A stretch of DNA of 64,000 nt from a virus (Duplodnaviria > Caudoviricetes): IMG/VR virus record IMGVR_UViG_3300012344_000386, positions 64,001 to 128,000 of that record; one strand, 5' to 3'. Below are positions 1 through 64,000 of this stretch, one piece after another (positions within the stretch are counted from its first letter, which is position 1; each line of letters starts with the position of its first letter). The translations under genes were made by a program, and so were the position numbers. The notes beneath the pieces were generated by a model, which worked only from the letters and a program-made list of their open reading frames with translations, did not search any database and was not told where the DNA came from.

Positions 1-1
1 T

Positions 2-1969
2 AAACCGTGTTATAAAATAACTGTTACTATTCCTGAAAATGATAGTACAACTTCTGATAAAATATATAAAATAACAGTAAAATATTAGTATAGTGATATT
101 ACAAAAGAATATTTGTCTACTTTTATAATATATCAGGGTAAATCAAATATTAATGCTGTTATAAATTTAACGAGTGGTACAGTAGATGGAAAAATAAACA
201 ATGCAGGGGAAACTATAACTCTTGAGTGTTATGGTGAACTTAATGGTGATGAAAAATCAGACGGTGAACTTACATGCTCAGATTCAAGTATAAATATACC
301 TGAACCTATAATATCAGGAACAAGATGTATATATAATATTGAAATTGGTATATCATCAACAGATAGAACATTAACGTTTACATTTACATATACATTTCAT
401 GATAGTCAAGCAAAAGCAGATAAAACATTATCACAAGGTGCAGGAGAGTTTGAATTATTTGTTCATGCATATTATATGAGAGGTTCAACAAAAGTTGAAG
501 ATGATATGGAAGAATTAGCATTGCAAGCTACTGATTCAGGCTATTTTTATTTATAGTATTATGCAAAAGTAAAAAATGGTACATATATTGATACTAATTA
601 GTCACATTATGAAGTTACATATGAAAAATATAATGATGGTGATATGACATATGAGTATCTTGCTGATTTTAAAACAGAAGAAACATCATTAAAAGATGAT
701 AAATTAGAATTAAAATGTAAATTTAGTTAGAATCCAAAAGACTCAGATTATGATTATGAGAGGTGTGTTAATTTTACGGTAAAATATAATATAGGTTCAG
801 TTGACAATAAAATAATGTTAATTAATCAAGCAAGTGCGTTTGCTATTGGATTAGCTTCATTTGATTTTTTATTATTTGAATATATATTTTTAAATAATGC
901 TGGTAGTTCACATATTCCATCAGAAAAAAATAAATTGACTGGTTCTGATTTGGATACAATAACACATATTACAAATAATAAAAATATTAAAATGAATATA
1001 ACATCTCATAATAAAACATATATATTAAATAATACAACAATGGGATTTTCTGAGACTTTATATCCAAGTACAACTGAATATTGGCATCAAACGAACAATT
1101 ATACAGAATATGAAGATATACTAGGTTTTTCTGGAGATAATAGATCAGGTTCATAGGAATCTATATTTATTAATATGAAAGAAATTTTAGCATAGATTAG
1201 TAATACATTATTAGAAAACAAATGTAAATATATTTACATAGATTTATATGGTCATATGTGGAGTCAGTTATGTAATGGACGTGTAAAAGTAACATATCGT
1301 ACATTTAAGAATAAAGGGAGTAACCCATCAATAACATTAGATAGAAGCACAGAAAAATATATTTTTAATACAACTGATACAGAAGTAAATAAAGAATAGA
1401 CAAAAACATATAATTTAACTGTATAGGAAGCAAATATAAAAAGTTCATATACATGGTTAGCAAGACTTACATATAATGTAAAAACAGGAAGTGGACAATT
1501 AGATTCTAGAAATTTATATGGTTATAAAAAAAGTACTGATAATGGGTTAACAGTATTTAATAGAACATATGCAGATAAAAATAGTGCATGTTTTTATATA
1601 GAAGGTTATAAATAGTATGATGATACGATTACATTAAAAACAATTAATATATCATATAGTGAAAGAAGTAATGATACAAGTACATATGATTTTAGTAGTT
1701 ATTTGTGTTCTTCATTTAATGGAAATAATTCAGTAGGTGTATATTGGTAGTATTTTAATAGTTTTAGTGTTACAGAAAGCAATAAGAATGGTATAAATTG
1801 TAGTTTTGACAGATTAACTTTTAAATTTAATATAAAGCAAACATATAATTCATCTTATAGCTGGCCTACTCAAGAAAATAGAACACGAGAAGTTATTGTA
1901 AATACGGATCCTGCTTATGATAATATTAAATTTATTATAAAAATAATAGAACAAAAATATACAAAATGA
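2..1969 (+). CDS. 5'-truncated large virion or structural-like protein (beta-rich, Ig/BACON-like segments); needs TAG=Gln
   Basis: The frame of track ORFs 113..556 and 815..1156 is open from base 2 to TGA at 1967-1969, interrupted only by TAG codons. The product is Thr/Ser/Tyr rich. Confidence 0.7.
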
Positions 1970-3204
1970 ATAAATTAATAAAGAAATTAGTTGAGTCCCT
2001 TTTTGATGATATAGACGATATTGTAGATACACCAGAACGTACAGTATCATAGGAATTATATAATAATGAAATAAGATAGCTTAAAAAGCTACCATATAAT
2101 ATCACTGAATATCCTGATAGTTTTGTGAATTTTGATAGGGCTGAAAATCTTTACAATATAGGATTAATATATATTAATGAAGCATGTAAAAATAAGTATT
2201 ATATAAGATATTTTAATAATGTAAAAAAATTTCAGATTAATTGTAAGTTTAAAGACTATGATAATTCAATTGATATTGATACAATTGAAATTTATGGATT
2301 TGGTAGAACAAACAAATATGATTTAAATTGTATATTACATGTTAATGATAAAGTGATAACAGATATTATATTTAATATGGGACAACCACATTATAATATG
2401 GAGTTTATACCATATGATTATATAGGTAATGAATTATTTTTACAAATGTTTTATCTTATAAACACATATATAGAAAATGGGTATAAAATAAAAAATATTA
2501 TATTGAACGCAGAAGATGATATATATCATAAAACAAAAAATATAATTATTGGAGATACTAGAAAAGAAGTTATTGATCCAAATAAAGTTATTCCTATTAA
2601 AGAAGAATATATAAATTTATATAGTAAAATTAATATATTTGTTACAAATAATAATGAAAATCCTATTAAGTTGACAAAATTATGTAAAAATGTAATACTT
2701 GGATATTCTTTAATTTGTGAAAATTTAAAAACATTTGAACTATTTTTGTTATATCTTAAAAAATTAGGATTTAAATTATTCAAAATGGAACAGCAACCAC
2801 TTATTATGAATCCATCGGAGTATAATGGTTTTAAATATGGTGAGGATTTATTTAAACAATTCTTAATAGACTATAATATACCTAATTATAAGTTTAGTAA
2901 TAAAAAAGATATGCATGAAATTATAAATATTATTGTAAATAAAGTAATTTCACATTTACAAGAAAATAATAAATTAAATGCAAAGTCTTTATCTGACTAT
3001 TCATCAAATTATATGACAAGTAATAAAGTTATAGAGAAAGGAAAAGATGAAAAAGGTAATTTTATTATAATACAATATAAATTAGATTACGACGATGATA
3101 AAGTAAAAGACCATGTATATTCAAAAACCGATTGGAAAGTATATTAGTCGGGACTTATTGATTTAGTTGATGAAGATTTATATTGGTCAAAAATGGATAA
3201 GTAA
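1966..3204 (+). CDS. hypothetical protein with MNKLIKKLVESLFDD leader (TAG=Gln)
   Basis: ATG at 1966 overlaps the upstream TGA and is in frame with track ORF 2125..3147. Three TAGs; ends at TAA 3202-3204 just before a terminator. Confidence 0.75.
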
Positions 3205-3221
3205 TATTATATAATATAATT

Positions 3222-3258
3222 AAATGAGATCTATATTAATTTATAGATCTCATTTTTT
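3222..3258 (+). terminator. intrinsic terminator
   Basis: AAATGAGATCTATA / TATAGATCTCATTT stem followed by a T-tract. Confidence 0.8.
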
Positions 3259-3296
3259 ATTTAATAAATATTGAAACTAATTTTTAGTTTATAATT

Positions 3297-4667
3297 ATGT
3301 CAAAAACACAATTAACTCCTAAATAGCTTTTTGAAAATAGAAATACAACAGATATTTTTGACAGAGCAGTTTTGGTAGGATTACTTAAGGTATTTAACAG
3401 AAGATTATATTACGAGCAAAGATGGGATGATACAGAAGATGGAATAGAAAATGTATGTGTTCCATTCTTTTATGATTTTGGTGGTTCAAATCAAAATTCA
3501 GAAAAGTTTATCCAAGATAATTATACAAATTTCACAAGTGATGAATGTACAGATATTGGACTTCAAAAAATAGACGGTAATTTTGATAGATACCCTTAGG
3601 GACGTTTATCAATGTCAAGCGTTCAAATAGAATCAGGAAATATCACTAACAGGTTTGTAATGGGTAAGTATACAAAAAGAGAAAATGGTAAACTTAAATC
3701 TTATGTATCTTATCTTTATTCTATGCCGTTAACATATAGTTTCAATGTTGAAATAAGATGTTCAACAATGGCAGAGGCAATGAAAATTAATCAAGCATAT
3801 AGAGAATTCTTTTATAAGAATTTAACATATCATATTAATTATAAAGGAACTGTTGTTCCTGTTCGTGTGGGGTTTCCAGAATCCGCATATCAACCAACGG
3901 CAGGAGGAACTTATACTTTTGGACAACTTCCATCAGAGACTATGATTAAAGTTCCATTTACTATATAGTGCGAAACATATCAACCTATATTTGATAGATA
4001 TAATGAACGTCCAGCAGATAATGTTATAAGGAATAATGGTTATGCTATATGGGTAAATAGAAATCATCCAGAAAAAGTAACAGGGCCATTACATTGGGTA
4101 ACAGATTTTGAAGATATGATATTGGTATCAGGTTAGGACCTTTTAGTTGAATGGAAATATTCATATCAAGATAGAGATCTTCTTCAAGTTGATATTCTAT
4201 ATGAAGATGAAAAAGGCGAATAGTTCGTATTGGATTCAGTAGATAACCATAATTTCTATCATTGGAAAATACCAACAGATTTTATAGATAATCCCTCACG
4301 TATAGATATTCTCGTACCTAATACAGAAGAATGTACAGTATATACAAATCCTGAAATCTATATGTATCCGGATCCAGAAACTCGTATAGTAGATGAATCG
4401 ACTGTATATGTATTAAATAAAGGATATTTTATTACGGCAAATTCGCAAGTTGATTGTATAATATCATATGAAGATAATAAAGGATAGGTAAAAGAAATTC
4501 CAGCGAAACTTAATCTTAAGAATTTCATGATAGATGAAACAAATCCTATTGAATTCAAATGTTTCGTATATCCAAGAGAAGTAAATACAAAACAAGTTAA
4601 ATTAATATTAAGAGATCATTATAATACAGAGAATAAATGCATAAGTGATTCTATATTAATAGTTTAA
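3297..4667 (+). CDS. putative tail sheath stabilizer / tail terminator (T4 gp15-like), 456 aa with TAG=Gln
   Basis: Joins track ORFs 3372, 3612 and 4230 in one frame, with only TAG interruptions. Motifs VPFFYDFGG..EKFIQD, YP(Q)GRLS and PLTYSFNVEI resemble the gp15 family (recognised from memory). Confidence 0.6.
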
Positions 4668-4736
4668 GCATATTTTGTGAAATATGCTTATTTTTTACAT
4701 AAATAAATAATAAAAATAAAATAATATTTAAACTTA

Positions 4737-7700
4737 ATGGGAAAATTAAATAAAGACGAGCTTTTAGCAGGTGTTCGTAATATTATTCAAGAAAGTTTTA
4801 ATAGAGATACAGAAAACTTTGATGGCACTACTAAGTTCAATATTCATAGATATGTGAATGGTCTTATCGAAGAAGGTCATAAGAACCCCGATTTGATGAA
4901 CTATTTGGTTGAATATAATAACGCACTTTCTAATGGTGCATAGGACTTTATGCTTTTTGAACAGTTCGGACAAGGACTTACTAAATATGCAAAAGGCAAT
5001 AAGTCTGTTAAATCTGTTATTGAGCAGATGAACAATACCTTAGCAACAGATGGTGCTAATCTTGTAGGTTATCAACTTATTGAACAACTTAATGATCCTT
5101 ATATAAAGGATGAGGTTAAGTATGCTTATAATCAATATGTAGCAAATAAATGTCAGGAAACAAAGGATACATTGGTAGATGTATTGTCACCGCTTGTAGA
5201 AGAAGGAAATCCTATTGCTACAAAATTAAATATTCTTATTACAGAAGAATCTTCAATGTCCGCTAATTTTATTCATGCAGATTATGTAAATGAATCAGAA
5301 CAAAGAGATTTTGAGAAGAAGCTTCAGGAAAAACGTGATAAGAAAACAATGGACCAAATTTTCTCAAAGGTCCAACGTTATATCGATGAAAAACTTGATG
5401 AAGATGAAAAAGCAAAGTTAACAGAAAAAGAAAATTACTGTTTGAATGCTATTGCTAATAATCAAGGTATTAATCTTTCCGAACATATTAATAATATCCG
5501 TCATTCAGACGCTTCTTCCAACCAACGTCTTATGGAGGTTATTAATCTTTATTCAAACGCAATTAATCAAGGTGCATATGAAGAGAGACTTTATGAGACT
5601 TTCCTTCAGAACGTATCTAAGTTTAATTATCTTCTTCCTGTTAGTAAGGCAATGAAATCTATTGTCGAGAAAGTAGATTCAAAACGAGAGGAAATCACAC
5701 TTACTAAGATTTTGGAGGAAATGAAGGATGATCATTCTTCATTCATTTATGTAGATCTTATTCAAGAAGATGTTGCACGTTATGTAAAGGAGCCAAATGC
5801 AATTAATAGAGTTCAGTTACGTAATGCTTTAATGCCATATGCTTCTGATCCATATATTAACGAAATGTTCAATGTTATTTATTCTGATAACTCACGTAGA
5901 GCTAATGAACTTACAGAGAAAGCATTGAATATTAAGGACCAAATTAATATTATTAGAGAGAACGCTACAGTTTCTAACATTTATACACCAGTACAATATG
6001 TTAAGGAAAATGAAGCAATTTTCAATGTTAATGGTCAATTCTATGTAAAGAAAGGAAATAACATTACAGTTCTTGATGAGAAGTATGTAGATGAACTTGA
6101 TGAGAGATTTGTTGAACTTTGTAGACTTGTAAATGATCCACATGTAGAGATTAATGAGGATAATATTATTCTTCATGGTAATGATAAGTATGCTACGATT
6201 TATGAAGGCTATGTAGACCTTTATGGACATAAGGAGTCAAGAGAGTCACTTCGTAATCTTAGAGAAATGTGCATGAAGTATGATGATTACGATACAAACT
6301 TCTATATTATGTGTTCATGCCTTTTGGAGAACTTTAATAATATCGCAAAGATTGATTGGGCAAAGCATGTAACTCTTAATGAGAATAATAATATTAATGC
6401 AGATTTGTTTAGACTTGACCAAAATATTTTCATTGCAACTCATAACGATGCTATTGGACAACATACATTCTATAGAAATGTAAATCCTATTTTCTGTAAG
6501 AATAAGTTGAATGAACATATGGGTATTAACGTATCTTCATTGTTTAGTGATTTGCTTCCATCTCAAGATAAGATCATTCTTAAACTTAATGAGACAAAGA
6601 ATCAATATGAAGATTCTATCGAGAAATATGAAGATATGATTGATAAACTTAATAAGGCTCTTGAGTCTGCTTCTGATGAAAATAAAGAGAAACTTGAGAA
6701 AGCTATTTCTGACGCAGAAGAGAAACTTGATGATATTAAAGCTGAATATAAAGAATGGCAAAAACAAGCAGATGATGCAACAGGCGAAGATCATTCAGAT
6801 GATGAAGATACTGATTCAGAAGCGGATACAGAAGATACAGATGATGATACAAATGATGGTTCTGTAACTAAGGAAAAACCAAATGAACCAATGTCTGATG
6901 ATGAAGTTGACGCAAATAAAGATGAACTTTCACAACCGTTAAGTGGAGAAAATGGAGATTCTGAAGCAACTGATAACTTTAGTGATGAAGAGTCTGATGA
7001 ATCTGATGATAGAGTATCTGATGATGAATTCGCTAAGTTCTTAGGTAGTGATTCTGATGATGAAGATTCTGAGGAAGATGGTACTGGTTTTGATGATGCT
7101 GCCGCCGATGCAATAGATGCTGATAATGATGAAACAGAAGATGAACCAGATTTTGAGGATTCAGATGATGAAGATTCAGATGAAGATATGTTTACTTCTG
7201 ATGATGATAATGATCAAGATGATGAAGAAGCATTTAAGGAAGTAAGTTTCGATGACGATAATAATTCTTCAATTGATTCAGAGGACGATGACGATATTTT
7301 CGAACCAGAAGAAACAGAAGATGATACAATTTCTGATGAAGATAATGATGAAATGAATTCTGAAGATGATACTATTGGTGACACTTCTGATGAGGATGAA
7401 CCTGAAAATACAGGTATGACAACTGTTGATATGGGTACAGATGATGAAACGTCTGATGATGAAGTTGCTGAACCAGGTGACGAAGCTACAGATGTATTTG
7501 GTGGCGATACAGAAGATCCTCTTGGAACAAATACGGATGTTGAAGAAAATCCAGAGAATACACCTAAAACAGAGGAAGAAGAAAAAGAAGATGCATACCA
7601 ACCTAAATTCTCTTATAAGATTGCAGATGTAATGTTTGATGAGAATGTTAAGGAAGGTAAGAAAGAAAAATCAGGTTCTGTTATCGTAATCGTTCCTATG

Positions 7701-9785
7701 ATTGATGGCACAGGTAAGAAGTATGTAGAGAACAAGACTATAGAATTCTATCTTGATGATAACAATAATCCTATTCTTGATAACGAACCTATGACTAATG
7801 AACTTTATGCCGCTGTTATCGACGCAATTAAGGGACATCCTGATTATACATCTATTTGTGATACTGCTGAACCTGCAAATGAGGAAGTTGGTCCAACAAT
7901 TGCCGCTTTACGTGGTTCAGATGATGACAATGATGAAGATTGGGAAGATGCATATTTAAGAGACGGTAATGATGAAGACCGTGATGTATTTTCACAGAAA
8001 CTTGATTCTGATGATGACGATGATGATTGGGAGTGGGATTATCCTTTAAGTAAAATGGAAGATGATGAAGAATCAAATGAAGATGATTCTGATGACGATG
8101 ATACTTTTGGTTTTAATATGAAGGAAGTAGATGATGCTGATTCAGACGATGAAGATTCAGACGATGAAGATGTAATTATTCCAACATATAAATCAGGTAA
8201 TACTGAGATTGAATTACCAGCACCTTCCGCTGATGGTACAGAGATACCAGAAAAGAAAGTAGTAAAAACTGATAAGAAACCTTTAAAAGAACATAAATCT
8301 ATCAAGATTACACCTGTATTCAAAAATAAAGCAGGTAAAAGTTTTTTCTTAAATGAAGCTACCATCAAGGCTTCTAAATCAAAGGATTAGAAAGGTACTC
8401 CTCTCACAGAAGAGATAATTGATGGAAGTACCACAAACGAGATTTCTACATCCGATTCTAAAGGTAATGATCCAATAGAAGATTATAATGAAGAAACAGA
8501 TTTTGATACATTAGGTAAAATGCATGATAAAGCAATAAAGTCTGCAGAAAAAGCAATTAATGATGAACATAATATAATTGTTACAGATATTGATTCTTAT
8601 GGTGAAGATTCAGATACTGTAAAGTATTTCGTAATATCAGAAGAGTATGATGGTGATTCTGAATCATATGCAATATATCAAATTGGTGCAGATATTTATT
8701 ACAGGGATGCAAAAGAATTTTATCAAATATTAGAAGATTTCAAAGATGAAGTTCCTGGACAAACAATAGAGTCTTTAAAAGTTGATTATTCAGATAAGGG
8801 TGAACAACTTACATCTTATAATATAACTGATACTGATGATTGTATGTTTGTTGTTTCTTCTATATTCAGCGCATTAACAGGGAAATCATATGACGCTAAT
8901 AATAAGTATATAAATGAGAATTGTAAGATTAAACGTTCAACAAAGGTTGACGCAGATAATGATCTTGATAATTCAAAAGCTGCAAATGATGCTAAATATG
9001 GTACGCAAGAAGATAACGATTTTAAATAGGAAATCGAAGATAAACAAAAGAAAGACGGTTTAGTTGGAGCATTAGATCCACAACAGGATGAAAATGAAGC
9101 AGTGAAACCAAAACTTCCTAATGTTAATCTTGTAACTGAAAAACAAAAGAAAAATCCTTTCTTAGAGGAAGGCGCAATTATTGAATATGAGGTAAATGAT
9201 AAGATTCTTTATAAGAATGAACCATGGACTGTATATGCAGTTGAAGAAGAAACTGGTGATAAACAAAAGTTGAAGATTACAAAAAATGGTAAAACTATTG
9301 ATGTAACTTCAAATGAGATTAAACCAGATCCTTCTCAATTCAAAGATATTGACAATACGCCAGATCAATTTGAATTTGATAAGAATAACTTGAATAAAAC
9401 ACCAGAAAATCCTAAAGCAGAAAAGATGAATGATTTGAATGGTAAAACTGTTGAATGCAATATAGTTGTAGACTCACAAGTTTTAACTAATACATTAAAT
9501 GGTAAAAGATTCAAGGCAAATCTTAAAGATATTCTAGAAGGTGTAGATGATGTAAGAGTTTATGTTGATGGTAATGAAGAAACATGGCATAAGGATAATA
9601 TAGACATTCCTGTTGAAGATTGGATAAATGCTGTTATTGCTTCAGAAAATGATGAACCATTACGTAAAATAAAAGTTAATCCAAAATCATATGTTGATAC
9701 AACAGATGATACAGGATTAGTTGATTGTACAGTAGGCGGTAAATTAACATAGTTACCAAAGCATGCAATAAGAATTTTAGTTTAA
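4737..9785 (+). CDS. very large acidic protein (1682 aa with TAG=Gln), candidate prohead core/scaffold or internal head protein
   Basis: Track ORFs 4737, 4950, 8520 and 9102 share one frame, separated only by 4 TAGs; ends at TAA 9783-9785. Coiled coil followed by a ~450-aa Asp/Glu-rich tract; many L/I/V-x-E sites. Confidence 0.75.
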
Positions 9786-9821
9786 TTTAAACTAGACTTT
9801 TAATTATATTCTAAATAATAT

Positions 9822-9864
9822 AAAGAGTAGGTATTTGATAATAAATCATTTATCTACTCTTTTT
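9822..9864 (+). terminator. intrinsic terminator
   Basis: AAAGAGTAGGTA / TATCTACTCTTT stem followed by a T-run. Confidence 0.6.
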
Positions 9865-9884
9865 ATTTTAATAATTTTTAAGAT

Positions 9885-10430
9885 ATGAGAAATTGGTTAT
9901 TAGCAGATGAACAAGTAAAATTAAATGAAATATATGGTGGGTATATGCCGAAATATAAGCATGTTCACCTTTATTACCAATATACATGTGGAACAAATTC
10001 ACCATATGAATTTGATATAATATTAGATAATGCAAATACAAGTTCTTATAATGAATTAAGATTCAGTAATGGTAATTATAGGTTAAGTGCAAAGATGTCT
10101 TATAAAAGTTTTACATTAGACCAACTAATAGAATTATTACCATCTACTATATATTGTGATAATGAATATAATGCTGTTAATGTAGAAACAACAAAAAATT
10201 ATCATGCATTAAAATTACATATAATTAAAAGAAAAGATACAAACAATGATATTGATTATATGTATAAAGTAATGTATAAACCATTAGAGACAAAAGGTAT
10301 ATATAAACATATAAAATTAAAGAAATATGAGTTTAAAGATCCTGTACTAGAAGGAGATGAACTTATAACGCTCATATATGATTTAATGATGTGGTGTATA
10401 TCACATGGACATTTAATAAAGAAAAAATAA
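9885..10430 (+). CDS. hypothetical protein
   Basis: 181-aa ATG-TAA ORF with no TAG. Confidence 0.75.
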   Translation: MRNWLLADEQVKLNEIYGGYMPKYKHVHLYYQYTCGTNSPYEFDIILDNANTSSYNELRFSNGNYRLSAKMSYKSFTLDQLIELLPSTIYCDNEYNAVNVETTKNYHALKLHIIKRKDTNNDIDYMYKVMYKPLETKGIYKHIKLKKYEFKDPVLEGDELITLIYDLMMWCISHGHLIKKK

Positions 10431-10440
10431 TGATAGATAA

Positions 10441-10469
10441 TAGACATTTTTAATTTATCATTATATACA
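10441..10469 (+). promoter_or_regulatory. sigma70-like promoter (TAGACA-N17-TATACA)
   Basis: Near-identical to TAGACT-N17-TATACA at 30683-30711; lies directly upstream of the hairpin RNAs and the DUF2828 gene. Confidence 0.5.
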
Positions 10470-10475
10470 TAATAA

Positions 10476-10548
10476 TGAGAGTCAATACAGCAAACTATTT
10501 TATTATACTATATTTTATGATTGATAGGTAACAACAAGACTCTTGAAT
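10476..10548 (+). ncRNA. hairpin RNA unit 1 (AATACAGCAA motif)
   Basis: Stem GAGAGTC/GACTCTT encloses AATACAGCAA; a paralogous unit follows. Confidence 0.5.
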
Positions 10549-10562
10549 TTTTGTTATTAATA

Positions 10563-10632
10563 TGAAAGTTAATACCGCAACTTTTTATTTTAATAATTTT
10601 TGGATAATTAATTAAATTAATGACTTTTGAAT
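10563..10632 (+). ncRNA. hairpin RNA unit 2 (AATACCGCAA motif)
   Basis: Stem GAAAGTT/GACTTTT encloses AATACCGCAA; compensatory change relative to unit 1. Confidence 0.5.
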
Positions 10633-10656
10633 AACAAAATTAAAACGAATAATTTT

Positions 10657-12012
10657 ATGAAACTTGAAGAGATTTTTGCATTAAAGACTACAGAGAATGG
10701 TGACAAGGCATATAGTACAACAATGAATCCTATGTTGGATATTTTGTTTATGTCTGAGTATTATAGTAAGCATCTTGATGAGATTCCTATGATTGGAAAA
10801 TCAGATAGAGAGAAACTGTTTGCTATGATGATGCGAGATCCTAGATTTGGTTTGGGTAGACGTGAACTTGGACGCAGACTTATGTTGATGACTGATGTAA
10901 CACCAGATATGGTTGTTAAAGCTGGTCGATATGATGACTTGTTTATTGGTTGGGAGACTATGCCAGATGACGCCTTTGCAAATATGTGTGAATATTTGTA
11001 TAAGGAAATTCGTAATGGTAATGAACTTTGTAAGAAGTGGATGCCACGATATTCATCTAAGAACCTTATGCTTGCTCGTAAGATTGCAAAGCAGTTTAGA
11101 ATGAATAAACAGACATATGGACATTTCATTAAATCTGATACAACAGAGCAGAAACTTTCAAGACATAATACAGAAGCTATTAAGTTTGAACAAGTGCCTT
11201 CACTTGCGATGATTAAGTATTTTAACCGTTTTGCAACAGGTGACGATACAAAGGAAAGATTTGCTAAATATCAGGAAGATGTACGCTCTGGTAAAGCAGA
11301 ATTGAAGATTTCTACTACTAATGTATATGATATTTACAAGAATCGTGAGAAGATTGATCCAGATCTTTTCTTTAGTAAAATTGAAAAGATTTCAGGAAGT
11401 TGGATTCCAGTAGTAGATACATCAGGATCTATGCATGATTCTAATGATAGTATGGGTAAGGCTTATGCAGTAGGTCATTATCTTGCTAAATGTTCATCTT
11501 ATGCACCTGATACTGTATTGAGTTTTTCAAGTCATCCGCAGTTATTGAAACTTGGTATTGAAAATACATATCAAGAATATTATTGGAGAACTTCTGTTAC
11601 AAAAACACAGAAGATTACGGAAACTTCACAATATATGAGAGAGATTCAATCTATGTATACAGGTGATTGTTCAAATACAGATTTTGCTGCTGTATGTGAA
11701 GCATTGAAGAATCTTGATAAAGAGAATGCACCAGAATGGATTATTGTATTATCTGATATGGAAATGGATTGTGGTAGTAATCAAACAAAAGATGAGATGA
11801 TGGATATTTTTAAAAAGAATAATATGAATACTCATATTGTTTGGTGGAATTTTAATTCAAGAAATACTACAGTACCAGAAACAGATAATTATGGAAATAT
11901 TTATATGTCTGGATATTCACCAATGTTACTTAAGTTTCTTAAGGTTGGATTTAATGGACAAAAGTTTTTGGATGCTCTTATTGATGAGTATTCAGTTGCG
12001 ATAAATAAATAA
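10657..12012 (+). CDS. DUF2828-family TROVE/Ro60-like protein with C-terminal VWA domain
   Basis: N-terminal TTENGDKAYSTT..LD, RDPRFGLGRR, KWMPR; VWA MIDAS motif VVDTSGSM; SDME; IVWWN; SGYSP. ATG 10657 is the likely start. Confidence 0.8.
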   Translation: MKLEEIFALKTTENGDKAYSTTMNPMLDILFMSEYYSKHLDEIPMIGKSDREKLFAMMMRDPRFGLGRRELGRRLMLMTDVTPDMVVKAGRYDDLFIGWETMPDDAFANMCEYLYKEIRNGNELCKKWMPRYSSKNLMLARKIAKQFRMNKQTYGHFIKSDTTEQKLSRHNTEAIKFEQVPSLAMIKYFNRFATGDDTKERFAKYQEDVRSGKAELKISTTNVYDIYKNREKIDPDLFFSKIEKISGSWIPVVDTSGSMHDSNDSMGKAYAVGHYLAKCSSYAPDTVLSFSSHPQLLKLGIENTYQEYYWRTSVTKTQKITETSQYMREIQSMYTGDCSNTDFAAVCEALKNLDKENAPEWIIVLSDMEMDCGSNQTKDEMMDIFKKNNMNTHIVWWNFNSRNTTVPETDNYGNIYMSGYSPMLLKFLKVGFNGQKFLDALIDEYSVAINK

Positions 12013-12039
12013 CCTATTTTAAAAGCGCTAATATATATT

Positions 12040-12080
12040 AAGGGATATAAACGTTCAACTTCTACGTTTATATCCCTTTT
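12040..12080 (+). terminator. intrinsic terminator
   Basis: AAGGGATATAAACGT / ACGTTTATATCCCTT followed by a T-tract. Confidence 0.85.
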
Positions 12081-12140
12081 CTTTTTATACATATCTATCG
12101 AAATAAATATTAAAATAATATTAATTACTTAAAAATACAA

Positions 12141-12665
12141 ATGTATATATTTTAGATTTTATCCTATTTTTTTAAGAAAGTAGGGGATCAAGAAGCAATA
12201 AAAGAATTCATTGATTCCTTATTTAAAATTCCTAAAGTATTAAGAAATTTATTGGGTATTGTTATTTTATTGGGTGTTATATATTTTAGTTATTCAAAAA
12301 TATATAATAATGAAATCCAAGAATTACATACAGAAGTTAAAGATTTAAATGAAATAGTAAATACTGCAGTAACAAAAGATGATTATGCAGATGATATATA
12401 TTATATTTTAGATGTAATAAATATTGAAGAAGAAGTATTACATCATGCTTATAATACAACATAGCTTGAAATTGATTTAATGTATAGATTTATTTCATAG
12501 AATCACCCAAATGATCCTATTCTTCAAGATTTATATTCAATGAAAGAACGAAATGATTATACATATAAGTTCTTTACTGAAAAATATAAAAAAGCATTAG
12601 ATAAATGCAATAAGTTAACAAAATATAAAGCAATAGAAGATACTTTAAAAATAGAAGATAAATAA
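12141..12665 (+). CDS. membrane protein with N-terminal TM helix and coiled coil (TAG=Gln), possibly lysis-related
   Basis: ATG 12141, TAG at codon 5, in frame with track ORF 12252; TM segment LLGIVILLGVIYFSY; ends at TAA 12663-12665. Confidence 0.65.
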
Positions 12666-12723
12666 TTAAAAGAAGTTATTACAGTGGGAGAAAATATATT
12701 AAAAATAATAACTTTAATGAAAA

Positions 12724-12996
12724 ATGATAAATGCTAATTAGACAACTCAAAAATGTTATAATTCATTTAGTTGTATAGGTTCTATCCTAATTATTATATT
12801 TGTATTGGGATCTATTATTTGGGATATTTGTATAACTAAACCTGCTATGCGTGATTCTATAGATGATATACGTGTAGAAGTAAAAGATATACATCAAAAG
12901 TTAAATACAAAGCTTTCTAATGATACTATAGAATTTATGAAAGCATATAATATGTTGAAACAAGAAGAAAAACAGCAAACACAAAATAATAAATAA
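12724..12996 (+). CDS. small membrane protein with coiled coil (TAG=Gln)
   Basis: ATG 12724, TAG at codon 6, in frame with track ORF 12805; TM segment IGSILIIIFVLGSIIW. Confidence 0.65.
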
Positions 12997-13430
12997 TCTA
13001 ATTAAAATATACTAAATTTAATTTTAACTAAATTTAATATAGATAAATAATTAGATAAATAATTTAAATAACAGAATACTTAATAAATTAATTATAATAA
13101 TCAATTCTACTGAATTAACCATACCAAATTAAAATGGTTATATTTAAAGAACAGATTTTAATAAAGTATACTTAGAAAACAAAAAGTGTAATTATATATA
13201 AATCAAAATTTTAATATAGTGATTTAATTATATAAATAATTTGTAAAAAGTAATCTGAGTTAAACTTTAATACGGATATTTTTATTTTATATCCATTATT
13301 ATATTGAATAAATATTATAAGTTATTAAATTATCAAATTAAAACGTAAATATTAATAAAAATAACTTAGATAAATATTTTAAGAAATTCAATATAAAATT
13401 TAACAAAAAATTAATAAACAAAATTTTAAT

Positions 13431-15434
13431 ATGAAAGTAAAAAGTAATAAGTCTGTTGCATAGGCTTACGAATCATATGTAAATCGTGCAACTGCTAAGA
13501 ATAGCGACAAAGCTATCTATGAATCATGGGCACCTACTATTAAGAAAATCACAGGTGTTGAAGATGCTGATAAACTTGCTTGGATGTCTCAGCTTGCACA
13601 TAATACAGCAAAGTTGAATGAGGATGCATTCGTAATGCCATCTAACGCATATTCACAGTTCGGTGGTACATATCAACCATATAACAACCTTTATAATACA
13701 CTCGGTGTTGGTGATCCAGTTCCTGCTGGCAAACCTGCTTTGACTGGCGCTGACTACGCTGATAACAAGAACCTTGGTTCTGGTGACAAGTATCCTACTT
13801 TGTTACCTCTTGCTCTTAAGGTCGCTGCTAAGACTATCGGTTTCGAACTTGTAAACACAACTCCACTTGATGGTCCTACCGGTGTTCTTCCTTATATGGA
13901 TTATGTATATTCAGGTTCAAAGCAACCTTATGGTGCTACTCCTGCTTATTCAGCTCGTACACAGAATCCTCAGGCTAACTCTCAGACTAACGCTCCTTTC
14001 GAGATGTATGGTCTTCCTCATTCATTCAAGGCTTCTATTGCTCCTGGTGAGGCTACTGTTGCTGATGGTTCTACAACAGATTCTTCTACTGCTGTTAAGT
14101 TGTCTCCTGCACAGATTAAGCGTATGTTGAAGGGCGCTTCTGCAATGCCTGCTGGTACAACACTTGTATCTGCATCTGATTTTGTAGATTTCGATTCTTC
14201 TCATCCACATGTAGGTGCTTCTAACGAACTTGTAGTTGAGTTCATTGGTTGGTCTCGTATCGATGGTGATCCTATGTTCAAGGTAGTTTCTGGTACACAG
14301 TCACTTGGTGCATATTTCAATGGTGGTTCACTTGATTTTACTGCAGTTTATACTCCAGTTGGTTCTTCTGAGGAAGTAAATGTAGTTCTTACACTTCACG
14401 CTCCTCGTCTTATCTCAATGCTTGAGGATCAAATTCAAGGTTTCACAGGTGCTGGTGAGCGTGATCGTGACGCTTGGTATGGTACATATCAGGATGGTAC
14501 AACACTTTATGAACCAATGAGTCGTGGTACTGGTGAGCAAACAATGGCTCGTCAACTTTCACTTCAGTTGTTCACAAAGAACGTACAGGTTGGTACAATT
14601 ATGGTGGGTTGCGCTGTAACACAGGAACAGGTAACAGACCTTCAGAAACAATGGGGTATCGATGTTATCAAGATGGTAGAGAATGCTGGTATCAACGAGC
14701 TTTCTGCAACTATTAACCGTCACATCACATCTCGTTTGTTCGCTCTTGGTTGGAAGAACCATTACAAACTTGTTGAGGTTGAAGGTCCTGCAGCTAACTT
14801 GAATCTTAGCTTCGATCCTTCTTATACTGCAACTTCTGGTGTTCGTATGACTCCTGCTCTTGCAATTCCTCAGTCAGATATGAATGATGCAACTGGTGTT
14901 GCTTATAAGAGCTATGTAAATGTTGCTCTTCCATACAAGCCAATGTATATTCCTTCTGGTGCAGCTTTCGAAAACCGTGATACTCTTCTTAAGAGACTTG
15001 CTGTTAACTTCTTGGCTGCTTCTAACTGGATTCTTCAGAGAGGTCGTTATGGTGCAGCTACATTCGCTGTAACTAACATCACAATCGCTACACTCCTTCA
15101 GAGTAACGCTAACTATACATTCTCACCTGTTGCTAACACTATTTCTCAGAATGGCGGTTCACTTTATCCAATCGGTGGTATGTTCGGTTTGACAATCTAT
15201 GTTGACCCTCTTATGGGTGGTTCTGATAACCGTGTACTTGTTGGTCGTAAGGGTGGCAAGGATGAACCAGGTGTTCACTTCTGTCCATATGTAATGGCTG
15301 AATCAGTTCAGATTATTGCAGAAGGTACAATGAGTCCTAAGCTTATGATAAAATCAAGATATGCTCTTGTAGACGCTGGTTTCTATCCAGAAACACAATA
15401 TCTTACATTCTGTGTAGATGTTGCAGGTCTTTGA
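13431..15434 (+). CDS. major capsid protein (T4 gp23-like), 667 aa, single TAG at codon 11
   Basis: gp23-type motifs LLPLALKVAAKTIGFELV..PLDGPTG, INELSATINR and FCPYV..EGTMSPKLMIKSRY; strongly biased high-expression codon usage. ATG 13431 is in frame through TAG 13461-13463. Confidence 0.9.
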
Positions 15435-15459
15435 TAATTTTATCAAACAATTATATAAT

Positions 15460-15492
15460 AAAGTCTCTAAGATTAATTTCTTAGAGACTTTT
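15460..15492. terminator. bidirectional intrinsic terminator
   Basis: AAAGTCTCTAAGA / TCTTAGAGACTTT between convergent genes. Confidence 0.8.
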
Positions 15493-17178
15493 CTTTTTAT
15501 ATATAAATTTTAAATTACCAGGGCCGAATACTCTATAATGTTTTAATGAATGCATAATTTCTATTTCTGTTAAATTCTTATCATATCCTAATGATACTAA
15601 TTTATTTTTAGTATAATTCAAACGATTTTCTCTTATATTATTAACTACCCACCAATATTCATTATCTATTATTTTATCTATAATAAATCCACTATTAATA
15701 TATGATGATCCTTTTAAATCAATCCATGATAAATCCGCATAACTATATATAGATGATATATTAAAATTAGTAATAATATATTTCATTAATTTAGAAAAAC
15801 CACCAATAACATTAATATATTTTTTTGTACATAAACGTAATAGCTCATATGAAACAGTGTCTTTATTATGTCCTATTAAGTTTCGAGATTTACCTAATCC
15901 TATTACTTCAACTAATTCATTATTATAATATAATCCAACTTTTATAGATGCATTAACAGATCCATGTAAATGATTTTCATTACAAAAATCTCTATATAAT
16001 TTAGGAGTTAATTCTTTAATTATACATTTTCTTGCATATACATGTTTATTTAATTTTAATTTACTAGATAAACGACTTAATATAATTTCTTTCTTATTAA
16101 TATCATTCCAATCATCTTCCCATATATAAATTAAAGAATAACCTAATTTTTCTATAAATTCTTTCTTTTTATAATGATAATAATTATCTGATTTTTGTAA
16201 TTCAGAATGCCAATATAAACCATTACAATCTATTGCTAAATTTAATTCAGGAATTAATATATCTACTTCATAATGTTCCTTACCATTATAAATATGTTTA
16301 TTAGTTAATATAGAATATTTTGTATCTTTTATTAATTTACCAATTTCATTTACAACATCTTTTTCAAAATTACTCATAAACGTTAATTCTTTATATTCAC
16401 ATTTATTGCAATATATATGCTTTATATTTCTGTAATAATAATTTATTGCTTGTCTATTAATTTCATTTATATGACCACATTTATTACATTTAATTTGAAA
16501 TGTATCATTATTATTAGAAATATATGTATAATTCATTTCTGATATTTTTTTAATAATATCATTTAATGAATTTATTTTTCTAGCTTTTGCTGATTTATCA
16601 GTAATTACTTTATGTGCATTATTCCCATATTTTTCATATATTTTATTACGAACTTCCTTTGATTCTAATGCACATTTAACACCATATTTTTCTAATGTTG
16701 ATTTTTCTCTATTCTTATTTGCTAATTCTGTTTGAACACCACATGATGCACCATTATGTTTCTTCTTAAAATCTTCAAAGAATTTTTTCTTAAATTCAGG
16801 ATCTTGCATATTATGTGTAATTCCATTATGATTTTTCGCATATGTTTCTCTCATCTTTTTCTGAATTTCTTTAAAGTCATGGTGATATTTATTTCCATAT
16901 GCAACTGATTTTGCTCTACATTCCTTTGTACCACATGTAGGAAAATAACCAACAGGAAATTTATGGAATTTTCTAGATTTACCACAATGAGGACATTTTT
17001 GAATTTCTGTTATATTATTATACCAACAATATACACGTTCAGATTTCTCCGGATTATGTTCATCTAAAAATGATGTTTTCTTTTTTAATGTATCTAATAA
17101 ATCTTCATGGTATCGTAATAAATTATTAAATCTTTTTATATTGAAATCTTTTCTATATTCATCTAAATTTAATTCCAT
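15481..17178 (-). CDS. Hef-like homing-endonuclease-type protein: Zn fingers, Vsr/DUF559-like nuclease, C-terminal Mom/GNAT-like domain
   Basis: CxxC fingers and EKYGV repeats; EVDILIPELNLAIDCNGLYWH..IWEDDW; then ARKC..NHLHG..ELLRLC..SYAD..GF. Confidence 0.75.
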   Translation of the reverse strand: MELNLDEYRKDFNIKRFNNLLRYHEDLLDTLKKKTSFLDEHNPEKSERVYCWYNNITEIQKCPHCGKSRKFHKFPVGYFPTCGTKECRAKSVAYGNKYHHDFKEIQKKMRETYAKNHNGITHNMQDPEFKKKFFEDFKKKHNGASCGVQTELANKNREKSTLEKYGVKCALESKEVRNKIYEKYGNNAHKVITDKSAKARKINSLNDIIKKISEMNYTYISNNNDTFQIKCNKCGHINEINRQAINYYYRNIKHIYCNKCEYKELTFMSNFEKDVVNEIGKLIKDTKYSILTNKHIYNGKEHYEVDILIPELNLAIDCNGLYWHSELQKSDNYYHYKKKEFIEKLGYSLIYIWEDDWNDINKKEIILSRLSSKLKLNKHVYARKCIIKELTPKLYRDFCNENHLHGSVNASIKVGLYYNNELVEVIGLGKSRNLIGHNKDTVSYELLRLCTKKYINVIGGFSKLMKYIITNFNISSIYSYADLSWIDLKGSSYINSGFIIDKIIDNEYWWVVNNIRENRLNYTKNKLVSLGYDKNLTEIEIMHSLKHYRVFGPGNLKFIYKKKSL

Positions 17179-17180
17179 AA

Positions 17181-18836
17181 TTATAATTTATATTTTAAAA
17201 TTCCTGCACTATAACATTTAACTAAATCTTGTTTATGTTCAGAATCTTTAATTTTATTTAATCTATTATATCTTATTCCTTTATACATCCATTTCCAATT
17301 ATCACTTCTGCTTATATAAGTCATTCCAAGATTCTCATAAAGTTTACCGTTTGATATATCACATTCTGCATAACTGATAATATTTTTATAATCATAATGT
17401 TTTTTAAAATGTGAAAATAATTTACTGGCGCCTCCAATTATTTGATAATTAAGTTTATTACAAAATCTTATTATCTCTATATCATCATTATCAGATTTGA
17501 ATCTGGATTTACCAAATGTCATTATTGAAATTAATTCATCATTATAATAAAGTCCTAATCGTATTTTATCTATCGAATATCCTTGAAGGTGATTTTTATT
17601 TATAAATTCTTTTGCTATATTATAAGGAACTTCTTTAATTATTGTTTTCCTTGCATATATTCTGATATTATATATTCCTAATTTTGATTTAATAAGTGAA
17701 TATACTATATCTCTTTTATATAAGAGATCATCTTCCCATATGAATATTAATTGAATTCCTTTATCTTTACATTGTTTCCATTTATTATAATGGTAATTTT
17801 TTGTTTTAAATTTATCGGAATGCCACCAACAGCCATTATATTCTATAGCAACATTATTATTAGGAAAATAAAAATCCAATTCACCTTTAATAATATCTTG
17901 TGTATTTTTAATTACATTTAAATTTAATGAATCAATAAATTTTCCTAATTCTATTTCTTGAGATGATTTATTAAATCCATATAAGTGTTTATCACAGAAT
18001 TTTCTATATTCATTTGCTGTTGGTGAAAATGAAACTTTAGTATCACATATACAACAATGTGGTCTTCCTTTTAAATCATGAAGAAATTGATAATATACTT
18101 CTTTCATAACTATATTATCATTAAATGATTCTACATATTTTTCAAAATAAGTTATTAGAATTTTATAATATTTAGGAAAATAAGTTAACCACCATTTATA
18201 TTTCATATTATGTGAATATTTCTTATAAAACTCAGGAAATATCTTTTGGAATTCATTTATTTCTTTTTCTGTAGGTATATATGTATCTATTATGTTTTTG
18301 TTACATTGAATACAGAATGTTCCGTTATTATATTCATGTATTTTATTTGCCGTAGTTTTATAAACCGGTATATTACCATGAATACAATAATTATTGAATA
18401 TATAATAATTTGGTTTTGAATAATCACAGTTCATATTTTCTGTATATGAATCTACTTTATGTATATTGACATAATGTTTCAATGCACCTTGTTTACATTT
18501 ATCAGCATGCTCATTAGACAAATGTTGATATTCTGCTGTACATTCTTTACAACAACATTGTTGAAATCCTATTTTGAAATTCCGTAATTTCGTGTTATTG
18601 TTACAATTAGGATTTTTACATTTAGGTATAGTAGGAATATCTTTTAATATACAATAAAGTATTTCTCTGAATTCATCTTCAGAAAAATGTTGTTTATATA
18701 CATTATAAAATTCAGGAAATTTATTAAATACAGATTTTTTAATTAATGATTTTGATTTTATTTCATTATCTATTATATAAGTTTCTTTTAATCCTTTTAT
18801 TATATCATTGGTAAATATTTCTTGAATAGTGTTCAT
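17181..18836 (-). CDS. Hef-like homing-endonuclease-type protein (paralog of the adjacent gene)
   Basis: ELDFYFPNNNVAIEYNGCWWH..IWEDD; ARKT..NHLQG..EIIRFC..GGASKLF..SYAEC..GKLY. Confidence 0.75.
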   Translation of the reverse strand: MNTIQEIFTNDIIKGLKETYIIDNEIKSKSLIKKSVFNKFPEFYNVYKQHFSEDEFREILYCILKDIPTIPKCKNPNCNNNTKLRNFKIGFQQCCCKECTAEYQHLSNEHADKCKQGALKHYVNIHKVDSYTENMNCDYSKPNYYIFNNYCIHGNIPVYKTTANKIHEYNNGTFCIQCNKNIIDTYIPTEKEINEFQKIFPEFYKKYSHNMKYKWWLTYFPKYYKILITYFEKYVESFNDNIVMKEVYYQFLHDLKGRPHCCICDTKVSFSPTANEYRKFCDKHLYGFNKSSQEIELGKFIDSLNLNVIKNTQDIIKGELDFYFPNNNVAIEYNGCWWHSDKFKTKNYHYNKWKQCKDKGIQLIFIWEDDLLYKRDIVYSLIKSKLGIYNIRIYARKTIIKEVPYNIAKEFINKNHLQGYSIDKIRLGLYYNDELISIMTFGKSRFKSDNDDIEIIRFCNKLNYQIIGGASKLFSHFKKHYDYKNIISYAECDISNGKLYENLGMTYISRSDNWKWMYKGIRYNRLNKIKDSEHKQDLVKCYSAGILKYKL

Positions 18837-18965
18837 AAATTTTTAAGTATATTTCACATTATTTATATATAAAAGAATACTCGAAGTTTATGTTTATTTT
18901 TTAAAAACAAATAGGTATTTTTTAACTATAAATATAAGGTAAGAAATTAAACAGCAAGTATAGTT

Positions 18966-20909
18966 ATGCAATTAAATGATTATATAAAGCAATATAATAA
19001 TAATGAAATAAGTTTAAGACAATTAATATATATAGTTAGAAATCATGAAGATATTAATAAAGAAGTATATGAGTTTACAGATTTTTTAAAGAATGATGAA
19101 GATATATTAGAGAGACTTTATTATGTTATTCATGATTTGCATGAGATAGTAACATGTAAGTATTGCAGTAAGAAAGCAGTATGGAGTGGACGTATAGGAA
19201 ACGGATACAAAACTACATGTGGATCTTATATATGTAAAGCGATGCATGCTTCTATGACTCGTGAAAAATACAAGGATAGTTTTGAGATTGCTAAACACAG
19301 GGATTCAAAATTCGTAGATTGGCAGAATTCAATTACTGAATTAGATGAAATGAATGATTATATTATTAAGAATCATATCATATATGATAAATATGTTCCA
19401 TTGATTACTAATAAGTACATATTGGATTATCTTAATAATAGATATAAAGATTCTGCATCTATATTGGAAACTGTTCAACGAATAAGGAAAGGCGTAGAAG
19501 AAAAACCTACATGTCCCGTATGTGGAAAACCTGTTATTTGGGTTGGTAAGAATACAAAGTTGTATACTAAATATTGTTCAACAAGTTGTTCCAGTAAGGC
19601 TCCAAGATTTAAATATATTCCGACACTATTGATTAAGTATACTGTTGATGATAATATAAATGAGATTATTGAGAAACAAGATAAGATTGATATAGAAAAA
19701 GAAAAGCAGGAGAAATTAAAGAAATCAATTCATAATAAGGATAAGGAAACGAAAAAAACATCAAGTATCAATGATGTATTTCCTATTAAGACTGAGACAA
19801 ATAGTTTAGATATTAAATCAGAAAAGAAAAAAGAAAAAATAGTTGATAAGAATACACCTATATCTGATTTATTAAGTAAGCCTAAATACAAACCTGTATT
19901 GATTAACGGTGAAGAAGAGACAGAAGAAAATATGTGTAAGAGCGCTAATGCTACATCCGCACATGTTAATGAGATTGTCGATAAGTATTTAGATAGAGAG
20001 TTTGAAAAAATTCAGAATATATATTTCCCACCTTCTACTGTTCATCCTGTTACAGAATTAGATTGTATCAAGGAATTTGAATATATAAAATCAAAGGATA
20101 GGAATTTGAAGACACCATCCAAGATTATTAAGATGTTTCATAAGTCTATTATATATGCACATATTGAAAATAGTGTTTCACCTTTTGATGGATGGAATAT
20201 GATTAAAAATGATAAGGAATTATTCAGGAAGTTATTATGTAATAGATTGAAATTTGCTGATTGGTATAAATCAGAAGAGCATAGGAAATATATTGATTTA
20301 TGTTATGTTCCTGATTTTATATATGGAATTGGATTGAATGCATCTAGGATGTTTCAGACTGTTACATATTTCAAACCGGATTTAGCAAAATATCTTATAA
20401 AGAAATATCTTAATGAATTTGATACAATATTTGATCCGTTCTCGGGATATAGTGGAAGAATGATAGGAACATTGGCATGTAATAAATCATATATAGGTAG
20501 AGATTTATGTGAATCAAGTGTTAAGGAAAGTAAGGAGATATATAAGTTTTTGAAACCTATAATTGATTCTGATTTATTAGTTAACGTTACATGTGATTTA
20601 GGAATTGCAGATTGTTGTAAGAATACTGGTAAATACCAATGTTTGTTGACATGTTCGCCATATGGAAATATTGAAAATTGGCCTGGAGTAGAGTCTGTTA
20701 ACAGAGGATGTGACGGATGGATAGATATTTGTCTTAAGAATTATGATTGTCAGAAATATTTGTTTGTGACAGATGATTTGATTACAAAATATGTGCCATA
20801 TATAAAAGAAACGTTGACAAACAGATCTCATTTTGGTTCCAATAAAGAATATGTTGTTATAATAACGAAAGAAGAACGGGATAAGATTATACAAAATATT
20901 AAAGGTTGA
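18966..20909 (+). CDS. amino-DNA methyltransferase (N4C/N6A) fused to N-terminal Zn-finger modules
   Basis: SAM-binding motif I IFDPFSGYSGR, YIGRDL, motif IV-like TCSPY; N-terminal CKYC and CPVCGK..YCSTSC. Confidence 0.75.
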   Translation: MQLNDYIKQYNNNEISLRQLIYIVRNHEDINKEVYEFTDFLKNDEDILERLYYVIHDLHEIVTCKYCSKKAVWSGRIGNGYKTTCGSYICKAMHASMTREKYKDSFEIAKHRDSKFVDWQNSITELDEMNDYIIKNHIIYDKYVPLITNKYILDYLNNRYKDSASILETVQRIRKGVEEKPTCPVCGKPVIWVGKNTKLYTKYCSTSCSSKAPRFKYIPTLLIKYTVDDNINEIIEKQDKIDIEKEKQEKLKKSIHNKDKETKKTSSINDVFPIKTETNSLDIKSEKKKEKIVDKNTPISDLLSKPKYKPVLINGEEETEENMCKSANATSAHVNEIVDKYLDREFEKIQNIYFPPSTVHPVTELDCIKEFEYIKSKDRNLKTPSKIIKMFHKSIIYAHIENSVSPFDGWNMIKNDKELFRKLLCNRLKFADWYKSEEHRKYIDLCYVPDFIYGIGLNASRMFQTVTYFKPDLAKYLIKKYLNEFDTIFDPFSGYSGRMIGTLACNKSYIGRDLCESSVKESKEIYKFLKPIIDSDLLVNVTCDLGIADCCKNTGKYQCLLTCSPYGNIENWPGVESVNRGCDGWIDICLKNYDCQKYLFVTDDLITKYVPYIKETLTNRSHFGSNKEYVVIITKEERDKIIQNIKG

Positions 20910-20936
20910 ATATTACTCTTAATATTCAACCTTTTT
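20901..20936. terminator. bidirectional terminator
   Basis: AAAGGTTGAATATTA / TAATATTCAACCTTT overlapping both convergent stop codons. Confidence 0.75.
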
Positions 20937-21909
20937 CATTTATCATACGCTCAAATTTTGAATTATTATATCTATTATAAAATAGTTTTTTTGCACGTAT
21001 TTTTACTTTTTGTATTCTTTTTAAATAAATCTTCAATACTTGTTGTATAGTATTAATACCGTATATATCATTAAAATTCTATTTATATTTCTGATTTATT
21101 ATATTTAAATTATTCATCATTAATATATCATTAATATATTTTTCAATATTATAATATATTAATAAAAAATTACCAGATTGTATATTTAAATATATAAATT
21201 TTTTAATTTGTGTATATGTATACTTACTTTTTAAAAATTTTATTCTTCTTATATTGTTTAAATCATGTTTATAACTATCATCTATATTTTCTAAATATGC
21301 AGTATATTCTGAATATGCAACATAATCTATAAATGAACTTAAATAATACATAATTGACGTTTCATTATTTTGTATAAGATTTTTATTATATGTTGTAAAA
21401 CTTATTTCTGGTTCATCCTATAATTCATATGTTTGTATTAAATAATCTCTAAATAATACTTCTTTCTATTGTATATCATTTGTAATTTTAATTGTGTGAT
21501 CAAATATATGTTTTATCTCATGATATATTGCTGGTACAATAGAATCTATATTAGTAAATTTTAACGGATTTATAAATATCACTGTGTGTTCAACTATATG
21601 ATTCTAATAATTATATTTAAATTCAACTTCAGGTGTAAATACCGATGTAAAATTAAATGTGGAATCAACTACAATATTTAATTTCCATATAAAATTAAAT
21701 ACGTTTTTTACATAAAATTCTTTATAATACGGTTGTTTTTCAGTCTTTGTCATATCATATATTCCGGTTGCTATTGTTTCAATTTTTAAACGAAATGACT
21801 AATCATTATAATTTAATATACCATACTATTCATATAAATCATCAGAATATAATTTATGAAAATTGTCTATACATGCACCATGTAAATTAGGATATTTCTT
21901 TTTTATCAT
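20926..21909 (-). CDS. putative zincin metalloprotease (HEIKH), 327 aa with TAG=Gln
   Basis: ATG 21909 to TGA 20926, open apart from TAGs; contains IYHEIKHIFD and downstream SEYTAY; includes track ORF 21079..21351. Confidence 0.65.
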
Positions 21910-22273
21910 TATTAAAAATAATAATATTTTCTTTATTTATATATTGAACTTTTTAATTATTACATAATATAAGATAATGTATAATTAGTGATATAACGTT
22001 TTTTTCATTAATAAATAATAGGAATGTTTATACGCTAATTCTTTTTTGTTTAATTTAGAAAAAGTAAATACATTTATTTGTTGGTTTGGTACAGACAAAG
22101 ATGTAAGTAAATGGTTGAAACGTGCTGATATATTAAATAAATGTACAAAATTTATTGATATTAATACAATAAAAATTAATAAATCAGATGGAATTATTTA
22201 TGAAATTATTCAAAAAATAAATGATTTAATTAATTTAGATTAAATTCTATTTTTATATTTAAAATAATATATG

Positions 22274-22281
22274 TATCTTTG
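22274..22281 (+). promoter_or_regulatory. Bacteroidota primary-sigma -7 element (TATCTTTG)
   Basis: Matches the TAnnTTTG consensus ~30 nt upstream of the methyltransferase ATG; the same TGTATCTTTG recurs at five more intergenic sites. Confidence 0.7.
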
Positions 22282-22312
22282 TAATAATAATTAATATATA
22301 AAGACATTTATT

Positions 22313-23665
22313 ATGAAACAAAATAAAATATATAAGTTTACAAATAAAACAATAAATATTAAGCAATATATTAAGGATATTAATAATATTCATAATATTG
22401 TTATATTTGGTAACACTACAAATTTATTAGGAACATTTGAACGTGTATACTCTGATAAAGAAAATGAGATTGGTTACGAATATAATGGTATATTATATGA
22501 TAATCCATGTCCTTTACCAAAAATTGGTAACTTAGAAAATTCTATTGATAATTTAGATATTTTTGATAAATTAATAGATAATAATGTGGATATACTTATT
22601 ATTTGTGGTAATGATGTAACGAAAACGTATTGGGAAGATATATATGAATATTATGTAATACAAAATAATGGAATTGAAATTAAAAATTTTAGAATGCTTA
22701 ATTTCGATGAGAATAAAAATAGTTATGAATATGAAGTGAATAAGATAATTGAAAAGAATAAAAAATTTGATGTAATACTTGCAAATCCACCATATGGAAA
22801 TATTGGTAAAAAAATGCTTTATAATTTTTTTAATATTGCAAATGAAATAGTAAGTATACAGCCATCTAATTGGTTAATTACAAAAAGTCAAAATAAAAAA
22901 ATTACAAATAATGTGGATAATTGTGATTTTGTAGAAATTGAAACAGTTGATGGTAATGAATATTTTGATGCAGCTATTGCAGGACGAATAACAATAAATC
23001 ATTTTATTCAACAGAATAATAGTGCTCATCATAATAGACGTTATATATTATTTGATGGAAAGAAATATGATAAATGTAATGAAATAACATTAGCTAGTAA
23101 TGATTCTTTATTAACAGAATTTAAAAATATTGTTGAACCATTATATTTAAATGATAATTTACAAAATCATATAAAAAGTATACCAAATGTACACGTATTC
23201 GGTAATGCACCAGTTGAATATAACCCAGATGATAATTGGTGGATTTTTAGAATTACAAGATTTAGTGTACATCCGGATGGTAAACATACTAATTGGTGCA
23301 TTAATTCTCGAAATAATTTATGTATATATAAATTTAAAGATATAAAAAATAAAGTAGAAAAAGGAAATCAATTTTTAAAATATTATATACCTTTTAATAA
23401 TAAACAAGATGTTAAAAATCTTAATAATTATATACAAACTGATTTTTGTAGAATTTGCTTATATTTAATTCAAACGTCATATGAATTAGGGAGAGGAGAG
23501 TGTAAATGTATTCCTTATTTTGATTTTTCTGATGATATATTTAATAAATCACCTTCTGAAATAGATGATTATTTATTTAAGAAATATCACATATCTCAGG
23601 AAATAAGGACGCATATTGAAGAAATACTTCCGGATTATTATAATATAAGAAAAGGTAGAGATTAA
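22313..23665 (+). CDS. N6-adenine methyltransferase catalytic/specificity subunit (Eco57I/type IIG-like, NPPY), expressed C-terminal cassette A
   Basis: KKFDVILANPPY (motif IV), SIQPSNW, GNEYFDAAI; C-terminal IP..DF..ID.YLFKKY.IS..I..I. No SAM-binding motif I in this ORF. Confidence 0.75.
   Translation: MKQNKIYKFTNKTINIKQYIKDINNIHNIVIFGNTTNLLGTFERVYSDKENEIGYEYNGILYDNPCPLPKIGNLENSIDNLDIFDKLIDNNVDILIICGNDVTKTYWEDIYEYYVIQNNGIEIKNFRMLNFDENKNSYEYEVNKIIEKNKKFDVILANPPYGNIGKKMLYNFFNIANEIVSIQPSNWLITKSQNKKITNNVDNCDFVEIETVDGNEYFDAAIAGRITINHFIQQNNSAHHNRRYILFDGKKYDKCNEITLASNDSLLTEFKNIVEPLYLNDNLQNHIKSIPNVHVFGNAPVEYNPDDNWWIFRITRFSVHPDGKHTNWCINSRNNLCIYKFKDIKNKVEKGNQFLKYYIPFNNKQDVKNLNNYIQTDFCRICLYLIQTSYELGRGECKCIPYFDFSDDIFNKSPSEIDDYLFKKYHISQEIRTHIEEILPDYYNIRKGRD
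23035..23110 (+). repeat. 76-bp perfect inverted repeat, left copy (inside the methyltransferase CDS)
   Basis: TAGACGTTATATATTATTTGATGG...AGTAATGATTCTTTA is the exact reverse complement of 24259..24334. Confidence 0.95.
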
Positions 23666-24334
23666 TTCTCTACCTTTATATTTTTATATTTATTTAAATC
23701 TAAACTATAATAGTTTGGTACAATTTTTAATATATGATTAACAATATTATTTAATATATTATATTTGTCAAACAAATATATATCAATATCTTCTATTGTC
23801 TTACTAAATATTTTATTATTAAAATCAACCCATGGAATATGTGTTAATGTATCATCATCTAAATGTAAATTTTTCTTAAAACAATATATACATGTACTAA
23901 CAAATAATGTATGCGTATATTTCCAAAAATTTTGTAATTCATTTTCATTATCAAATTCAATAAAATATTGAACATATTGATTACCATTTCTACTTATTTT
24001 ACTATTTAATTTATCTGCAATACCACAAACATCTGTATATTTTTCTTTATTTGAAAATAAATTATAGAACTCACCTATCAATTTAGAGCGGGTATTCGAA
24101 TGCCCGCTAAATGCTTTAATTCTACAAATATATTTATTTGATGGAAATTTTACATGTGGAGCATATGTATATGCTTTACCATTATTTGTTACTTTAATAT
24201 AATCACTTAATTTATTTGTTAATTTATCTATATTTGTTTTTTCAATAAAAGAATTAAGTAAAGAATCATTACTAGCTAATGTTATTTCATTACATTTATC
24301 ATATTTCTTTCCATCAAATAATATATAACGTCTA
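23662..24334 (-). other. silent alternative C-terminal (TRD) cassette B of the methyltransferase
   Basis: Frame is open from the right repeat (RRYILFDGKK..NDSL) through track ORF 23662..24081; in-frame TAA and no ATG upstream; homologous to the C-terminus of 22313..23665. Confidence 0.85.
24259..24334 (-). repeat. 76-bp perfect inverted repeat, right copy
   Basis: Exact reverse complement of 23035..23110. Confidence 0.95.
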
Positions 24335-24392
24335 ATACGATAAACAATTTAAGTTATTAATTATATAAATAATAAATAAATATAATTTAATT

Positions 24393-24707
24393 ATGGAAAA
24401 ATATCTATATTTATATTATCAAGAAGGTAATACAGATAATATATATAATTTAGAACTTTCTGATTTAGATTTTGATGAATATAAAGAAAGTTATCCAAAT
24501 TATAATATATGTACATATTGGAATAATATTCCAGATACATTTTCTCTATATCACTTAAATTGTCCAAAGTTTGGAGGTATGTCTGGTATTGCATATTGGG
24601 ATAACGAGGATCCAGAATTACAACATTATACACATTGTTTTTTATATAATACAGATAAAGTATATATAAAAAATCTTGTTGAACGTGTTTTAAATACATT
24701 GAAATGA
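24393..24707 (+). CDS. hypothetical protein
   Basis: 104-aa ATG ORF between cassette B and the SAM-binding subunit; no recombinase motif recognised. Confidence 0.65.
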   Translation: MEKYLYLYYQEGNTDNIYNLELSDLDFDEYKESYPNYNICTYWNNIPDTFSLYHLNCPKFGGMSGIAYWDNEDPELQHYTHCFLYNTDKVYIKNLVERVLNTLK

Positions 24708-24721
24708 TTAATTAATGTAAT

Positions 24722-25198
24722 ATGAATAGTAGTTTTGATATAGAATAGTTTTTGTGTTTAGATAGTTATGCAACGGAAGAGAGAGTTTCCCGAAGAAAGG
24801 GATCAGCAGGTTCCCAGGAGTTTTTTACACCGTTTGAATTAATTAAGCGTATGTCTGATAAAGTTTCAGAAGATCAGTGGAATAATACAGAATCAAATTT
24901 CTTAGAGCCATCATTCGGAAATGGAAATTTCGTTATCTATATAATATATAATAAGATACAACATGGTTCAACATGGAAACAAGCATTAGAACATACATAC
25001 GGAACAGAACTAATGCAAGATAATGTTATAGAAACACATGGACGAATATTAGAAATGTTATCTAAACTTAATATAGATTATAATGTTGATACAGCAAAAT
25101 CAATATTAAACAATAATCTCGTTTGCGCAGATTTTTTCAAATGGGATTTTGAGAATTGGTGTCCGATAAAAGAGAATAAATGTGAAGCACTATTTTGA
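24722..25198 (+). CDS. methyltransferase SAM-binding subunit (motifs X-I-II-III); TAG at codon 9
   Basis: QEFFTP (motif X), FLEPSFGNGNF (motif I), YGTEL, CADFF. ATG 24722 is in frame with track ORF 24752 through one TAG. Confidence 0.8.
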
Positions 25199-25320
25199 TT
25201 ATGTAAATAAAGACATAGGATTTTTATAATTATATTTTCAGTATAAATATATAAATGAAAATTAAAATATAAATAATTACTATGAATAAAAATTAAAAGA
25301 AATCACTTTATGAATCTATA

Positions 25321-25728
25321 ATGAAATCTGTTTCAAAAACAGTAAAAAGAGCGCTTAATGAAAACTCTAATATACCTATGTCTTTAAATAATTTAAAGAA
25401 AATAATTTTATCATATTTTAATTCATCTGAAGTTAGAATTATGAGAGGTTCAAAAGGTACACATAGAGAACCAGAATCATTATTGAGAATATTTGCAAAT
25501 AATTATAATTTACAATAGAAATTCGATGATTTTTGTGGAGGAGAAAATAGTCATTTAACTATTCAATAGAATAATAATGGAACATATACATTAGCCGTTG
25601 GTCCTGTTGATAAAATAGATTTCGAATTTGAAGTATTTTCTGATCCTGATACAGAAGTATCATTTGGAGAGTTTTCATCTATAGATGATGCATTAAGTAC
25701 ATTTACACAAGAATTATCTACATATTAA
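25321..25728 (+). CDS. hypothetical protein with ..KRALNE leader (TAG=Gln); upstream leader broken by TAA
   Basis: Reads through two TAGs to TAA 25726-25728. The in-frame ATG at 25282 is followed by TAA at codon 5. Confidence 0.6.
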
Positions 25729-25731
25729 TAA

Positions 25732-25774
25732 AAAATGGTGAATATTTAATTTTATGTTAAATATTCACCATTTT
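25732..25774. terminator. bidirectional terminator
   Basis: AAAATGGTGAATATTTAA / TTAAATATTCACCATTTT. Confidence 0.8.
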
Positions 25775-25777
25775 ATT

Positions 25778-26131
25778 TTACTTTTTCTATATTTTTCTTG
25801 AAGAAAAGTTCAATTTTTTAACCTTTTTATTCTTCCAGTTATATAGCACTGTATCAACATCAGTTTTACCGGAAACAATATTACTATATAACTGTTGGTC
25901 CATCTATGTTAATCCCATTTCCTGGTATGATAGATGACCTCCCAATAATTTATATCTTGTACCATTATCTGTATATACTTCTCTTCCTATCTGAAATACT
26001 AAAGTATCTTCAAGTAATCTACTATCATTTACTTCATCTCTTAATTCTCTCAGTTTATCTTCTAATGAAGCACCAAAAGATTTCCTTATTGTATTTTCTG
26101 ATAATGGTCTTATATTAATAATTCTTTTCAT
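25778..26131 (-). CDS. hypothetical protein, 117 aa with TAG=Gln
   Basis: Track ORF 25904..26131 extends through TAGs to TAA at 25778, next to the terminator. Confidence 0.65.
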
Positions 26132-26134
26132 TTA

Positions 26135-26551
26135 TTAAACATCATAATCTTCGTCTTCTTCATAAGTGTCGAACTCATCATCTACATCAGAATCATCAGG
26201 ACCTAATGGATCAACATTTTCATAATCACCTGATTTTGATTCCCATTGGTAATTGTCTTCAATAGCATCTACCAATGCGTCTTCATCTGATGTATCCACA
26301 TCATCATGAATCTCACATACATATTCATCATTATCATCATGAACCTCGTAGAATGTTCCACCTGTTTCCTCATCATAACAAGGAATAACAGTGCATTCAC
26401 AACCAATCAAAGGAACATATACAGTAATATCATCATCTGGATCAACATCCTGCTCGATACCATCGCCATATTCATTTAACTTTTTCTTAACTATCTTTGA
26501 TACATTCATCATGATAGACTCATATAATTTCTTCTTTTCACTAACTTTCAT
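26135..26551 (-). CDS. acidic protein with KKLYESIM..VKKKLNE leader
   Basis: 138-aa ORF; basic leader followed by a D/E-rich body. Confidence 0.75.
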   Translation of the reverse strand: MKVSEKKKLYESIMMNVSKIVKKKLNEYGDGIEQDVDPDDDITVYVPLIGCECTVIPCYDEETGGTFYEVHDDNDEYVCEIHDDVDTSDEDALVDAIEDNYQWESKSGDYENVDPLGPDDSDVDDEFDTYEEDEDYDV

Positions 26552-26600
26552 TTTATTATTAAAAATTATATTTTAATTCATATATATTTATTTGTATTCA

Positions 26601-28226
26601 TTATAATAGAGAATCAATCATGGCTTTACCATAATATGTAGGCATTATAATCATATATGCTTCATCATCACTTCCACCATATAGGGAATGACCATATTTC
26701 CCGTCATTATTACAACATATCAATTTCACCAATGATACACCCCAATGATCTTTATTCTAAACAGCCTCCTTAAATGAATTAGGAAATGTCTTATCATCTG
26801 TAGGTATATAGTAATAGTTTGATTTACTTGTATAAGGATTATAATATTTTTTAGTAAAATTATCATATGTAATCTTACATTGTCCTTTACTACATATCTT
26901 AACCATTATAGGATAACCATTACCATCATTAAACATTGTCCACTTATATCCTGGCAAGCCACATCGTTTATCTAATAATGTTCTAAATATTTTTTTGCGC
27001 TTATTATATTTCTTATTATCTTCCTTTAATTTTTTTATATCTGTTTTATCTTTTTCATCATAATCATTTACATTTCCTGTAAATGTTACAGTCCATATCC
27101 ATTCTGTATAATTAGTATAATAATTTTTTGAAATATTTAAATTACCATATGATACATTTACCGGTTTAGGTCTTGTACATGTCAACATAAGTCCTTCATC
27201 AGGTGATAAAAAAACTCGATATACATTTTCATCCTATTCAAACATTTGTTTCACAAAATTATTATCAATTGCCTATATATCATGTCTGCGTTTATTTATA
27301 AAATCTTCGTATTCCTTAAATCTTTTATTTATAGTTTCTGTTAAATCTTTACTAATACTATAACGAGATTCACATGCGTATTGTATCTATTGTTTTACCT
27401 ATGCAGGTGTCATATTTTCAAATCTATAATAACCGAATAAAGACGGTGCTTCAACCTTATATAATTTCCATCCTTTACTGTTTATAAGGTTTATGAAATC
27501 TTTCAAATATTTAGGATAATTCCATGTGTATTCTGGTGTTATGCTTGTACCACTCATATTAAATACAAATTTATCATATTCTTCATTTGTATGCTTGATA
27601 TATTTCCATCCACGTGGTTTTGTAATACCTATACTCTACATTAATACATTTTCTAATGATGTTTCTTTTGGTAGATCTAAAATCTTTTTTTGTAAGTCAG
27701 ATGTTAATGCTCTATTAACTTCATCGTCTCCAAATATATCATCATCGTCGAATAATCCGCCTCCAGATGTTTTCTATTCTACTGCATTATCAAAACCTTT
27801 ATTGTTTTCCGTATTATCTTTTGTTTCAACTTGTTTTTTTGTAGATGTATTATTAGTAGAAGGTTTTCCTGTATTTTTATTATATAGAGCTTGAATTTCT
27901 TCAATAGTACCACCTAATTCTAAATACTTATGTCCTACCAATTTAAATGTTTTAATATCATCAATATCATCTTCAGTCTATGGACATGGTTTTCTCATTA
28001 TAATAAGAGCTGCAACATATCTATTGAGAAGATTATCTTTATCTCCTTTACCTGGTTTAATATTCTCTGCTTCTGTTGATTTATTTCTAGAACATGTAGA
28101 TGCTACGCTTAACCAAAGTTTCTTATCTATGGTTCTCTATACAGAAAGTCTTGCCATTTCATTTATTGATTTCTTAATAGCAATACCTATACTTTCAATT
28201 AAACTTCTATATAATTTTTGATTCAT
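26601..28226 (-). CDS. mosaic protein, 541 aa with TAG=Gln (N-domain paralog of 57894, C-domain paralog of 50191)
   Basis: Translated by hand from ATG 28226 to TAA 26601 with only TAG interruptions; KKSINEMAR..LWLSVASTCSRNK..LLNRYVAALIIM..; GLFDDDDIFGD..KPRGWKY..LSPDEG. Confidence 0.8.
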
Positions 28227-28277
28227 TTTTAATATAATAAATTATTATATTATTTATTTTACATATATAAATAAAAT

Positions 28278-28318
28278 AAAAAGTCTGAATTATAATCATA
28301 TATAATTCAGACTTTTTT
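28278..28318 (-). terminator. intrinsic terminator
   Basis: AAAAAGTCTGAATTATA / TATAATTCAGACTTTTT. Confidence 0.8.
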
Positions 28319-28325
28319 ATATCTA

Positions 28326-28493
28326 TTAATACCAAATTGTTTTATCAGTATCTATTAGTTTCAAATTTTCATTAATAGGAACACCTATTGTTACCTTTGG
28401 ATCTTTCTTTATATTATAGTTATCATAAACAGTCCAAGGCATCTTTACCTGTACTTTATCGGAATTGAATTGATTAGTTTTAATCTGTTTCAT
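28326..28493 (-). CDS. small hypothetical protein (55 aa)
   Basis: MKQIKTNQFNSDKVQVKMPW..., below the track length cut-off; preceded by AAGACT-N17-TATAAT (28535-28563) and followed by a terminator. Confidence 0.5.
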   Translation of the reverse strand: MKQIKTNQFNSDKVQVKMPWTVYDNYNIKKDPKVTIGVPINENLKLIDTDKTIWY

Positions 28494-28561
28494 ATTAATT
28501 ATTATGTAAAATTTATTAGTTTATTATTTTACATATTATAATGAAATTCCAAAATAAAGTC

Positions 28562-28909
28562 TTATGATTTATAAGCACATGTTTTAAAATATTTAATTAA
28601 TTCACAAACTAAAGAATATTCTTGATATTCTTCACATGTTTGAGGATTTGCTAAACATCCTGTTAGCCTATCCATTGTTTTACATTTACAATTTTTACAT
28701 GGTGGATTTTCACATATTTGTTTAATCTTCTCCATTTTTTCAGGAGCAATCATGAGATATTCGCATTTACTCCATTTCTCTCGTTCTGCTTTCCTGCCTG
28801 CATGCCATCCAGCATTATAGATATTTTCCAAAACATGAGTCATACTATTTGTAATATCTGGAGAATATCTATCTATAATTTCTTTTCTTCCTTTTTCTAT
28901 ATTAGACAT
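28562..28909 (-). CDS. hypothetical Cys-rich protein
   Basis: 115-aa ORF containing CKNCKC..C..C. Confidence 0.65.
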   Translation of the reverse strand: MSNIEKGRKEIIDRYSPDITNSMTHVLENIYNAGWHAGRKAEREKWSKCEYLMIAPEKMEKIKQICENPPCKNCKCKTMDRLTGCLANPQTCEEYQEYSLVCELIKYFKTCAYKS

Positions 28910-28959
28910 AAACTATATTAAATGTTTATATGTTATATAAAATAATGGTTAATTTGTTT

Positions 28960-29484
28960 TTAGTAAAAGATTTTCGTAATTACCTTATCATACTTCAAAT
29001 TCTTTATGTATCGCGTTATAATTTCTTTTATATATAATTTATCATGTTGACGAATATAACTCAATACAGAGAGATTCTGTGGTATTTCTGAAGACTTTAT
29101 AACTTCATATCCACCTACGCATGAAGACATCTTTATATTTTTATCTTTATCCATGTAAACATAATAATAATCTTCTATTGTAGACGTCGCACATATAAGA
29201 AACCCTATGTCATCGCTATCAAACTTTATATATTTTCCACCGTCTCTGTTTACCTCATTAACAATAAGATTATAATTTGATTTCTTATTTTTCTTTGCAG
29301 ACTCTAAAGATTTATTAAGAATATAATCATAATTAGTTCTCCAATGTTCACATGTTAAACATTTATCTTTTTTAATAATAGAGTAATCATTATATAATAT
29401 ATTCGGATCACAAAAAATATTAGTGTATGGACATTTTGGATATGATTCTTTATTTATATCTATTGATTTATTTACTGTTATCAT
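28960..29484 (-). CDS. hypothetical protein
   Basis: 174-aa ORF. Confidence 0.7.
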   Translation of the reverse strand: MITVNKSIDINKESYPKCPYTNIFCDPNILYNDYSIIKKDKCLTCEHWRTNYDYILNKSLESAKKNKKSNYNLIVNEVNRDGGKYIKFDSDDIGFLICATSTIEDYYYVYMDKDKNIKMSSCVGGYEVIKSSEIPQNLSVLSYIRQHDKLYIKEIITRYIKNLKYDKVITKIFY

Positions 29485-29486
29485 GA

Positions 29487-30644
29487 TTAAATAATTTTCT
29501 TTTCTTTAAATTTCTTATATATTATTTTATATATGTCTTCTCTATATTGTTTTATTTTATAATCATAGAAACTTACTATCTATACAGCAATATTATGATA
29601 TTTACTATAATTTTTATATTTTTTATCCATATAATTTTTAATAAAATCCCAATTTATCTAAGTTTTGTTATATATTAAATGATGTTTCTATAATAAATAA
29701 CCTAAATAAAAAATTGGTAATAAATCATTGTTTTCTAAATAACTTTTTAAATCAAACATATAATCTTCAAATTCCTGATAATTTGTTAATATATCTAAAT
29801 CATCATAATTTCTCATAAAATTATATATAGGATTATTTATATTATTAATTACTTTAATATTTTCATCATCATCTTCATGTTGTATATATTTTGTATATTT
29901 TTTTATTTCTGTTGGTGATAATTTATTGATAAATTCAGCTAAACCATTTATGTGTGCATTATGTTCAGTATTAGAGAATAAGTAAACCATCCTATTTAAC
30001 ATATTTTTTGCTAATGGATTTATATCTAACATTATATCATTATCCTTATCAATTCCTATAGTATTTTTTAAATTATTAATATTATTAAACTTTTTAGCAG
30101 AATACATTTCAACAACATGTGTTAATTCATGTTTTAATACAGAATATATAAATTTTTCCATATTAATATAATAAACATTTATATATATTCTTATATGATC
30201 ATTATCTAAATTTATATCATTAGATATAATTCTATTTTCTGTTTTACCATATACATTACTTTTATTAGAATATAAATTTACATATATAGGGTGATCTTTA
30301 TTAATATTAATTGATTTATATATTTTATATGTTTTATGATTATTAACTTTATATATTTTAAAGCAATAATTTGTATATATGTCTTTTCCTAAATTATTTT
30401 TATTATCTTTAATTATTTTTATAATATTATTTAATATCTATTGAGATATACATACTTCATGATATTTTTCATTTAATTTATATAATTCAAAATTTGGAGA
30501 ATGAAATACAGATTCGTAATCTCTTATATCCGTTAAAACACCATTATATGGATGGATTTGCTCTTCTATATTTAAACTTTCTTTTAATCCTTTTGATATT
30601 GCATCTAATATATCATCCATTAAATTCTATTTGTTATTAATCAT
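29487..30644 (-). CDS. putative zincin metalloprotease (HELTH), 385 aa with TAG=Gln
   Basis: Joins track ORFs 30438..30620 and 29688..30161; ATG 30644, TAG at codon 6; VLKHELTHVVE plus NTEHNAH. Confidence 0.65.
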
Positions 30645-30682
30645 TATTTACTTTAATATTTTATATTTTATTCTATTTATAA

Positions 30683-30711
30683 TAGACTTTTTCTTATACT
30701 TATCATATACA
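30683..30711 (+). promoter_or_regulatory. sigma70-like promoter (TAGACT-N17-TATACA)
   Basis: Same motif and spacing as 10441-10469. Confidence 0.5.
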
Positions 30712-30763
30712 TTAAGTAATTAAAAAATTTAGATTTAACATTAACATTTAATTTTAATAAATT

Positions 30764-31564
30764 ATGGCAAAAGTAGAAAAGATGAATGTCGTACTTGCGA
30801 AGGTCGACCATTCTGCATCAGTGTATGCAAAGGAAATTAATGAGTATGCATCTTATTTTAAGAATTCACAAGGCGCATTCCGTGGTGAGAAGAAGACTTA
30901 TGTTCCTCGTGAGGGTTATCCAGAGGATCCTACAAAGAAGGGTGTAACTGCTGTACAGACTACAGTTTCAGAACAGTTGAATTGGTTTAAGGATATTGCT
31001 ACTAATTATCTTAATGAGGTATTTTCAGTTGAAGCTACGAATTCTCTCGGTGCAAAGAAGGTAGAGCTTGTAGTTGATGGTCATTCATTCGGTGAACTAA
31101 CTGCATTGGACCTTATGCGTCTTAAGAGTATTCTTACTTCTAAAGAGTTGGTAACAATGTATGAGAGAATCCCTGTTTATTCAGATTCAGAGATTTGGAC
31201 ACCAACACATAATACAGAATATAATGGTCGAGAGATTCTTGAGAATGAACTTGTAAAGGGTGTTTCCCGTACTACAGAGACAACAGAAGAGATTTTGAAG
31301 GATCCTAATATTGATCCTGCTAATATTCCAGCTAATTATCGTGCGGCGGTTGTTCAACGTAAGAAGACAGTTGAAATCGGTGATTATACATTGCAAAAGT
31401 TTACTGGTGAGTGGTCACAAAAGCAACGTGCTGATTTGCTTGCTCGTCGTAGTAAGTTGCTTAAGGCTGTAATCGCTGCTCTTAAGGAAGTTAATGATCA
31501 AGAAACAGTTGAGTCAAATCTTGATACAAATGCTCTTATTGATTATATCCATTACGGTAAGTAA
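30764..31564 (+). CDS. hypothetical protein (helical), high-expression codon bias
   Basis: 266-aa TAG-free ORF with its own promoter and terminator. Confidence 0.85.
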   Translation: MAKVEKMNVVLAKVDHSASVYAKEINEYASYFKNSQGAFRGEKKTYVPREGYPEDPTKKGVTAVQTTVSEQLNWFKDIATNYLNEVFSVEATNSLGAKKVELVVDGHSFGELTALDLMRLKSILTSKELVTMYERIPVYSDSEIWTPTHNTEYNGREILENELVKGVSRTTETTEEILKDPNIDPANIPANYRAAVVQRKKTVEIGDYTLQKFTGEWSQKQRADLLARRSKLLKAVIAALKEVNDQETVESNLDTNALIDYIHYGK

Positions 31565-31585
31565 TTAATAATATATAATAAAAGT

Positions 31586-31624
31586 AAAAGAGAATAACTA
31601 TATTGTGTTAGTTATTCTCTTTTT
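31586..31624. terminator. bidirectional terminator
   Basis: AAAAGAGAATAACTA / TAGTTATTCTCTTTT. Confidence 0.8.
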
Positions 31625-31632
31625 ATTTTTAA

Positions 31633-32697
31633 TTAAAGGTCTTCAAAATATTGACATACAATTTTTACACCATTGTTCATCTATGGCATGTCATTTTTAT
31701 TTCCTTTAAAATATTTTTTCCTAACTTGATATATAAATTCCGCATTATTATACGCATTTGTCATAATAGTTTCATTAGCTTTAAATTTTGCTAAATACAG
31801 TTCCGAAACTATATATGATCCGTCTATCTGTTTTGGTCCATTTTCTAAATCTGATAAATTATTATTACTTAATTTAAATGTACCACAAATTCTTGTATTT
31901 TTCATATCTAACTGATATAACATACAATCATGTATTTCACATTGGTCCATTATTAATGATGGACAATATGCTAATGTGGTTAAATATGGACACTCCTATA
32001 TATACAATCCATTACTTAATTTATTTGGACATCCTTTTAAACTTTCAAATGAAGGTAATGAAACTAATACAATTCTCTCTACTGAATCTGGAATTCCTTC
32101 TAAATCTACTATTTTCTTACATTTAATTAACTATATAAATCCAACATTATCTGGAATTCCATTAAATGAAGTAAACATATTACAATTTTCTATATAAAGA
32201 TGCTCTATTGATTTACATGTATTACTTAATCCTTTCAATGAACGTATTTTACAATTAATAAGCGATAATACACCTAATTTCTCTGGTAATTGTACATTTA
32301 AATCTTTTTCCTTACATCCTTTTATATTTAATGTCCCATCTATTTCTTTAGGTAAATTAATAAAGTCTGCAAATTCTACAGTATTACAAGTTATTTTATT
32401 AATTTTAACATAATCTGGAATAGAATTCATAAATTTTGCAACTTGTACATTAAATTTTAAATTACAATGTAATCCATCTGATTCAAATGTATATTCAATA
32501 TCATTACCTTCATCACATTTAAATGATGTTCCATATTTACAAATAATATTATCTAACAACCATTCTTTAATTTTAGGTTTATCTTCCGTTTCAATTATCT
32601 ATTGAGATACATTATTTGAATTATCTGAATTTGATAAAATTTCATCATCAAAATCATCAAATAATCCCTCCATTAATTTCTTAATTAATTTATTCAT
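31633..32697 (-). CDS. LRR-like repeat protein (SLxGxP repeats) with MNKLIKKLMEGLFDD leader, 354 aa with TAG=Gln
   Basis: Joins track ORFs 32131..32559 and 31681..31950; repeats SLKGLS, SFNGIP, LEGIP, SLKGCP, DLENGP. Confidence 0.7.
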
Positions 32698-32732
32698 TTA
32701 ATAAAAATTAACATTTAAATATTTATTAAAAT

Positions 32733-32767
32733 AATAGGATGATATATTAGTTTATATCATCCTATTA
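32733..32767 (-). terminator. intrinsic terminator
   Basis: AATAGGATGATATA / TATATCATCCTATT. Confidence 0.65.
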
Positions 32768-32770
32768 ATA

Positions 32771-33532
32771 TTATTTCTTAATGTTAATTATCCACCCATA
32801 ATTAAAGTATCTATTTACAACTTTAACTTGTGTATTAGCAGGTAAATCCCAATGTTTTATCATTCTAATAATAGAGTGAATATTAAGATTTTTCTTTTTC
32901 CTAATATCCATCATATTAGATGTAAATGGTAATGATTCAATCCAATTAGTCCAATAATTATACTCCTGATTTGCTTCCCACATTATATCATTACCTGATA
33001 AATCTCGAAGTTCAACAAACCACCAAGATTTCCTACTTTCTTTATATACTTTCTTATTACTATGTCTATCAGTATAAATAAAATTATATCTTGGTTTCCA
33101 ATTAGGTTTTTCAATTACCTTATAATGAAAATTCTTCCCTAATCCATTTCTCTGATATGTATCATGTTCAGATCTATAATTCTTTATTTGATTATATTCT
33201 TCACCATATTGTTCTTTTAACCTATTTTGAATAAAATCAATAGGGCAATTTCTTATAAGCCAAATATCGAAATATGTTGATGTATTCCAAAGAGGAATTT
33301 CAAAATGTTTTTCAGCGTCTTCCTTTGATTCATTATATGTTTTTATATGTCGTTGAATAATTTCATTTTTCCAACTATTGAATTCTTCTTCTGTTATATC
33401 AGGATACATAAGGAAATCAATAGCATTATACACTAATCCATTTTTTAATTCTACTTTTTTATCTTTACACCAATCTCTAACTTGTATAAACTGCTGATAA
33501 TCAGATATATATGTTTTATCTATGTAAGCCAT
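32771..33532 (-). CDS. hypothetical protein
   Basis: 253-aa TAG-free ORF in a minus-strand operon. Confidence 0.8.
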   Translation of the reverse strand: MAYIDKTYISDYQQFIQVRDWCKDKKVELKNGLVYNAIDFLMYPDITEEEFNSWKNEIIQRHIKTYNESKEDAEKHFEIPLWNTSTYFDIWLIRNCPIDFIQNRLKEQYGEEYNQIKNYRSEHDTYQRNGLGKNFHYKVIEKPNWKPRYNFIYTDRHSNKKVYKESRKSWWFVELRDLSGNDIMWEANQEYNYWTNWIESLPFTSNMMDIRKKKNLNIHSIIRMIKHWDLPANTQVKVVNRYFNYGWIINIKK

Positions 33533-33535
33533 AAC

Positions 33536-33700
33536 TTATTCCTCCTTATCTTCTTCTAGATCTTCAGATTTTATATCACCTTTTAAAAATGGTTCTTGAG
33601 GATCTACTAATGGAGCTTTCTTAATAGCATATGTTAGCCATACAAAACAAACCAATGTAAATGCTGTATATATAATACAGATCCAACTTATAAAATTCAT
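33536..33700 (-). CDS. small membrane protein (54 aa)
   Basis: MNFISWICIIYTAFTLVCFVWLTYAIKKAP..., fills the operon gap exactly. Confidence 0.55.
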   Translation of the reverse strand: MNFISWICIIYTAFTLVCFVWLTYAIKKAPLVDPQEPFLKGDIKSEDLEEDKEE

Positions 33701-33719
33701 AATCATATTTTGTTAATTA

Positions 33720-34172
33720 TTAATATTTAGATAATAGATAAATTATTGTATTCAATGAATTAATATGTTCATCTATTTGTGTTTTTATTTCATCAGTTCT
33801 ATCTGAATAAATTTTTCTCAGCATCTCAATATTTTCAAGTCTAGTATACATATATTTATGTAGATTATCCTTTAATTTGGTATACTTATCATAATTTTGA
33901 ATATCAGATAAAGGATCAAGTTGAATAAGTTTACCATTTAAAACGGTAAAATATCCTTTTACTTGTCCTCTAATTCCGTCTTCTACGAAATAAGATTTAT
34001 CACTATTATCAGGCTTTACTGAATAACCCGCGTATGTTCCAAGAAAGAATTTACCAGATAACCTATTTAAAAAATAACATTCTTTATATGCTTCAATAAA
34101 TTGGTCTGAATAATTATTTTCTTTTTGATGTTCTTTCAACCAATCATATACTTCAAAATTTATCCGCTCCAT
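33720..34172 (-). CDS. hypothetical protein
   Basis: 150-aa ORF, tightly packed in the operon. Confidence 0.75.
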   Translation of the reverse strand: MERINFEVYDWLKEHQKENNYSDQFIEAYKECYFLNRLSGKFFLGTYAGYSVKPDNSDKSYFVEDGIRGQVKGYFTVLNGKLIQLDPLSDIQNYDKYTKLKDNLHKYMYTRLENIEMLRKIYSDRTDEIKTQIDEHINSLNTIIYLLSKY

Positions 34173-34173
34173 T

Positions 34174-34395
34174 TTATTCTATTATATTATTATTTTCTAA
34201 TCTCTTTACTTTATTTTCAAGTAATTCCACTCTACTTACTAATGATGTAATTCTTTCATTAACTTTTTTTAATCTGGATGAATCGCTTTTATCTTTACCC
34301 CAGAATGTTTGCTCTACTTCCGATGTATGCTTAGAATCATATATCGCATAAACAGTTATGCAAATAACAATTACAATAATAACAAATCCTGCCAT
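34174..34395 (-). CDS. small membrane-anchored coiled-coil protein
   Basis: N-terminal TM helix followed by a coiled coil. Confidence 0.7.
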   Translation of the reverse strand: MAGFVIIVIVICITVYAIYDSKHTSEVEQTFWGKDKSDSSRLKKVNERITSLVSRVELLENKVKRLENNNIIE

Positions 34396-34402
34396 GTTTA
34401 CA

Positions 34403-35065
34403 TTATTTCCATTTTATATAACCGTATAAACAATTTAATGTCCAAAATATGAATTGAATTACCATTATCCAATTATCAGCGATTCCCCACATAAATATAG
34501 ATACAATATCAATTATAATCCAAAATATCCATTGTTCCCTATATCTCATCATCAATAATGTTTGTGCTATAAATGCCGGTATTGTAGAAAAAGCATCCAT
34601 ATATGGTTGTGTATTATCTGTATAATTACTCATATAATACCCAAATAAAATACACAATAAAATCATTATACTACTTATTATACTTAACTGTATATTAGAA
34701 AGTCTTTTAGATTCTACTATTTGTTCATCCTTATTATAATTCTTTAACCATGTAACAATACCTATAATCATGGTAATTATATAGAATATATTTTCTACTA
34801 ATTCACCATAAAATTTCTGCTGCCATGCTAAATACATATAAGTAAATAATTGTATAAATCCAAAGAAATAAAATGAAATTTTTCTCTGTGAACATAATAC
34901 AACAGATATAATACCTGTTACTCCAGATATTAATGAAATCATTGTATCGTTTGTAATATAATATACAATAAATTGTAATATTATACCTACAAGAAGAAAC
35001 ATATGTTCAAATATGTTTCTTCCTTTTATAAACTCTGTATATAAAATATTATTAATACTTTTCAT
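34403..35065 (-). CDS. pnuC: nicotinamide riboside transporter PnuC
   Basis: Multi-TM protein with SGVTGIISVVL, QPYMDAFST, AQTLLMMRYREQWIFWIIID; overlaps nadR. Confidence 0.9.
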   Translation of the reverse strand: MKSINNILYTEFIKGRNIFEHMFLLVGIILQFIVYYITNDTMISLISGVTGIISVVLCSQRKISFYFFGFIQLFTYMYLAWQQKFYGELVENIFYIITMIIGIVTWLKNYNKDEQIVESKRLSNIQLSIISSIMILLCILFGYYMSNYTDNTQPYMDAFSTIPAFIAQTLLMMRYREQWIFWIIIDIVSIFMWGIADNWIMVIQFIFWTLNCLYGYIKWK

Positions 35066-36209
35066 AGAGTGTATTTATATAATTCTTTACATAATCAAAA
35101 TGTTCAAGATATGTACCATCTAGTTCTATAACCTTATGAAGTAAATCAAAGTCCTCCAATAGTTTAACAAGAATATGATAATTTTTCATACGTTCTTCAA
35201 TAGAACTTTGCTCCATATAACGTGTTCCATCATCGACAAATGTATTATGTGGTTTGATAAGATAAATTACATCCCAATCTACATTAGTCTGCAATGATTT
35301 TGCAAGTGGTAACAATATATCATTATATTCTTTTTCAGTAATCTGCATGTTCTTATCCATTGTATATGCTTTCGCATACATAAGAGTAACGAGATTATCA
35401 GTATCAGAAATAATAACACCTTTATTCTTATCACTGTTAAGCGCATCAAAATAATATTGTCTTTGTCCTATAAGGAATTCAACAAAATCGTTTACTGTAA
35501 TATCTGGATCTAACATACAATGTTTCGCCATATAATCCCTACCAAATTCAGTAGTATATGGAACCTGAAAATAATTACCAATATCTTTTACAAGAGTTGA
35601 TTTGCCTTCTGATGCTGTTCCTAATACAAGAATCTTCTTTGTTAGTTTTGGTTTGAATGTAGATACAATCTTATTCCAGTAAAGTTGTGGTCTTTGACGT
35701 ATAAGAGTTGCAGAAATATCATTACTTCTGTTAGAAGGTGAATTGCTGTCATATCCTACCAATACAACATTATAATTTAATTTCTCTAATGATTTAACAT
35801 AAAACTTCTCGCCAACATAAAAAGTAAGTTTCAACTCAAATGCGTTAATAGTATCGTCTACTGTAAAAGGCCAATTATCTTTATGGTCTAAAACTTTGTT
35901 AACAATAAGTTTCTTCACATAATCAGTCCATACTTTCCAATTATGTTCAGACATACTTTCATCAATACCTAATTCTGTATCATTAACAGTAACAACTTTT
36001 ATAATCTCATCGCCTTTAAAATATTCTCTAATAAGTCGTTCTCGTTGCTTTATATTCAAACCTATTTCATTTGCACGTGGTTCATCTGTATATCCACATA
36101 CAACAACATAAACAATATCTGATTCTTTCTTTGCTCGCATAATAACATCAAGATGACCTTGATGCATTGGACAATATCCGCCAAAACAAATTCCTATATT
36201 CTTACTCAT
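35052..36209 (-). CDS. nadR: NadR-like bifunctional NMN adenylyltransferase / ribosylnicotinamide kinase
   Basis: HQGH nucleotidyltransferase motif, ISATLIR, P-loop GTASEGKST, EFGRDY, SDTD, FVDDGTR. Confidence 0.9.
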   Translation of the reverse strand: MSKNIGICFGGYCPMHQGHLDVIMRAKKESDIVYVVVCGYTDEPRANEIGLNIKQRERLIREYFKGDEIIKVVTVNDTELGIDESMSEHNWKVWTDYVKKLIVNKVLDHKDNWPFTVDDTINAFELKLTFYVGEKFYVKSLEKLNYNVVLVGYDSNSPSNRSNDISATLIRQRPQLYWNKIVSTFKPKLTKKILVLGTASEGKSTLVKDIGNYFQVPYTTEFGRDYMAKHCMLDPDITVNDFVEFLIGQRQYYFDALNSDKNKGVIISDTDNLVTLMYAKAYTMDKNMQITEKEYNDILLPLAKSLQTNVDWDVIYLIKPHNTFVDDGTRYMEQSSIEERMKNYHILVKLLEDFDLLHKVIELDGTYLEHFDYVKNYINTLYEKY

Positions 36210-36229
36210 TTTTATTAAATTTAAATATA

Positions 36230-36643
36230 TTAATCTATTTCTATTTCAATAAAAGATTTCATCTCAAAAGAATAAGAACCTTCATTGTGAGTAGCATCCC
36301 ACCAACAATCTTCATTATTATCTCCTATCCATATTTTTTCTGAATAATTAGGAATAAGAAGAAATGTACGTTCCCATCCCCAATTCTCATCATATTCTAC
36401 AAATATCTTTGTATTAGTAGGAATATGAATGAATGTGTCATGCATAAATATATGTGAATTTACATCATAAATGATGTCATACATATTAAAATGAATTTTA
36501 ATACCTTGTTTAATAGGTTTCTTATTCTTTATTCTATCTATTAATTCATCTATAGTTATCATCTCATCAGGAAAGTTTCCAGATTCAATTTCAAAAGGAT
36601 CAATCTCTACTACATTAACTAATTCATGATTTATATAATACAT
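36230..36643 (-). CDS. hypothetical protein
   Basis: 137-aa first gene of the operon, downstream of a TATCTTTG promoter. Confidence 0.7.
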   Translation of the reverse strand: MYYINHELVNVVEIDPFEIESGNFPDEMITIDELIDRIKNKKPIKQGIKIHFNMYDIIYDVNSHIFMHDTFIHIPTNTKIFVEYDENWGWERTFLLIPNYSEKIWIGDNNEDCWWDATHNEGSYSFEMKSFIEIEID

Positions 36644-36683
36644 AATTAATAATTCAACTTTATTTTACTTATAATTTATATTT

Positions 36684-36691
36684 CAAAGATA
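36684..36691 (-). promoter_or_regulatory. Bacteroidota -7 promoter element (TATCTTTG)
   Basis: TGTATCTTTG ~40 nt upstream of the 36643 start; drives the nadR-pnuC operon. Confidence 0.7.
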
Positions 36692-36710
36692 CACATTTTA
36701 TTTTAAATAA

Positions 36711-36743
36711 AAAAGTCTATAATGAAAACCATTATAGACTTTT
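36711..36743 (-). terminator. intrinsic terminator
   Basis: AAAAGTCTATAATG / CATTATAGACTTTT. Confidence 0.75.
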
Positions 36744-37032
36744 AGAAAATAAACAAAACAAATTAAAAATAACTTAATTCTGTCTTATCATCTTGGTTTG
36801 ATTTTATATGTCATTAGTTTGATGTAGTAACATATATTAAGTTATTTTCAAACAATTAAAAATTCAATAAAAATACATATAATGATGTTACCATACGTTC
36901 ATCCTTTTACAGCTCCTACGTTAAGATAATTCTGTTATGTTTTATCTGTTATTATGATCACTTATAACATTAGACATAATTTGCTCACCTTCTCTTACTC
37001 GCTCTTCGTGAGAATATATGTATTTAAATTTG

Positions 37033-37124
37033 TTTATAAGAGGGAGTCGAACCCTTAATAACCTCATACCGTTAATCCCTTCTCGATTTATCATCGAGCG
37101 TGCATTCCCGCTACACTATTATAA
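37033..37124 (-). ncRNA. degenerate tRNA-like element (Ile-GAT-like loop, long variable region)
   Basis: TTATAA acceptor; D arm GTGT/GCAC; CTCGA-TGATAAA-TCGAG arm; AGGG-TTCGACT-CCCT T arm. Non-canonical acceptor and loop. Confidence 0.5.
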
Positions 37125-37345
37125 TTTTTACATTTAATATCAATCCAAAAATTATCTACAAATAATTTTCTTCAATCTTTTAAACGTCAACTACTAATAT
37201 AATTGCAGTTATACTTTCGCCTTAGTAACTATACATTAATTAGTTACTTCAATCTCTTGATTATCATTTTAAGAATTATCATAATTTCTTATACTATAAT
37301 AATATCTATGTTAGATAATTGCATCCTTTTCATTATTATAAGGAG

Positions 37346-37443
37346 TGGTTATGGAGGGACTCGAACTCGTCACCGCAATACCTTTCTTCCATTGATATTA
37401 AAATATCAATTAGATACCTCATTAACCATTATGTAACATAACC
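37346..37443 (-). ncRNA. tRNA-like element with hairpin insertion in the anticodon arm
   Basis: Acceptor GGTTATG/CATAACC+A; D loop AATGGTTA; T loop TTCGAGT; inserted ATTGATAT/ATATCAAT hairpin. Confidence 0.5.
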
Positions 37444-37448
37444 AAAAT

Positions 37449-37768
37449 AGATACGATTTTTAACAGTTTCCATTTTTATTTCGAAATTATTATATGGACT
37501 TGTACTGACGACGTATCTTCTTTTTCATTGTTTCTCAACAATATAGTCAGATTAAAAATGCACAACTAAAAATCCAAACACACCGGCTCCGTTGGAATAC
37601 TCCTCATGCTCATATGAGACATTTCGTTAATTCTCATATGAATGTTAAATAATGATACATAACCGATGAAGGTTTTTCAACTATTACCGAGACTATTCGT
37701 TATCACGACTTACGAACCATGAGGTTACCGAACTCATGTTACCTATGGCTTATAGGTTGTATCACCAT
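37449..37768 (-). ncRNA. structured RNA (multi-way junction plus hairpins)
   Basis: ATGGTGATACA/TGTATCATTAT closes ACCTAT/ATAGGT, CATGAG/CTCATG and TTCGT/ACGAA; then TCATATGAGA/TCTCATATGA, a GAGA tetraloop hairpin and AGATACG/CGTATCT. Confidence 0.55.
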
Positions 37769-37785
37769 TTTTATTTCTTACAATA

Positions 37786-37793
37786 CAAAGATA
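37786..37793 (-). promoter_or_regulatory. Bacteroidota -7 promoter element (TATCTTTG) in front of the RNA cluster
   Basis: TGTATCTTTG with no sizeable ORF downstream for ~1 kb. Confidence 0.65.
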
Positions 37794-37849
37794 CACATTC
37801 TTTTTTAATTAAAAAAATAATTATGAATCTTTTTTTAATTTTTTATTTA

Positions 37850-38129
37850 GACAGTATATAGGGAATCGAACCCAGAATGTTATATTGGTCCGCCATATTA
37901 TTATGGTTACATTCTAATTGCAATTATTCACCATAATCTCAAATGGTATATATGTTATATATGCGTATTAACCTTTTGCAATATTAGTCTTTACTATATA
38001 ACATATAACTCTTATATTGTTTCGTGAGTAACGATTAACACTTTCAGTACCATTACTGAAATACATATAGTCTTACTAGATATGCACTATTTTATTATCA
38101 TGTACTTAGATAACAAAATTATATACTGT
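37850..38129 (-). ncRNA. 280-nt multi-hairpin RNA closed by a tRNA-like acceptor stem and T arm
   Basis: ACAGTATAT/ATATACTGT terminal helix; GGG-TTCGATT-CCC at the 3' end; at least 6 internal hairpins. Confidence 0.55.
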
Positions 38130-38141
38130 ATATTTTTTATA

Positions 38142-38654
38142 TTAAATATTACGTATAAAGTCTAATAATAAAGGATCTTGTACTGTAAATTTAATATTTC
38201 TTATTTCATATTTCGTTAATGTCATTCTATATTTCTTATTATGTTGAATCTTATAATATTCTTTCATATCTATATTAACAGGGCAATGTTTACTGTTAAC
38301 ACGAAATACTTGCCAATAACAATTATTATAATGTTTCTTATTCAAATTGTCTGCAATATCACGCAAATAAAACCAAATCCATTGGTTTGGAGAATTTGGA
38401 TTCATATAAGCATCAGGAATATAATCATGTGCAAAAGAAGCTTTTCTACCACCATTTTCTTTTAGATATTTCTTTGCTTTTTTCTTTCTCTCAGGAAAAT
38501 CTCGATTCTTCCACGGAAAATCTCCTTTACTTACAGAATACAACTGTACTCTCTCATCATCACATCCCATAGAGAATGAATTCTCTACATAACCACAATA
38601 TGATTCATCAAGTGCATTATATCCTAAAATAATATAAAATTTATTATTTTTCAT
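38142..38654 (-). CDS. hypothetical protein
   Basis: 170-aa ORF overlapping the upstream stop. Confidence 0.7.
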   Translation of the reverse strand: MKNNKFYIILGYNALDESYCGYVENSFSMGCDDERVQLYSVSKGDFPWKNRDFPERKKKAKKYLKENGGRKASFAHDYIPDAYMNPNSPNQWIWFYLRDIADNLNKKHYNNCYWQVFRVNSKHCPVNIDMKEYYKIQHNKKYRMTLTKYEIRNIKFTVQDPLLLDFIRNI

Positions 38655-39054
38655 AATTATATTTCTTTATTAAATTAGATATTACTTTTTTAGTCACAAA
38701 ACATCCTATACTATATCCTATCATCAATGATATAAAATATAGTAATATATAAGGTCCTATAATATTCAATGTATTATCACTTAATATATAAATATCAATT
38801 CCAAAACATGCGAAAATTATACATAAGCCTAAATACAATAAAGGAATTCCAAGAAAACCTATTGGTGAAGCAAATAATACACATGGAATTATAAAACGAT
38901 TTCCACATTTAAATAATGGTGATAAATCATCTATAGGTCCTAACTTATATGTATATTCTTCACTATCTCCTTTTTCACCAAGAACTCCGCTAAAGAATCC
39001 TATAAAAATTCCATAGAATAAGACTATTATTGATATTATTTCTGTTAAAATCAT
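38644..39054 (-). CDS. hypothetical membrane protein
   Basis: 3-4 hydrophobic segments. Confidence 0.7.
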   Translation of the reverse strand: MILTEIISIIVLFYGIFIGFFSGVLGEKGDSEEYTYKLGPIDDLSPLFKCGNRFIIPCVLFASPIGFLGIPLLYLGLCIIFACFGIDIYILSDNTLNIIGPYILLYFISLMIGYSIGCFVTKKVISNLIKKYNYEK

Positions 39055-39057
39055 ATA

Positions 39058-40065
39058 TTAATCTCCTTCATGAATAATATAAGTTTCACCTTCATATTTA
39101 ATGACTTCATTCTCATCAAAATCATCAAAATCAATCTGTTCTGGATCAATAACATGCTGAATGTAAATACCACTCCAACCATTAGGTCCAACACAACCAT
39201 AAGTACCATTAAGAATATTAAAAGACTCAATAATCTTTTTTAATTCTTTCTTCTGATTTTCAGATAAAATATTATTCTTATTGTACTTACCACAAATGTC
39301 GATAGCAAAAGATTTTGTTTCATCTGGAAGATCAGACTTCATAATAGCATTATGAACTTTTTCAAAAGTTTCTGGTTTAAATCCACCATATTCAACACCG
39401 GTTGCACTCTTTGCATATTCCTGTTTAATGACCTTCAATAAATCATCATAATAAGAATCTCTTGCACATATTGAAGTAAACCCAATATCGTTATTGATAA
39501 AGAACAAATTATCAATATCTCTATCATCCCACTTACCAGTCGAACGAAGAATGTTACGAACAAGTTCCAACTCATATGAATCTACTAGTTCTGTACCATC
39601 ATCCAAATCGTCTCTCTTATCATTCTTATTGAATACATTAAACTTTTCTTTAAGTTCTTTCAAGAAATATTCCTCTGTTTCATACAACTCTTCCACATCA
39701 GGAAGTGTACACTCATAATAAGTGGAATTTTCATCAATATATGAAAGTTTTACAGAAATAACATCATTCCAATTAATATCAATACAAGGATAATGACAAT
39801 CATCTGTAAATGCTCCGAGATATGTCTGCAATGGTCCATGTTTGAAGTCTTCTCCAAACTTACAATCCTTCCATGTATGCTTCCAATTTCTATTACCCAT
39901 ATATGATAAGAACAACAATACAAAATCATTCATCATATCAGCATCTACTGTTACCATTTTTGTTTCATAAGGTAACATATTATTATACTTGCCTTTAACA
40001 GTAATGATATATTTATTAAGCTTCGTTGCAGACTTACACATTTTCAAAATAAGTTTCTCTTCCAT
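39058..40065 (-). CDS. hypothetical protein
   Basis: TAG-free ORF; the true start is probably ATG 40065 (MEEKLILK), because the track start at 40104 overlaps the promoter. Confidence 0.8.
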   Translation of the reverse strand: MEEKLILKMCKSATKLNKYIITVKGKYNNMLPYETKMVTVDADMMNDFVLLFLSYMGNRNWKHTWKDCKFGEDFKHGPLQTYLGAFTDDCHYPCIDINWNDVISVKLSYIDENSTYYECTLPDVEELYETEEYFLKELKEKFNVFNKNDKRDDLDDGTELVDSYELELVRNILRSTGKWDDRDIDNLFFINNDIGFTSICARDSYYDDLLKVIKQEYAKSATGVEYGGFKPETFEKVHNAIMKSDLPDETKSFAIDICGKYNKNNILSENQKKELKKIIESFNILNGTYGCVGPNGWSGIYIQHVIDPEQIDFDDFDENEVIKYEGETYIIHEGD

Positions 40066-40093
40066 ATTATTTAATGTTTTAATTATTATATTA

Positions 40094-40101
40094 CAAAGAT
40101 A
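40094..40101 (-). promoter_or_regulatory. Bacteroidota -7 promoter element (TATCTTTG)
   Basis: TGTATCTTTG ~30 nt upstream of ATG 40065. Confidence 0.7.
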
Positions 40102-40120
40102 CACATATTTCTTTATATAA

Positions 40121-40161
40121 AAAAATGAACATTAAGTTTTATATCACCTAATGTTCATTTT
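40121..40161 (-). terminator. intrinsic terminator
   Basis: AAAATGAACATTA / TAATGTTCATTTT. Confidence 0.65.
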
Positions 40162-40169
40162 AAATATTT

Positions 40170-41429
40170 TTAACTTTTATGTCTTGATGAAAAATCTAGT
40201 AATAACTATCCCTTTGAATTCCTCTTAAATTCAAGTTCTTTATTCGGTGTAATAGTTTTTGTTTCTATTTTTGTATTTGACTTTACCTAATAAGGTACAA
40301 TTTCAGGTTCTTCATCTATTGTTAATGGTTTAATAGATGAATATGTAATAGGTTTTTGTTCATCTTTCAATTCAATTATATCAATATCTTCTTTTATAAT
40401 AGATTTTAATTTTTGTTTATTATTATATTCATCTATTTTTAAATCTGTATCTACATTATTCTTTTCTTTCTATACATATGCAGAAATCTTATATTGTTCA
40501 ATTCTCATATGTTCATCATAAGGTCCTGCTATCATAATAAGTTTAAAAAATGTAGGAGTTATCTCTATTATTATAAACAACATTGTTATCATTAATGAAA
40601 CAATTTCTAAAGATGAATTCTATTTTCTTAAATTTGAAAACGCTTCATAACGTGCGCTAAATCCATCTTCTTTTAAATTATCAACTTTATCTTCAAACTT
40701 ATTGATATGTTGATTAACGTCATCTATTCTTTTCTATATAGTTGTTAATCTTTCTTTATGAAGTTTATCCCATTCAGATAATGACTATTTACATTGGTTA
40801 ACATAAATCTCTTTGTCTCTATATATAGATCCATGCCCAACCATACCAGATAATGCATTTCCCTCTGCTTCTTCCTTTAAATCTTTCTATGCTTTTTGTA
40901 AATCGTCTACCAGTTGTTTTCTTTCTTTTGATAACTAACTCTATTCAGTTTGTAATAATGAAATTGTTTTATAATCAGATGATTCATTCTTTGCTGAATT
41001 TATTCTCTCTATATTATCTTTCAATAACTATGATTCAATTCTATCATTAAATATCTTCATCTCGAGAGGTGTCGATATAACTATACCTAAAAATATTGCC
41101 ATTATAATTCTAGGAAGTGCTGCTTTTAATTTTCTCCAACTTATTGAATCTTTACCATCTGTATACATGGAATTAACAATAAATCTATCAAGGTTAAATA
41201 TAAGCAATCCCCAAAATATAGCGAATATAAAAGCAACAATAACATTACTGAATACAAAAAACATCGCATATCCACCAGAAATCATAGCCATTAATGCTGT
41301 GAATAAAATAGTTCCGCCACTACCAGCATATTTAGCATATTCACTCGGGTATAATCTTAATACATCTTTATTAACTCCTGCACATGTCCATAAAAACTCA
41401 TTTATATTCTATTCATTTAATTTACTCAT
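40170..41429 (-). CDS. DUF4407-family membrane/coiled-coil protein, 419 aa with TAG=Gln
   Basis: FLWTCAG..KYAGSGGTILFTA..FWGLLIFNLDRFIV..PRIIMA..ISTPLEMKIF; second TM IEITPTFFKL; TAG at codon 7 and several more. Confidence 0.8.
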
Positions 41430-41461
41430 TTATCAAATTAGTTTTCAATTTTTCATTTCAT

Positions 41462-41469
41462 TATTTATA
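41462..41469 (-). promoter_or_regulatory. T4-late-like promoter TATAAATA
   Basis: Perfect T4 late consensus ~33 nt upstream of the TAG-containing DUF4407 gene; ATAAATA also precedes other TAG-containing genes. AT-rich background is a caveat. Confidence 0.4.
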
Positions 41470-41568
41470 ATAAACTTTTTCTTACATTAAAAATATGAAT
41501 TATTCAGATAAATAAAATGATAGTTAAAGAAAGTTAAAAATAAATTTTAAAATTAAATAAATTACGTT

Positions 41569-41934
41569 ATGAAAAAATTATTTATTTTATTCCTTATAGG
41601 AATATTCAGCATCACTGTATGCTTTGGTAAAATTAACATTAATGAAAATTCATTAGTTAATCCAACATTATTAACAGATTCTATTAATGTCGTTTATGTA
41701 AATGTCCCTGCAAAAGTTAGAATTTACAATGATATTATTGATTGTGTTTCTGTCAGAACTAAATCAAAATTTACTAACATTACATATAATGTGAATGATG
41801 GTAAACTTACAATCAATTCTAATAAGGATTTTAATGAATTAAAAGATGAAGATATTACTATTTTTATTTCATCTTCTAATGCAAAGAAATTAAAAGTTAG
41901 AACTAATAAAGATTATTATATTACATATGAATAA
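41569..41934 (+). CDS. secreted protein (signal peptide; DUF2807/GIN-like beta fold possible)
   Basis: MKKLFILFLIGIFSITVCFG signal peptide; VNDGKLTI..ITIFIS. Confidence 0.7.
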   Translation: MKKLFILFLIGIFSITVCFGKININENSLVNPTLLTDSINVVYVNVPAKVRIYNDIIDCVSVRTKSKFTNITYNVNDGKLTINSNKDFNELKDEDITIFISSSNAKKLKVRTNKDYYITYE

Positions 41935-41941
41935 AAAAATA

Positions 41942-41973
41942 AAGGAGAATTAACTACCGTGTTAATTCTCCTT
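41942..41973. terminator. bidirectional terminator
   Basis: AAGGAGAATTAAC / GTTAATTCTCCTT. Confidence 0.75.
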
Positions 41974-42016
41974 ATTAAATTAATTAAAAAAATATGTATA
42001 AAAGACACCTTATTTA

Positions 42017-44071
42017 TTAAAAATGAAACTTTGCAGAAGCGAACATATTAAATGGTGTATCAACCAAATAATATGCAGTATTGGTTGGAATATCTACAGA
42101 GCCATTAGAGAAGTTAAGCCTATTTGTAATGTTATTCAATACAAGGTTCAACTCTACAATCTTTGATACTCGTGCATTTACATAAGCATTTAACGTAAGA
42201 TTCTCCTTAAGTTTATTCTTATTATAAATATCCATATACATTGATGAACGGAAATTTGTATTCAAACCAAACTTAATTTTATTAACCATATAATTAGCTT
42301 CAGCAAACAATGTAGATGAAGGTGAGAATGTATGATTCATTTCCTTACCTTCAATATTCTTTAATTTATTCTCTGACCATGCCGCATTTGCAATGAAATG
42401 CAATGTATTAATAGGATTATAATCAAGGGCAAGTTCCAATCCAAGACGGTATGCATCATGTTGCTTATGCAATGGAAGACCATTCATCTTTGAAAGTTCA
42501 CCGGTTGCAACAAGTTCATTACTGAAATTCATATAAAAACCATTAATATTGAAATTAACCTTATTGTTACGGATCTCATAACCTGCTTCAATATCATGAA
42601 CTCTCTCATTCTTTGTATTCATCTCCGATTCATTTGAACGATACTCTGCACAGAATAAATCAGTTCGAGATGGTTCACGGTTTGTTACAGCATAACGTGC
42701 ATATACCTTTAAATACTTATCAATATCATAATTAAGTCCAATACTGTAATTTACAAAATTCCAATCATGATTAAACTTTGTATCATATTCATCCATTGGT
42801 GTATTTACACGATAATGCAATGACGTATAACGATATTGAACAGCAGCATCAATAGTGAACTTATTTACTGGTGCATACTTTACATTTGCAAATACATTCA
42901 CATCTGGTTTTGTTCCTGCATTATCATAATATGGTGTAAGTCCAGGATTTTTCCATGCAGTGATAATACTATCAGAATTTGCAATATCATATCCCTGATG
43001 TCTACGATGATATACATAAGCATTTACACCAGATGTAAGAGAAAGATTATCAATAGGATAATACTTTACAATAGTGTTAAATCCTGTTAAATTATAATTA
43101 AGATGATAGTTATTCAATACACTTCCTGTTGGTCGTGTCTCATCATCCCAACCAATACGGTAATTACCTGTCTGATGTTGCCAATACACAGATGATGTTA
43201 GAAATACTTTGTCTGAAAGAACTCCCTTATATTGAAACCTATTATAAGTTGTTAAGAAATCATCTGTTTCCTGTTGACGATTACCTGAAATCATCTGCTT
43301 AAATGGTGTCGGATGCTTCGGAATTAAATCTTCAGTAATTCCCTGAAATCCCTGTCCATTCCTATGATAACCAGTCATTGTCAAGAAATCCAATGAATGT
43401 CGTTCATTAAAGAAATATCCTGTCTTAATAGTAATTGCCTTCGAATTATTGTAAGTATTCTCCTTATAACCATCAGTTTGCTGTGCAGTGCCACGAACAT
43501 GTAATCCCCAATGTCCTTTCTGTCCCATATTATAAACACCTGTAATTCGAGATGAATTAAATGAACCATATCCAAGGTCAAAATAAGAATCGGTATCTTT
43601 CTTCAAATCTACAGATTCAAGAGAAACATTTCCTGCATAAGCAGCTGTTCCATTATTAGTTACAGATGCACCTTTCTCTACCTTAATAGTATGCATAGAA
43701 GACATAAGATCTGGAGAATTACTAAAATAACATCCAAAATCTTCTGCTTCGTTCCAAGGCATTCCATCCAATGTAACATTCATACGTTCCTGACCCATGC
43801 CACGCATACGGAAATAACAGTATCCCATTTGTGTTCCATTATCATTATACGCATAAATATTAGGAAGTCTTTGCAATACATAATCTGTTCCCTGACCATG
43901 ATTCAAAGACTTAAGTGTAGATGTATTAATCATACTACCTGTCTGCACATTATTACGGAAAAGAGAAGTAACAGTTACCTCTTTCAACTTCACTGTATCA
44001 GAAACATTTTCTGCATACATGTTAGCAATACTCATTACCATAATGAGCATAGAAAAAATAATCTTATTCAT
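42017..44071 (-). CDS. TonB-dependent outer-membrane receptor (Bacteroidota vitamin-transporter type)
   Basis: Signal peptide; TonB box LKEVTVT; plug RMRGMGQERMNVTLDGMPWNEAED..DLMSS..VEKG; beta barrel; NNITN; C-terminal Phe. Confidence 0.9.
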   Translation of the reverse strand: MNKIIFSMLIMVMSIANMYAENVSDTVKLKEVTVTSLFRNNVQTGSMINTSTLKSLNHGQGTDYVLQRLPNIYAYNDNGTQMGYCYFRMRGMGQERMNVTLDGMPWNEAEDFGCYFSNSPDLMSSMHTIKVEKGASVTNNGTAAYAGNVSLESVDLKKDTDSYFDLGYGSFNSSRITGVYNMGQKGHWGLHVRGTAQQTDGYKENTYNNSKAITIKTGYFFNERHSLDFLTMTGYHRNGQGFQGITEDLIPKHPTPFKQMISGNRQQETDDFLTTYNRFQYKGVLSDKVFLTSSVYWQHQTGNYRIGWDDETRPTGSVLNNYHLNYNLTGFNTIVKYYPIDNLSLTSGVNAYVYHRRHQGYDIANSDSIITAWKNPGLTPYYDNAGTKPDVNVFANVKYAPVNKFTIDAAVQYRYTSLHYRVNTPMDEYDTKFNHDWNFVNYSIGLNYDIDKYLKVYARYAVTNREPSRTDLFCAEYRSNESEMNTKNERVHDIEAGYEIRNNKVNFNINGFYMNFSNELVATGELSKMNGLPLHKQHDAYRLGLELALDYNPINTLHFIANAAWSENKLKNIEGKEMNHTFSPSSTLFAEANYMVNKIKFGLNTNFRSSMYMDIYNKNKLKENLTLNAYVNARVSKIVELNLVLNNITNRLNFSNGSVDIPTNTAYYLVDTPFNMFASAKFHF

Positions 44072-44196
44072 TTAGATATTTTATTTAAAAATTAAACTTA
44101 TTTTATATTATCAAGAAAATAAATAAATTACTACTAATATCATAATTATACCTAACATAAATGATATAGTTGTATATAAAGTTTCTTTTCTATTCA

Positions 44197-44514
44197 TTAT
44201 TCCACTTCTTTCCATATAATTCTATGTTTCTTCATATTGGAATCATATACTTCATATGAATTCCATCCGCTCGTGCTAATTTGCTGAACAAAATCTTCAT
44301 CAATATATTTGTCTCTCAATATAATTTTAAATTGTGCTTCAGTTTTATTATCAGTACCAACAAACTTCTTTTCTCGCATAATACTAATAGGCATAACAAT
44401 ACAAGCATAAGTAACAATCATAAGTATTGTTATAAGAATGAACATACCTCCATTCTTTAACACTTGTTTATCTTCTTCCTTAATTCTACAATTCTTTGCA
44501 TTATGTATAATCAT
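44197..44514 (-). CDS. hypothetical membrane protein
   Basis: 105 aa with one TM helix. Confidence 0.65.
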   Translation of the reverse strand: MIIHNAKNCRIKEEDKQVLKNGGMFILITILMIVTYACIVMPISIMREKKFVGTDNKTEAQFKIILRDKYIDEDFVQQISTSGWNSYEVYDSNMKKHRIIWKEVE

Positions 44515-44888
44515 AATTCTTCTGTTTTATATGTTTCCTTATTTGTTATAAAATCATATGAATGTCCAAATCTTTGATGACAATCCAATCCTATGGAAAT
44601 TTCAAAATCATATTTACCGATATAGATAATGTTTCCAGATTTAACATGTTTTAGTTTAAATACACATTTATTATCGTCTAATATATAATATAAAATATTT
44701 GTCTTATCTATTTTATTTCTTATTTTATCTATTATTTTATTATAAAAAATATTTAACTTCTCATATCGCATATGTTCATTGGGTGAATTATCTAATGATG
44801 AAACTTCATAGATACGTTCATCCTGTTTAATAACAGACGTATATCCATAAAAGTTTAATATTTCATAATTATCAATATTTAATATCAT
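44511..44888 (-). CDS. hypothetical protein
   Basis: 125 aa; first gene after the promoter. Confidence 0.7.
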   Translation of the reverse strand: MILNIDNYEILNFYGYTSVIKQDERIYEVSSLDNSPNEHMRYEKLNIFYNKIIDKIRNKIDKTNILYYILDDNKCVFKLKHVKSGNIIYIGKYDFEISIGLDCHQRFGHSYDFITNKETYKTEEL

Positions 44889-44915
44889 AACTTAATTGTT
44901 TAATTTAATTCAATA

Positions 44916-44923
44916 CAAAGATA
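44916..44923 (-). promoter_or_regulatory. Bacteroidota -7 promoter element (TATCTTTG)
   Basis: TGTATCTTTG ~28 nt upstream of 44888; drives the TonB receptor operon. Confidence 0.7.
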
Positions 44924-45001
44924 CAACATTTATTTGAAATAAGAAAACACATTAATGAAAATATATCAAAAATAAATAATAAAAGTATTTTTTAACGTTT
45001 T

Positions 45002-46072
45002 ATGAACAAGAATATCAAACTTTTATTGGAAAGTTTATTTGATGATGAATTTGATGATTTATATAATGATGATGCATCAAATAAAACATCTGAATTAATT
45101 TCAAATGCTACAAAGATAACATCGTTAGGATAGTGTGATAATCAAGAAGAGGTAAATGAATATTTTATTAATAAATACGATTTAAATAATTAGGTAATCA
45201 ATACAGTAGTAGCTGTTATGAATGAAATAGATAGATGTACGGATAATGGTTTCTTTTGGGCATCAAAGATGGATAAAGATAAATTATCTGATAAAAATAA
45301 AATGGTTATAATTAACCGTAATTCAGTTATTGATCCAGAAACAGGAAAATTTCAGGAAGTATATTATTTTATATGTTATATAGGTTCGGAATAGAGTAAA
45401 AAAATTGAATTTACAATTAAATAGGAACCTTATACTATTACATATAGAAATAAAGAAAAAGTATTAAAATCATGGGCTGTTGTATTTAATAATTTTGGAA
45501 CAGATTATAAAGTTATATGGAAATTAATTAAATATCCATCAACGCCTTTACGCCGACCAGGTGATAAAGATAAAAATGCGCCTATTAATAAAGTTATTGA
45601 TAAGATTAATCAAGAATAGTTTTCAAATGTAAATAAGAAAATTAATGAAATTAGTATTGCATTAAAAGGACAAGTTGAAACTATATTTAGCACAAAGAGA
45701 CTTGCTGATGAATTAACATGTACAGGTAAAGTATATAAAGTTACATAGAAAGACATTGATCGTATGGATAAATGCTTAATGACCGGTAAGTATAGTGGTT
45801 TTGATAAGATAACAAATCCTGATAAAATGGTTGCGAGACTTGCTGCTTTATTTATATGTGCGAAGAATAGAGATTATAAAGATATGCAACTTTCATTTAA
45901 TGACGATATTCTAATATCTGTTATAACTGGAAAGAATCCTTATAGAATATCTAGAAATATATATTATAATAGATAGGATTATATATAGGTATTGAAAAAA
46001 TTACAATTATTCCCTGATATTCATCTTAAAGATGTAATTGCTACATATAATGCATATAAGGATTAGTTTTAA
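45002..46072 (+). CDS. hypothetical protein with MNKNIKLLLESLFDD leader, 356 aa with TAG=Gln
   Basis: ATG 45002 is in frame with track ORF 45764; ends at TAA 46070-46072. Confidence 0.75.
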
Positions 46073-46090
46073 AAATAATATTATTTAATC

Positions 46091-49000
46091 ATGATTATAA
46101 AAAATAGTAATTAGGCAATAGATGTTTAGAAAAATAGTCACGTATCATGGGAAGGTTAGAAAAGCAGTAAAAGATTCTATGTAAAGAAAACAGAAACTTT
46201 AATTAAAACAGAATACGGTTCTGACCCAAATACTGTACCTAATATATCATGGGAAGGTGGTACAACACAAACATTTAATTTATATCGTAAAGAGACATAT
46301 TTAATACGCGAAGGCTTTTCTACAAGAACAGAAGAAAGAGTATATAACTATCCTAATGCCTCTTTTAAAAGTGGTGAGACATCAGGTTGTAAAATAAATA
46401 ATACACCAACTTAGTATGGTCAAAATACATATAATAATCCTTTTAGTGTTACATTTGAACAAAGAGATAATGCTTCATCAGATAGAACTATTATAATATA
46501 TGCAGTTGGGTTACGTGGCGATATACATGAACAAGCAAATATAACAATTACTCAAACAAAACGTGATAAGTATGTAACTAAATTAGATAATGCCGTTATC
46601 ACAGTTGATAATATTCCTGCATCTGGTGGAACTGTAAGTTCTGGTAAATTAACATACAGAAAAACATTCAATTCCGGTGAAACAGAAGATGCTTCTGAAA
46701 CTGTTACGTTTACAACCGTTTCGGCAACAACAAAAGGTACAACAGAATCAGGTGTAACAAATGTTAAAACAATTGCCGCAGGCGGAACTATCCAAAAATC
46801 AACAACAATAGATAGTGTTACACTAACACACCCTGAATTTACTGTTAAACAAGACGCTAATGTAAAATCAGTTAAAACAGGGGAAACTAAAACAACAGAA
46901 AGCGTTATTCTTTCTGTAAGTCCAACTGTAGTATATAGCTCCGGTGGAACTGTAACATTTAGTTTAAGTAGAAAATATACATTACATAAAACTGTATATC
47001 AATATTCTTCTGGTTCAACATCCGGTGGTGGAACTGATGCAAATCAAGGTCCAGAAACATTAAGTGCTAATAGTAATTATACGGTATCTGGTATATCTGG
47101 AACAACTAATATAAGAGGAGGATCATATACAATACCTGCAACATCATCTGCAAGAACTATAAAATTTCAAACAACATATGATAATATAAAATCTAATGAA
47201 GCTACAGTAACTCAGAAATTAGATGGTCCTGATACATCTAAAGCTTTCTATTATACTGATTTGAATATTACAACATTTAGTTATGCAAAAGGTTCATCTG
47301 GTTATCATTTTCCAGCATCAGGAGGGACTATAACAGCAACTGATTGTACATTGAAGGGTACATATATATGGCATTATACTTCTATGGAAGGTAAGACTTC
47401 ATAGGAAACTGTAAATTGGTCATTAAGTGACTTAACTAATTCAATGTATACATTTACACCAACATCTAAAACAGCTGAATCTTTAGGTACAACTACAGCA
47501 TCAGCTAATAATAGTTACGCTACAATTTCTGTAACAGTTAAAAGCCTTAAACATACATATGATGGGAAACAATATGATGTTAAAAATAATTCAGGTACAA
47601 TATTAACAGCTACATCTACTGCAACACTTACACGATAGGGTAATTCTGGAACACAGGCATCTATAGAATCATCATCTAAACTAAAGGTATCTGTAGACCC
47701 TACTACTTATGATTATAAAGGTGGTTCGGCAACATTAAAAGCAGTACTGACGAAAACATATAATGTATCATGGACATCTGGAGCTACAAGTACAAAAGAT
47801 ACGGATACAACTGTTACTAACGTCACTACTTTTACCGGCTCATATAAAATTGGTTCGAGTACTACTGATAATAGTATTACTGTATCAGATTCAAGTGTCA
47901 CTATCCCAAATTTAGGTACAAGTAAAGACAGTAGAAAATATACATTTACTGGTAGTTATAATGGCCTTACTGGAACGGCGACATTATCACAAACAGGTAA
48001 TACAACAACATATACAGTAACATTTAGCATCAATAATTCATATGCAAAATGGTATAGAAATGGTTCCGCAATAACAGATACAACTGTAACAAAAAAATTT
48101 AGTGAAGGTACTAAATATACAGATTTAACTCCGGATGAAACACCAACATGGATAGATGGAAGTAATTATAAATATACATTTGCTAATAATTATTCCACTA
48201 AAACAGACGGTAACGCTGTATCTAGTTCATCTACATTACAAAGTGACATTACATTATATGCTCGATGGACGCAACCTGACGCATATATTAAAGTATATTG
48301 GGACCCAAAAGGAGGTACATTTACAAAAACTGATAAAACTAGTACAACAACATCTACTATATATGATTATCATGGAAAAACATTTAAATGTCAACCTTCT
48401 GATTTAGGATATAATAACTATCCAACAAAAACAAATTATACATTTAAAACATGGTGTACTAATGCAGGTTTATTATGTTATTCAAACACATTTCCACTTA
48501 GTGTAAATAATAAACAAGGAATAGTCTGGGATTTTTATGCAACTTGGGCTGTAACAAATATAACAATTACATGGAATGGTAATGGTGGTACATGGGATGA
48601 CGGAAAATTATCTCAAACATCTAAAGGAACATATGGGAAAACAATAAATGCATATGGTTCAAATCCTACAAAAACTAATACAACTTCTGAAACATATACG
48701 TTTAAAGGCTGGGGTGAAACATCAAGTTCTATAAATACTATAACATTCCCTTATAGTTTGACAAATCCATCAGGTTCAATAACATTATATGCTATATATT
48801 CAAATTCAACAAGAAGTTATACAATAGAATGGAAGAGTTACCCTATATATAATTTCTATTCTAAAGATGACCAAACATATGAATCATCAACAACGACAAC
48901 AGAAAACTATGGTACAAAATACAAAGATATATCTATTCCTACAGGTGTTAAGGTTACTTTATATAATTCAGACAAAACAGAGCAATATAAGTCAAATGGA

Positions 49001-50092
49001 AGTTGGTATACTACTGAAACTGGTAATATAGTTATTAAAGATAATGACACTACAGTAACAGGTGATACTACATTCTATTTACATTTCAGTACAAATTATA
49101 AAGTTATATTAGATTGTAATGGCGGACAAGTATCTAGTTCAGATAAATCAACAAAATGGGAAATTTACGTAACATCATTTAAATATGATGATTATAAACC
49201 TGTTAAAACTGATTATACATTTGCAGGATGGAATATAAGAGATACTGACACATCTGGAACATTAACAGGTTCATAGAAAGTTTCAGAAGCAAAAACATAT
49301 TATGCAACATGGTCTAAAGATTCTGTTACAATTACATGGAGAAATCACACAAATGGTGCTGTGGTAATATGGGCAGATGGTACAGCGGAAGATAAAAAAA
49401 GTTCTGTTAAAAAAGGTACAAAATATAATGAATTATCAGCGCCAGCATCATTTGCTGATATTATTGAAGATGCTACGTTCATACGATATACTGCAGCATG
49501 GTATACAAAACCATACGGTGGTACTTTAATTTCAAAAACAGAAACAGCAATAACAACTGCGACATCTGTATATACATAGTTTACATATGTATCAGCTAAA
49601 GTTAGCCTTTATCCAAATGGTGGTTCATTAGTAGTAAGTGATACAACATATACAACCAGTCCATATGTTATATATGTAAAATCAATCAATTTAGGCAGTT
49701 ATACTCCAACGAGAAGTGGATATAACTTTAAAGGATGGGCAGAAACAAGTTCTGCAACATCAGGTTCAACTTCTACTGTTACAATTAAAACTGCTACACC
49801 TTATTATGCCGCATGGAAACAAGTATTTACAGTTACATGGAATCTTAATGGTGGTACATATAATAGTTCAACCACTAATCCTACTCAATCTGTTGAATCC
49901 GGTAGTACAGTATCATTCAGTACTTATACACCTACTAAATCTGGATATACATTCCAAGGTTGGGCAGAATCAAATTCTGCAACTTCCGGAAGCACATCAG
50001 GTAATTCAGCTGCAATTACATCGAATAAAACATTCTATGCTATATGGAAGTCTGCAGCACTTACACCAATACTTCTTATATTAGCAAGTTAA
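46091..50092 (+). CDS. large Thr/Ser-rich virion fibre/adhesin with Ig/BACON-like and InlB B-repeat (Flg_new) domains, ~1333 aa with TAG=Gln
   Basis: Track ORFs 47444, 48758 and 49361 share the frame of ATG 46091; repeats W/DxNGG..PTKxxYTFxGW..YAxW; ends at TAA 50090-50092. Confidence 0.8.
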
Positions 50093-50110
50093 TATAATAA
50101 TACATAAATT

Positions 50111-50151
50111 AAAGAACTGTAAATTATCAAAAAGATTTACAGTTCTTTTTT
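50111..50151 (+). terminator. intrinsic terminator
   Basis: AAAGAACTGTAAAT / ATTTACAGTTCTTT followed by a T-run. Confidence 0.8.
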
Positions 50152-50190
50152 ATTTAATAAATATTATACATAATATAAGAATATTAATAT

Positions 50191-51315
50191 ATGAAAAAGA
50201 ATATATATAAGTTATTAAAATTATATGAATCATCGTCCGATCTATTTGATGATGATATTTTAGGAGATGAAGAAAATACAGGCTTAATAGATTAGGAAAT
50301 ATCATCAAAAATAGCATCGAATGATTTAAAACCAGTTATCATAGATTTATTAGGTGTTGATAAGCCTCGTGCATGGAAATATGATAGAGATAAGGATGGA
50401 AATCAAATATTAACACATGAAAGTAAAATATCATATGGTATGGATGCATATGGAGAAAAAGTAATGAACCAACTTAAAGCAAAAGGATTTACTGAATATA
50501 CAGCATCAAATTGTCCATATGCATTTACACATGGCATAGATTATATGAAAGCTCAGAAATTACTTCGTCCAAATTATAATTTTCCTTCACCAGGGCAACC
50601 AATGTTTAATGCATATAATGCTGATATTGAAAAGTATACAATTTGGGTATGTCATACATTTCCTAAAATGCCGTCAATTATTCAAGATATATTTAAAAAA
50701 GATATGTATTGTCATAAAATATTATTATCTGAAGATGAAGGCATAATTTTTATGGAACATCGATATACAAATGAAGGTAGATATTCATTTAAAGATATTG
50801 CAACCATTAAATTAACAGGTAAAGTTATATATGATGAGAAGGATTCTGATGATTAGAAAAATATCATTAAGAATACTAAAGATAGAGAAAAACGATTATC
50901 ATTTTTAAAAAATAGGTATAAAAAAACAGTAGGTACAGGAATAACGCAATTTATTAAATATTTTGATTTAGATAAAAATAATGAGCCTTATGGAGTTATG
51001 TATTTTAACTGGAATAAATCTATTAATGCATCAAAGGTATCAAAGCAATATAAAATACCTGTATTCTTATTATGGTTATTATAGAAAGATATATATCCAT
51101 TAAATGAATTAGAAAAAGAAGATGATTCTGCTGAATATGAATTAACATCAAAGGGTATAACATTTGATTTTTATGCTATGATAGATACAAGATTTGCAAA
51201 TAATGAAAATACGGCAAAAGATCCTATAATATTAAGAAATGCAACTCCTAATTCATGTATAACTGTTAAACTATCAGATTATGCTTTAGAACAATATCAT
51301 GATATTTTCGATTAA
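50191..51315 (+). CDS. hypothetical protein with ..LYESSSDLFDDDI leader, 374 aa with TAG=Gln
   Basis: ATG 50191 is in frame with track ORF 50440; three TAGs; ends at TAA 51313-51315. Confidence 0.75.
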
Positions 51316-51326
51316 TAACAATATAT

Positions 51327-51357
51327 AAAAGGAAGATCATCATTGATCTTCCTTTTT
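51327..51357. terminator. bidirectional terminator
   Basis: AAAAGGAAGATCA / TGATCTTCCTTTT. Confidence 0.8.
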
Positions 51358-51648
51358 AATTTCTAGAATATATACACATTTATTTTCAATTTTCATACTA
51401 ATAATAGATGTGATAATTTTATCTTCATCTATTTTATTTCCTACACTCAAAAATGGTCCTCCATCTGGATCTATAAAATTAATATCTGTATAATCTGGTT
51501 TACAATTAATATCATTATTAAATCCGACTCTCATATAATGAAATATTTCATCTGGTCCATGTAACTGATATTCATGTTCAGATATTTGCTCAAGATAAAC
51601 ACCTTTATAATATCTATTATATAATTCTATTCTTTTCTTAGTTTCCAT
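51340..51648 (-). CDS. hypothetical protein
   Basis: 102 aa containing FIDPDGGPF. Confidence 0.7.
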   Translation of the reverse strand: METKKRIELYNRYYKGVYLEQISEHEYQLHGPDEIFHYMRVGFNNDINCKPDYTDINFIDPDGGPFLSVGNKIDEDKIITSIISMKIENKCVYILEIKKEDQ

Positions 51649-51683
51649 AAATCTTTTACTAATTTCTGTTATATAATTTATAA

Positions 51684-52004
51684 ATGAAAATTATTAAAAT
51701 GTTTTATAAAATATATTATATTGATTTACATATTGTAGAAGATATTAAAAAATTATTAGATAAACTTCATAAATTAGGTTATCCAGAAACATACTTATCC
51801 GACTTTAGTTTTTGTCCATATCTTATTATTCATAAAGACTTTGAACATAACAAATATCCTGTATATGAAAATATAAATAAAGGATATTTAGATAGTATGA
51901 TGTCTAAAGTTATTCTTATTGAATGTAAATCATCATCAGAATTAATTGAATATGCTTATGAGTTAACAAATGATAATAATTCTATAAGCAATGGTCTTTT
52001 TTAA
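51684..52004 (+). CDS. hypothetical protein
   Basis: 106-aa ORF. Confidence 0.55.
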   Translation: MKIIKMFYKIYYIDLHIVEDIKKLLDKLHKLGYPETYLSDFSFCPYLIIHKDFEHNKYPVYENINKGYLDSMMSKVILIECKSSSELIEYAYELTNDNNSISNGLF

Positions 52005-52765
52005 TGAATTTTAAATATAGGTTCTCTATATAATGATATTTTATTACATGTATTCCAATCAAAATTAGTATTAAACATCAATGGTAATCTAAAAACATTT
52101 ATATATTCATCATTCATAAATATATCACAGTCTGAAGTTATGATAATATCAAAATTATCTGGAATATTATCATTTAAATATTGAATTGCATCAACATCAA
52201 ATACACATCCTTGAAATACTATATACTGTGATATATTATTCTTTATTTGATATTCATTCCGTATTTCTTCTAACCATTGTAAATTATCAACAAATGATTT
52301 ATCTATCATATTATTATCTTTATGTTTATTGTTATTTAACATATTCATAAAGATAATATCATTAAATATTGTTCTATCATCATATATTGGTTCTAATTCT
52401 ATCTTCTGTATATATGGAATGCATCTAAATAAATTAATGTCTAAAATACCTAATCTATAATTTGTTTGTCTATTATGAAATTTAAATCCATTTAATGATT
52501 TAATTTTTAATGTAACATTATAAGGATCATTTACATTATATGAAAAACTATTCCAATATCCATCATGGTATCTTCCTTTTGTCTCATTAAGATATGCTCT
52601 CCATACATCATAATTAGTTCCTCTCATATTAAGATATGAATTTTTCTTAAGTTCCGTAATATTATTACCTATTAAATTAGTTAATGATTCAACTCCTGTA
52701 TCATTAAATACAGAAGATGAATCATCACCAATTAAAATATCATCATCAAAAAGATTATCTATCAT
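52001..52765 (-). CDS. hypothetical protein (MIDNLFDDDILIGDD start)
   Basis: 254 aa, coupled to the topoisomerase stop codon. Confidence 0.7.
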   Translation of the reverse strand: MIDNLFDDDILIGDDSSSVFNDTGVESLTNLIGNNITELKKNSYLNMRGTNYDVWRAYLNETKGRYHDGYWNSFSYNVNDPYNVTLKIKSLNGFKFHNRQTNYRLGILDINLFRCIPYIQKIELEPIYDDRTIFNDIIFMNMLNNNKHKDNNMIDKSFVDNLQWLEEIRNEYQIKNNISQYIVFQGCVFDVDAIQYLNDNIPDNFDIIITSDCDIFMNDEYINVFRLPLMFNTNFDWNTCNKISLYREPIFKIH

Positions 52766-54189
52766 TATTTAAAATCATTTTCAAGAGATATTCTCAATTC
52801 ACTTAAATCATTAAGATACATGTCCTTAATAGTTGTTTTCTTAATATACTTAAGTTCTTTTTCAATCTCCTTATTCTTCTTAATCAATTCTTTCTTCTCT
52901 TCATCAGTTAACTTAGAAATCTGAATTTGTAATACAGTTTCAGGTAAATTATATTTCTTCAAATCTTCTTTTACATCTTTTCTCTTCCTATTAGAGATAA
53001 CTAATTCACCACTGTTAACTAATTCTATAAATTTACAAATATTATTGTTTTCCTCATAACGTTTTTCCATGACAGAAACTAATCTATCTTTCCTATCATT
53101 ATATTTGTTAAGACGAATATTAACAAAATATTTAATAAGTTCTTCCTTATTGATAAAATGCTTTACTTTCTTATGTTCATCAAGAACATAAAGTAAATCA
53201 TCTGGTACATATGTATATAAACCAATTTTCTTAAAAAGTTTATCTTTACGATCTGGTTTCATTTCACGTTCAAGTTGTTTCTTTGGAAATATTAACCAAT
53301 AATTCAACTTATCGTCCTGTGAATAATTCTTCCAATCCTTAAGATAACCTTTTTCTACCATATCATTAAGTTTCTTTTCAAACTTATCAAATCCCATATC
53401 ATATGGAAGATCTGTTACCTGAAATATATCATTCTTAATATCTACCTTATATACACCTGAATTCAACCATTTACCAGCATCTTTATCAAATGTGAATCTA
53501 TCTTCTTCAATACCTCTAACATAAGGTCTAATAATAGTTTCCTTAATATCACCTGTATTCAATACTTCTGTACATGCGTCGATAATATCAATAGGGTTAT
53601 AAGAAAATGAACTGAATTTATAACCTGGTGCCATACCTTCTGCACGTGCAGTAATAACAGTAGGAATAATAGGCCAATAATTTACTGGTTCAAGATAAGC
53701 ACCTTCATCAAAAACATATTCAAGAAGATCTTCATCTACTTTATAAAGTTTTGCGTATGGAGATAACTTACAATAAAGATAACGTGGAGCTGAAACAGCT
53801 TTTTCATCACGTAACGAACCATGTTGACCAGTTATGGTAATAGGATGCAGGTTATCACGGAACTCTGCAGACATTGTAAACATTGTATTTACCAAACTCG
53901 CGTCACCATGTTGATATAATGTTAAATTATAAACATCGCCAACCAAATTCAAATTCTTGATCTCAGACCCATTTTTCATACCTCCATGGAAAGCAGCATG
54001 CATAATCTTTCTAGCTCCTACTTTAAATCCATCAAGAAGACTCGGTAATGCTCTTGTAGCAATTACATATTTTGTATAATCCTTATAATCTGTATTTAAA
54101 AAATCTGTTATAGTTCTTACTACTTTCTTATTACTATCTTCAATAATATGTGCGTCTAAACCTTTAACTTTCTTTGTTGTTACTTTCAT
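52765..54189 (-). CDS. type II DNA topoisomerase, GyrA/gp52-like subunit
   Basis: RALPSLLDGFKVGARKI, YQHGDASL, catalytic SAPRY, EPVNYWPIIP. Confidence 0.92.
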   Translation of the reverse strand: MKVTTKKVKGLDAHIIEDSNKKVVRTITDFLNTDYKDYTKYVIATRALPSLLDGFKVGARKIMHAAFHGGMKNGSEIKNLNLVGDVYNLTLYQHGDASLVNTMFTMSAEFRDNLHPITITGQHGSLRDEKAVSAPRYLYCKLSPYAKLYKVDEDLLEYVFDEGAYLEPVNYWPIIPTVITARAEGMAPGYKFSSFSYNPIDIIDACTEVLNTGDIKETIIRPYVRGIEEDRFTFDKDAGKWLNSGVYKVDIKNDIFQVTDLPYDMGFDKFEKKLNDMVEKGYLKDWKNYSQDDKLNYWLIFPKKQLEREMKPDRKDKLFKKIGLYTYVPDDLLYVLDEHKKVKHFINKEELIKYFVNIRLNKYNDRKDRLVSVMEKRYEENNNICKFIELVNSGELVISNRKRKDVKEDLKKYNLPETVLQIQISKLTDEEKKELIKKNKEIEKELKYIKKTTIKDMYLNDLSELRISLENDFK

Positions 54190-54214
54190 TTATTAAAATT
54201 ATAGTTTCTTATAT

Positions 54215-55387
54215 TTATAATGTATTTTCTAAATATTGTTTTAATTCATCTAAAGAATAAAAAGTTTTATAATTTAAATTATTATCATATGCGGTTTTTA
54301 TTTTTAATGGATCTCTTACAGTCCAAACATCTATTGCTGTATTATAAAATTTTGTATTTTTATTTTTCCATTTATTAAGTTTTTCTATATCATTTAAATC
54401 ATTTTCATTAAATACATGACCACCATGTGTCCAATGATAATTACATTCTATATATAAATTTAATGATTTGACATAAAAGTCACAATAAAATGGATATAAT
54501 TCGGTTTTATATTGAGTTAATACATTATTAATGCCAAATTTATTTTCTAATAAAGTTTTAGATTCATTTTCAGGTTTTGATGTATTAAATGTACCTCTTA
54601 AACGTTTTGTTATATTAGTTTTCTTTTGAATAATATCTCGTTTATTTTCAACTTTATTTTGAATTTCTTCAGACATAAATGGTTTTTCCACTCCATATTT
54701 TTCAATATTTGTTTTTCTTACTTTTTCTGGATTAAATACACCACCATATTTTTTTATTTGTGTATCTATTGTTTTTTGATTTATTTGCTTATTTTGTGCT
54801 GACCATTCAACACCATAACGAATCAAATTTGTTTTCTTTATTTTATCTTTTACAAAATCTAACTACATTATATTATCAACACCATATTTTTCTAATAATG
54901 TTTGTTTACATTTATTTCTATTATTATAATGTGAATCACCATATCTGACAAAAAGAGTCTATTTTGTCTTTTCTCTAATTTCATTCATTTTTAATTTTCG
55001 TTTATCCTATATTCTTTTTATAATATTAGGATCTTTCATATATGAATGATCTATTTTATTTTGAAATTCATCGGTTTTCATATATTCGTATTGACATTTA
55101 CGTGAACATGTTTTCCCATATAACATATTTGAAAGACCATAATATTTTACATATTTTCCACAAATTGGGCATTTAGGTTTTTCTTCTATATTATATTTTA
55201 TTCTATGAAGTATTTCTTTATAACTACAATTATTAGAATCGTTAAATCTATGTAACAAATATTTTTTTATATCATTATTATTTTCAATTATTTTATTGGA
55301 TGATGATCTTATTCTATGTGGCATTGTAGTTGATGTGAAAAATAAAGAAATTATATATTCATCATTTATCTATTGTTTTTCTTCCAT
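54215..55387 (-). CDS. homing-endonuclease-like protein (Zn finger, KYGV repeats, Vsr/PD-(D/E)xK-like nuclease), 390 aa with TAG=Gln
   Basis: Joins track ORFs 55007..55324 and 54215..54826 through TAGs; CPICGK..CSRKC; CDFYVKSLNLYIECNYHWTHG. Confidence 0.75.
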
Positions 55388-55396
55388 AATTTTAAT

Positions 55397-56338
55397 TTAA
55401 TAAAATGTTCCGTTTACATTAACTGACATATCATCGATGTTTATAGATACATATTCTTTCCAAGGACAAATCTTATTTGTTATTTCTTCAGGAATACCTG
55501 AATTTTTAAATATATGATATAAATCCATTTGAGGACCATAATCAGAATATAATTTCCTAATATTCATATGTGTTTTATTTCTTCTAATTTTATTAAATCT
55601 ATTTTTGCCAGAAATATTATGACTATTTGGATTATTAAGAAATTTCTTTGTTTTACGAGGATACTTTCCTTTTTTAAATATATATGAAAGATAATCATTA
55701 TTATAACCAAAATATCGTGGAAACATAAGGCATCTCATTGTTTCCTTATAGAACAATTTCTTTTGAGAAACACTTACTTTATACATATATTTCTGTTTAA
55801 GATATGATCCTAATGCTTGACACATCAATGTTTGATCATTATGATATGACGTCCTCATACTTTGATATTCTTCATTGAATACATCTTTATAAAGCATATC
55901 AGCAGCAATTTTACATGCATCATATAACGTATGAATTGGTTGATGTTGCTCTTTATAATACTTTATTACATCATTAAACCAATCTTTTACACAATATTTA
56001 GGTGCAATAACATGTTTATCTTTTAAATAATCTGAATACTTATCATACATGATTTTATTATAATCAGAAAAACCATAATACCATGCCATAAATTGATCGA
56101 ATTTTAAATTACTATCAATATCTTTTTTACTTAAAATACCGGTATCTATATCATCTTCCCTAATTATAAAATCAATATGTGAAACATTTTTATTAATAAA
56201 ATCAGTTAAAATATTATTTAATATATTAGCTGATTTAGAATTCATACATAACTCTATTAGTTCTATAACTTTATCTTTAGATAAATTATAACCATATAAT
56301 GGTTCTGGAAAACTATTAATTATTTCTTCTTTTGACAT
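55397..56338 (-). CDS. hypothetical protein
   Basis: 313-aa ORF. Confidence 0.75.
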   Translation of the reverse strand: MSKEEIINSFPEPLYGYNLSKDKVIELIELCMNSKSANILNNILTDFINKNVSHIDFIIREDDIDTGILSKKDIDSNLKFDQFMAWYYGFSDYNKIMYDKYSDYLKDKHVIAPKYCVKDWFNDVIKYYKEQHQPIHTLYDACKIAADMLYKDVFNEEYQSMRTSYHNDQTLMCQALGSYLKQKYMYKVSVSQKKLFYKETMRCLMFPRYFGYNNDYLSYIFKKGKYPRKTKKFLNNPNSHNISGKNRFNKIRRNKTHMNIRKLYSDYGPQMDLYHIFKNSGIPEEITNKICPWKEYVSINIDDMSVNVNGTFY

Positions 56339-56370
56339 AATAATCTTTATATATTAAAACTTTATATTTT

Positions 56371-56871
56371 TTAACATCCACCACTCCAATGATGATATGG
56401 AGAACCATATGTATTACCACATCCTCCTGATGAATAATCATCATAATATTCTCTTGCTGTTTTTGTAACAGTTTTCTTCTTTTCCTTTTGTTTAACTGCC
56501 GTTATTTTTGAAGGAAATAAAGGATCTATAAAAGAATCATCAACATTTTTAAGAATTAAATGTTCTCCTTTATTATCTTGTATTCTAACATAATCATCCA
56601 TATCAATTACCGGTTGTTTTGGTAATATTTTATACATGAGGTCATTCATTATAGTTCGTTTTTCTTCCTCCTTCTTTTGTTTATAATCTTTAAGTTTTTC
56701 TGATAATTCAGAATCATCTATAGAATTAAGAGTATTATCTATATTCTTTATAGCTTCATCTATCTTATTAACAGAATCATAACTTGTAAGTAATTCATTT
56801 CTATTTGCATGGGATGCTATATAATCACCTACATATTTTGTTATTGTATCTATAATATTTTTATAATCCAT
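56371..56871 (-). CDS. hypothetical protein
   Basis: 166 aa; coiled coil; ends SGGCG..WSGGC. Confidence 0.7.
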   Translation of the reverse strand: MDYKNIIDTITKYVGDYIASHANRNELLTSYDSVNKIDEAIKNIDNTLNSIDDSELSEKLKDYKQKKEEEKRTIMNDLMYKILPKQPVIDMDDYVRIQDNKGEHLILKNVDDSFIDPLFPSKITAVKQKEKKKTVTKTAREYYDDYSSGGCGNTYGSPYHHWSGGC

Positions 56872-56889
56872 TTTTATTTTTATTTAATT

Positions 56890-57762
56890 TTATGACCATC
56901 TCTGAACAATTTCACCATTTTCATATATTATACAAAAGAAATATTTCTTTGAAAATAATGGTCTTATTAGTATTTTCAATAAATCATTTATTGATGCATG
57001 TTGTTTATGTGTTTTATAAAAACAACATCTTTTTATTGTAAAATCTGAATTTGATTTATATCCTAAATATGGTGATAAATCAAAATGTTTATTACTACAA
57101 CCATAAGCGAATGGTTTAGGTAATTTAAATCCAAATATATCCTCTAATGAAACATAAAGTTCATCATGTTCAAACATTTCTGCTAACTTAAAATGAGAAT
57201 ACCCTAATTTTTCAAAATGTTTAATATTATCAATAAAATCTTCTTTTGAATCTAAATATCCTTTAATAGCATTTAGTGTTAATGAAACTTTATTCTTATA
57301 TGGAATTTCTTCAAATAATCTATCTCTATTATAAAGTGAAACACTATGTCTTATTTTGTCACCAACTTCTTGATCGTAATGTTGTGGTGATATGATTAAA
57401 TGATCTATCACTTTTATAATTTCAAAGAATGTTTCCTTTTCTGTCCAGCATGGTATAGGCATTGATGTAATTACAGTAACCGGTAATTTAGCAAATCTTT
57501 TTATATTCTTTACCAACTTAAGTAAGTCTTCTATATAAAGCATAGGTTCACCACCAGACACAGTAATTTCATCAATTTTATCTTTTATATTTAAAACAGA
57601 TAAAAATATCTTATCAATATCTGGTTTTGAATTTCCAACGCCTTTATTAAATGCATCTATACAAAATGGACATTTATTTGAACAATTCTTTGTAAAATGT
57701 ATTTGTGCTTCATTTAATATTTGATCACAAATATTATTATTTAATTTAAATAATTTTTTCAT
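56890..57762 (-). CDS. radical SAM protein
   Basis: CSNKCPFC (CxxxCxxC) and SGGEP motifs. Confidence 0.85.
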   Translation of the reverse strand: MKKLFKLNNNICDQILNEAQIHFTKNCSNKCPFCIDAFNKGVGNSKPDIDKIFLSVLNIKDKIDEITVSGGEPMLYIEDLLKLVKNIKRFAKLPVTVITSMPIPCWTEKETFFEIIKVIDHLIISPQHYDQEVGDKIRHSVSLYNRDRLFEEIPYKNKVSLTLNAIKGYLDSKEDFIDNIKHFEKLGYSHFKLAEMFEHDELYVSLEDIFGFKLPKPFAYGCSNKHFDLSPYLGYKSNSDFTIKRCCFYKTHKQHASINDLLKILIRPLFSKKYFFCIIYENGEIVQRWS

Positions 57763-57806
57763 AATTCATCTTTGACCATAACTAACTATTATTTTTAATT
57801 TATATA

Positions 57807-57814
57807 CAAAAATA
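57807..57814 (-). promoter_or_regulatory. Bacteroidota -7 promoter element (TATTTTTG)
   Basis: TGTATTTTTG variant upstream of the radical SAM gene. Confidence 0.55.
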
Positions 57815-57893
57815 CATTTATTTTATTAATTAGGAAACATAAAGTCTTTACTATTAAAACAAATAAATATAAAAAGTTTTAATATTAAACACA

Positions 57894-59354
57894 ATGTCAT
57901 TATATAAAGAATTAATGAATGGTATATCATATAGTTTAAAGAAATCATTAAATGAAATGGCAAAACGTATTGACCATAGAACATTAGATAGGAAATTATG
58001 GTTAAGTGTTGCGTCAGTTTGTTCAAGAAATAAAGCAACTGAATGTGAGTTGGTAAAACCTATGAAGAAACTTACTAAGGATGATTTACTTAACAGATAT
58101 GTTGCAGCTTTAATTATTATGAAAAAACCATGTCCAAAAAGTGAAAGGGATATAGATAAAATTAAAGTATTCAAATTATTTGGACACAGAATATTAGATT
58201 TGGGTGGAACTATAGAAGAAATTCAATAGCTATATAATATTAATATGGGTATTTCATCTGAACCTGTACAAAAACAACCAGTTTCTAGAAAAACACGTGT
58301 AACTGAACCTGTAATTTCAACTCCTAATGTTTCAAAACCACGTGCTAAACGTTCACCTATTAATAAAAAATATATTACAATACTAGATTCACTTATACAA
58401 CATATACCTGTATCATTATATGATAGCAATGATTTAAAAACCAGTTTTGTTGGTAGTTATAACAAAGCATTTGATAAATGTGAAGTAGATATTGAAAAAT
58501 ATGTAAATAGTTTAGTTAGAAAATCTGGATAGAACTTTGATAAACTTATCAGTTTACTTCAAAATGATATTGTTAATTTTAATAAATTATTTAAAAGTAC
58601 AAATGATGTATTATTTGAAATTTATGAAAATGTAGGCACTAGAAAAAGAGGTTGGGATACATTTTATCAATATTTAACTATTGATATAAAGGAAAATTCA
58701 TATGATTGTTTTATTCATAATGAAGCTGCGTCATTCGCACCAGATGCAAGACGACGTGATTTCAATGAAAAATTTGATGGAAATAATTTATTTAAATATA
58801 ATTTCACTGCATGTAGATATTTTGAAAATAAACCTAATATGATAAAATTATTTTCAAAAGGAGTATTTTTATATATTGTTAAACCTTATGTTAAATATAA
58901 ACAAACAGGAGATGAATCTGGAAATGCAGAACATAGTGAAGAAACATTAATTAAATATAATATGGATAATAATCCTTCTAATTATTTTGAATGGGTAAAA
59001 GAAAATATTAAGCAAATATTAAAGAATAATCCTGATAAATTAATTAATGTTAATTATAATGATTGGAGTGGAGCTATTAAATCATTATATTATAATACCG
59101 ATGTGCGTAAATTTATTATACAATGTTATTTACAGTCTGGAAGTTCAGATATGAATAAATCTGATGTATTAATTAATTTAACAAAACTTTCACCATCTGA
59201 TACATATAGGAACAAATATATATCTAATAATGGATATACATATAGAGATTCAGACGATGCAGTTTATACATGTGTTGTTAAAGATTTAAATGCTTTTGGA
59301 GAAAAATTGTTTAATATTATCAAAGAAGATATTATAAAAGGTAAATTAATTTAA
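57894..59354 (+). CDS. hypothetical protein with ..KKSLNE leader, 486 aa with TAG=Gln; N-domain paralog of 28226
   Basis: Joins track ORFs 57894, 58245 and 58839 through two TAGs. Confidence 0.8.
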
Positions 59355-59359
59355 TATAT

Positions 59360-59395
59360 AAAAAGGAAGATACTTATTATTGTATCTTCCTTTTT
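59360..59395. terminator. bidirectional terminator
   Basis: AAAAAGGAAGATAC / GTATCTTCCTTTTT. Confidence 0.8.
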
Positions 59396-59948
59396 ATTCT
59401 TTATAAAATAATCCTTGTCTATTAAATGTATCTATTTCATTTTCAATATCCATCTTTGCACCCAATTGCATTATCCATTCATTTAATGGTATATTATCTT
59501 TCAATAATTGATTTATATTACTATAAAATCTCTCACCATTTATATTAATTTGTTTTTGTGTATAATTATCTATACCATTATCATTTGCTTCATTTGTATT
59601 AGAAATAAACATAGATGTTGAGAATGTATTATGTAAGTTATTATTAATTACAAAATCTGATGCATAACACCAACAGCATATTATATTTTTTGCATGAACT
59701 AAATTTACATTAAATTCATGTAATAAATATTTTTCTTTATTAAAATTTGGAAATAATAAACCTTTTGCTGTACCATGTCCCAAAAATAATATAGTATCAT
59801 CTTCTGATATAATTGCATTATTAACTATATCTTCATAACCATCTATATCTGGTGTTATTTCTATAAGATGTATATTATCTAATCCTTGCCATGCATTTCT
59901 AATAACTTGACAATCTGGATCTAACATATTTGAAAATATAATAGTCAT
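59394..59948 (-). CDS. hypothetical protein, possible caspase/CHAT-like fold
   Basis: FLGHG followed later by ICCWC, a His/Cys dyad-like spacing (weak evidence). Confidence 0.6.
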   Translation of the reverse strand: MTIIFSNMLDPDCQVIRNAWQGLDNIHLIEITPDIDGYEDIVNNAIISEDDTILFLGHGTAKGLLFPNFNKEKYLLHEFNVNLVHAKNIICCWCYASDFVINNNLHNTFSTSMFISNTNEANDNGIDNYTQKQININGERFYSNINQLLKDNIPLNEWIMQLGAKMDIENEIDTFNRQGLFYKE

Positions 59949-59967
59949 AATTTATTCATTTTAATAA

Positions 59968-60846
59968 TTAATCATATATTTCATGTTTATACGCAGATAA
60001 TGTATTTTGCATAAGCATTGCAATCGTCATAGGTCCGACTCCTCCAGGTACAGGTGTAATATAACTACATAACGGTGCAACTTCATTATATTTTACATCT
60101 CCACATAATCTAAATCCTGACTTTTTTGTATTATCAGGAATTCGTGTTGTACCAACATCAATAACAACTGCATTTTCTTTTATCATATCTGCAGTTACAA
60201 ATTCAGGTTTACCAAGAGCTACAATTAATATATCTGCATGTTTTGTTATTTCCTTTAAATTCTCAGTATGTGAATGGCATACTGTTACTGTTGAATCTCC
60301 ATATTGTTTTTGAACCATCAATGTAGACATAGGTTTACCAACAATATTACTACGTCCAATAATAACACAATGTTTTCCTTTTGTTTCAATATTATATCTT
60401 TTCAATAATTCAAAAATACCTTTTGGCGTAGCTGATATATAACAAGGTAAACCTATATTTAATCGTCCTACATTAATTGGATGAAAACCATCTACATCCT
60501 TTTTATAATCAATTGTTTCAATTATTTTTTGTTCATTAATATGTTTAGGTAATGGAAGTTGAACTATAAAACCATCTACATTCGGATTATTATTTAATAA
60601 TATAATTTTATTAATTAAATCTTCTTCTGATATATTATCTTCATATTGGTATACTGTACTTTTAAATCCACATGCTTCACAAGCTTTAACTTTATTTCGT
60701 ACATATGTTTCAGATCCTCCATCATGACCTACTATTATTGCTACAAGATGTGGTTGTCGTCCTCCTTTATTTATAATATTATCAACTTCATTTTTTATTT
60801 CTTCTTTAATTTGAGTTGATATTAATTTCCCATCTATAATATTCAT
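59968..60846 (-). CDS. folD: bifunctional methylenetetrahydrofolate dehydrogenase/cyclohydrolase
   Basis: [45 protein letters not shown]. Confidence 0.96.
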
Positions 60847-61787
60847 TTTTCTAAATTATTTTTATTTCGTTCTAATGGTGAAAATAAAGTTAAAAATGTT
60901 ATAGATTCTGGATCATACATATCTTTTATTGCTGTCGCCGAATCAGATATGGTTTTACCCGATGTGACTGTATCATCTATAACCAGTATTTTCTTACCAT
61001 TTAAATACTTACCATATGTTATTTCATCTTTATACAATTTATTAATGCCTAATGATTTTATAATACATTTTCGTAATTCTTGTTGGGGTATAAATTTATA
61101 AGAAAAAATACCATCATTACCTTTGTTTTCTTTAGGTTTCATCATATTAGAAATTGCTTCATATAATAAATCATGTATATGTTCCTGCTCATCTTCATTA
61201 TAATGTGTTTCTAGATAATTAGTATCAAGAAAATTTTCATACACATCATTAGCACCATATTTATAAAAGAAATCCTCATATGATGTTTCATGATTTATAA
61301 GTCTCCTTATTCTATATAAAACTTCGGTATTTAATTTATTAGAAGATGGTGTGGTAATAATAACATCAAAATTTTCTTTAAGCTCTTTTGTTACTGAAAC
61401 AAATCTACGTAATAATGCAAATATGTCATATGATGGATTTTTAAATTTCCATCCTCTTATATCTTTAAGTGCATATATAACAGGATTTCCATCATGTTTA
61501 TCTTCAGTTTCTTTACGTTTAAATATTGAAATTACCTTATAACCTTCTACTTCATTATATATAGGTTTTGGATTCCATGGATCATTTGTATCTACATAAT
61601 TCTGATGATTTGGATTAAATGATACAAGTCGTTTTCTTTGATCTATATCTATTCCTTCAAATATATTATCTATACAATTATTTATAGATATTAATATATT
61701 TGATTCATTAATATCACTAATATTATATTTCTTTAATATATCTTTAACGGATTCCGATATATTTTCTTTTAATAATTCTTTATTCAT
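60843..61787 (-). CDS. phosphoribosyltransferase-domain protein
   Basis: PRPP-binding loop [13 protein letters not shown]; TPSS. Confidence 0.75.
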
Positions 61788-61820
61788 AATTTATTTTTTA
61801 TTTAATTTTATATATTATCA

Positions 61821-61828
61821 CAAAGATA
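61821..61828 (-). promoter_or_regulatory. Bacteroidota -7 promoter element (TATCTTTG)
   Basis: TGTATCTTTG ~34 nt upstream of the PRTase-folD operon. Confidence 0.7.
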
Positions 61829-61850
61829 CACACATTATTATATAATAAAA

Positions 61851-61888
61851 AATTCCATATGTTTAAAATTTATTAACATATGGAATTA
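61851..61888 (-). terminator. intrinsic terminator
   Basis: AATTCCATATGTT / AACATATGGAATT after the topoisomerase large subunit. Confidence 0.7.
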
Positions 61889-61893
61889 TATAA

Positions 61894-63798
61894 TTAAACT
61901 TCATTCTTAAGTAATGATTTTCTCTCTTTTGCAATACCCTTTCCAAACCATGTTTTAATAGTCATATCAGAAAGTTCATCTTTCTTAAAGAAATGAAGAA
62001 CAGAATTTCTCATCATATCCTTATAATCTTCATTCGTACTTGAACCAAGACCTTTTAAATATGTTATCTTGTATCCTTTCAATGAATTTTCTTTCTTCCT
62101 AAATTCATCCATCGTATAAAATTTCTGAACATCGTTTCCTTTAACAGCTTTAATAATAGGTGTAATACATCTACAAATTAAACCTGCATCATAAAGTTCT
62201 GGCCATAAATTAAAGAATGTTAAAAGAAGACCTGCGATTTTACTACCATCAAAATCAGCATCTGTTGCTATAACCAATTTACTGAAATTCAATTTCTTCA
62301 CATCTACAGGTTCACCCCATTGTAAACCGATGATATTAAATAAATCAGACAACTCTTTATTTGCCATAATCTTTGTTGGAGCAAGTCCCATTACATTAAG
62401 AATTACTCCTCGTAACATATATGCTGCTTGTGTTTGTGGGTCTCTTGCTGCTCTAAATCCTGCGCGTGCAGAATCACCCTCGAATATCCAAAGCTCTCTA
62501 TCAGCTGATCTTTTAGAATTTGCATCAATGAATTTATCATTATTACGAATTTTCGCTTTAGCTTGTCTATTAAGTTTTCTTAATGTTTTTTGATCCTCTA
62601 CTTCACATTTTTGTTTATACCAATCTATTACAATATCTACAATCTCTGATTTCAAAACAGACTTAATAAATGAATCTGGTACCTTAAATGTATACTTATT
62701 ATCATTTGAAAATCTTTCAACTACTGTTGTCAAACATTCCTTTGTCTGTGAATCATAAGACGGATTATTAACATGGAATGTACAGAACATTGAATATTTT
62801 CCATCTACATTCTTTGGTGTAATATCAATTTTTTCTTTTGATAAAAGATATGCAGATACAGCAGAATTAATTTCATTTCTAACCGCTTTGATATGTGTTC
62901 CTCTTGAGCATTCAGCACCATTCACAAATCCAACATTAATACCATTATCAGGAAATACCCAAACTTGCATGATAGAATCAGAAAACTTCAACATTTGTTC
63001 TGTATCTACATAATCAGAAAATAAATCAATATACTCATCAAATGCACGAAAATGCCATTCAGATTCTCTAACAACATCATTACCATTTGTATATTTAAAA
63101 TGAACAGTTAAACCTATATTAGCGGCAGCTGCATCAATACAACGTTTTTCTATAATATTAATAAAATCTTCCGAGAACTCATTACCACATTCAAATCTGG
63201 AAAAATCAACGTCAAATGTACTTTCTGTAAAATGATCTTTCGTGGTCTTAACTTGTAAATCATCATTCATTTCTCGCATGTTATTCTTCCATGATCTATA
63301 ATATGAATGTTTCTTATCTGCTGTATATATAGAAAAAAACGTAGAGAATATATTACAAATTTTACTACCAAGACCGTTTGTACCTATTACATCTCTATCT
63401 TCTGAATCATCAAAATTACTACTTGTCCTTAGTTGTGAGAATATAAATTCAGGAATATAAATTCCTGCTTCCTTATGTTTAACAACAGGAATACCACCAT
63501 TATCTCTTACGATTACTCGTCCATGCTTATCAATGGTAACAGACATTTCTGTCAATCCCATATTATCTATTCTTCTATACTCATCACATGAATTTGATAT
63601 AATCTCATCCAACATCTTTAACAATGCTGGTGTATATTCAACATCAACTAATTTCATCTTTGCATCATCTGATGAATATAAAAACATTTGCTTATTCTCA
63701 TTCTTTACGGAACCTATATACATACCTGATCTATTCAAGATATGATCTAATTCCGACATACTTTGATACTTACTTTCTAAACTCTTCTTGCTTACCAT
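61894..63798 (-). CDS. type II DNA topoisomerase, GyrB/gp39+60-like subunit (GHKL ATPase + TOPRIM)
   Basis: EIISNSCDE, DNGGIP, GTNGLGSK, FEGDSA, LRGVILN, TDADFDG, YLKGLGS. Confidence 0.95.
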   Translation of the reverse strand: MVSKKSLESKYQSMSELDHILNRSGMYIGSVKNENKQMFLYSSDDAKMKLVDVEYTPALLKMLDEIISNSCDEYRRIDNMGLTEMSVTIDKHGRVIVRDNGGIPVVKHKEAGIYIPEFIFSQLRTSSNFDDSEDRDVIGTNGLGSKICNIFSTFFSIYTADKKHSYYRSWKNNMREMNDDLQVKTTKDHFTESTFDVDFSRFECGNEFSEDFINIIEKRCIDAAAANIGLTVHFKYTNGNDVVRESEWHFRAFDEYIDLFSDYVDTEQMLKFSDSIMQVWVFPDNGINVGFVNGAECSRGTHIKAVRNEINSAVSAYLLSKEKIDITPKNVDGKYSMFCTFHVNNPSYDSQTKECLTTVVERFSNDNKYTFKVPDSFIKSVLKSEIVDIVIDWYKQKCEVEDQKTLRKLNRQAKAKIRNNDKFIDANSKRSADRELWIFEGDSARAGFRAARDPQTQAAYMLRGVILNVMGLAPTKIMANKELSDLFNIIGLQWGEPVDVKKLNFSKLVIATDADFDGSKIAGLLLTFFNLWPELYDAGLICRCITPIIKAVKGNDVQKFYTMDEFRKKENSLKGYKITYLKGLGSSTNEDYKDMMRNSVLHFFKKDELSDMTIKTWFGKGIAKERKSLLKNEV

Positions 63799-64000
63799 AA
63801 ATCTTATTTAATCGAAAAAATCTTTTTATTATATATCTAAAAATGTTAAAAAGTTATTTTTTACACTTATTTTTTATCTATAACATTAGATACCGACATT
63901 TTACATAATACTGTATTAATTAATGTTTCTTTATCAGGTATCAGATAATTTAATATATCATAATTAAACTCACTTAAATCTAAATTATTAATATTATTAC

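What the first reader, a model, noticed from the sequence alone, without database searches (positions are those of the whole stretch)
22313..25198. Phage methyltransferase with an invertible target-recognition cassette (specificity shufflon)
Seen: a perfect 76-bp inverted repeat (23035-23110 inside the NPPY methyltransferase CDS; 24259-24334) flanks two tail-to-tail C-terminal modules. Cassette B lies on the minus strand, is in frame from the repeat, has no start (an in-frame TAA lies just upstream) and is homologous to the expressed tail (IPYFDFSDDIFNKSPSEIDDYLFKKY vs IPWVDFNNKIFSKTIEDIDIYLFDKY). The TRD-like middle parts differ. Inverting the ~1.15-kb segment would fuse the catalytic half to cassette B in frame. 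Established: bacterial type I hsdS inversion switches methylation specificity in this way. Inference: this phage can switch its methylome between two motifs, for example to hedge against different host restriction systems. No invertase is visible nearby, so switching may use a distant recombinase or homologous recombination across the 76-bp repeat.
Basis: partly seen in the sequence, partly recalled or inferred. Interest (0 to 1): 0.92.

Follow-up and report, generated by a model that had tools for sequence, protein, structure and literature searches.

The report
Flip-switch specificity domain in megaphage methyltransferase
A giant gut phage (Lak) carries a DNA-methylating enzyme whose DNA-reading half can be swapped for a stored spare by flipping a 1.1-kb DNA segment, and near-identical phages occur in both states, so the phage can probably change which DNA sites it marks.

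Summary
A perfect 76-bp inverted repeat (23035-23110 / 24259-24334) brackets a 1,148-bp segment. That segment consists only of two convergent C-terminal cassettes of a TaqI-like N6-adenine DNA methyltransferase. The host is a Lak megaphage (Prevotella phage Lak-B lineage, TAG recoded).

- **Cassettes.** Cassette A is expressed. Cassette B is silent, in frame and has no start codon. Their stop codons overlap inside a symmetric, terminator-like hairpin.
- **Both states exist.** Public assemblies hold proteins with the same constant part (0 differences in 267 aa) fused either to A (this window) or to B. One B fusion (P0281) is 100% identical to the window's silent B. A second haplotype also occurs in both states.
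- **Not shown within one sample.** Only contigs were available, not raw reads.
- **No invertase found.** No tyrosine or IS110-type recombinase was found in this contig or in complete Lak genomes. A RecA-like gene is present.
- **Context.** Relatives place the module in a helicase/nuclease R-M-like island, and 4 of 6 Lak genomes have inverted spare cassettes. A downstream 158-aa gene supplies methyltransferase motifs X and I-III.

The kind is known in bacteria (Type I hsdS, BREX/DISARM/Type IIG inversions). It is new for a phage's own enzyme. This scan noted similar switches in other phages.

The parts
22046..22243 (+). 65-aa remnant ORF. Its last ~61 codons equal the 3' end of the 286-aa gene that follows the helicase gene in Lak-B4. 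It marks a 3,030-bp difference: the helicase and putative nuclease genes are absent from this record.
   Evidence: blastn of window vs L001; ORFs of L001; junction letters. Contigs of all 4 runs laid continue into unlike sequence left of 22057. The X20 loose end equals the Lak-B4 sequence.
22274..22281 (+). TATCTTTG, a match to the Bacteroidota -7 promoter box TAnnTTTG (consensus recalled), 32 nt before the ATG. Weak evidence.
   Evidence: The motif occurs 0.82 times per kb on both strands of the window, so a chance match is possible.
22313..23665 (+). Methyltransferase ORF in state A (450 aa): N-terminal Rossmann-like domain, NPPY (residues 158-161), repeat box and TRD-A. It contains no TAG codon.
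   Evidence: AlphaFold2 pLDDT 84.9, pTM 0.80. M.TaqI Z 13.7, rmsd 4.4, 276 aligned, model 11-409 vs chain 24-413.
22313..23034 (+). Constant part N (aa 1-241), outside the invertible segment.
23035..23110 (+). Left arm of the perfect 76-bp inverted repeat. It encodes the box RRYILFDGKKYDKCNEITLASNDSL(L) at the border between the catalytic domain and the TRD.
23111..23665 (+). Cassette A (TRD-A, 183 aa plus stop), expressed in this record.
23651..23677 (.). Symmetric hairpin (11-bp stem, T-run on both strands) centred on the overlapping stop codons. It would act as a terminator-like element in either orientation of the segment.
   Evidence: 3 terminator-like sites found against 0.3 expected from shuffles. 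This one is reported on both strands.
23662..24258 (-). Cassette B (TRD-B, 197 aa plus stop): silent, no start codon, no TAG.
   Evidence: It is 100% identical to the expressed C-terminus of P0281.
24259..24334 (-). Right arm of the inverted repeat, in frame with cassette B.
24349..24351 (-). In-frame TAA upstream of the right arm. It closes the silent frame.
24393..24707 (+). 104-aa ORF of unknown function between the switch and the small-subunit gene. It is absent from the Lak-B4, A2 and C1 loci.
   Evidence: No Pfam family, no Atlas lead, not matched in L001-L005.
24722..25198 (+). Constant 158-aa gene (TAG at codon 9 read as a residue). It carries methyltransferase motifs X (FFTP), I (LEPSFGNGNF), II and III, and is the probable SAM-binding partner of the NPPY/TRD protein.
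   Evidence: It is adjacent to the module in all 5 Lak loci that have one. Single-chain relatives fuse both parts. Complex model score 0.75 vs best control 0.01.

Best explanation
**What it is.** This is a two-state programmed-inversion switch in the gene of a TaqI/Eco57I-like N6-adenine DNA methyltransferase of a Lak megaphage.

**How it works.**
- Residues 1-241 (catalytic part with NPPY) and a 26-aa box are constant.
- Recombination between the two identical 76-bp arms flips the 1,148-bp segment. The segment holds only two convergent target-recognition cassettes.
- Flipping replaces TRD-A (183 aa) in frame by TRD-B (197 aa).
- The hairpin at the centre of the segment ends the transcript in either state.

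**Inferred steps.**
- The two fusions most likely recognise different DNA sequences, so a phage population carries two methylation patterns.
- The enzyme probably works with the product of the constant downstream gene 24722-25198 (motifs X, I-III). Because the chain is split just after the TRD, the variable part lies at the 3' end of an ORF and a single inversion is enough.
- No dedicated invertase is evident. I favour homologous recombination across the arms, since the phage has a RecA/UvsX-like gene. A host invertase, or one in the unseen half of the genome, is not excluded.

**Shown versus inferred.** Shown: the anatomy, the fold, and both fusion products in near-identical genomes. Inferred: the specificity change, the recombination route and the biological use.
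For: **Anatomy.**

**Both products in nature.**
- Haplotype 1 (0 of 267 aa different): with A in P0271 (25 contigs, longest 556,746 bp) and P0275; with B in P0281 (all parts 100%), P0277 (2 contigs, longest 550,082 bp) and P0282.
- Haplotype 2 (1 of 269 aa different): P0272 with A, P0278 with B (553,180-bp contig).
- Haplotype 3: P0002 and P0280 with B. P0001 with A differs from them at 8 positions.

**Silent B is kept as coding.** 0 of 20,000 shuffles stay open.

**Arms are kept identical within a genome.**
- They are perfect here.
- In run X1 the repeat is one 83-nt unitig at double depth (227 vs 120) although it differs from the window at 7 positions.

**The layout recurs.** Inverted spare cassettes follow the methyltransferase in 4 of 6 Lak genomes examined (this one, Lak-A2, Lak-C1, Lak-B2; not Lak-B4; Lak-A1 has no module). 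In A2 and C1 the same box serves as repeat arm. In B2 the methyltransferase belongs to a different subfamily.

**Fold.** M.TaqI Z 13.7 over both domains. CamA Z 12.2, LlaBIII Z 12.3. Foldseek top hits are M.BseCI and CamA.

**Partner gene.**
- 4 of 150 listed relatives of the small protein carry it at the C-terminus of a ~450-aa chain. One of the 4 (P0161) is plainly alignable to this methyltransferase; the other three also start with a motif-IV-like N-terminus (NPPF, NFPF, NVPW). P0196 has the opposite order.
- In P0166, Pfam places Eco57I at residues 1-61 and N6_Mtase at 360-432, both over the cut-off.
- Complex model: 0.75, best control 0.01. The mark was reached by 51 of 78 solved complexes and 2 of 108 mismatched pairs. 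The runs share at least 70% of contacts and partner pLDDT is at least 76. Strand beta1 of the small protein pairs with beta4 (FDVIL).

**Recombinases.** PF00589 in 0 of 6 records, PF01548 in 0 of 5, PF00239 in 2 of 6, RecA in 5 of 5.

**Precedent for inversion without known site-specific recombinases.** spnIII (PMC6620402, abstract).
Against: - **No within-sample heterogeneity.** All four runs were contigs. No strand-change joint was listed, and contigs break at the repeat, so they cannot tell orientation.
- **DNA of the B-state genomes was out of reach.** I did not see that they hold a silent inverted A (closed). A search with the A tail found no fragment over 90% identical on a large contig.
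- **Assembly ambiguity.** The two states come from metagenome assemblies, and an assembler can in principle mis-orient a segment between inverted repeats. In haplotype 1 the counts are skewed: 26 contigs with full-length A against 3 with full-length B plus one truncated.
- **Weak family scores.** The window's methyltransferase is below Pfam's Eco57I cut-off (16.8 vs 25.3 bits).
- **Conflicting models.** The AlphaFold2 model of the 450-aa chain alone puts its own N-terminal 140 residues where the complex model puts the small protein. The need for the small protein is therefore unresolved. A complex pass for halves of a known fold may also come from likeness to solved structures.
- **Older repeats elsewhere.** Repeat arms in Lak-A2, C1 and B2 are only 79-95% alike, so switching there may be rare or past.
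Confidence: 0.8

Rival explanations
1. The switch is real but is driven by a site-specific invertase, either from the Prevotella host or encoded in the unseen 55% of this genome. In this reading it is not driven by general homologous recombination.
For: - Most described gene-altering inversions have a recombinase (PMC7672463 and PMC9881135, passages).
- The contig is only 45% complete by CheckV.
- Gut Bacteroidales carry many invertases (PMC7641763, search listing only).
- A small serine recombinase exists in Lak-C1 and Lak-A1.
Against: - No tyrosine recombinase in 0 of 6 records, five of them complete Lak genomes.
- No IS110-type in 0 of 5 records.
- The serine recombinase is in 2 of 6 records. 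One of them is Lak-A1, which has no methyltransferase module. It is missing from Lak-A2 and Lak-B2, which have inverted cassettes.
- Its catalytic domain sits at residues 59-192 of 201 with no C-terminal part. By recall that order resembles IS607-type transposases rather than Hin/Gin invertases.
- Arms of 76 perfect bp are far longer than a recombinase core needs.
Confidence: 0.35
2. The two states arise by replacement, not by reversible inversion. Gene conversion from the silent copy, or recombination between co-infecting phages with different alleles, would exchange the TRD. The inverted copy would serve as a donor or be a by-product.
For: - TRD cores and C-terminal tails are reassorted among Lak genomes. 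Lak-A2 expresses an A-like core with a B-type tail.
- Lak-A2 and Lak-C1 share the silent cassette but differ in the expressed one.
- Lak-B4 shares the N part up to just after NPPY and then differs entirely.
- The DNA of the B-state genomes was not seen.
Against: - A single crossover between the perfect arms gives exactly the observed N+B product.
- P0281 equals the window's N, box and B at every residue.
- The segment is 100% coding with overlapping stops and a symmetric hairpin. That layout fits flipping better than donation.
Confidence: 0.1
3. There is no switching. One orientation is real and the other comes from assemblers mis-orienting a segment between inverted repeats. Cassette B would be a relic of a duplication.
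For: - All evidence for state B comes from metagenome assemblies.
- De Bruijn contigs break at the repeat (run X1).
- Haplotype 1 is mostly seen in state A.
Against: - The repeat (76 bp) is shorter than usual reads, so assemblers can normally thread it.
- State B is seen in 5 distinct full-length sequences on at least 7 contigs, three of about 550 kb, and in three haplotypes.
- A relic would not stay open for 227 codons at 20% G+C (0 of 20,000 shuffles).
- A relic would not keep arms identical while they diverge between strains.
- The layout recurs in Lak-A2, C1 and B2.
Confidence: 0.06
4. The flip is real but changes something other than the recognised DNA sequence. For example, it could change recognition by a host defence or inhibitor that targets the TRD, or the coupling to the helicase/nuclease partners.
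For: - No motif is known for either form.
- The cassettes also differ in their C-terminal tails (…YYNIRKGRD vs …YYSLDLNKYKNIKVEN).
- Those tails reassort independently of the cores in Lak-A2.
Against: - The swapped part superposes on the DNA-recognition domain of M.TaqI.
- A and B differ most in the middle of that domain.
- In the described systems TRD exchange changes the motif (PMC7672463 and PMC9881135, passages).
Confidence: 0.12

Closest known systems
Gene-altering programmed inversions in bacterial Type II/IIG-like defence methyltransferases: BREX type 1 PglX, class 1 DISARM, Cj0031 homologues (Milman et al., NAR 2023, PMC9881135; passages read)
   Same: - A single-chain gamma-type N6A methyltransferase is involved.
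- A recognition part is exchanged with a silent inverted partial copy by inversion between repeats inside the coding sequence.
[quoted passage not shown] The same layout is seen here.
   Different: - Those loci are in bacterial chromosomes and belong to defence systems. A recombinase is described at least in the L. rhamnosus BREX locus.
- This one is in a lytic-type megaphage genome with no recombinase found, and belongs to another methyltransferase family.
- In this record it stands without helicase or nuclease genes.
- The paper's supplementary tables, which I could not see, may list further loci.
Type I hsdS 'epigenetic invertons' / shufflons: SpnIII (cod) of S. pneumoniae, B. fragilis, M. 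pulmonis (PMC7672463 passages; PMC6620402 abstract; PMC7641763 listing only)
   Same: - Inverted repeats inside specificity-coding sequence.
- Promoterless alternative TRDs.
- Population heterogeneity of methylation specificity.
[quoted passage not shown]
   Different: - There is no HsdS, HsdM or HsdR here.
- The TRD is part of the methyltransferase chain, with one TRD per chain.
- Only two states are possible.
- The element is phage-borne.
Phage Mu G segment/Gin and P1 C segment/Cin (recalled, not checked in a paper here)
   Same: A phage-borne invertible segment holds two convergent alternative C-terminal cassettes. The constant 5' part of the gene lies outside the segment.
   Different: - Those switch tail-fibre host range and use a dedicated serine invertase with short sites and an enhancer.
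- Here the target is a DNA methyltransferase, the arms are 76 bp, and no invertase was found.
M.TaqI, CamA and M.BseCI (solved gamma-class N6-adenine DNA methyltransferases)
   Same: - Two-domain architecture: a class I methyltransferase fold with NPPY plus a C-terminal TRD.
- M.TaqI Z 13.7 with 276 residues aligned. CamA Z 12.2 with 326 aligned.
   Different: - About 10-16% sequence identity.
- Canonical motifs X and I are not in this chain but in a separate 158-aa protein.
- The chain's own N-terminal 140 residues are a non-canonical Rossmann-like half.
Type ISP / helicase-bearing 'Type IIG' R-M fusions: LlaBIII; PADLOC model REase_MTase_IIG PDLC03626
   Same: - The Lak-A2 and Lak-C1 homologues are 1,438-1,439-aa fusions of an N-terminal domain, an SF2 helicase (Pfam ResIII, 33.1 bits vs cut-off 22.5), a methyltransferase and a TRD.
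- PADLOC E 3.9e-83.
- LlaBIII aligns with Z 12.3 over 314 residues.
   Different: - The window's protein has no helicase or nuclease part.
- PADLOC gives no hit for it.
- An extra small SAM-motif subunit accompanies all Lak versions.

Membership tests
Programmed gene-altering inversion switch (inverton/shufflon) of a DNA methyltransferase | Inverted repeats inside coding sequence that bracket the variable part | tested here: met
   A perfect 76-bp core within 88 nt at 95%. It is the longest such repeat in the 249-kb contig.
Programmed gene-altering inversion switch (inverton/shufflon) of a DNA methyltransferase | A silent, promoterless and start-less alternative cassette that comes in frame after inversion | tested here: met
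   The predicted fusion exists as P0281, 100% identical.
Programmed gene-altering inversion switch (inverton/shufflon) of a DNA methyltransferase | Both orientations coexist within one population or sample | tested here: inconclusive
   Only Logan contigs could be laid, and they break at the repeat. Between assemblies, both states occur with identical constant parts: haplotype 1 with 0 of 267 aa different, haplotype 2 with 1 of 269.
Programmed gene-altering inversion switch (inverton/shufflon) of a DNA methyltransferase | A dedicated site-specific recombinase at or near the locus | tested here: not met
   PF00589 in 0 of 6 records, PF01548 in 0 of 5. PF00239 is absent from this contig and present in 2 of 6 records without association to the switch. 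The contig is 45% complete, so a distant gene is not excluded.
Programmed gene-altering inversion switch (inverton/shufflon) of a DNA methyltransferase | The variants methylate different motifs | not testable with these tools
   A and B are 32-39% identical. Expression plus methylome sequencing is needed.
Gamma-class (TaqI/Eco57I-like) N6-adenine DNA methyltransferase | Catalytic motif IV (N/D)PP(Y/F) | tested here: met
   NPPY at residues 158-161. N158 is invariant and P160 invariant or nearly so in the alignments.
Gamma-class (TaqI/Eco57I-like) N6-adenine DNA methyltransferase | Class I methyltransferase fold followed by a TaqI-like C-terminal TRD | tested here: met
   pLDDT 84.9. M.TaqI Z 13.7, rmsd 4.4, 276 aligned, model 11-409 vs chain 24-413.
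Gamma-class (TaqI/Eco57I-like) N6-adenine DNA methyltransferase | Motifs X and I (SAM binding) upstream of motif IV in the same chain | tested here: not met
   No canonical motif X or I in residues 1-150. They are in the separate gene 24722-25198. Single-chain relatives have either order.
Gamma-class (TaqI/Eco57I-like) N6-adenine DNA methyltransferase | Pfam Eco57I (PF07669) at or above the gathering score | tested here: not met
   The window protein scores 16.8 bits against a cut-off of 25.3. Relatives pass: Lak-B2 27.1, P0196 61.7, P0166 37.0.
Type I R-M hsdS shufflon | A separate HsdS with two TRDs, plus HsdM and HsdR | tested here: not met
   The TRD is part of the NPPY chain. The ORFs around the locus show no HsdS-like protein.
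Type ISP / helicase-type IIG R-M enzyme | Nuclease and SF2 helicase joined to, or encoded with, the methyltransferase-TRD | tested here: not met
   Absent from this record: window 22058 joins what in Lak-B4 lies 3,030 bp apart. Present in Lak-B4, B2, A2 and C1. Contigs of 4 of 4 runs laid continue into unlike sequence left of 22057, so the lack may be a minority variant or an assembly feature of this record.

The most novel reading that the evidence does not exclude
Lak megaphages run a phage-side 'phasevarion'. In this reading a recombinase-free, homology-driven flip-flop (nested flips in Lak-A2) exchanges the DNA-reading domain of a split methyltransferase / R-M module. One phage lineage then releases virions with alternative methylomes or restriction specificities. 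That would serve as bet-hedging against the diverse R-M systems of Prevotella hosts, or as a weapon against competing phages. Together with the invertible methyltransferase tails that this scan noted in other large gut phages, it would define phage-encoded epigenetic invertons as a general and so far undescribed class.
Probability: 0.35. Interest if true: 0.85.

Novelty: new variant of a known kind. Interest (0 to 1): 0.66.

Why it matters
Phase-variable methylation specificity is known as a bacterial strategy (Type I hsdS; BREX, DISARM and Type IIG inversions). Finding it in a phage's own enzyme turns the picture round. The virus, not only the host, would diversify its epigenetic identity.

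- **Possible uses.** This could explain how one megaphage lineage persists across Prevotella strains with different restriction systems. Alternatively it could show how phage-borne R-M modules change targets in inter-phage conflict.
- **Mechanism.** It offers a natural case of inversion without a dedicated invertase.
- **Gene architecture.** A split methyltransferase places its variable domain at the 3' end of a gene, so that one flip is enough.
- **Practical point.** Assemblies of Lak genomes will differ at this locus for biological reasons. Methylome-based host-linking of these phages must allow for two motifs.

Tried and rejected
**DNA of the B-state relatives.**
- Three scans of viral contigs found no relative: the protein, a 38-nt piece of the repeat and alignment A1. 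The tool says near records may be left out.
- Metagenome contigs gave one distant locus (55% identity, at a contig end), which I did not pursue.
- Genome contigs gave two distant loci (26% and 25% identity). Neither has inverted repeats of 30 nt or more.
- tblastn of P0002 against the phage collection found no N+B record: 3 records matched, none covering 80%.

**Reads.**
- The look-up of sequencing runs returned 22 runs, none with half of the words and all kept as contigs.
- I laid 4 of them (X20, X1, X2, X3). No strand-change joint was listed. Contigs end in the repeat, so orientation heterogeneity could be neither shown nor excluded. Uncovered bins mean nothing here.

**Search for silent A fragments in B-state genomes.** 60 proteins had E<=1e-20 among 72 candidates. 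None is a near-identical fragment on a large contig. Cassette A has no Met codon, so a silent copy may simply not be called as a gene.

**Family and structure searches on the window's own proteins.**
- Methyltransferase: Pfam matches only below cut-off, PADLOC none, NCBIfam only far below cut-off.
- 158-aa protein: Pfam none, PADLOC none, NCBIfam only far below cut-off.
- phmmer against PDB gave nothing significant for either protein.
- ORF 24393-24707: no Pfam family, no Atlas lead.
- Pfam gave nothing for the 286-aa and 244-aa proteins next to the helicases in Lak-B4 and Lak-B2. 'Nuclease' is my reading of a D...(E/Q)xK-like pattern only.

**Promoters.** The sigma-70 scan is uninformative: 42 sites against 46.1 expected.

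**Serine recombinase of Lak-A1 and Lak-C1.** I considered it as the invertase and set it aside. See the first rival explanation. Its 449-aa neighbour has no Pfam hit, so 'IS607-like' rests on recalled domain order.

**Literature.** I found no paper on an invertible methyltransferase in a phage genome.
- PMC8346664 has none of the six terms methyltransferase, methylase, restriction, inversion, inverted or hypervariable.
- PMC7824862 mentions Lak-B8 but no inversion.
- Devoto et al. 2019 and Borges et al. 2022 are recalled, not read.
Those of PMC9881135 and of the Lak papers could bear on novelty.

**Structure of the B fusion.** A second structure job for the B fusion was not sent.

Full report
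**1. What the window is**

- The 64-kb window is part of a 249,187-bp virus record with 26% G+C.
- Reading TAG as a residue raises the total length of open frames of 200 aa or more from 37,431 to 63,592 aa.
- The locus matches Prevotella phage Lak genomes only: 8 of 8 matching records in the phage collection. The best is Lak-B4 at 97.7% identity over the 39% of the query that aligns.
- CheckV rates the record 45% complete. That fits the ~540-550-kb Lak genomes.

**2. The observation**

- The inverted repeat is real. The arms are 23023-23110 and 24259-24346 (88 nt, 95%), with a perfect 76-nt core at 23035-23110 / 24259-24334.
- No other perfect inverted repeat with arms within 15 kb exceeds 27 nt in the whole contig.
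- The left arm lies in ORF 22313-23665 (450 aa, NPPY at residues 158-161).
- The right arm opens a minus-strand frame of 227 codons. The frame has no start codon, follows an in-frame TAA (24349-24351) and ends at 23662.
- I split the protein into N (aa 1-241), the repeat box R (242-267), tail A (268-450) and the silent tail B (197 aa).
- A and B are homologous but far apart: 39% identity over 212 aa including the box, and 32-33% without it. They differ most in the middle of the tail.
- None of 20,000 dinucleotide shuffles of B keeps the frame open. The composition-based chance is 7e-10.
- The stop codons of A and B overlap (TTAA at 23662-23665). The 1,148-bp segment is therefore entirely coding.
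- An 11-bp-stem hairpin with T-runs on both strands (23651-23677) is centred on the stops. The region has 3 terminator-like sites against 0.3 expected.
- A flip would leave gene end and hairpin unchanged.

**3. Is the flip seen in nature?**

- The protein collection holds two clusters.
  - Cluster 1 is N+R+A. It includes the window's exact protein P0271, seen on 25 contigs with the longest 556,746 bp, and P0275 on a 550,789-bp contig.
  - Cluster 2 is N+R+B.
    - P0281 (464 aa, 99,564-bp contig) is identical at every residue to the window's N, R and silent B.
    - P0277 (2 contigs, longest 550,082 bp) is 100/100/99.5% identical.
    - P0282 is a truncated N+R+B.
- I aligned the N+R parts of all ten proteins that hold the whole constant part: nine full-length and the truncated P0282. 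I left out four shorter members: P0273 and P0274 (A state), P0276 and P0279 (B type). The alignment gives three haplotypes.
  - Haplotype 1 (0 of 267 aa different): two proteins with A and three with B.
  - Haplotype 2 (P0272 with A, P0278 with B): 1 of 269 different, and 16-17 away from haplotype 1.
  - Haplotype 3 (P0002 and P0280): B only. P0001 with A is 8 differences away.
- At least two lineages therefore occur in both states. This points to repeated events that are faster than amino-acid change.

**4. Reads**

- Only Logan contigs were on offer.
- In run X1 a 3,236-nt contig (depth 120) ends inside the left arm.
- In the same run the arm itself is an 83-nt unitig at depth 227, with 7 differences from the window. 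A 1,208-nt contig (depth 120) runs from arm to arm.
- This is what an inverted repeat does to a de Bruijn graph. It cannot tell orientation.
- It does show that in that strain both arms are identical to each other while differing from the window's. The arms evolve in concert.
- Run X20 (all 9 pieces at least 99% alike, no differences listed) has a 259-nt contig across N-R-A.
- No strand-change joints were listed. Heterogeneity within a sample is therefore untested.

**5. What the enzyme is**

- With 105 aligned sequences AlphaFold2 gives mean pLDDT 84.9 and pTM 0.80.
- Foldseek's best matches are the adenine methyltransferases M.BseCI and CamA (E 7.6e-8 and 2.2e-7).
- VIA-align puts M.TaqI first: Z 13.7, rmsd 4.4, 276 residues, model 11-409 on chain 24-413, covering both domains. 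CamA follows at Z 12.2 (326 aligned) and the Type ISP enzyme LlaBIII at Z 12.3 (314 aligned).
- The repeat box sits at the border between the catalytic domain and the recognition domain. The flip therefore exchanges the whole TRD.
- Sequence models are weak for the window's protein (Eco57I 16.8 bits, cut-off 25.3). Relatives pass.

**6. The downstream gene**

- ORF 24722-25198 (158 aa with one TAG at codon 9) carries motifs X (FFTP), I (LEPSFGNGNF), II and III as I read them. The 450-aa chain has no canonical X or I.
- The gene follows the methyltransferase module in all five Lak loci that have one.
- An exhaustive search found 972 representatives at E<=1e-3. Most of the 150 listed are stand-alone proteins of 130-200 aa.
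- Four of the 150 listed (P0161, P0166, P0167, P0201) carry the domain at the C-terminus of a 444-480-aa chain. Each starts with a motif-IV-like N-terminus: NPPY, NPPF, NVPW and NFPF. P0161 is plainly alignable to the Lak enzyme.
- P0196 has the opposite, TaqI-like order.
- In P0166 Pfam places Eco57I positions 73-147 at residues 1-61 and N6_Mtase positions 20-86 at residues 360-432, both above cut-off.
- The complex test used window sequences only, without alignments. It scored 0.75 against a best control of 0.01. The mark was reached by 51 of 78 solved complexes and 2 of 108 mismatched pairs. The runs agree in at least 70% of contacts, and partner pLDDT is at least 76.
- In that model strand beta1 of the small protein lies beside beta4 (residues 152-156) of the large one. 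This may reflect likeness to solved methyltransferases.
- It also conflicts with the single-chain model. There the chain's own first 140 residues fill that place.
- I therefore hold the partnership likely (about 0.65) but unresolved.
- Splitting a chain after its variable region so that one inversion suffices is a layout already described for a Brevibacterium BREX locus (PMC9881135, passage).
- The split is older than the switch. A Bacteroidales genome has the same two genes without repeats.

**7. Context in relatives**

- **Lak-B4.** It has a 597-aa SF2 helicase, a 286-aa protein, a 463-aa methyltransferase and the small gene.
  - The methyltransferase has the same N part up to just after NPPY and then differs.
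  - There is no spare cassette.
- **Lak-B2.** It has the same gene order with another methyltransferase subfamily (Eco57I 27.1 bits).
  - An inverted partial cassette follows, with repeats of 111 nt (88%) and 277 nt (79%).
- **Lak-A2 and Lak-C1.** They fuse an N-terminal domain, a ResIII helicase and the methyltransferase-TRD into 1,438-1,439 aa (PADLOC REase_MTase_IIG, E 3.9e-83).
  - Inverted cassettes follow, and the same box is used as the repeat (64-69 nt, 83-84%).
  - Lak-A2 has a further outer pair (108 nt, 95%) that would exchange the whole NPPY-TRD module.
- **Lak-A1.** It lacks the module.
- **Tally.** 4 of 6 genomes have spare inverted cassettes.
- **This record.** The 3,030 bp with the helicase and the 286-aa gene are missing. 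A 65-aa remnant ORF is left (22046-22243). In all 4 runs laid, contigs reaching 22057 from the right go on into unlike sequence. The X20 loose end equals the Lak-B4 sequence. The lack may therefore be a minority variant or a feature of this assembly.

**8. How the flip could happen**

- Tyrosine recombinases: 0 of 6 records (this contig plus five complete Lak genomes).
- IS110-type: 0 of 5.
- Serine recombinase: none here. One each is present in Lak-C1 and Lak-A1.
  - The one in Lak-A1 has its catalytic domain at residues 59-192 of 201.
  - It lies in a genome without the module, so it does not track the switch.
- A RecA-family gene is present in 5 of 5 records.
- Given 76 identical bp, arms that evolve in concert, and the precedent of spnIII rearranging without any known site-specific recombinase (PMC6620402, abstract), I favour homologous recombination at about 0.45. 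A host or unseen invertase stands at about 0.35.

**9. Comparison and novelty**

- The kind, an inversion that swaps a methyltransferase TRD, is established for Type I hsdS (PMC7672463, passages).
- It is also established for bacterial Type II/IIG-like enzymes of BREX, DISARM and Cj0031 type (PMC9881135, passages).
- New here are the bearer (a lytic-type megaphage), the family (a split TaqI-like enzyme of an ISP/IIG-like island) and the lack of an invertase.
- My nine searches for such a case found none in a phage genome. Subscription journals and supplements were not covered.
- Earlier notes of this scan report invertible C-terminal tails in EcoRI-family methyltransferases of other large gut phages. 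I did not test those.

**10. Verdict**

- Confidence is 0.8 that this is a working two-state TRD switch.
- The specificity change, the recombination route and the biological use remain inferences.

Noticed in passing
window 22046-22243 and L001:971-4000: Relative to Lak-B4 this record lacks 3,030 bp holding a 165-aa ORF, an SF2 helicase gene and most of a 286-aa gene. A fused 65-aa remnant ORF is left. Contigs of all four runs laid continue into unlike sequence left of 22057, and the X20 loose end equals the Lak-B4 sequence. The deletion may therefore be a minority variant or an assembly feature.
   Followed up: partly
window 24746-24748; L001:5693-6184, L002:6865-7341, L003:6409-6900, L004:5720-6157: Every small-subunit gene of the five Lak loci has exactly one TAG, near its start. 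The flanking residues are conserved (…SFDIE-TAG-FL…) in four of them. The window's 450-aa ORF and cassette B have no TAG, whereas the Lak-A2 and C1 fusion genes have 27-29.
   Followed up: partly
L005:743-2749 (Lak-A1) and W03:C1:17648-18049 (Lak-C1): A 201-aa serine recombinase lies next to a 449-aa ORF without a Pfam hit. The Resolvase domain is at residues 59-192, and the gene is TAG-rich. It looks like an inserted mobile element (IS607-like by recalled domain order). This contig, Lak-A2, Lak-B2 and Lak-B4 do not have it.
   Followed up: partly
L005:5616-6608 (Lak-A1): In Lak-A1 the whole R-M-like island is replaced. A 330-aa ORF starts like the Lak-A2/C1 fusion protein, ends with the last residues of the small-subunit gene (…NWCPIKENKCDALF), and has unrelated sequence in between.
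   Followed up: no
L002:3932-4039 / 6685-6792 and L002:5845-6705: Lak-A2 has a third, complete short-form cassette on the minus strand. It starts at its own motif IV (NAPY). An outer 108-nt repeat pair (95%) would exchange the whole NPPY-TRD module. The inversion system there is nested and has three cassettes.
   Followed up: partly
window 15481-18836 and 18966-20909: Two ~550-aa Zn-ribbon proteins lie on the minus strand. A 647-aa protein with DPFSGYSG and CSPY motifs (a second, unrelated methyltransferase-like gene) lies just upstream of the locus.
   Followed up: no
L014:2596-11601 (uncultured Bacteroidales genome): A cellular relative of the Lak-A2-type system has a 1,160-aa helicase-methyltransferase fusion and an overlapping small-subunit gene. 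Two large genes follow, with weak PADLOC matches to ZacA/ZacB and DrmC-like models, and a Vsr-like gene lies upstream. It has no inverted repeats.
   Followed up: partly
window 24086-24116: A G+C-rich near-palindrome (AGCGGG…CCCGCT) lies inside the otherwise very A+T-rich cassette B. The truncated B-state protein P0282 changes frame exactly there.
   Followed up: no
G000 (whole record): IMG/VR labels the 249-kb record 'provirus'. I found no integrase-type recombinase in it or in five complete Lak genomes, so the label is doubtful.
   Followed up: partly

Follow-up and report, generated by a model that had tools for sequence, protein, structure and literature searches.

A stretch of about 1 kb on the minus strand of a Lak megaphage genome is probably a non-coding RNA operon punctuated by tRNA-like units, for which we infer both processing and function. 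The window, i.e. the whole 64,000-nt stretch of DNA that was analysed, belongs to a B-clade Lak megaphage and is about 99% identical to the Prevotella phages Lak-B2 (99.2%) and Lak-B4 (98.8%) at 100% query coverage. The unit extends over approximately 1,065 nt between the promoter box at 37795-37786 and the terminator at 36743-36711 and contains, in this order, a 5' module, a GNRA hairpin, a long helix, tRNA-like unit 1, spacer hairpins, tRNA-like unit 2 and a 3' module (Table 1). A first-pass annotation had proposed an early-expressed polycistron of non-coding RNAs that is cut at tRNA-like elements and recalls the large phage RNAs GOLLD and ROOL. Of this proposal, the ORF-free unit running from promoter to terminator, its conserved RNA modules and the two tRNA-shaped elements are supported, early expression and cutting are predictions, and membership of GOLLD or ROOL is not supported.

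Table 1. Features of the transcription unit; all coordinates refer to the minus strand of the window.
Feature	Position	Strand	Description
Phage promoter	37778..37830	-	T-run box 37820-37811 and TGTATCTTTG 37795-37786
5' module	37560..37770	-	about 210 nt; consensus helices P2, P3, P4 and P5
P2	37738-37718	-	consensus helix of the 5' module
P3	37717-37695	-	consensus helix of the 5' module
P4	37641-37610	-	consensus helix of the 5' module; 10-bp hairpin
P5	37596-37573	-	consensus helix of the 5' module
GAGA-tetraloop hairpin	37527..37542	-	AUUGUU-GAGA-AACAAU; seen in sequence, MFE fold and alignment
Long interrupted helix	37449..37518	-	base AGAUACG/CGUAUCU; directly upstream of tRNA-like unit 1
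tRNA-like unit 1	37346..37443	-	7-bp acceptor stem, D arm with GG, T loop UUCGAGU
Spacer module	37126..37345	-	conserved hairpins, among them 37249-37227 and a long one at 37190-37130
tRNA-like unit 2	37032..37125	-	class-II (long variable arm) tRNA-Tyr-like RNA
3' module	36880..37031	-	invariant blocks; covarying hairpin 36903-36884
3' module, first block	37012-36980	-	UUCUCACGAAGAGCGAG...GAAGGUGAGCA; invariant
3' module, second block	36920-36887	-	ACGUAGGAGCUG.AAAAG...AACGUAUGGUAA; invariant
Intrinsic terminator	36711..36743	-	15-pair hairpin, then T-run

The promoter box that had been annotated from the sequence, TATCTTTG, was found at 37793-37786 (minus strand) as part of the longer motif TGTATCTTTG, which a T-run precedes by about 12 nt. 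The 249-kb record holds 24 copies of this motif, where 1.04 would be expected, the strand of the copies follows gene orientation, and the promoter is conserved in Lak-A/C. TGTATCTTTG includes TAnnTTTG, which we take to be the -7 motif of Bacteroidota-type promoters, and the repetition of this box before genes marks it as a putative promoter of that type, from which transcription would start near 37778-37776. The annotated terminator was likewise recovered, with the GC-containing hairpin and T-run of an intrinsic terminator, and is the sole terminator-like site in 36600-38150 (mean in shuffled sequences, 0.1). At the equivalent position, Lak-A/C phages carry a non-homologous hairpin followed by a T-run. 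In the window, the T-run of the terminator is shared with the next promoter, whose TGTATCTTTG lies at 36693-36684 and for which it forms the upstream box.

The earlier statement that this region is free of credible ORFs holds under three genetic codes (code 11, TAG=Q and code 4), as the longest ORF overlapping 36650-38140 measures 77 aa and lies on the opposite strand. Substitutions relative to Lak-A1 show no codon phase in the unit (76/64/65, p=0.52), with the gene NadR serving as a control (59/39/132, p=3e-14), and the majority of indels relative to Lak-A1 are not multiples of three. A coding role of the unit was rejected on the basis of the three codes and the lack of codon phase.

Comparison of Lak clades showed that the unit is conserved in related phages. 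Between Lak-A/C and Lak-B, its modules have 70-85% identity, while the flanking genes are 80% (NadR) and 73% (the upstream 170-aa gene) identical to Lak-A1 and the tail before the terminator has 65% identity to Lak-A1 with 50 gap columns. Pattern scans of IMG/VR and metagenome contigs returned only loci of the Lak-A/C type (L014, L015 and L033-L039), which are 95-97% identical to Lak-A1; 16 other pattern matches were set aside as chance, having only the 16-20-nt pattern in common. A third, independent Lak lineage was obtained from runs X1-X4, so that the covariation data comprise two deep lineages and one partial lineage, and the power to detect covariation is correspondingly low. Covariation between homologues, which had been named beforehand as a check, was assessed with a compensation test in which the single-sequence MFE pairs of one clade were checked in the other. 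An excess of compensatory changes was found in both directions: from the window to Lak-A1, 20 double-change pairs were kept against 9.0 expected (P=0.0008), and from Lak-A1 to the window 26 were kept against 9.3 expected, a value reached by 0 of 5000 samples. One-sided changes broke 53 MFE pairs in each direction, double changes broke 15 and 9 in the two directions, and conservation is equal in paired and unpaired columns (0.71 vs 0.72). When the substitutions of the third lineage are placed on the window's MFE fold, 0 are compensated, 9 broken, 6 kept and 15 unpaired (among the 40 of 77 substitutions listed), and the compensations of this lineage are visible on the consensus structure only.

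Thermodynamic support for structure is weak, and covariation is the stronger support. Folding below the energy of shuffled sequence was observed across an 896-nt stretch (z = -4.2, 20 shuffles), but single modules reached only -2.2, -2.2 and -1.1. In sliding 150-nt windows, the mean z was -1.9 within the unit (n=8) vs -0.7 in the flanks (n=34), where two of the 34 windows, both coding, fall at or below -3 (-3.1 and -4.9). The 5' module of Lak-A1 folds with z = +0.66.

The 5' module has 32 consensus pairs with 99.4% of cells paired, and five pairs have changed on both sides, compared to 0-1 in slid controls. The third lineage contributes double changes in P2 at 37736/37720 and 37735/37721 (among the 40 of 77 substitutions listed), and a long-range pairing of 37756-37754 with 37604-37602 is possible. 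The 10-bp hairpin noticed at first reading corresponds to P4. The 120-nt multi-way junction described at 37768-37649 is present in the MFE fold of the window itself, but the comparison with Lak-A does not uphold it: its closing stem is missing from the consensus structure, Lak-A as aligned lacks 11 nt of the 5' strand of the junction as well as one whole arm, and the own fold of Lak-A1 does not display it. The covariance model of the 5' module (R1) identified a single copy in each of G000, Lak-B2 and Lak-A1 (next best match E=0.09), and no homologue in the 636-kb phage LR756504.1 (best E=2.3). A link to TnpB guide RNAs was considered and dropped, as the four TnpB-type matches in each of Lak-B2 and Lak-A1 all lie away from the locus; R1 had no match beside these genes.

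Downstream of the 5' module, both the GAGA-tetraloop hairpin and the long interrupted helix were found where they had been annotated. The hairpin position is occupied in Lak-A/C by a CUAC-GUAAA-GUAG hairpin, which is duplicated in tandem in some genomes. The long helix is 85% identical to Lak-A1 and all 15 of its MFE pairs in the window are retained there, one of them through a change from C-G to U-A (37496/37471). The natural variant L039 is missing exactly the 5' module, with the promoter retained as far as TATTGTA and there fused to the long helix, so the 5' module is not essential to the unit. In addition, the apex of the long helix is deleted and its base retained in L035 and L039, and the insert of unit 1 ranges from 30 to about 105 nt. 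Because indels respect module borders, they suggest that the modules are independent units.

The two tRNA-like elements of the first-pass annotation are borne out by matches to the Rfam tRNA model (17.5 bits for unit 1 and 26.0 bits for unit 2), neither of which reaches the RF00005 gathering cut-off of 29 bits. Both retain the acceptor stem, the GG of the D loop and the T loop, and both have a non-canonical anticodon region. Unit 1 aligns to the model from end to end, with 34 nt inserted in the anticodon arm, and its acceptor stem, D arm and T arm with UUCGA loop are those of a cloverleaf. In place of a 7-nt anticodon loop, it has an insert of 30 nt in the window, containing the hairpin 37409-37392, which in Lak-A/C extends to about 105 nt and is near-identical among sequences of that type. 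The discriminator is A and CCA is not encoded. All seven acceptor pairs are always paired and four of them have changed on both sides between clades, the anticodon-type stem covaries at 37413/37382, and the third lineage presents a double change in the T stem at 37368/37356 (among the 40 of 77 substitutions listed) together with a 3-nt deletion that shortens the hairpin of the insert and leaves it in place.

Unit 2, called Tyr(ata) by ARAGORN, pairs in 6/7 acceptor, 4/4 D-stem and 5/5 anticodon-stem positions and keeps its cloverleaf in relatives, with A·A at 1-72 and a short T stem in which 3/5 pairs are stable. Its discriminator is C and CCA is not encoded. The anticodon loop of the window reads UGAUAAA, with G33 and the anticodon AUA shared with Lak-B2 and Lak-B4; Lak-A1/A2/C1 and L039 have the anticodon GTA instead, as does the third lineage through 37091 T>C. 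The loop UGRUAAA with G33 is found in 6/6 distinct sequences, so that neither U33 nor a conserved anticodon is present, and because of G33 and A1·A72 decoding by this unit is doubtful. Six of the 26 cloverleaf pairs have changed on both sides, a number reached by 0 of 500 shuffles, and all of these double changes fall within the anticodon stem and the variable arm. Elsewhere in the phage, at C1:1-9 kb and about 92 kb from the unit, a cluster of 14 canonical tRNAs (48.6-66.6 bits with the Rfam tRNA model) includes a tRNA-Tyr(GTA) with the loop CUGUAAA. With introns allowed and a lowered threshold, ARAGORN gave scattered and mutually inconsistent calls, which were left aside.

Compensatory changes also extend to the remaining modules. 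In the spacer (folding z = -2.2), whose long hairpin has a covarying apex at 37168-37149, 9 double-change pairs were kept vs 3.9 expected (P=0.017) and, in the other direction, 13 vs 4.6 (P=0.0004). The 3' module is 77% identical to Lak-A1 and folds alone with z = -1.1; here, 5 double-change pairs were kept vs 1.8 (P=0.03) and 6 vs 2.1 in the other direction (P=0.016).

Some features of the unit have been described for Lak phages before. Devoto et al. (2019; PMC6784885; 10.1101/356790) described numerous intergenic regions that are free of ORFs and up to about 1.5 kb long, with expression that in some cases ranks among the highest in the genome, as well as oversized pseudo-tRNAs with enigmatic introns, and gave no explanation for either. 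The unit resembles these regions in belonging to the same phage group and in being ORF-free over about 1 kb under code 15. Unit 1 resembles the pseudo-tRNAs in its excess length, its insert in the anticodon region and its conservation across Lak cohorts, and the Tyr(GTA)-type unit and the possible Phe(GAA)-type unit match the intron-bearing isotypes. The accessible text of that study, in contrast, offers neither a structure nor a module map nor covariation for any of the intergenic regions. A further parallel is the T4 tRNA region, where the small RNAs RNAC and RNAD, whose role is unknown, are cotranscribed with tRNA genes (Uzan and Miller, 2010; PMC3014915). There too, non-coding RNAs stand alongside tRNA-type elements, although those of T4 are canonical decoding tRNAs, whereas the units of Lak are non-canonical and the canonical tRNAs lie about 92 kb away.

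The description 'tRNAs with enigmatic introns' (Devoto et al., 2019) implies that the two units are real decoding tRNAs, namely an intron-bearing tRNA-Phe(GAA) and a spare tRNA-Tyr, with the rest of the transcript as leader, spacer and trailer; for the present unit, this is unlikely. Phe(GAA) and Tyr(GTA) intron tRNAs are indeed listed for Lak (PMC6784885), and if the stem is taken as GGUAC/GUAUU, the Lak-A loop of unit 1 begins AUGAAAA and would supply U33, GAA and A37. In the window, the loop CU...GAAAG flanks a 25-nt insert, and the discriminator is A in both. Nevertheless, the position of the insert varies by clade (after position 33 vs after 37/38), the common UGGAAGAA may belong to the insert instead of the anticodon, and neither splicing endonuclease (PF01974) nor RtcB (PF01139) was found in the two complete phage genomes, Lak-B2 and Lak-A1. 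In unit 2, the retention of GUAAA in Lak-A/C, L039 and the third lineage and the covariation of the anticodon stem and variable arm would fit decoding, but G33 in all copies, A1·A72, the C discriminator, the mutated anticodon AUA and the canonical tRNA-Tyr of the same genome argue against it. Moreover, the conservation of the spacers includes compensatory changes, a feature that plain spacer sequence need not have.

Searches against known families bear on a second alternative. An Rfam scan of 36000-38700 with E up to 10 returned sub-threshold tRNA and chance-level snoRNA and miRNA matches only, and the whole 64-kb window gave no match at gathering score. As the only Rfam match is to tRNA and lies below threshold, the unit is not GOLLD or ROOL. 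The scan of 36000-38700 gave no family match to YrlA or tmRNA, a tmRNA fragment match in Lak-A1 (10.5 bits) spans only 13 nt of the T arm, and a Ro (TROVE) protein was found in 0 of the 2 complete genomes (Lak-B2 and Lak-A1). GOLLD is phage-encoded, is located near tRNAs, sometimes with tRNAs in a linker, and combines a less conserved 5' region with a universally conserved 3' region (Kretsch et al., 10.1101/2024.12.08.627333). The Lak unit, like GOLLD and ROOL, is phage-encoded, large, ORF-free and adjacent to or embedding tRNA shapes, a resemblance of layout only; it differs in its much smaller modules, in indels at module borders and in matching no Rfam model. That the whole transcript of about 1 kb forms one ornate RNA of this kind, assembled, possibly multimeric and uncut, is rather improbable. 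The variable 5' part, tRNA linker and conserved 3' part parallel GOLLD (10.1101/2024.12.08.627333), the 5' module is dispensable in L039, the longest invariant blocks lie in the 3' module, and the 896-nt fold has the z-score given above. Against this stand the missing GOLLD/ROOL match even at E up to 10, a 3' module of merely about 150 nt and indels that respect module borders. No conserved pairing that links the 5' module to the 3' module was found, although the MFE fold of the 896-nt stretch includes candidate long-range pairs.

Decay is a third possibility, in which the unit would be the remnant of a tRNA cluster, made of pseudo-tRNAs and neutral spacer that look structured owing to AT-richness. 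The sub-threshold scores of both tRNA-like units, the anticodon mutated in the sublineage of Lak-B2, Lak-B4 and the window, the weak folding z-scores (+0.66 in Lak-A1) and the numerous MFE pairs broken between clades could all be read in this way. We nonetheless consider it very unlikely, as identity of 70-85% equals that of the coding flanks next to a tail with 65% and many gaps, compensatory changes are in excess, and promoter and terminator are retained in both clades, the latter through a non-homologous hairpin. A DNA-level element (origin, packaging or protein-binding) or a hidden gene in an unusual code, which the AT-rich, ORF-free sequence with its many inverted repeats and invariant blocks might recall, is scarcely credible given tRNA-shaped units with T and D loops that indicate RNA, the promoter and terminator that bracket one strand, the absence of a GC-skew turning point at the locus and the outcome of the coding analysis.

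In the preferred reading, that of a punctuated RNA operon, host RNase P and RNase Z would cleave the primary transcript at both tRNA-shaped units, as the shape of these units suggests, yielding two tRNA mimics and three structured RNAs with approximate lengths of 330, 220 and 320 nt. The mimics probably do not decode, and the released products may act as stable RNAs; one speculative role would be to bind or decoy host factors that handle or target tRNAs during infection. In mitochondrial transcripts and in the MALAT1 mascRNA, non-decoding tRNA shapes serve as cut sites for RNase P and RNase Z, and the Lak units could be analogous in that the acceptor stem and T arm are conserved and the anticodon region is free; these precedents, however, are eukaryotic or organellar, and processing in Lak is predicted by analogy. 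Some phage tRNAs, such as those of T5 in the face of PARIS or retron effectors, are also known to compensate for the cleavage of tRNAs by host defences. Unit 2 may be likened to these as an extra variant tRNA-Tyr-like copy with an altered anticodon loop, yet it differs in G33 and A1·A72, and the likeness is one of association only. The unit adjoins the NAD-salvage genes NadR and PnuC, which are typical counter-defence cargo. To our knowledge, no tRNA-cleaving nuclease has been described for Prevotella.

For one region of the Lak intergenic kind, these results provide a concrete anatomy of promoter, modules, tRNA mimics and terminator, with several candidate new RNA families that are supported by covariation. 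Punctuation by tRNA-like units represents a testable model for how megaphages could produce stable non-coding RNAs; if the locus holds only odd tRNAs and spacers, the finding is an ordinary one.

A homologue of 37719-37596 is carried by a second contig, about 3 kb long, in runs X1-X4. Its consensus pattern had no match in genome contigs, its 30-letter end none in viral contigs, its 23-letter start none in genome contigs, and blastn against plasmids gave no match. The Prevotella host and another mobile element are both candidates for this second replicon, and sharing of the 5' module with it would suggest a captured or exchanged functional RNA that is expressed from the megaphage's own promoter and perhaps hijacks a host RNA-binding machine. 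A bolder and more tentative proposal is that the unit stands for a class of phage RNA operons of its own, in which non-decoding tRNA mimics punctuate the transcript and release several new structured RNAs, and that the family of at least the 5' module is shared with the second replicon. If the module is truly common to another replicon, it would point to an exchange of RNA genes between a huge phage and its surroundings. The second replicon is GC-richer and more abundant, and occurs in the same gut samples.

The ORF-free transcription unit proposed in the first-pass annotation is a real feature, and it is best read, with moderate confidence, as an operon of non-coding RNA in which two tRNA mimics punctuate a series of structured modules. 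The surrounding window, bases 64001-128000 of a 249-kb virus record, has a G+C content of ~25%. The limits of transcription can be predicted at both ends. The annotated promoter, TATCTTTG, was recovered as the core of a longer motif, TGTATCTTTG, with a T-run ~12 nt upstream. This motif is present in 24 copies in the 249-kb record versus 1.04 expected from composition, its strand tracks gene orientation, and the ~90-nt promoter region is the only part of the query repeated in the record (BLAST). The terminator also holds, as the sole terminator-like site in 36600-38150. The RNA-unit promoter is conserved in Lak-A/C, where an unrelated hairpin and T-run take the place of the terminator, followed by the next promoter copy. 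The motif switches strand near C1:126-128 kb, and its upstream box is often supplied by the T-run of a terminator hairpin lying before it.

Features of the RNA unit and its surroundings (all locus features lie on the minus strand; window positions unless a record is named)
Feature	Position	Strand	Identity to Lak-A1	Remark
Promoter motif copies (T-run, ~12 nt, then TGTATCTTTGTATTGT)	22272; 36693, 37795, 40103, 44925, 61830	+; all others -		
Upstream 170-aa gene			73%	
Third T-arm-bearing element	37850-37935	-		upstream of promoter; loop TTCGATT
Promoter core TATCTTTG	37793-37786	-		
5' module	37770-37560	-	77%	
P2	37738-37718	-		
P3	37717-37695	-		
P4	37641-37610	-		10-bp hairpin
P5	37596-37573	-		
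GAGA hairpin	37542-37527	-		
Long helix	37518-37449	-	85%	
Unit 1, tRNA-like	37443-37346	-	73%	
Spacer	37345-37126	-	70%	
Tyr-like unit	37124/37125-37032	-	83%	
3' module	37031-36880	-	77%	
Tail before terminator		-	65%	50 gap columns
Terminator hairpin	36743-36711	-		15 pairs + T-run
NadR-type NMN adenylyltransferase/kinase (385 aa) and PnuC-type transporter (220 aa)	34403-36209	-	80% (NadR)	after RNA unit
Weak tRNA-like matches, main cluster	G000:C1 2091-2166, 2244-2305, 5399-5456			13.7-18.9 bits
PF07282, Lak-B2 (W01)	92922, 218465, 232755, 326461			none near RNA locus
PF07282, Lak-A1 (W02)	169433, 292620, 296486, 473896			none near RNA locus

A 1,491-base query around the feature aligned over its full length to the Prevotella phages Lak-B2 and Lak-B4 (99.2% and 98.8% identity, BLAST), and over ~60% of its length to Lak-A1 (four records), Lak-A2 and Lak-C1 (74-75% identity). 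Judged by the identities to Lak-A1, the RNA modules are about as tightly held as the neighbouring genes, and adjacent sequence has decayed. Helix covariation is shown as well. In a structure-blind test, one sequence was folded alone and the survival of its pairs was scored in the other clade, the null being obtained by redrawing each column's substitution. From the window to Lak-A1, 173/241 aligned pairs were kept versus 155.3±7.4 expected (P=0.009), including 20 double changes versus 9.0 (P=0.0008); in the reverse direction, the values were 175/237 versus 153.3 (P=0.001) and 26 versus 9.3 (reached by 0/5000 samples). Double changes kept in the two directions numbered 9 (3.9 expected) and 13 (4.6) in the spacer, and 5 (1.8) and 6 (2.1) in the 3' module. 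On the contrary side, one-sided changes break 53 pairs in each direction, double changes break 15 and 9, and conservation is no higher in paired than in unpaired columns. The effective depth of the comparison is two clades plus a partial third. Folding energy is only modestly better than that of shuffles: the 896-nt stretch has z=-4.2 (20 shuffles) and the modules -2.2, -2.2 and -1.1, while sliding 150-nt windows average -1.9 inside the unit (8 windows) versus -0.7 outside (34 windows, two of which reach -3.1 and -4.9).

All three named helices, namely the 10-bp hairpin, the GAGA hairpin and the long helix, were found. The annotated 120-nt multi-way junction is seen in the window's own minimum-energy fold, but its closing stem lies outside the consensus; in Lak-A, 11 nt of the 5' strand and one arm are missing as aligned, and the Lak-A1 5' module shows no folding advantage over shuffled sequence (z=+0.66), with no such junction seen. 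The consensus, built from 11 sequences (C1 and V15 set aside as duplicates, L039 for its missing module), comprises 32 pairs with 99.4% of cells paired; both sides changed in 5 pairs, versus 0-1 when partners were slid. P2 is kept in five spellings (window, Lak-A1, Lak-A2, a third, B-like lineage and a separate ~3-kb contig). For the third lineage, among the 40 of 77 differences listed, 15 of 30 listed substitution positions are unpaired in the window's single-sequence fold, and the 15 pairs touched divide into 6 kept, 9 broken and 0 changed on both sides. Compensations were seen on consensus helices only, as in the P2 double changes at 37736/37720 and 37735/37721. According to the covariance model of the 5' module, R1, it is single copy per Lak genome; an R1 search of a 636-kb relative did not find it. 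At the position of the GAGA-loop hairpin of Lak-B, Lak-A1 has a single 17-nt unit with a GUAA(A)-loop hairpin, which is tandemly duplicated in Lak-A2, C1, V15, M35 and M37.

Insertions and deletions keep to module borders. In L039, a 60-kb Lak-A-type contig, the promoter, through TATTGTA, is joined straight to a shortened long helix (L039:280-400), so that the 5' module (~280 nt) is missing in its entirety; the spacer, the 3' module and the two tRNA-like units are retained. Since L039 groups with the Lak-A type (95% to A1), deletion is the simplest explanation. Also missing are the helix apex in L035 and, in Lak-A, one of the arms that the 5' module has in the window.

Both annotated tRNA-like elements were recovered, each below the Rfam tRNA cut-off of 29 bits. 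The Tyr-like unit (26.0 bits), a class-II cloverleaf, is the sole ARAGORN tRNA in 64 kb (Tyr, anticodon ATA). Both sides changed in 6/26 of its pairs, every one of them within the anticodon stem or the variable arm (6 distinct of 14 sequences), a count reached by 0/500 shuffles (slid controls 0-2). Pair 1-72 is A·A in 6/6 distinct sequences, the T stem has three stable pairs only, and position 33, almost always U in tRNAs, is G in all copies. The ATA anticodon (G34 -> A, window 37091) arose recently, because it is confined to the window, Lak-B2 and Lak-B4, and GTA is found in Lak-A1, A2, C1, L039 and the third lineage (37091 T>C). Unit 1 gives a full-length but weaker match (17.5 bits), with a 34-nt insertion replacing the anticodon arm. 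Its acceptor stem is a perfect 7 bp, GGUUAUG/CAUAACC in the window and GUCUGUA/UACAGAC in Lak-A/C, with both sides changed in 4/7 pairs and all cells paired (10 distinct of 14 sequences). The anticodon-type stem covaries and encloses 30 nt, hairpin included, in the window and ~105 nt in Lak-A/C. In the third lineage, a T-stem G-C becomes U-A through two substitutions (37368, 37356), and the insert hairpin is shortened by a 3-nt deletion, yet kept. Real intron-bearing tRNAs separated by ordinary spacers are an unlikely reading of these elements; searches of the complete genomes of Lak-B2 and Lak-A1 found no gene for RtcB, a splicing endonuclease or a Ro protein. In an operon punctuated by tRNA mimics, RNase P/Z would cut the transcript, the RNA products would be stable, and a decoy or binding role, if any, may be envisaged for them.

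The unit recalls the layout that Kretsch et al. (10.1101/2024.12.08.627333) give for GOLLD, with a variable 5' region, tRNAs in a linker and a conserved 3' region. The first-pass comparison with GOLLD and ROOL does not extend to membership, because Rfam scans gave no match to either: the permissive scan of the locus returned sub-threshold tRNA and chance-level snoRNA/miRNA matches only, and nothing in the whole window matched at gathering score. One GOLLD-like large RNA is rather improbable. The locus belongs with phage tRNA-region non-coding RNAs and expressed Lak intergenic regions, and several candidate new RNA families lie within the unit. [quoted passage not shown] Lak genome regions of up to ~1.5 kb are gene-free even under code 15 (Devoto et al., 2019; PMC6784885); the same paper reports expression of intergenic regions and oversized, intron-containing pseudo-tRNAs. 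Crisci et al. (2021) add tRNA counts only for Lak, and the text of neither paper gives an RNA structure for such a region. A literature search found no paper presenting one; the figures and supplementary tables of the two Lak papers might list the locus.

Fourteen canonical tRNAs (48.6-66.6 bits) occupy the first 9 kb of the record (G000:C1:1-9000, outside the window), among them a standard tRNA-Tyr(GTA), whose loop is CUGUAAA and whose discriminator is A. Three weak matches in this main cluster show that degenerate tRNA-like elements also occur away from the RNA locus; that the locus itself is a decaying tRNA cluster, with the stem covariation described, is quite improbable. The canonical cluster also has tRNA-Asn(ATT) and a 92-nt tRNA-Trp. 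In the element upstream of the promoter, the T-arm stem pairs without mismatch in Lak-A/C (TGTGG/CCACA) and over 3 bp in the window; the element contains a covarying hairpin (ATTATGG/CCATAAT versus ATTATAG/CTATAAT) and drew no Infernal tRNA call at E<=1. A ~70-aa ORF follows it in Lak-A/C and is absent from Lak-B.

The unit is non-coding, as annotated: no ORF overlapping 36650-38140 exceeds 77 aa, and the one of that length lies on the opposite strand (code 11, TAG=Q, which is the Lak code, and code 4). Substitutions relative to Lak-A1 are even over the three phases (76/64/65, p=0.52), compared with 59/39/132 (p=3e-14) in NadR, and indel lengths are mostly not divisible by three. A DNA element or hidden gene is very improbable.

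Part of the 5' module occurs on a second replicon. A single study supplied four DNA runs (X1-X4, which carry the third lineage) in which ~3-kb contigs match 37719-37596 only, at ~90% (12 differences, 1 gap). Their flanks, as listed, are GC-richer and extend the homology, with compensation in two helices: P2 reads AUGG/CCAU, and P5 is GUAG/CUAC, versus CCAA/UUGG (window) and GUAA/UUAC (Lak-A). Their depth relative to the Lak-like contig was 146 versus 16 in X4 and 4.8 versus ~20 in X3. Searches of IMG/VR and GTDB genomes (exact patterns) and of plasmids gave no match to these contigs.

The TnpB/Cas12f zinc-ribbon domain (PF07282) is matched four times in each complete Lak genome, and several of these matches contain in-frame TAG codons. 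Downstream of the RNA unit, NadR starts directly after the next promoter in Lak-A/C, and in Lak-B the two are separated by an inserted 137-aa ORF that has no Pfam match.
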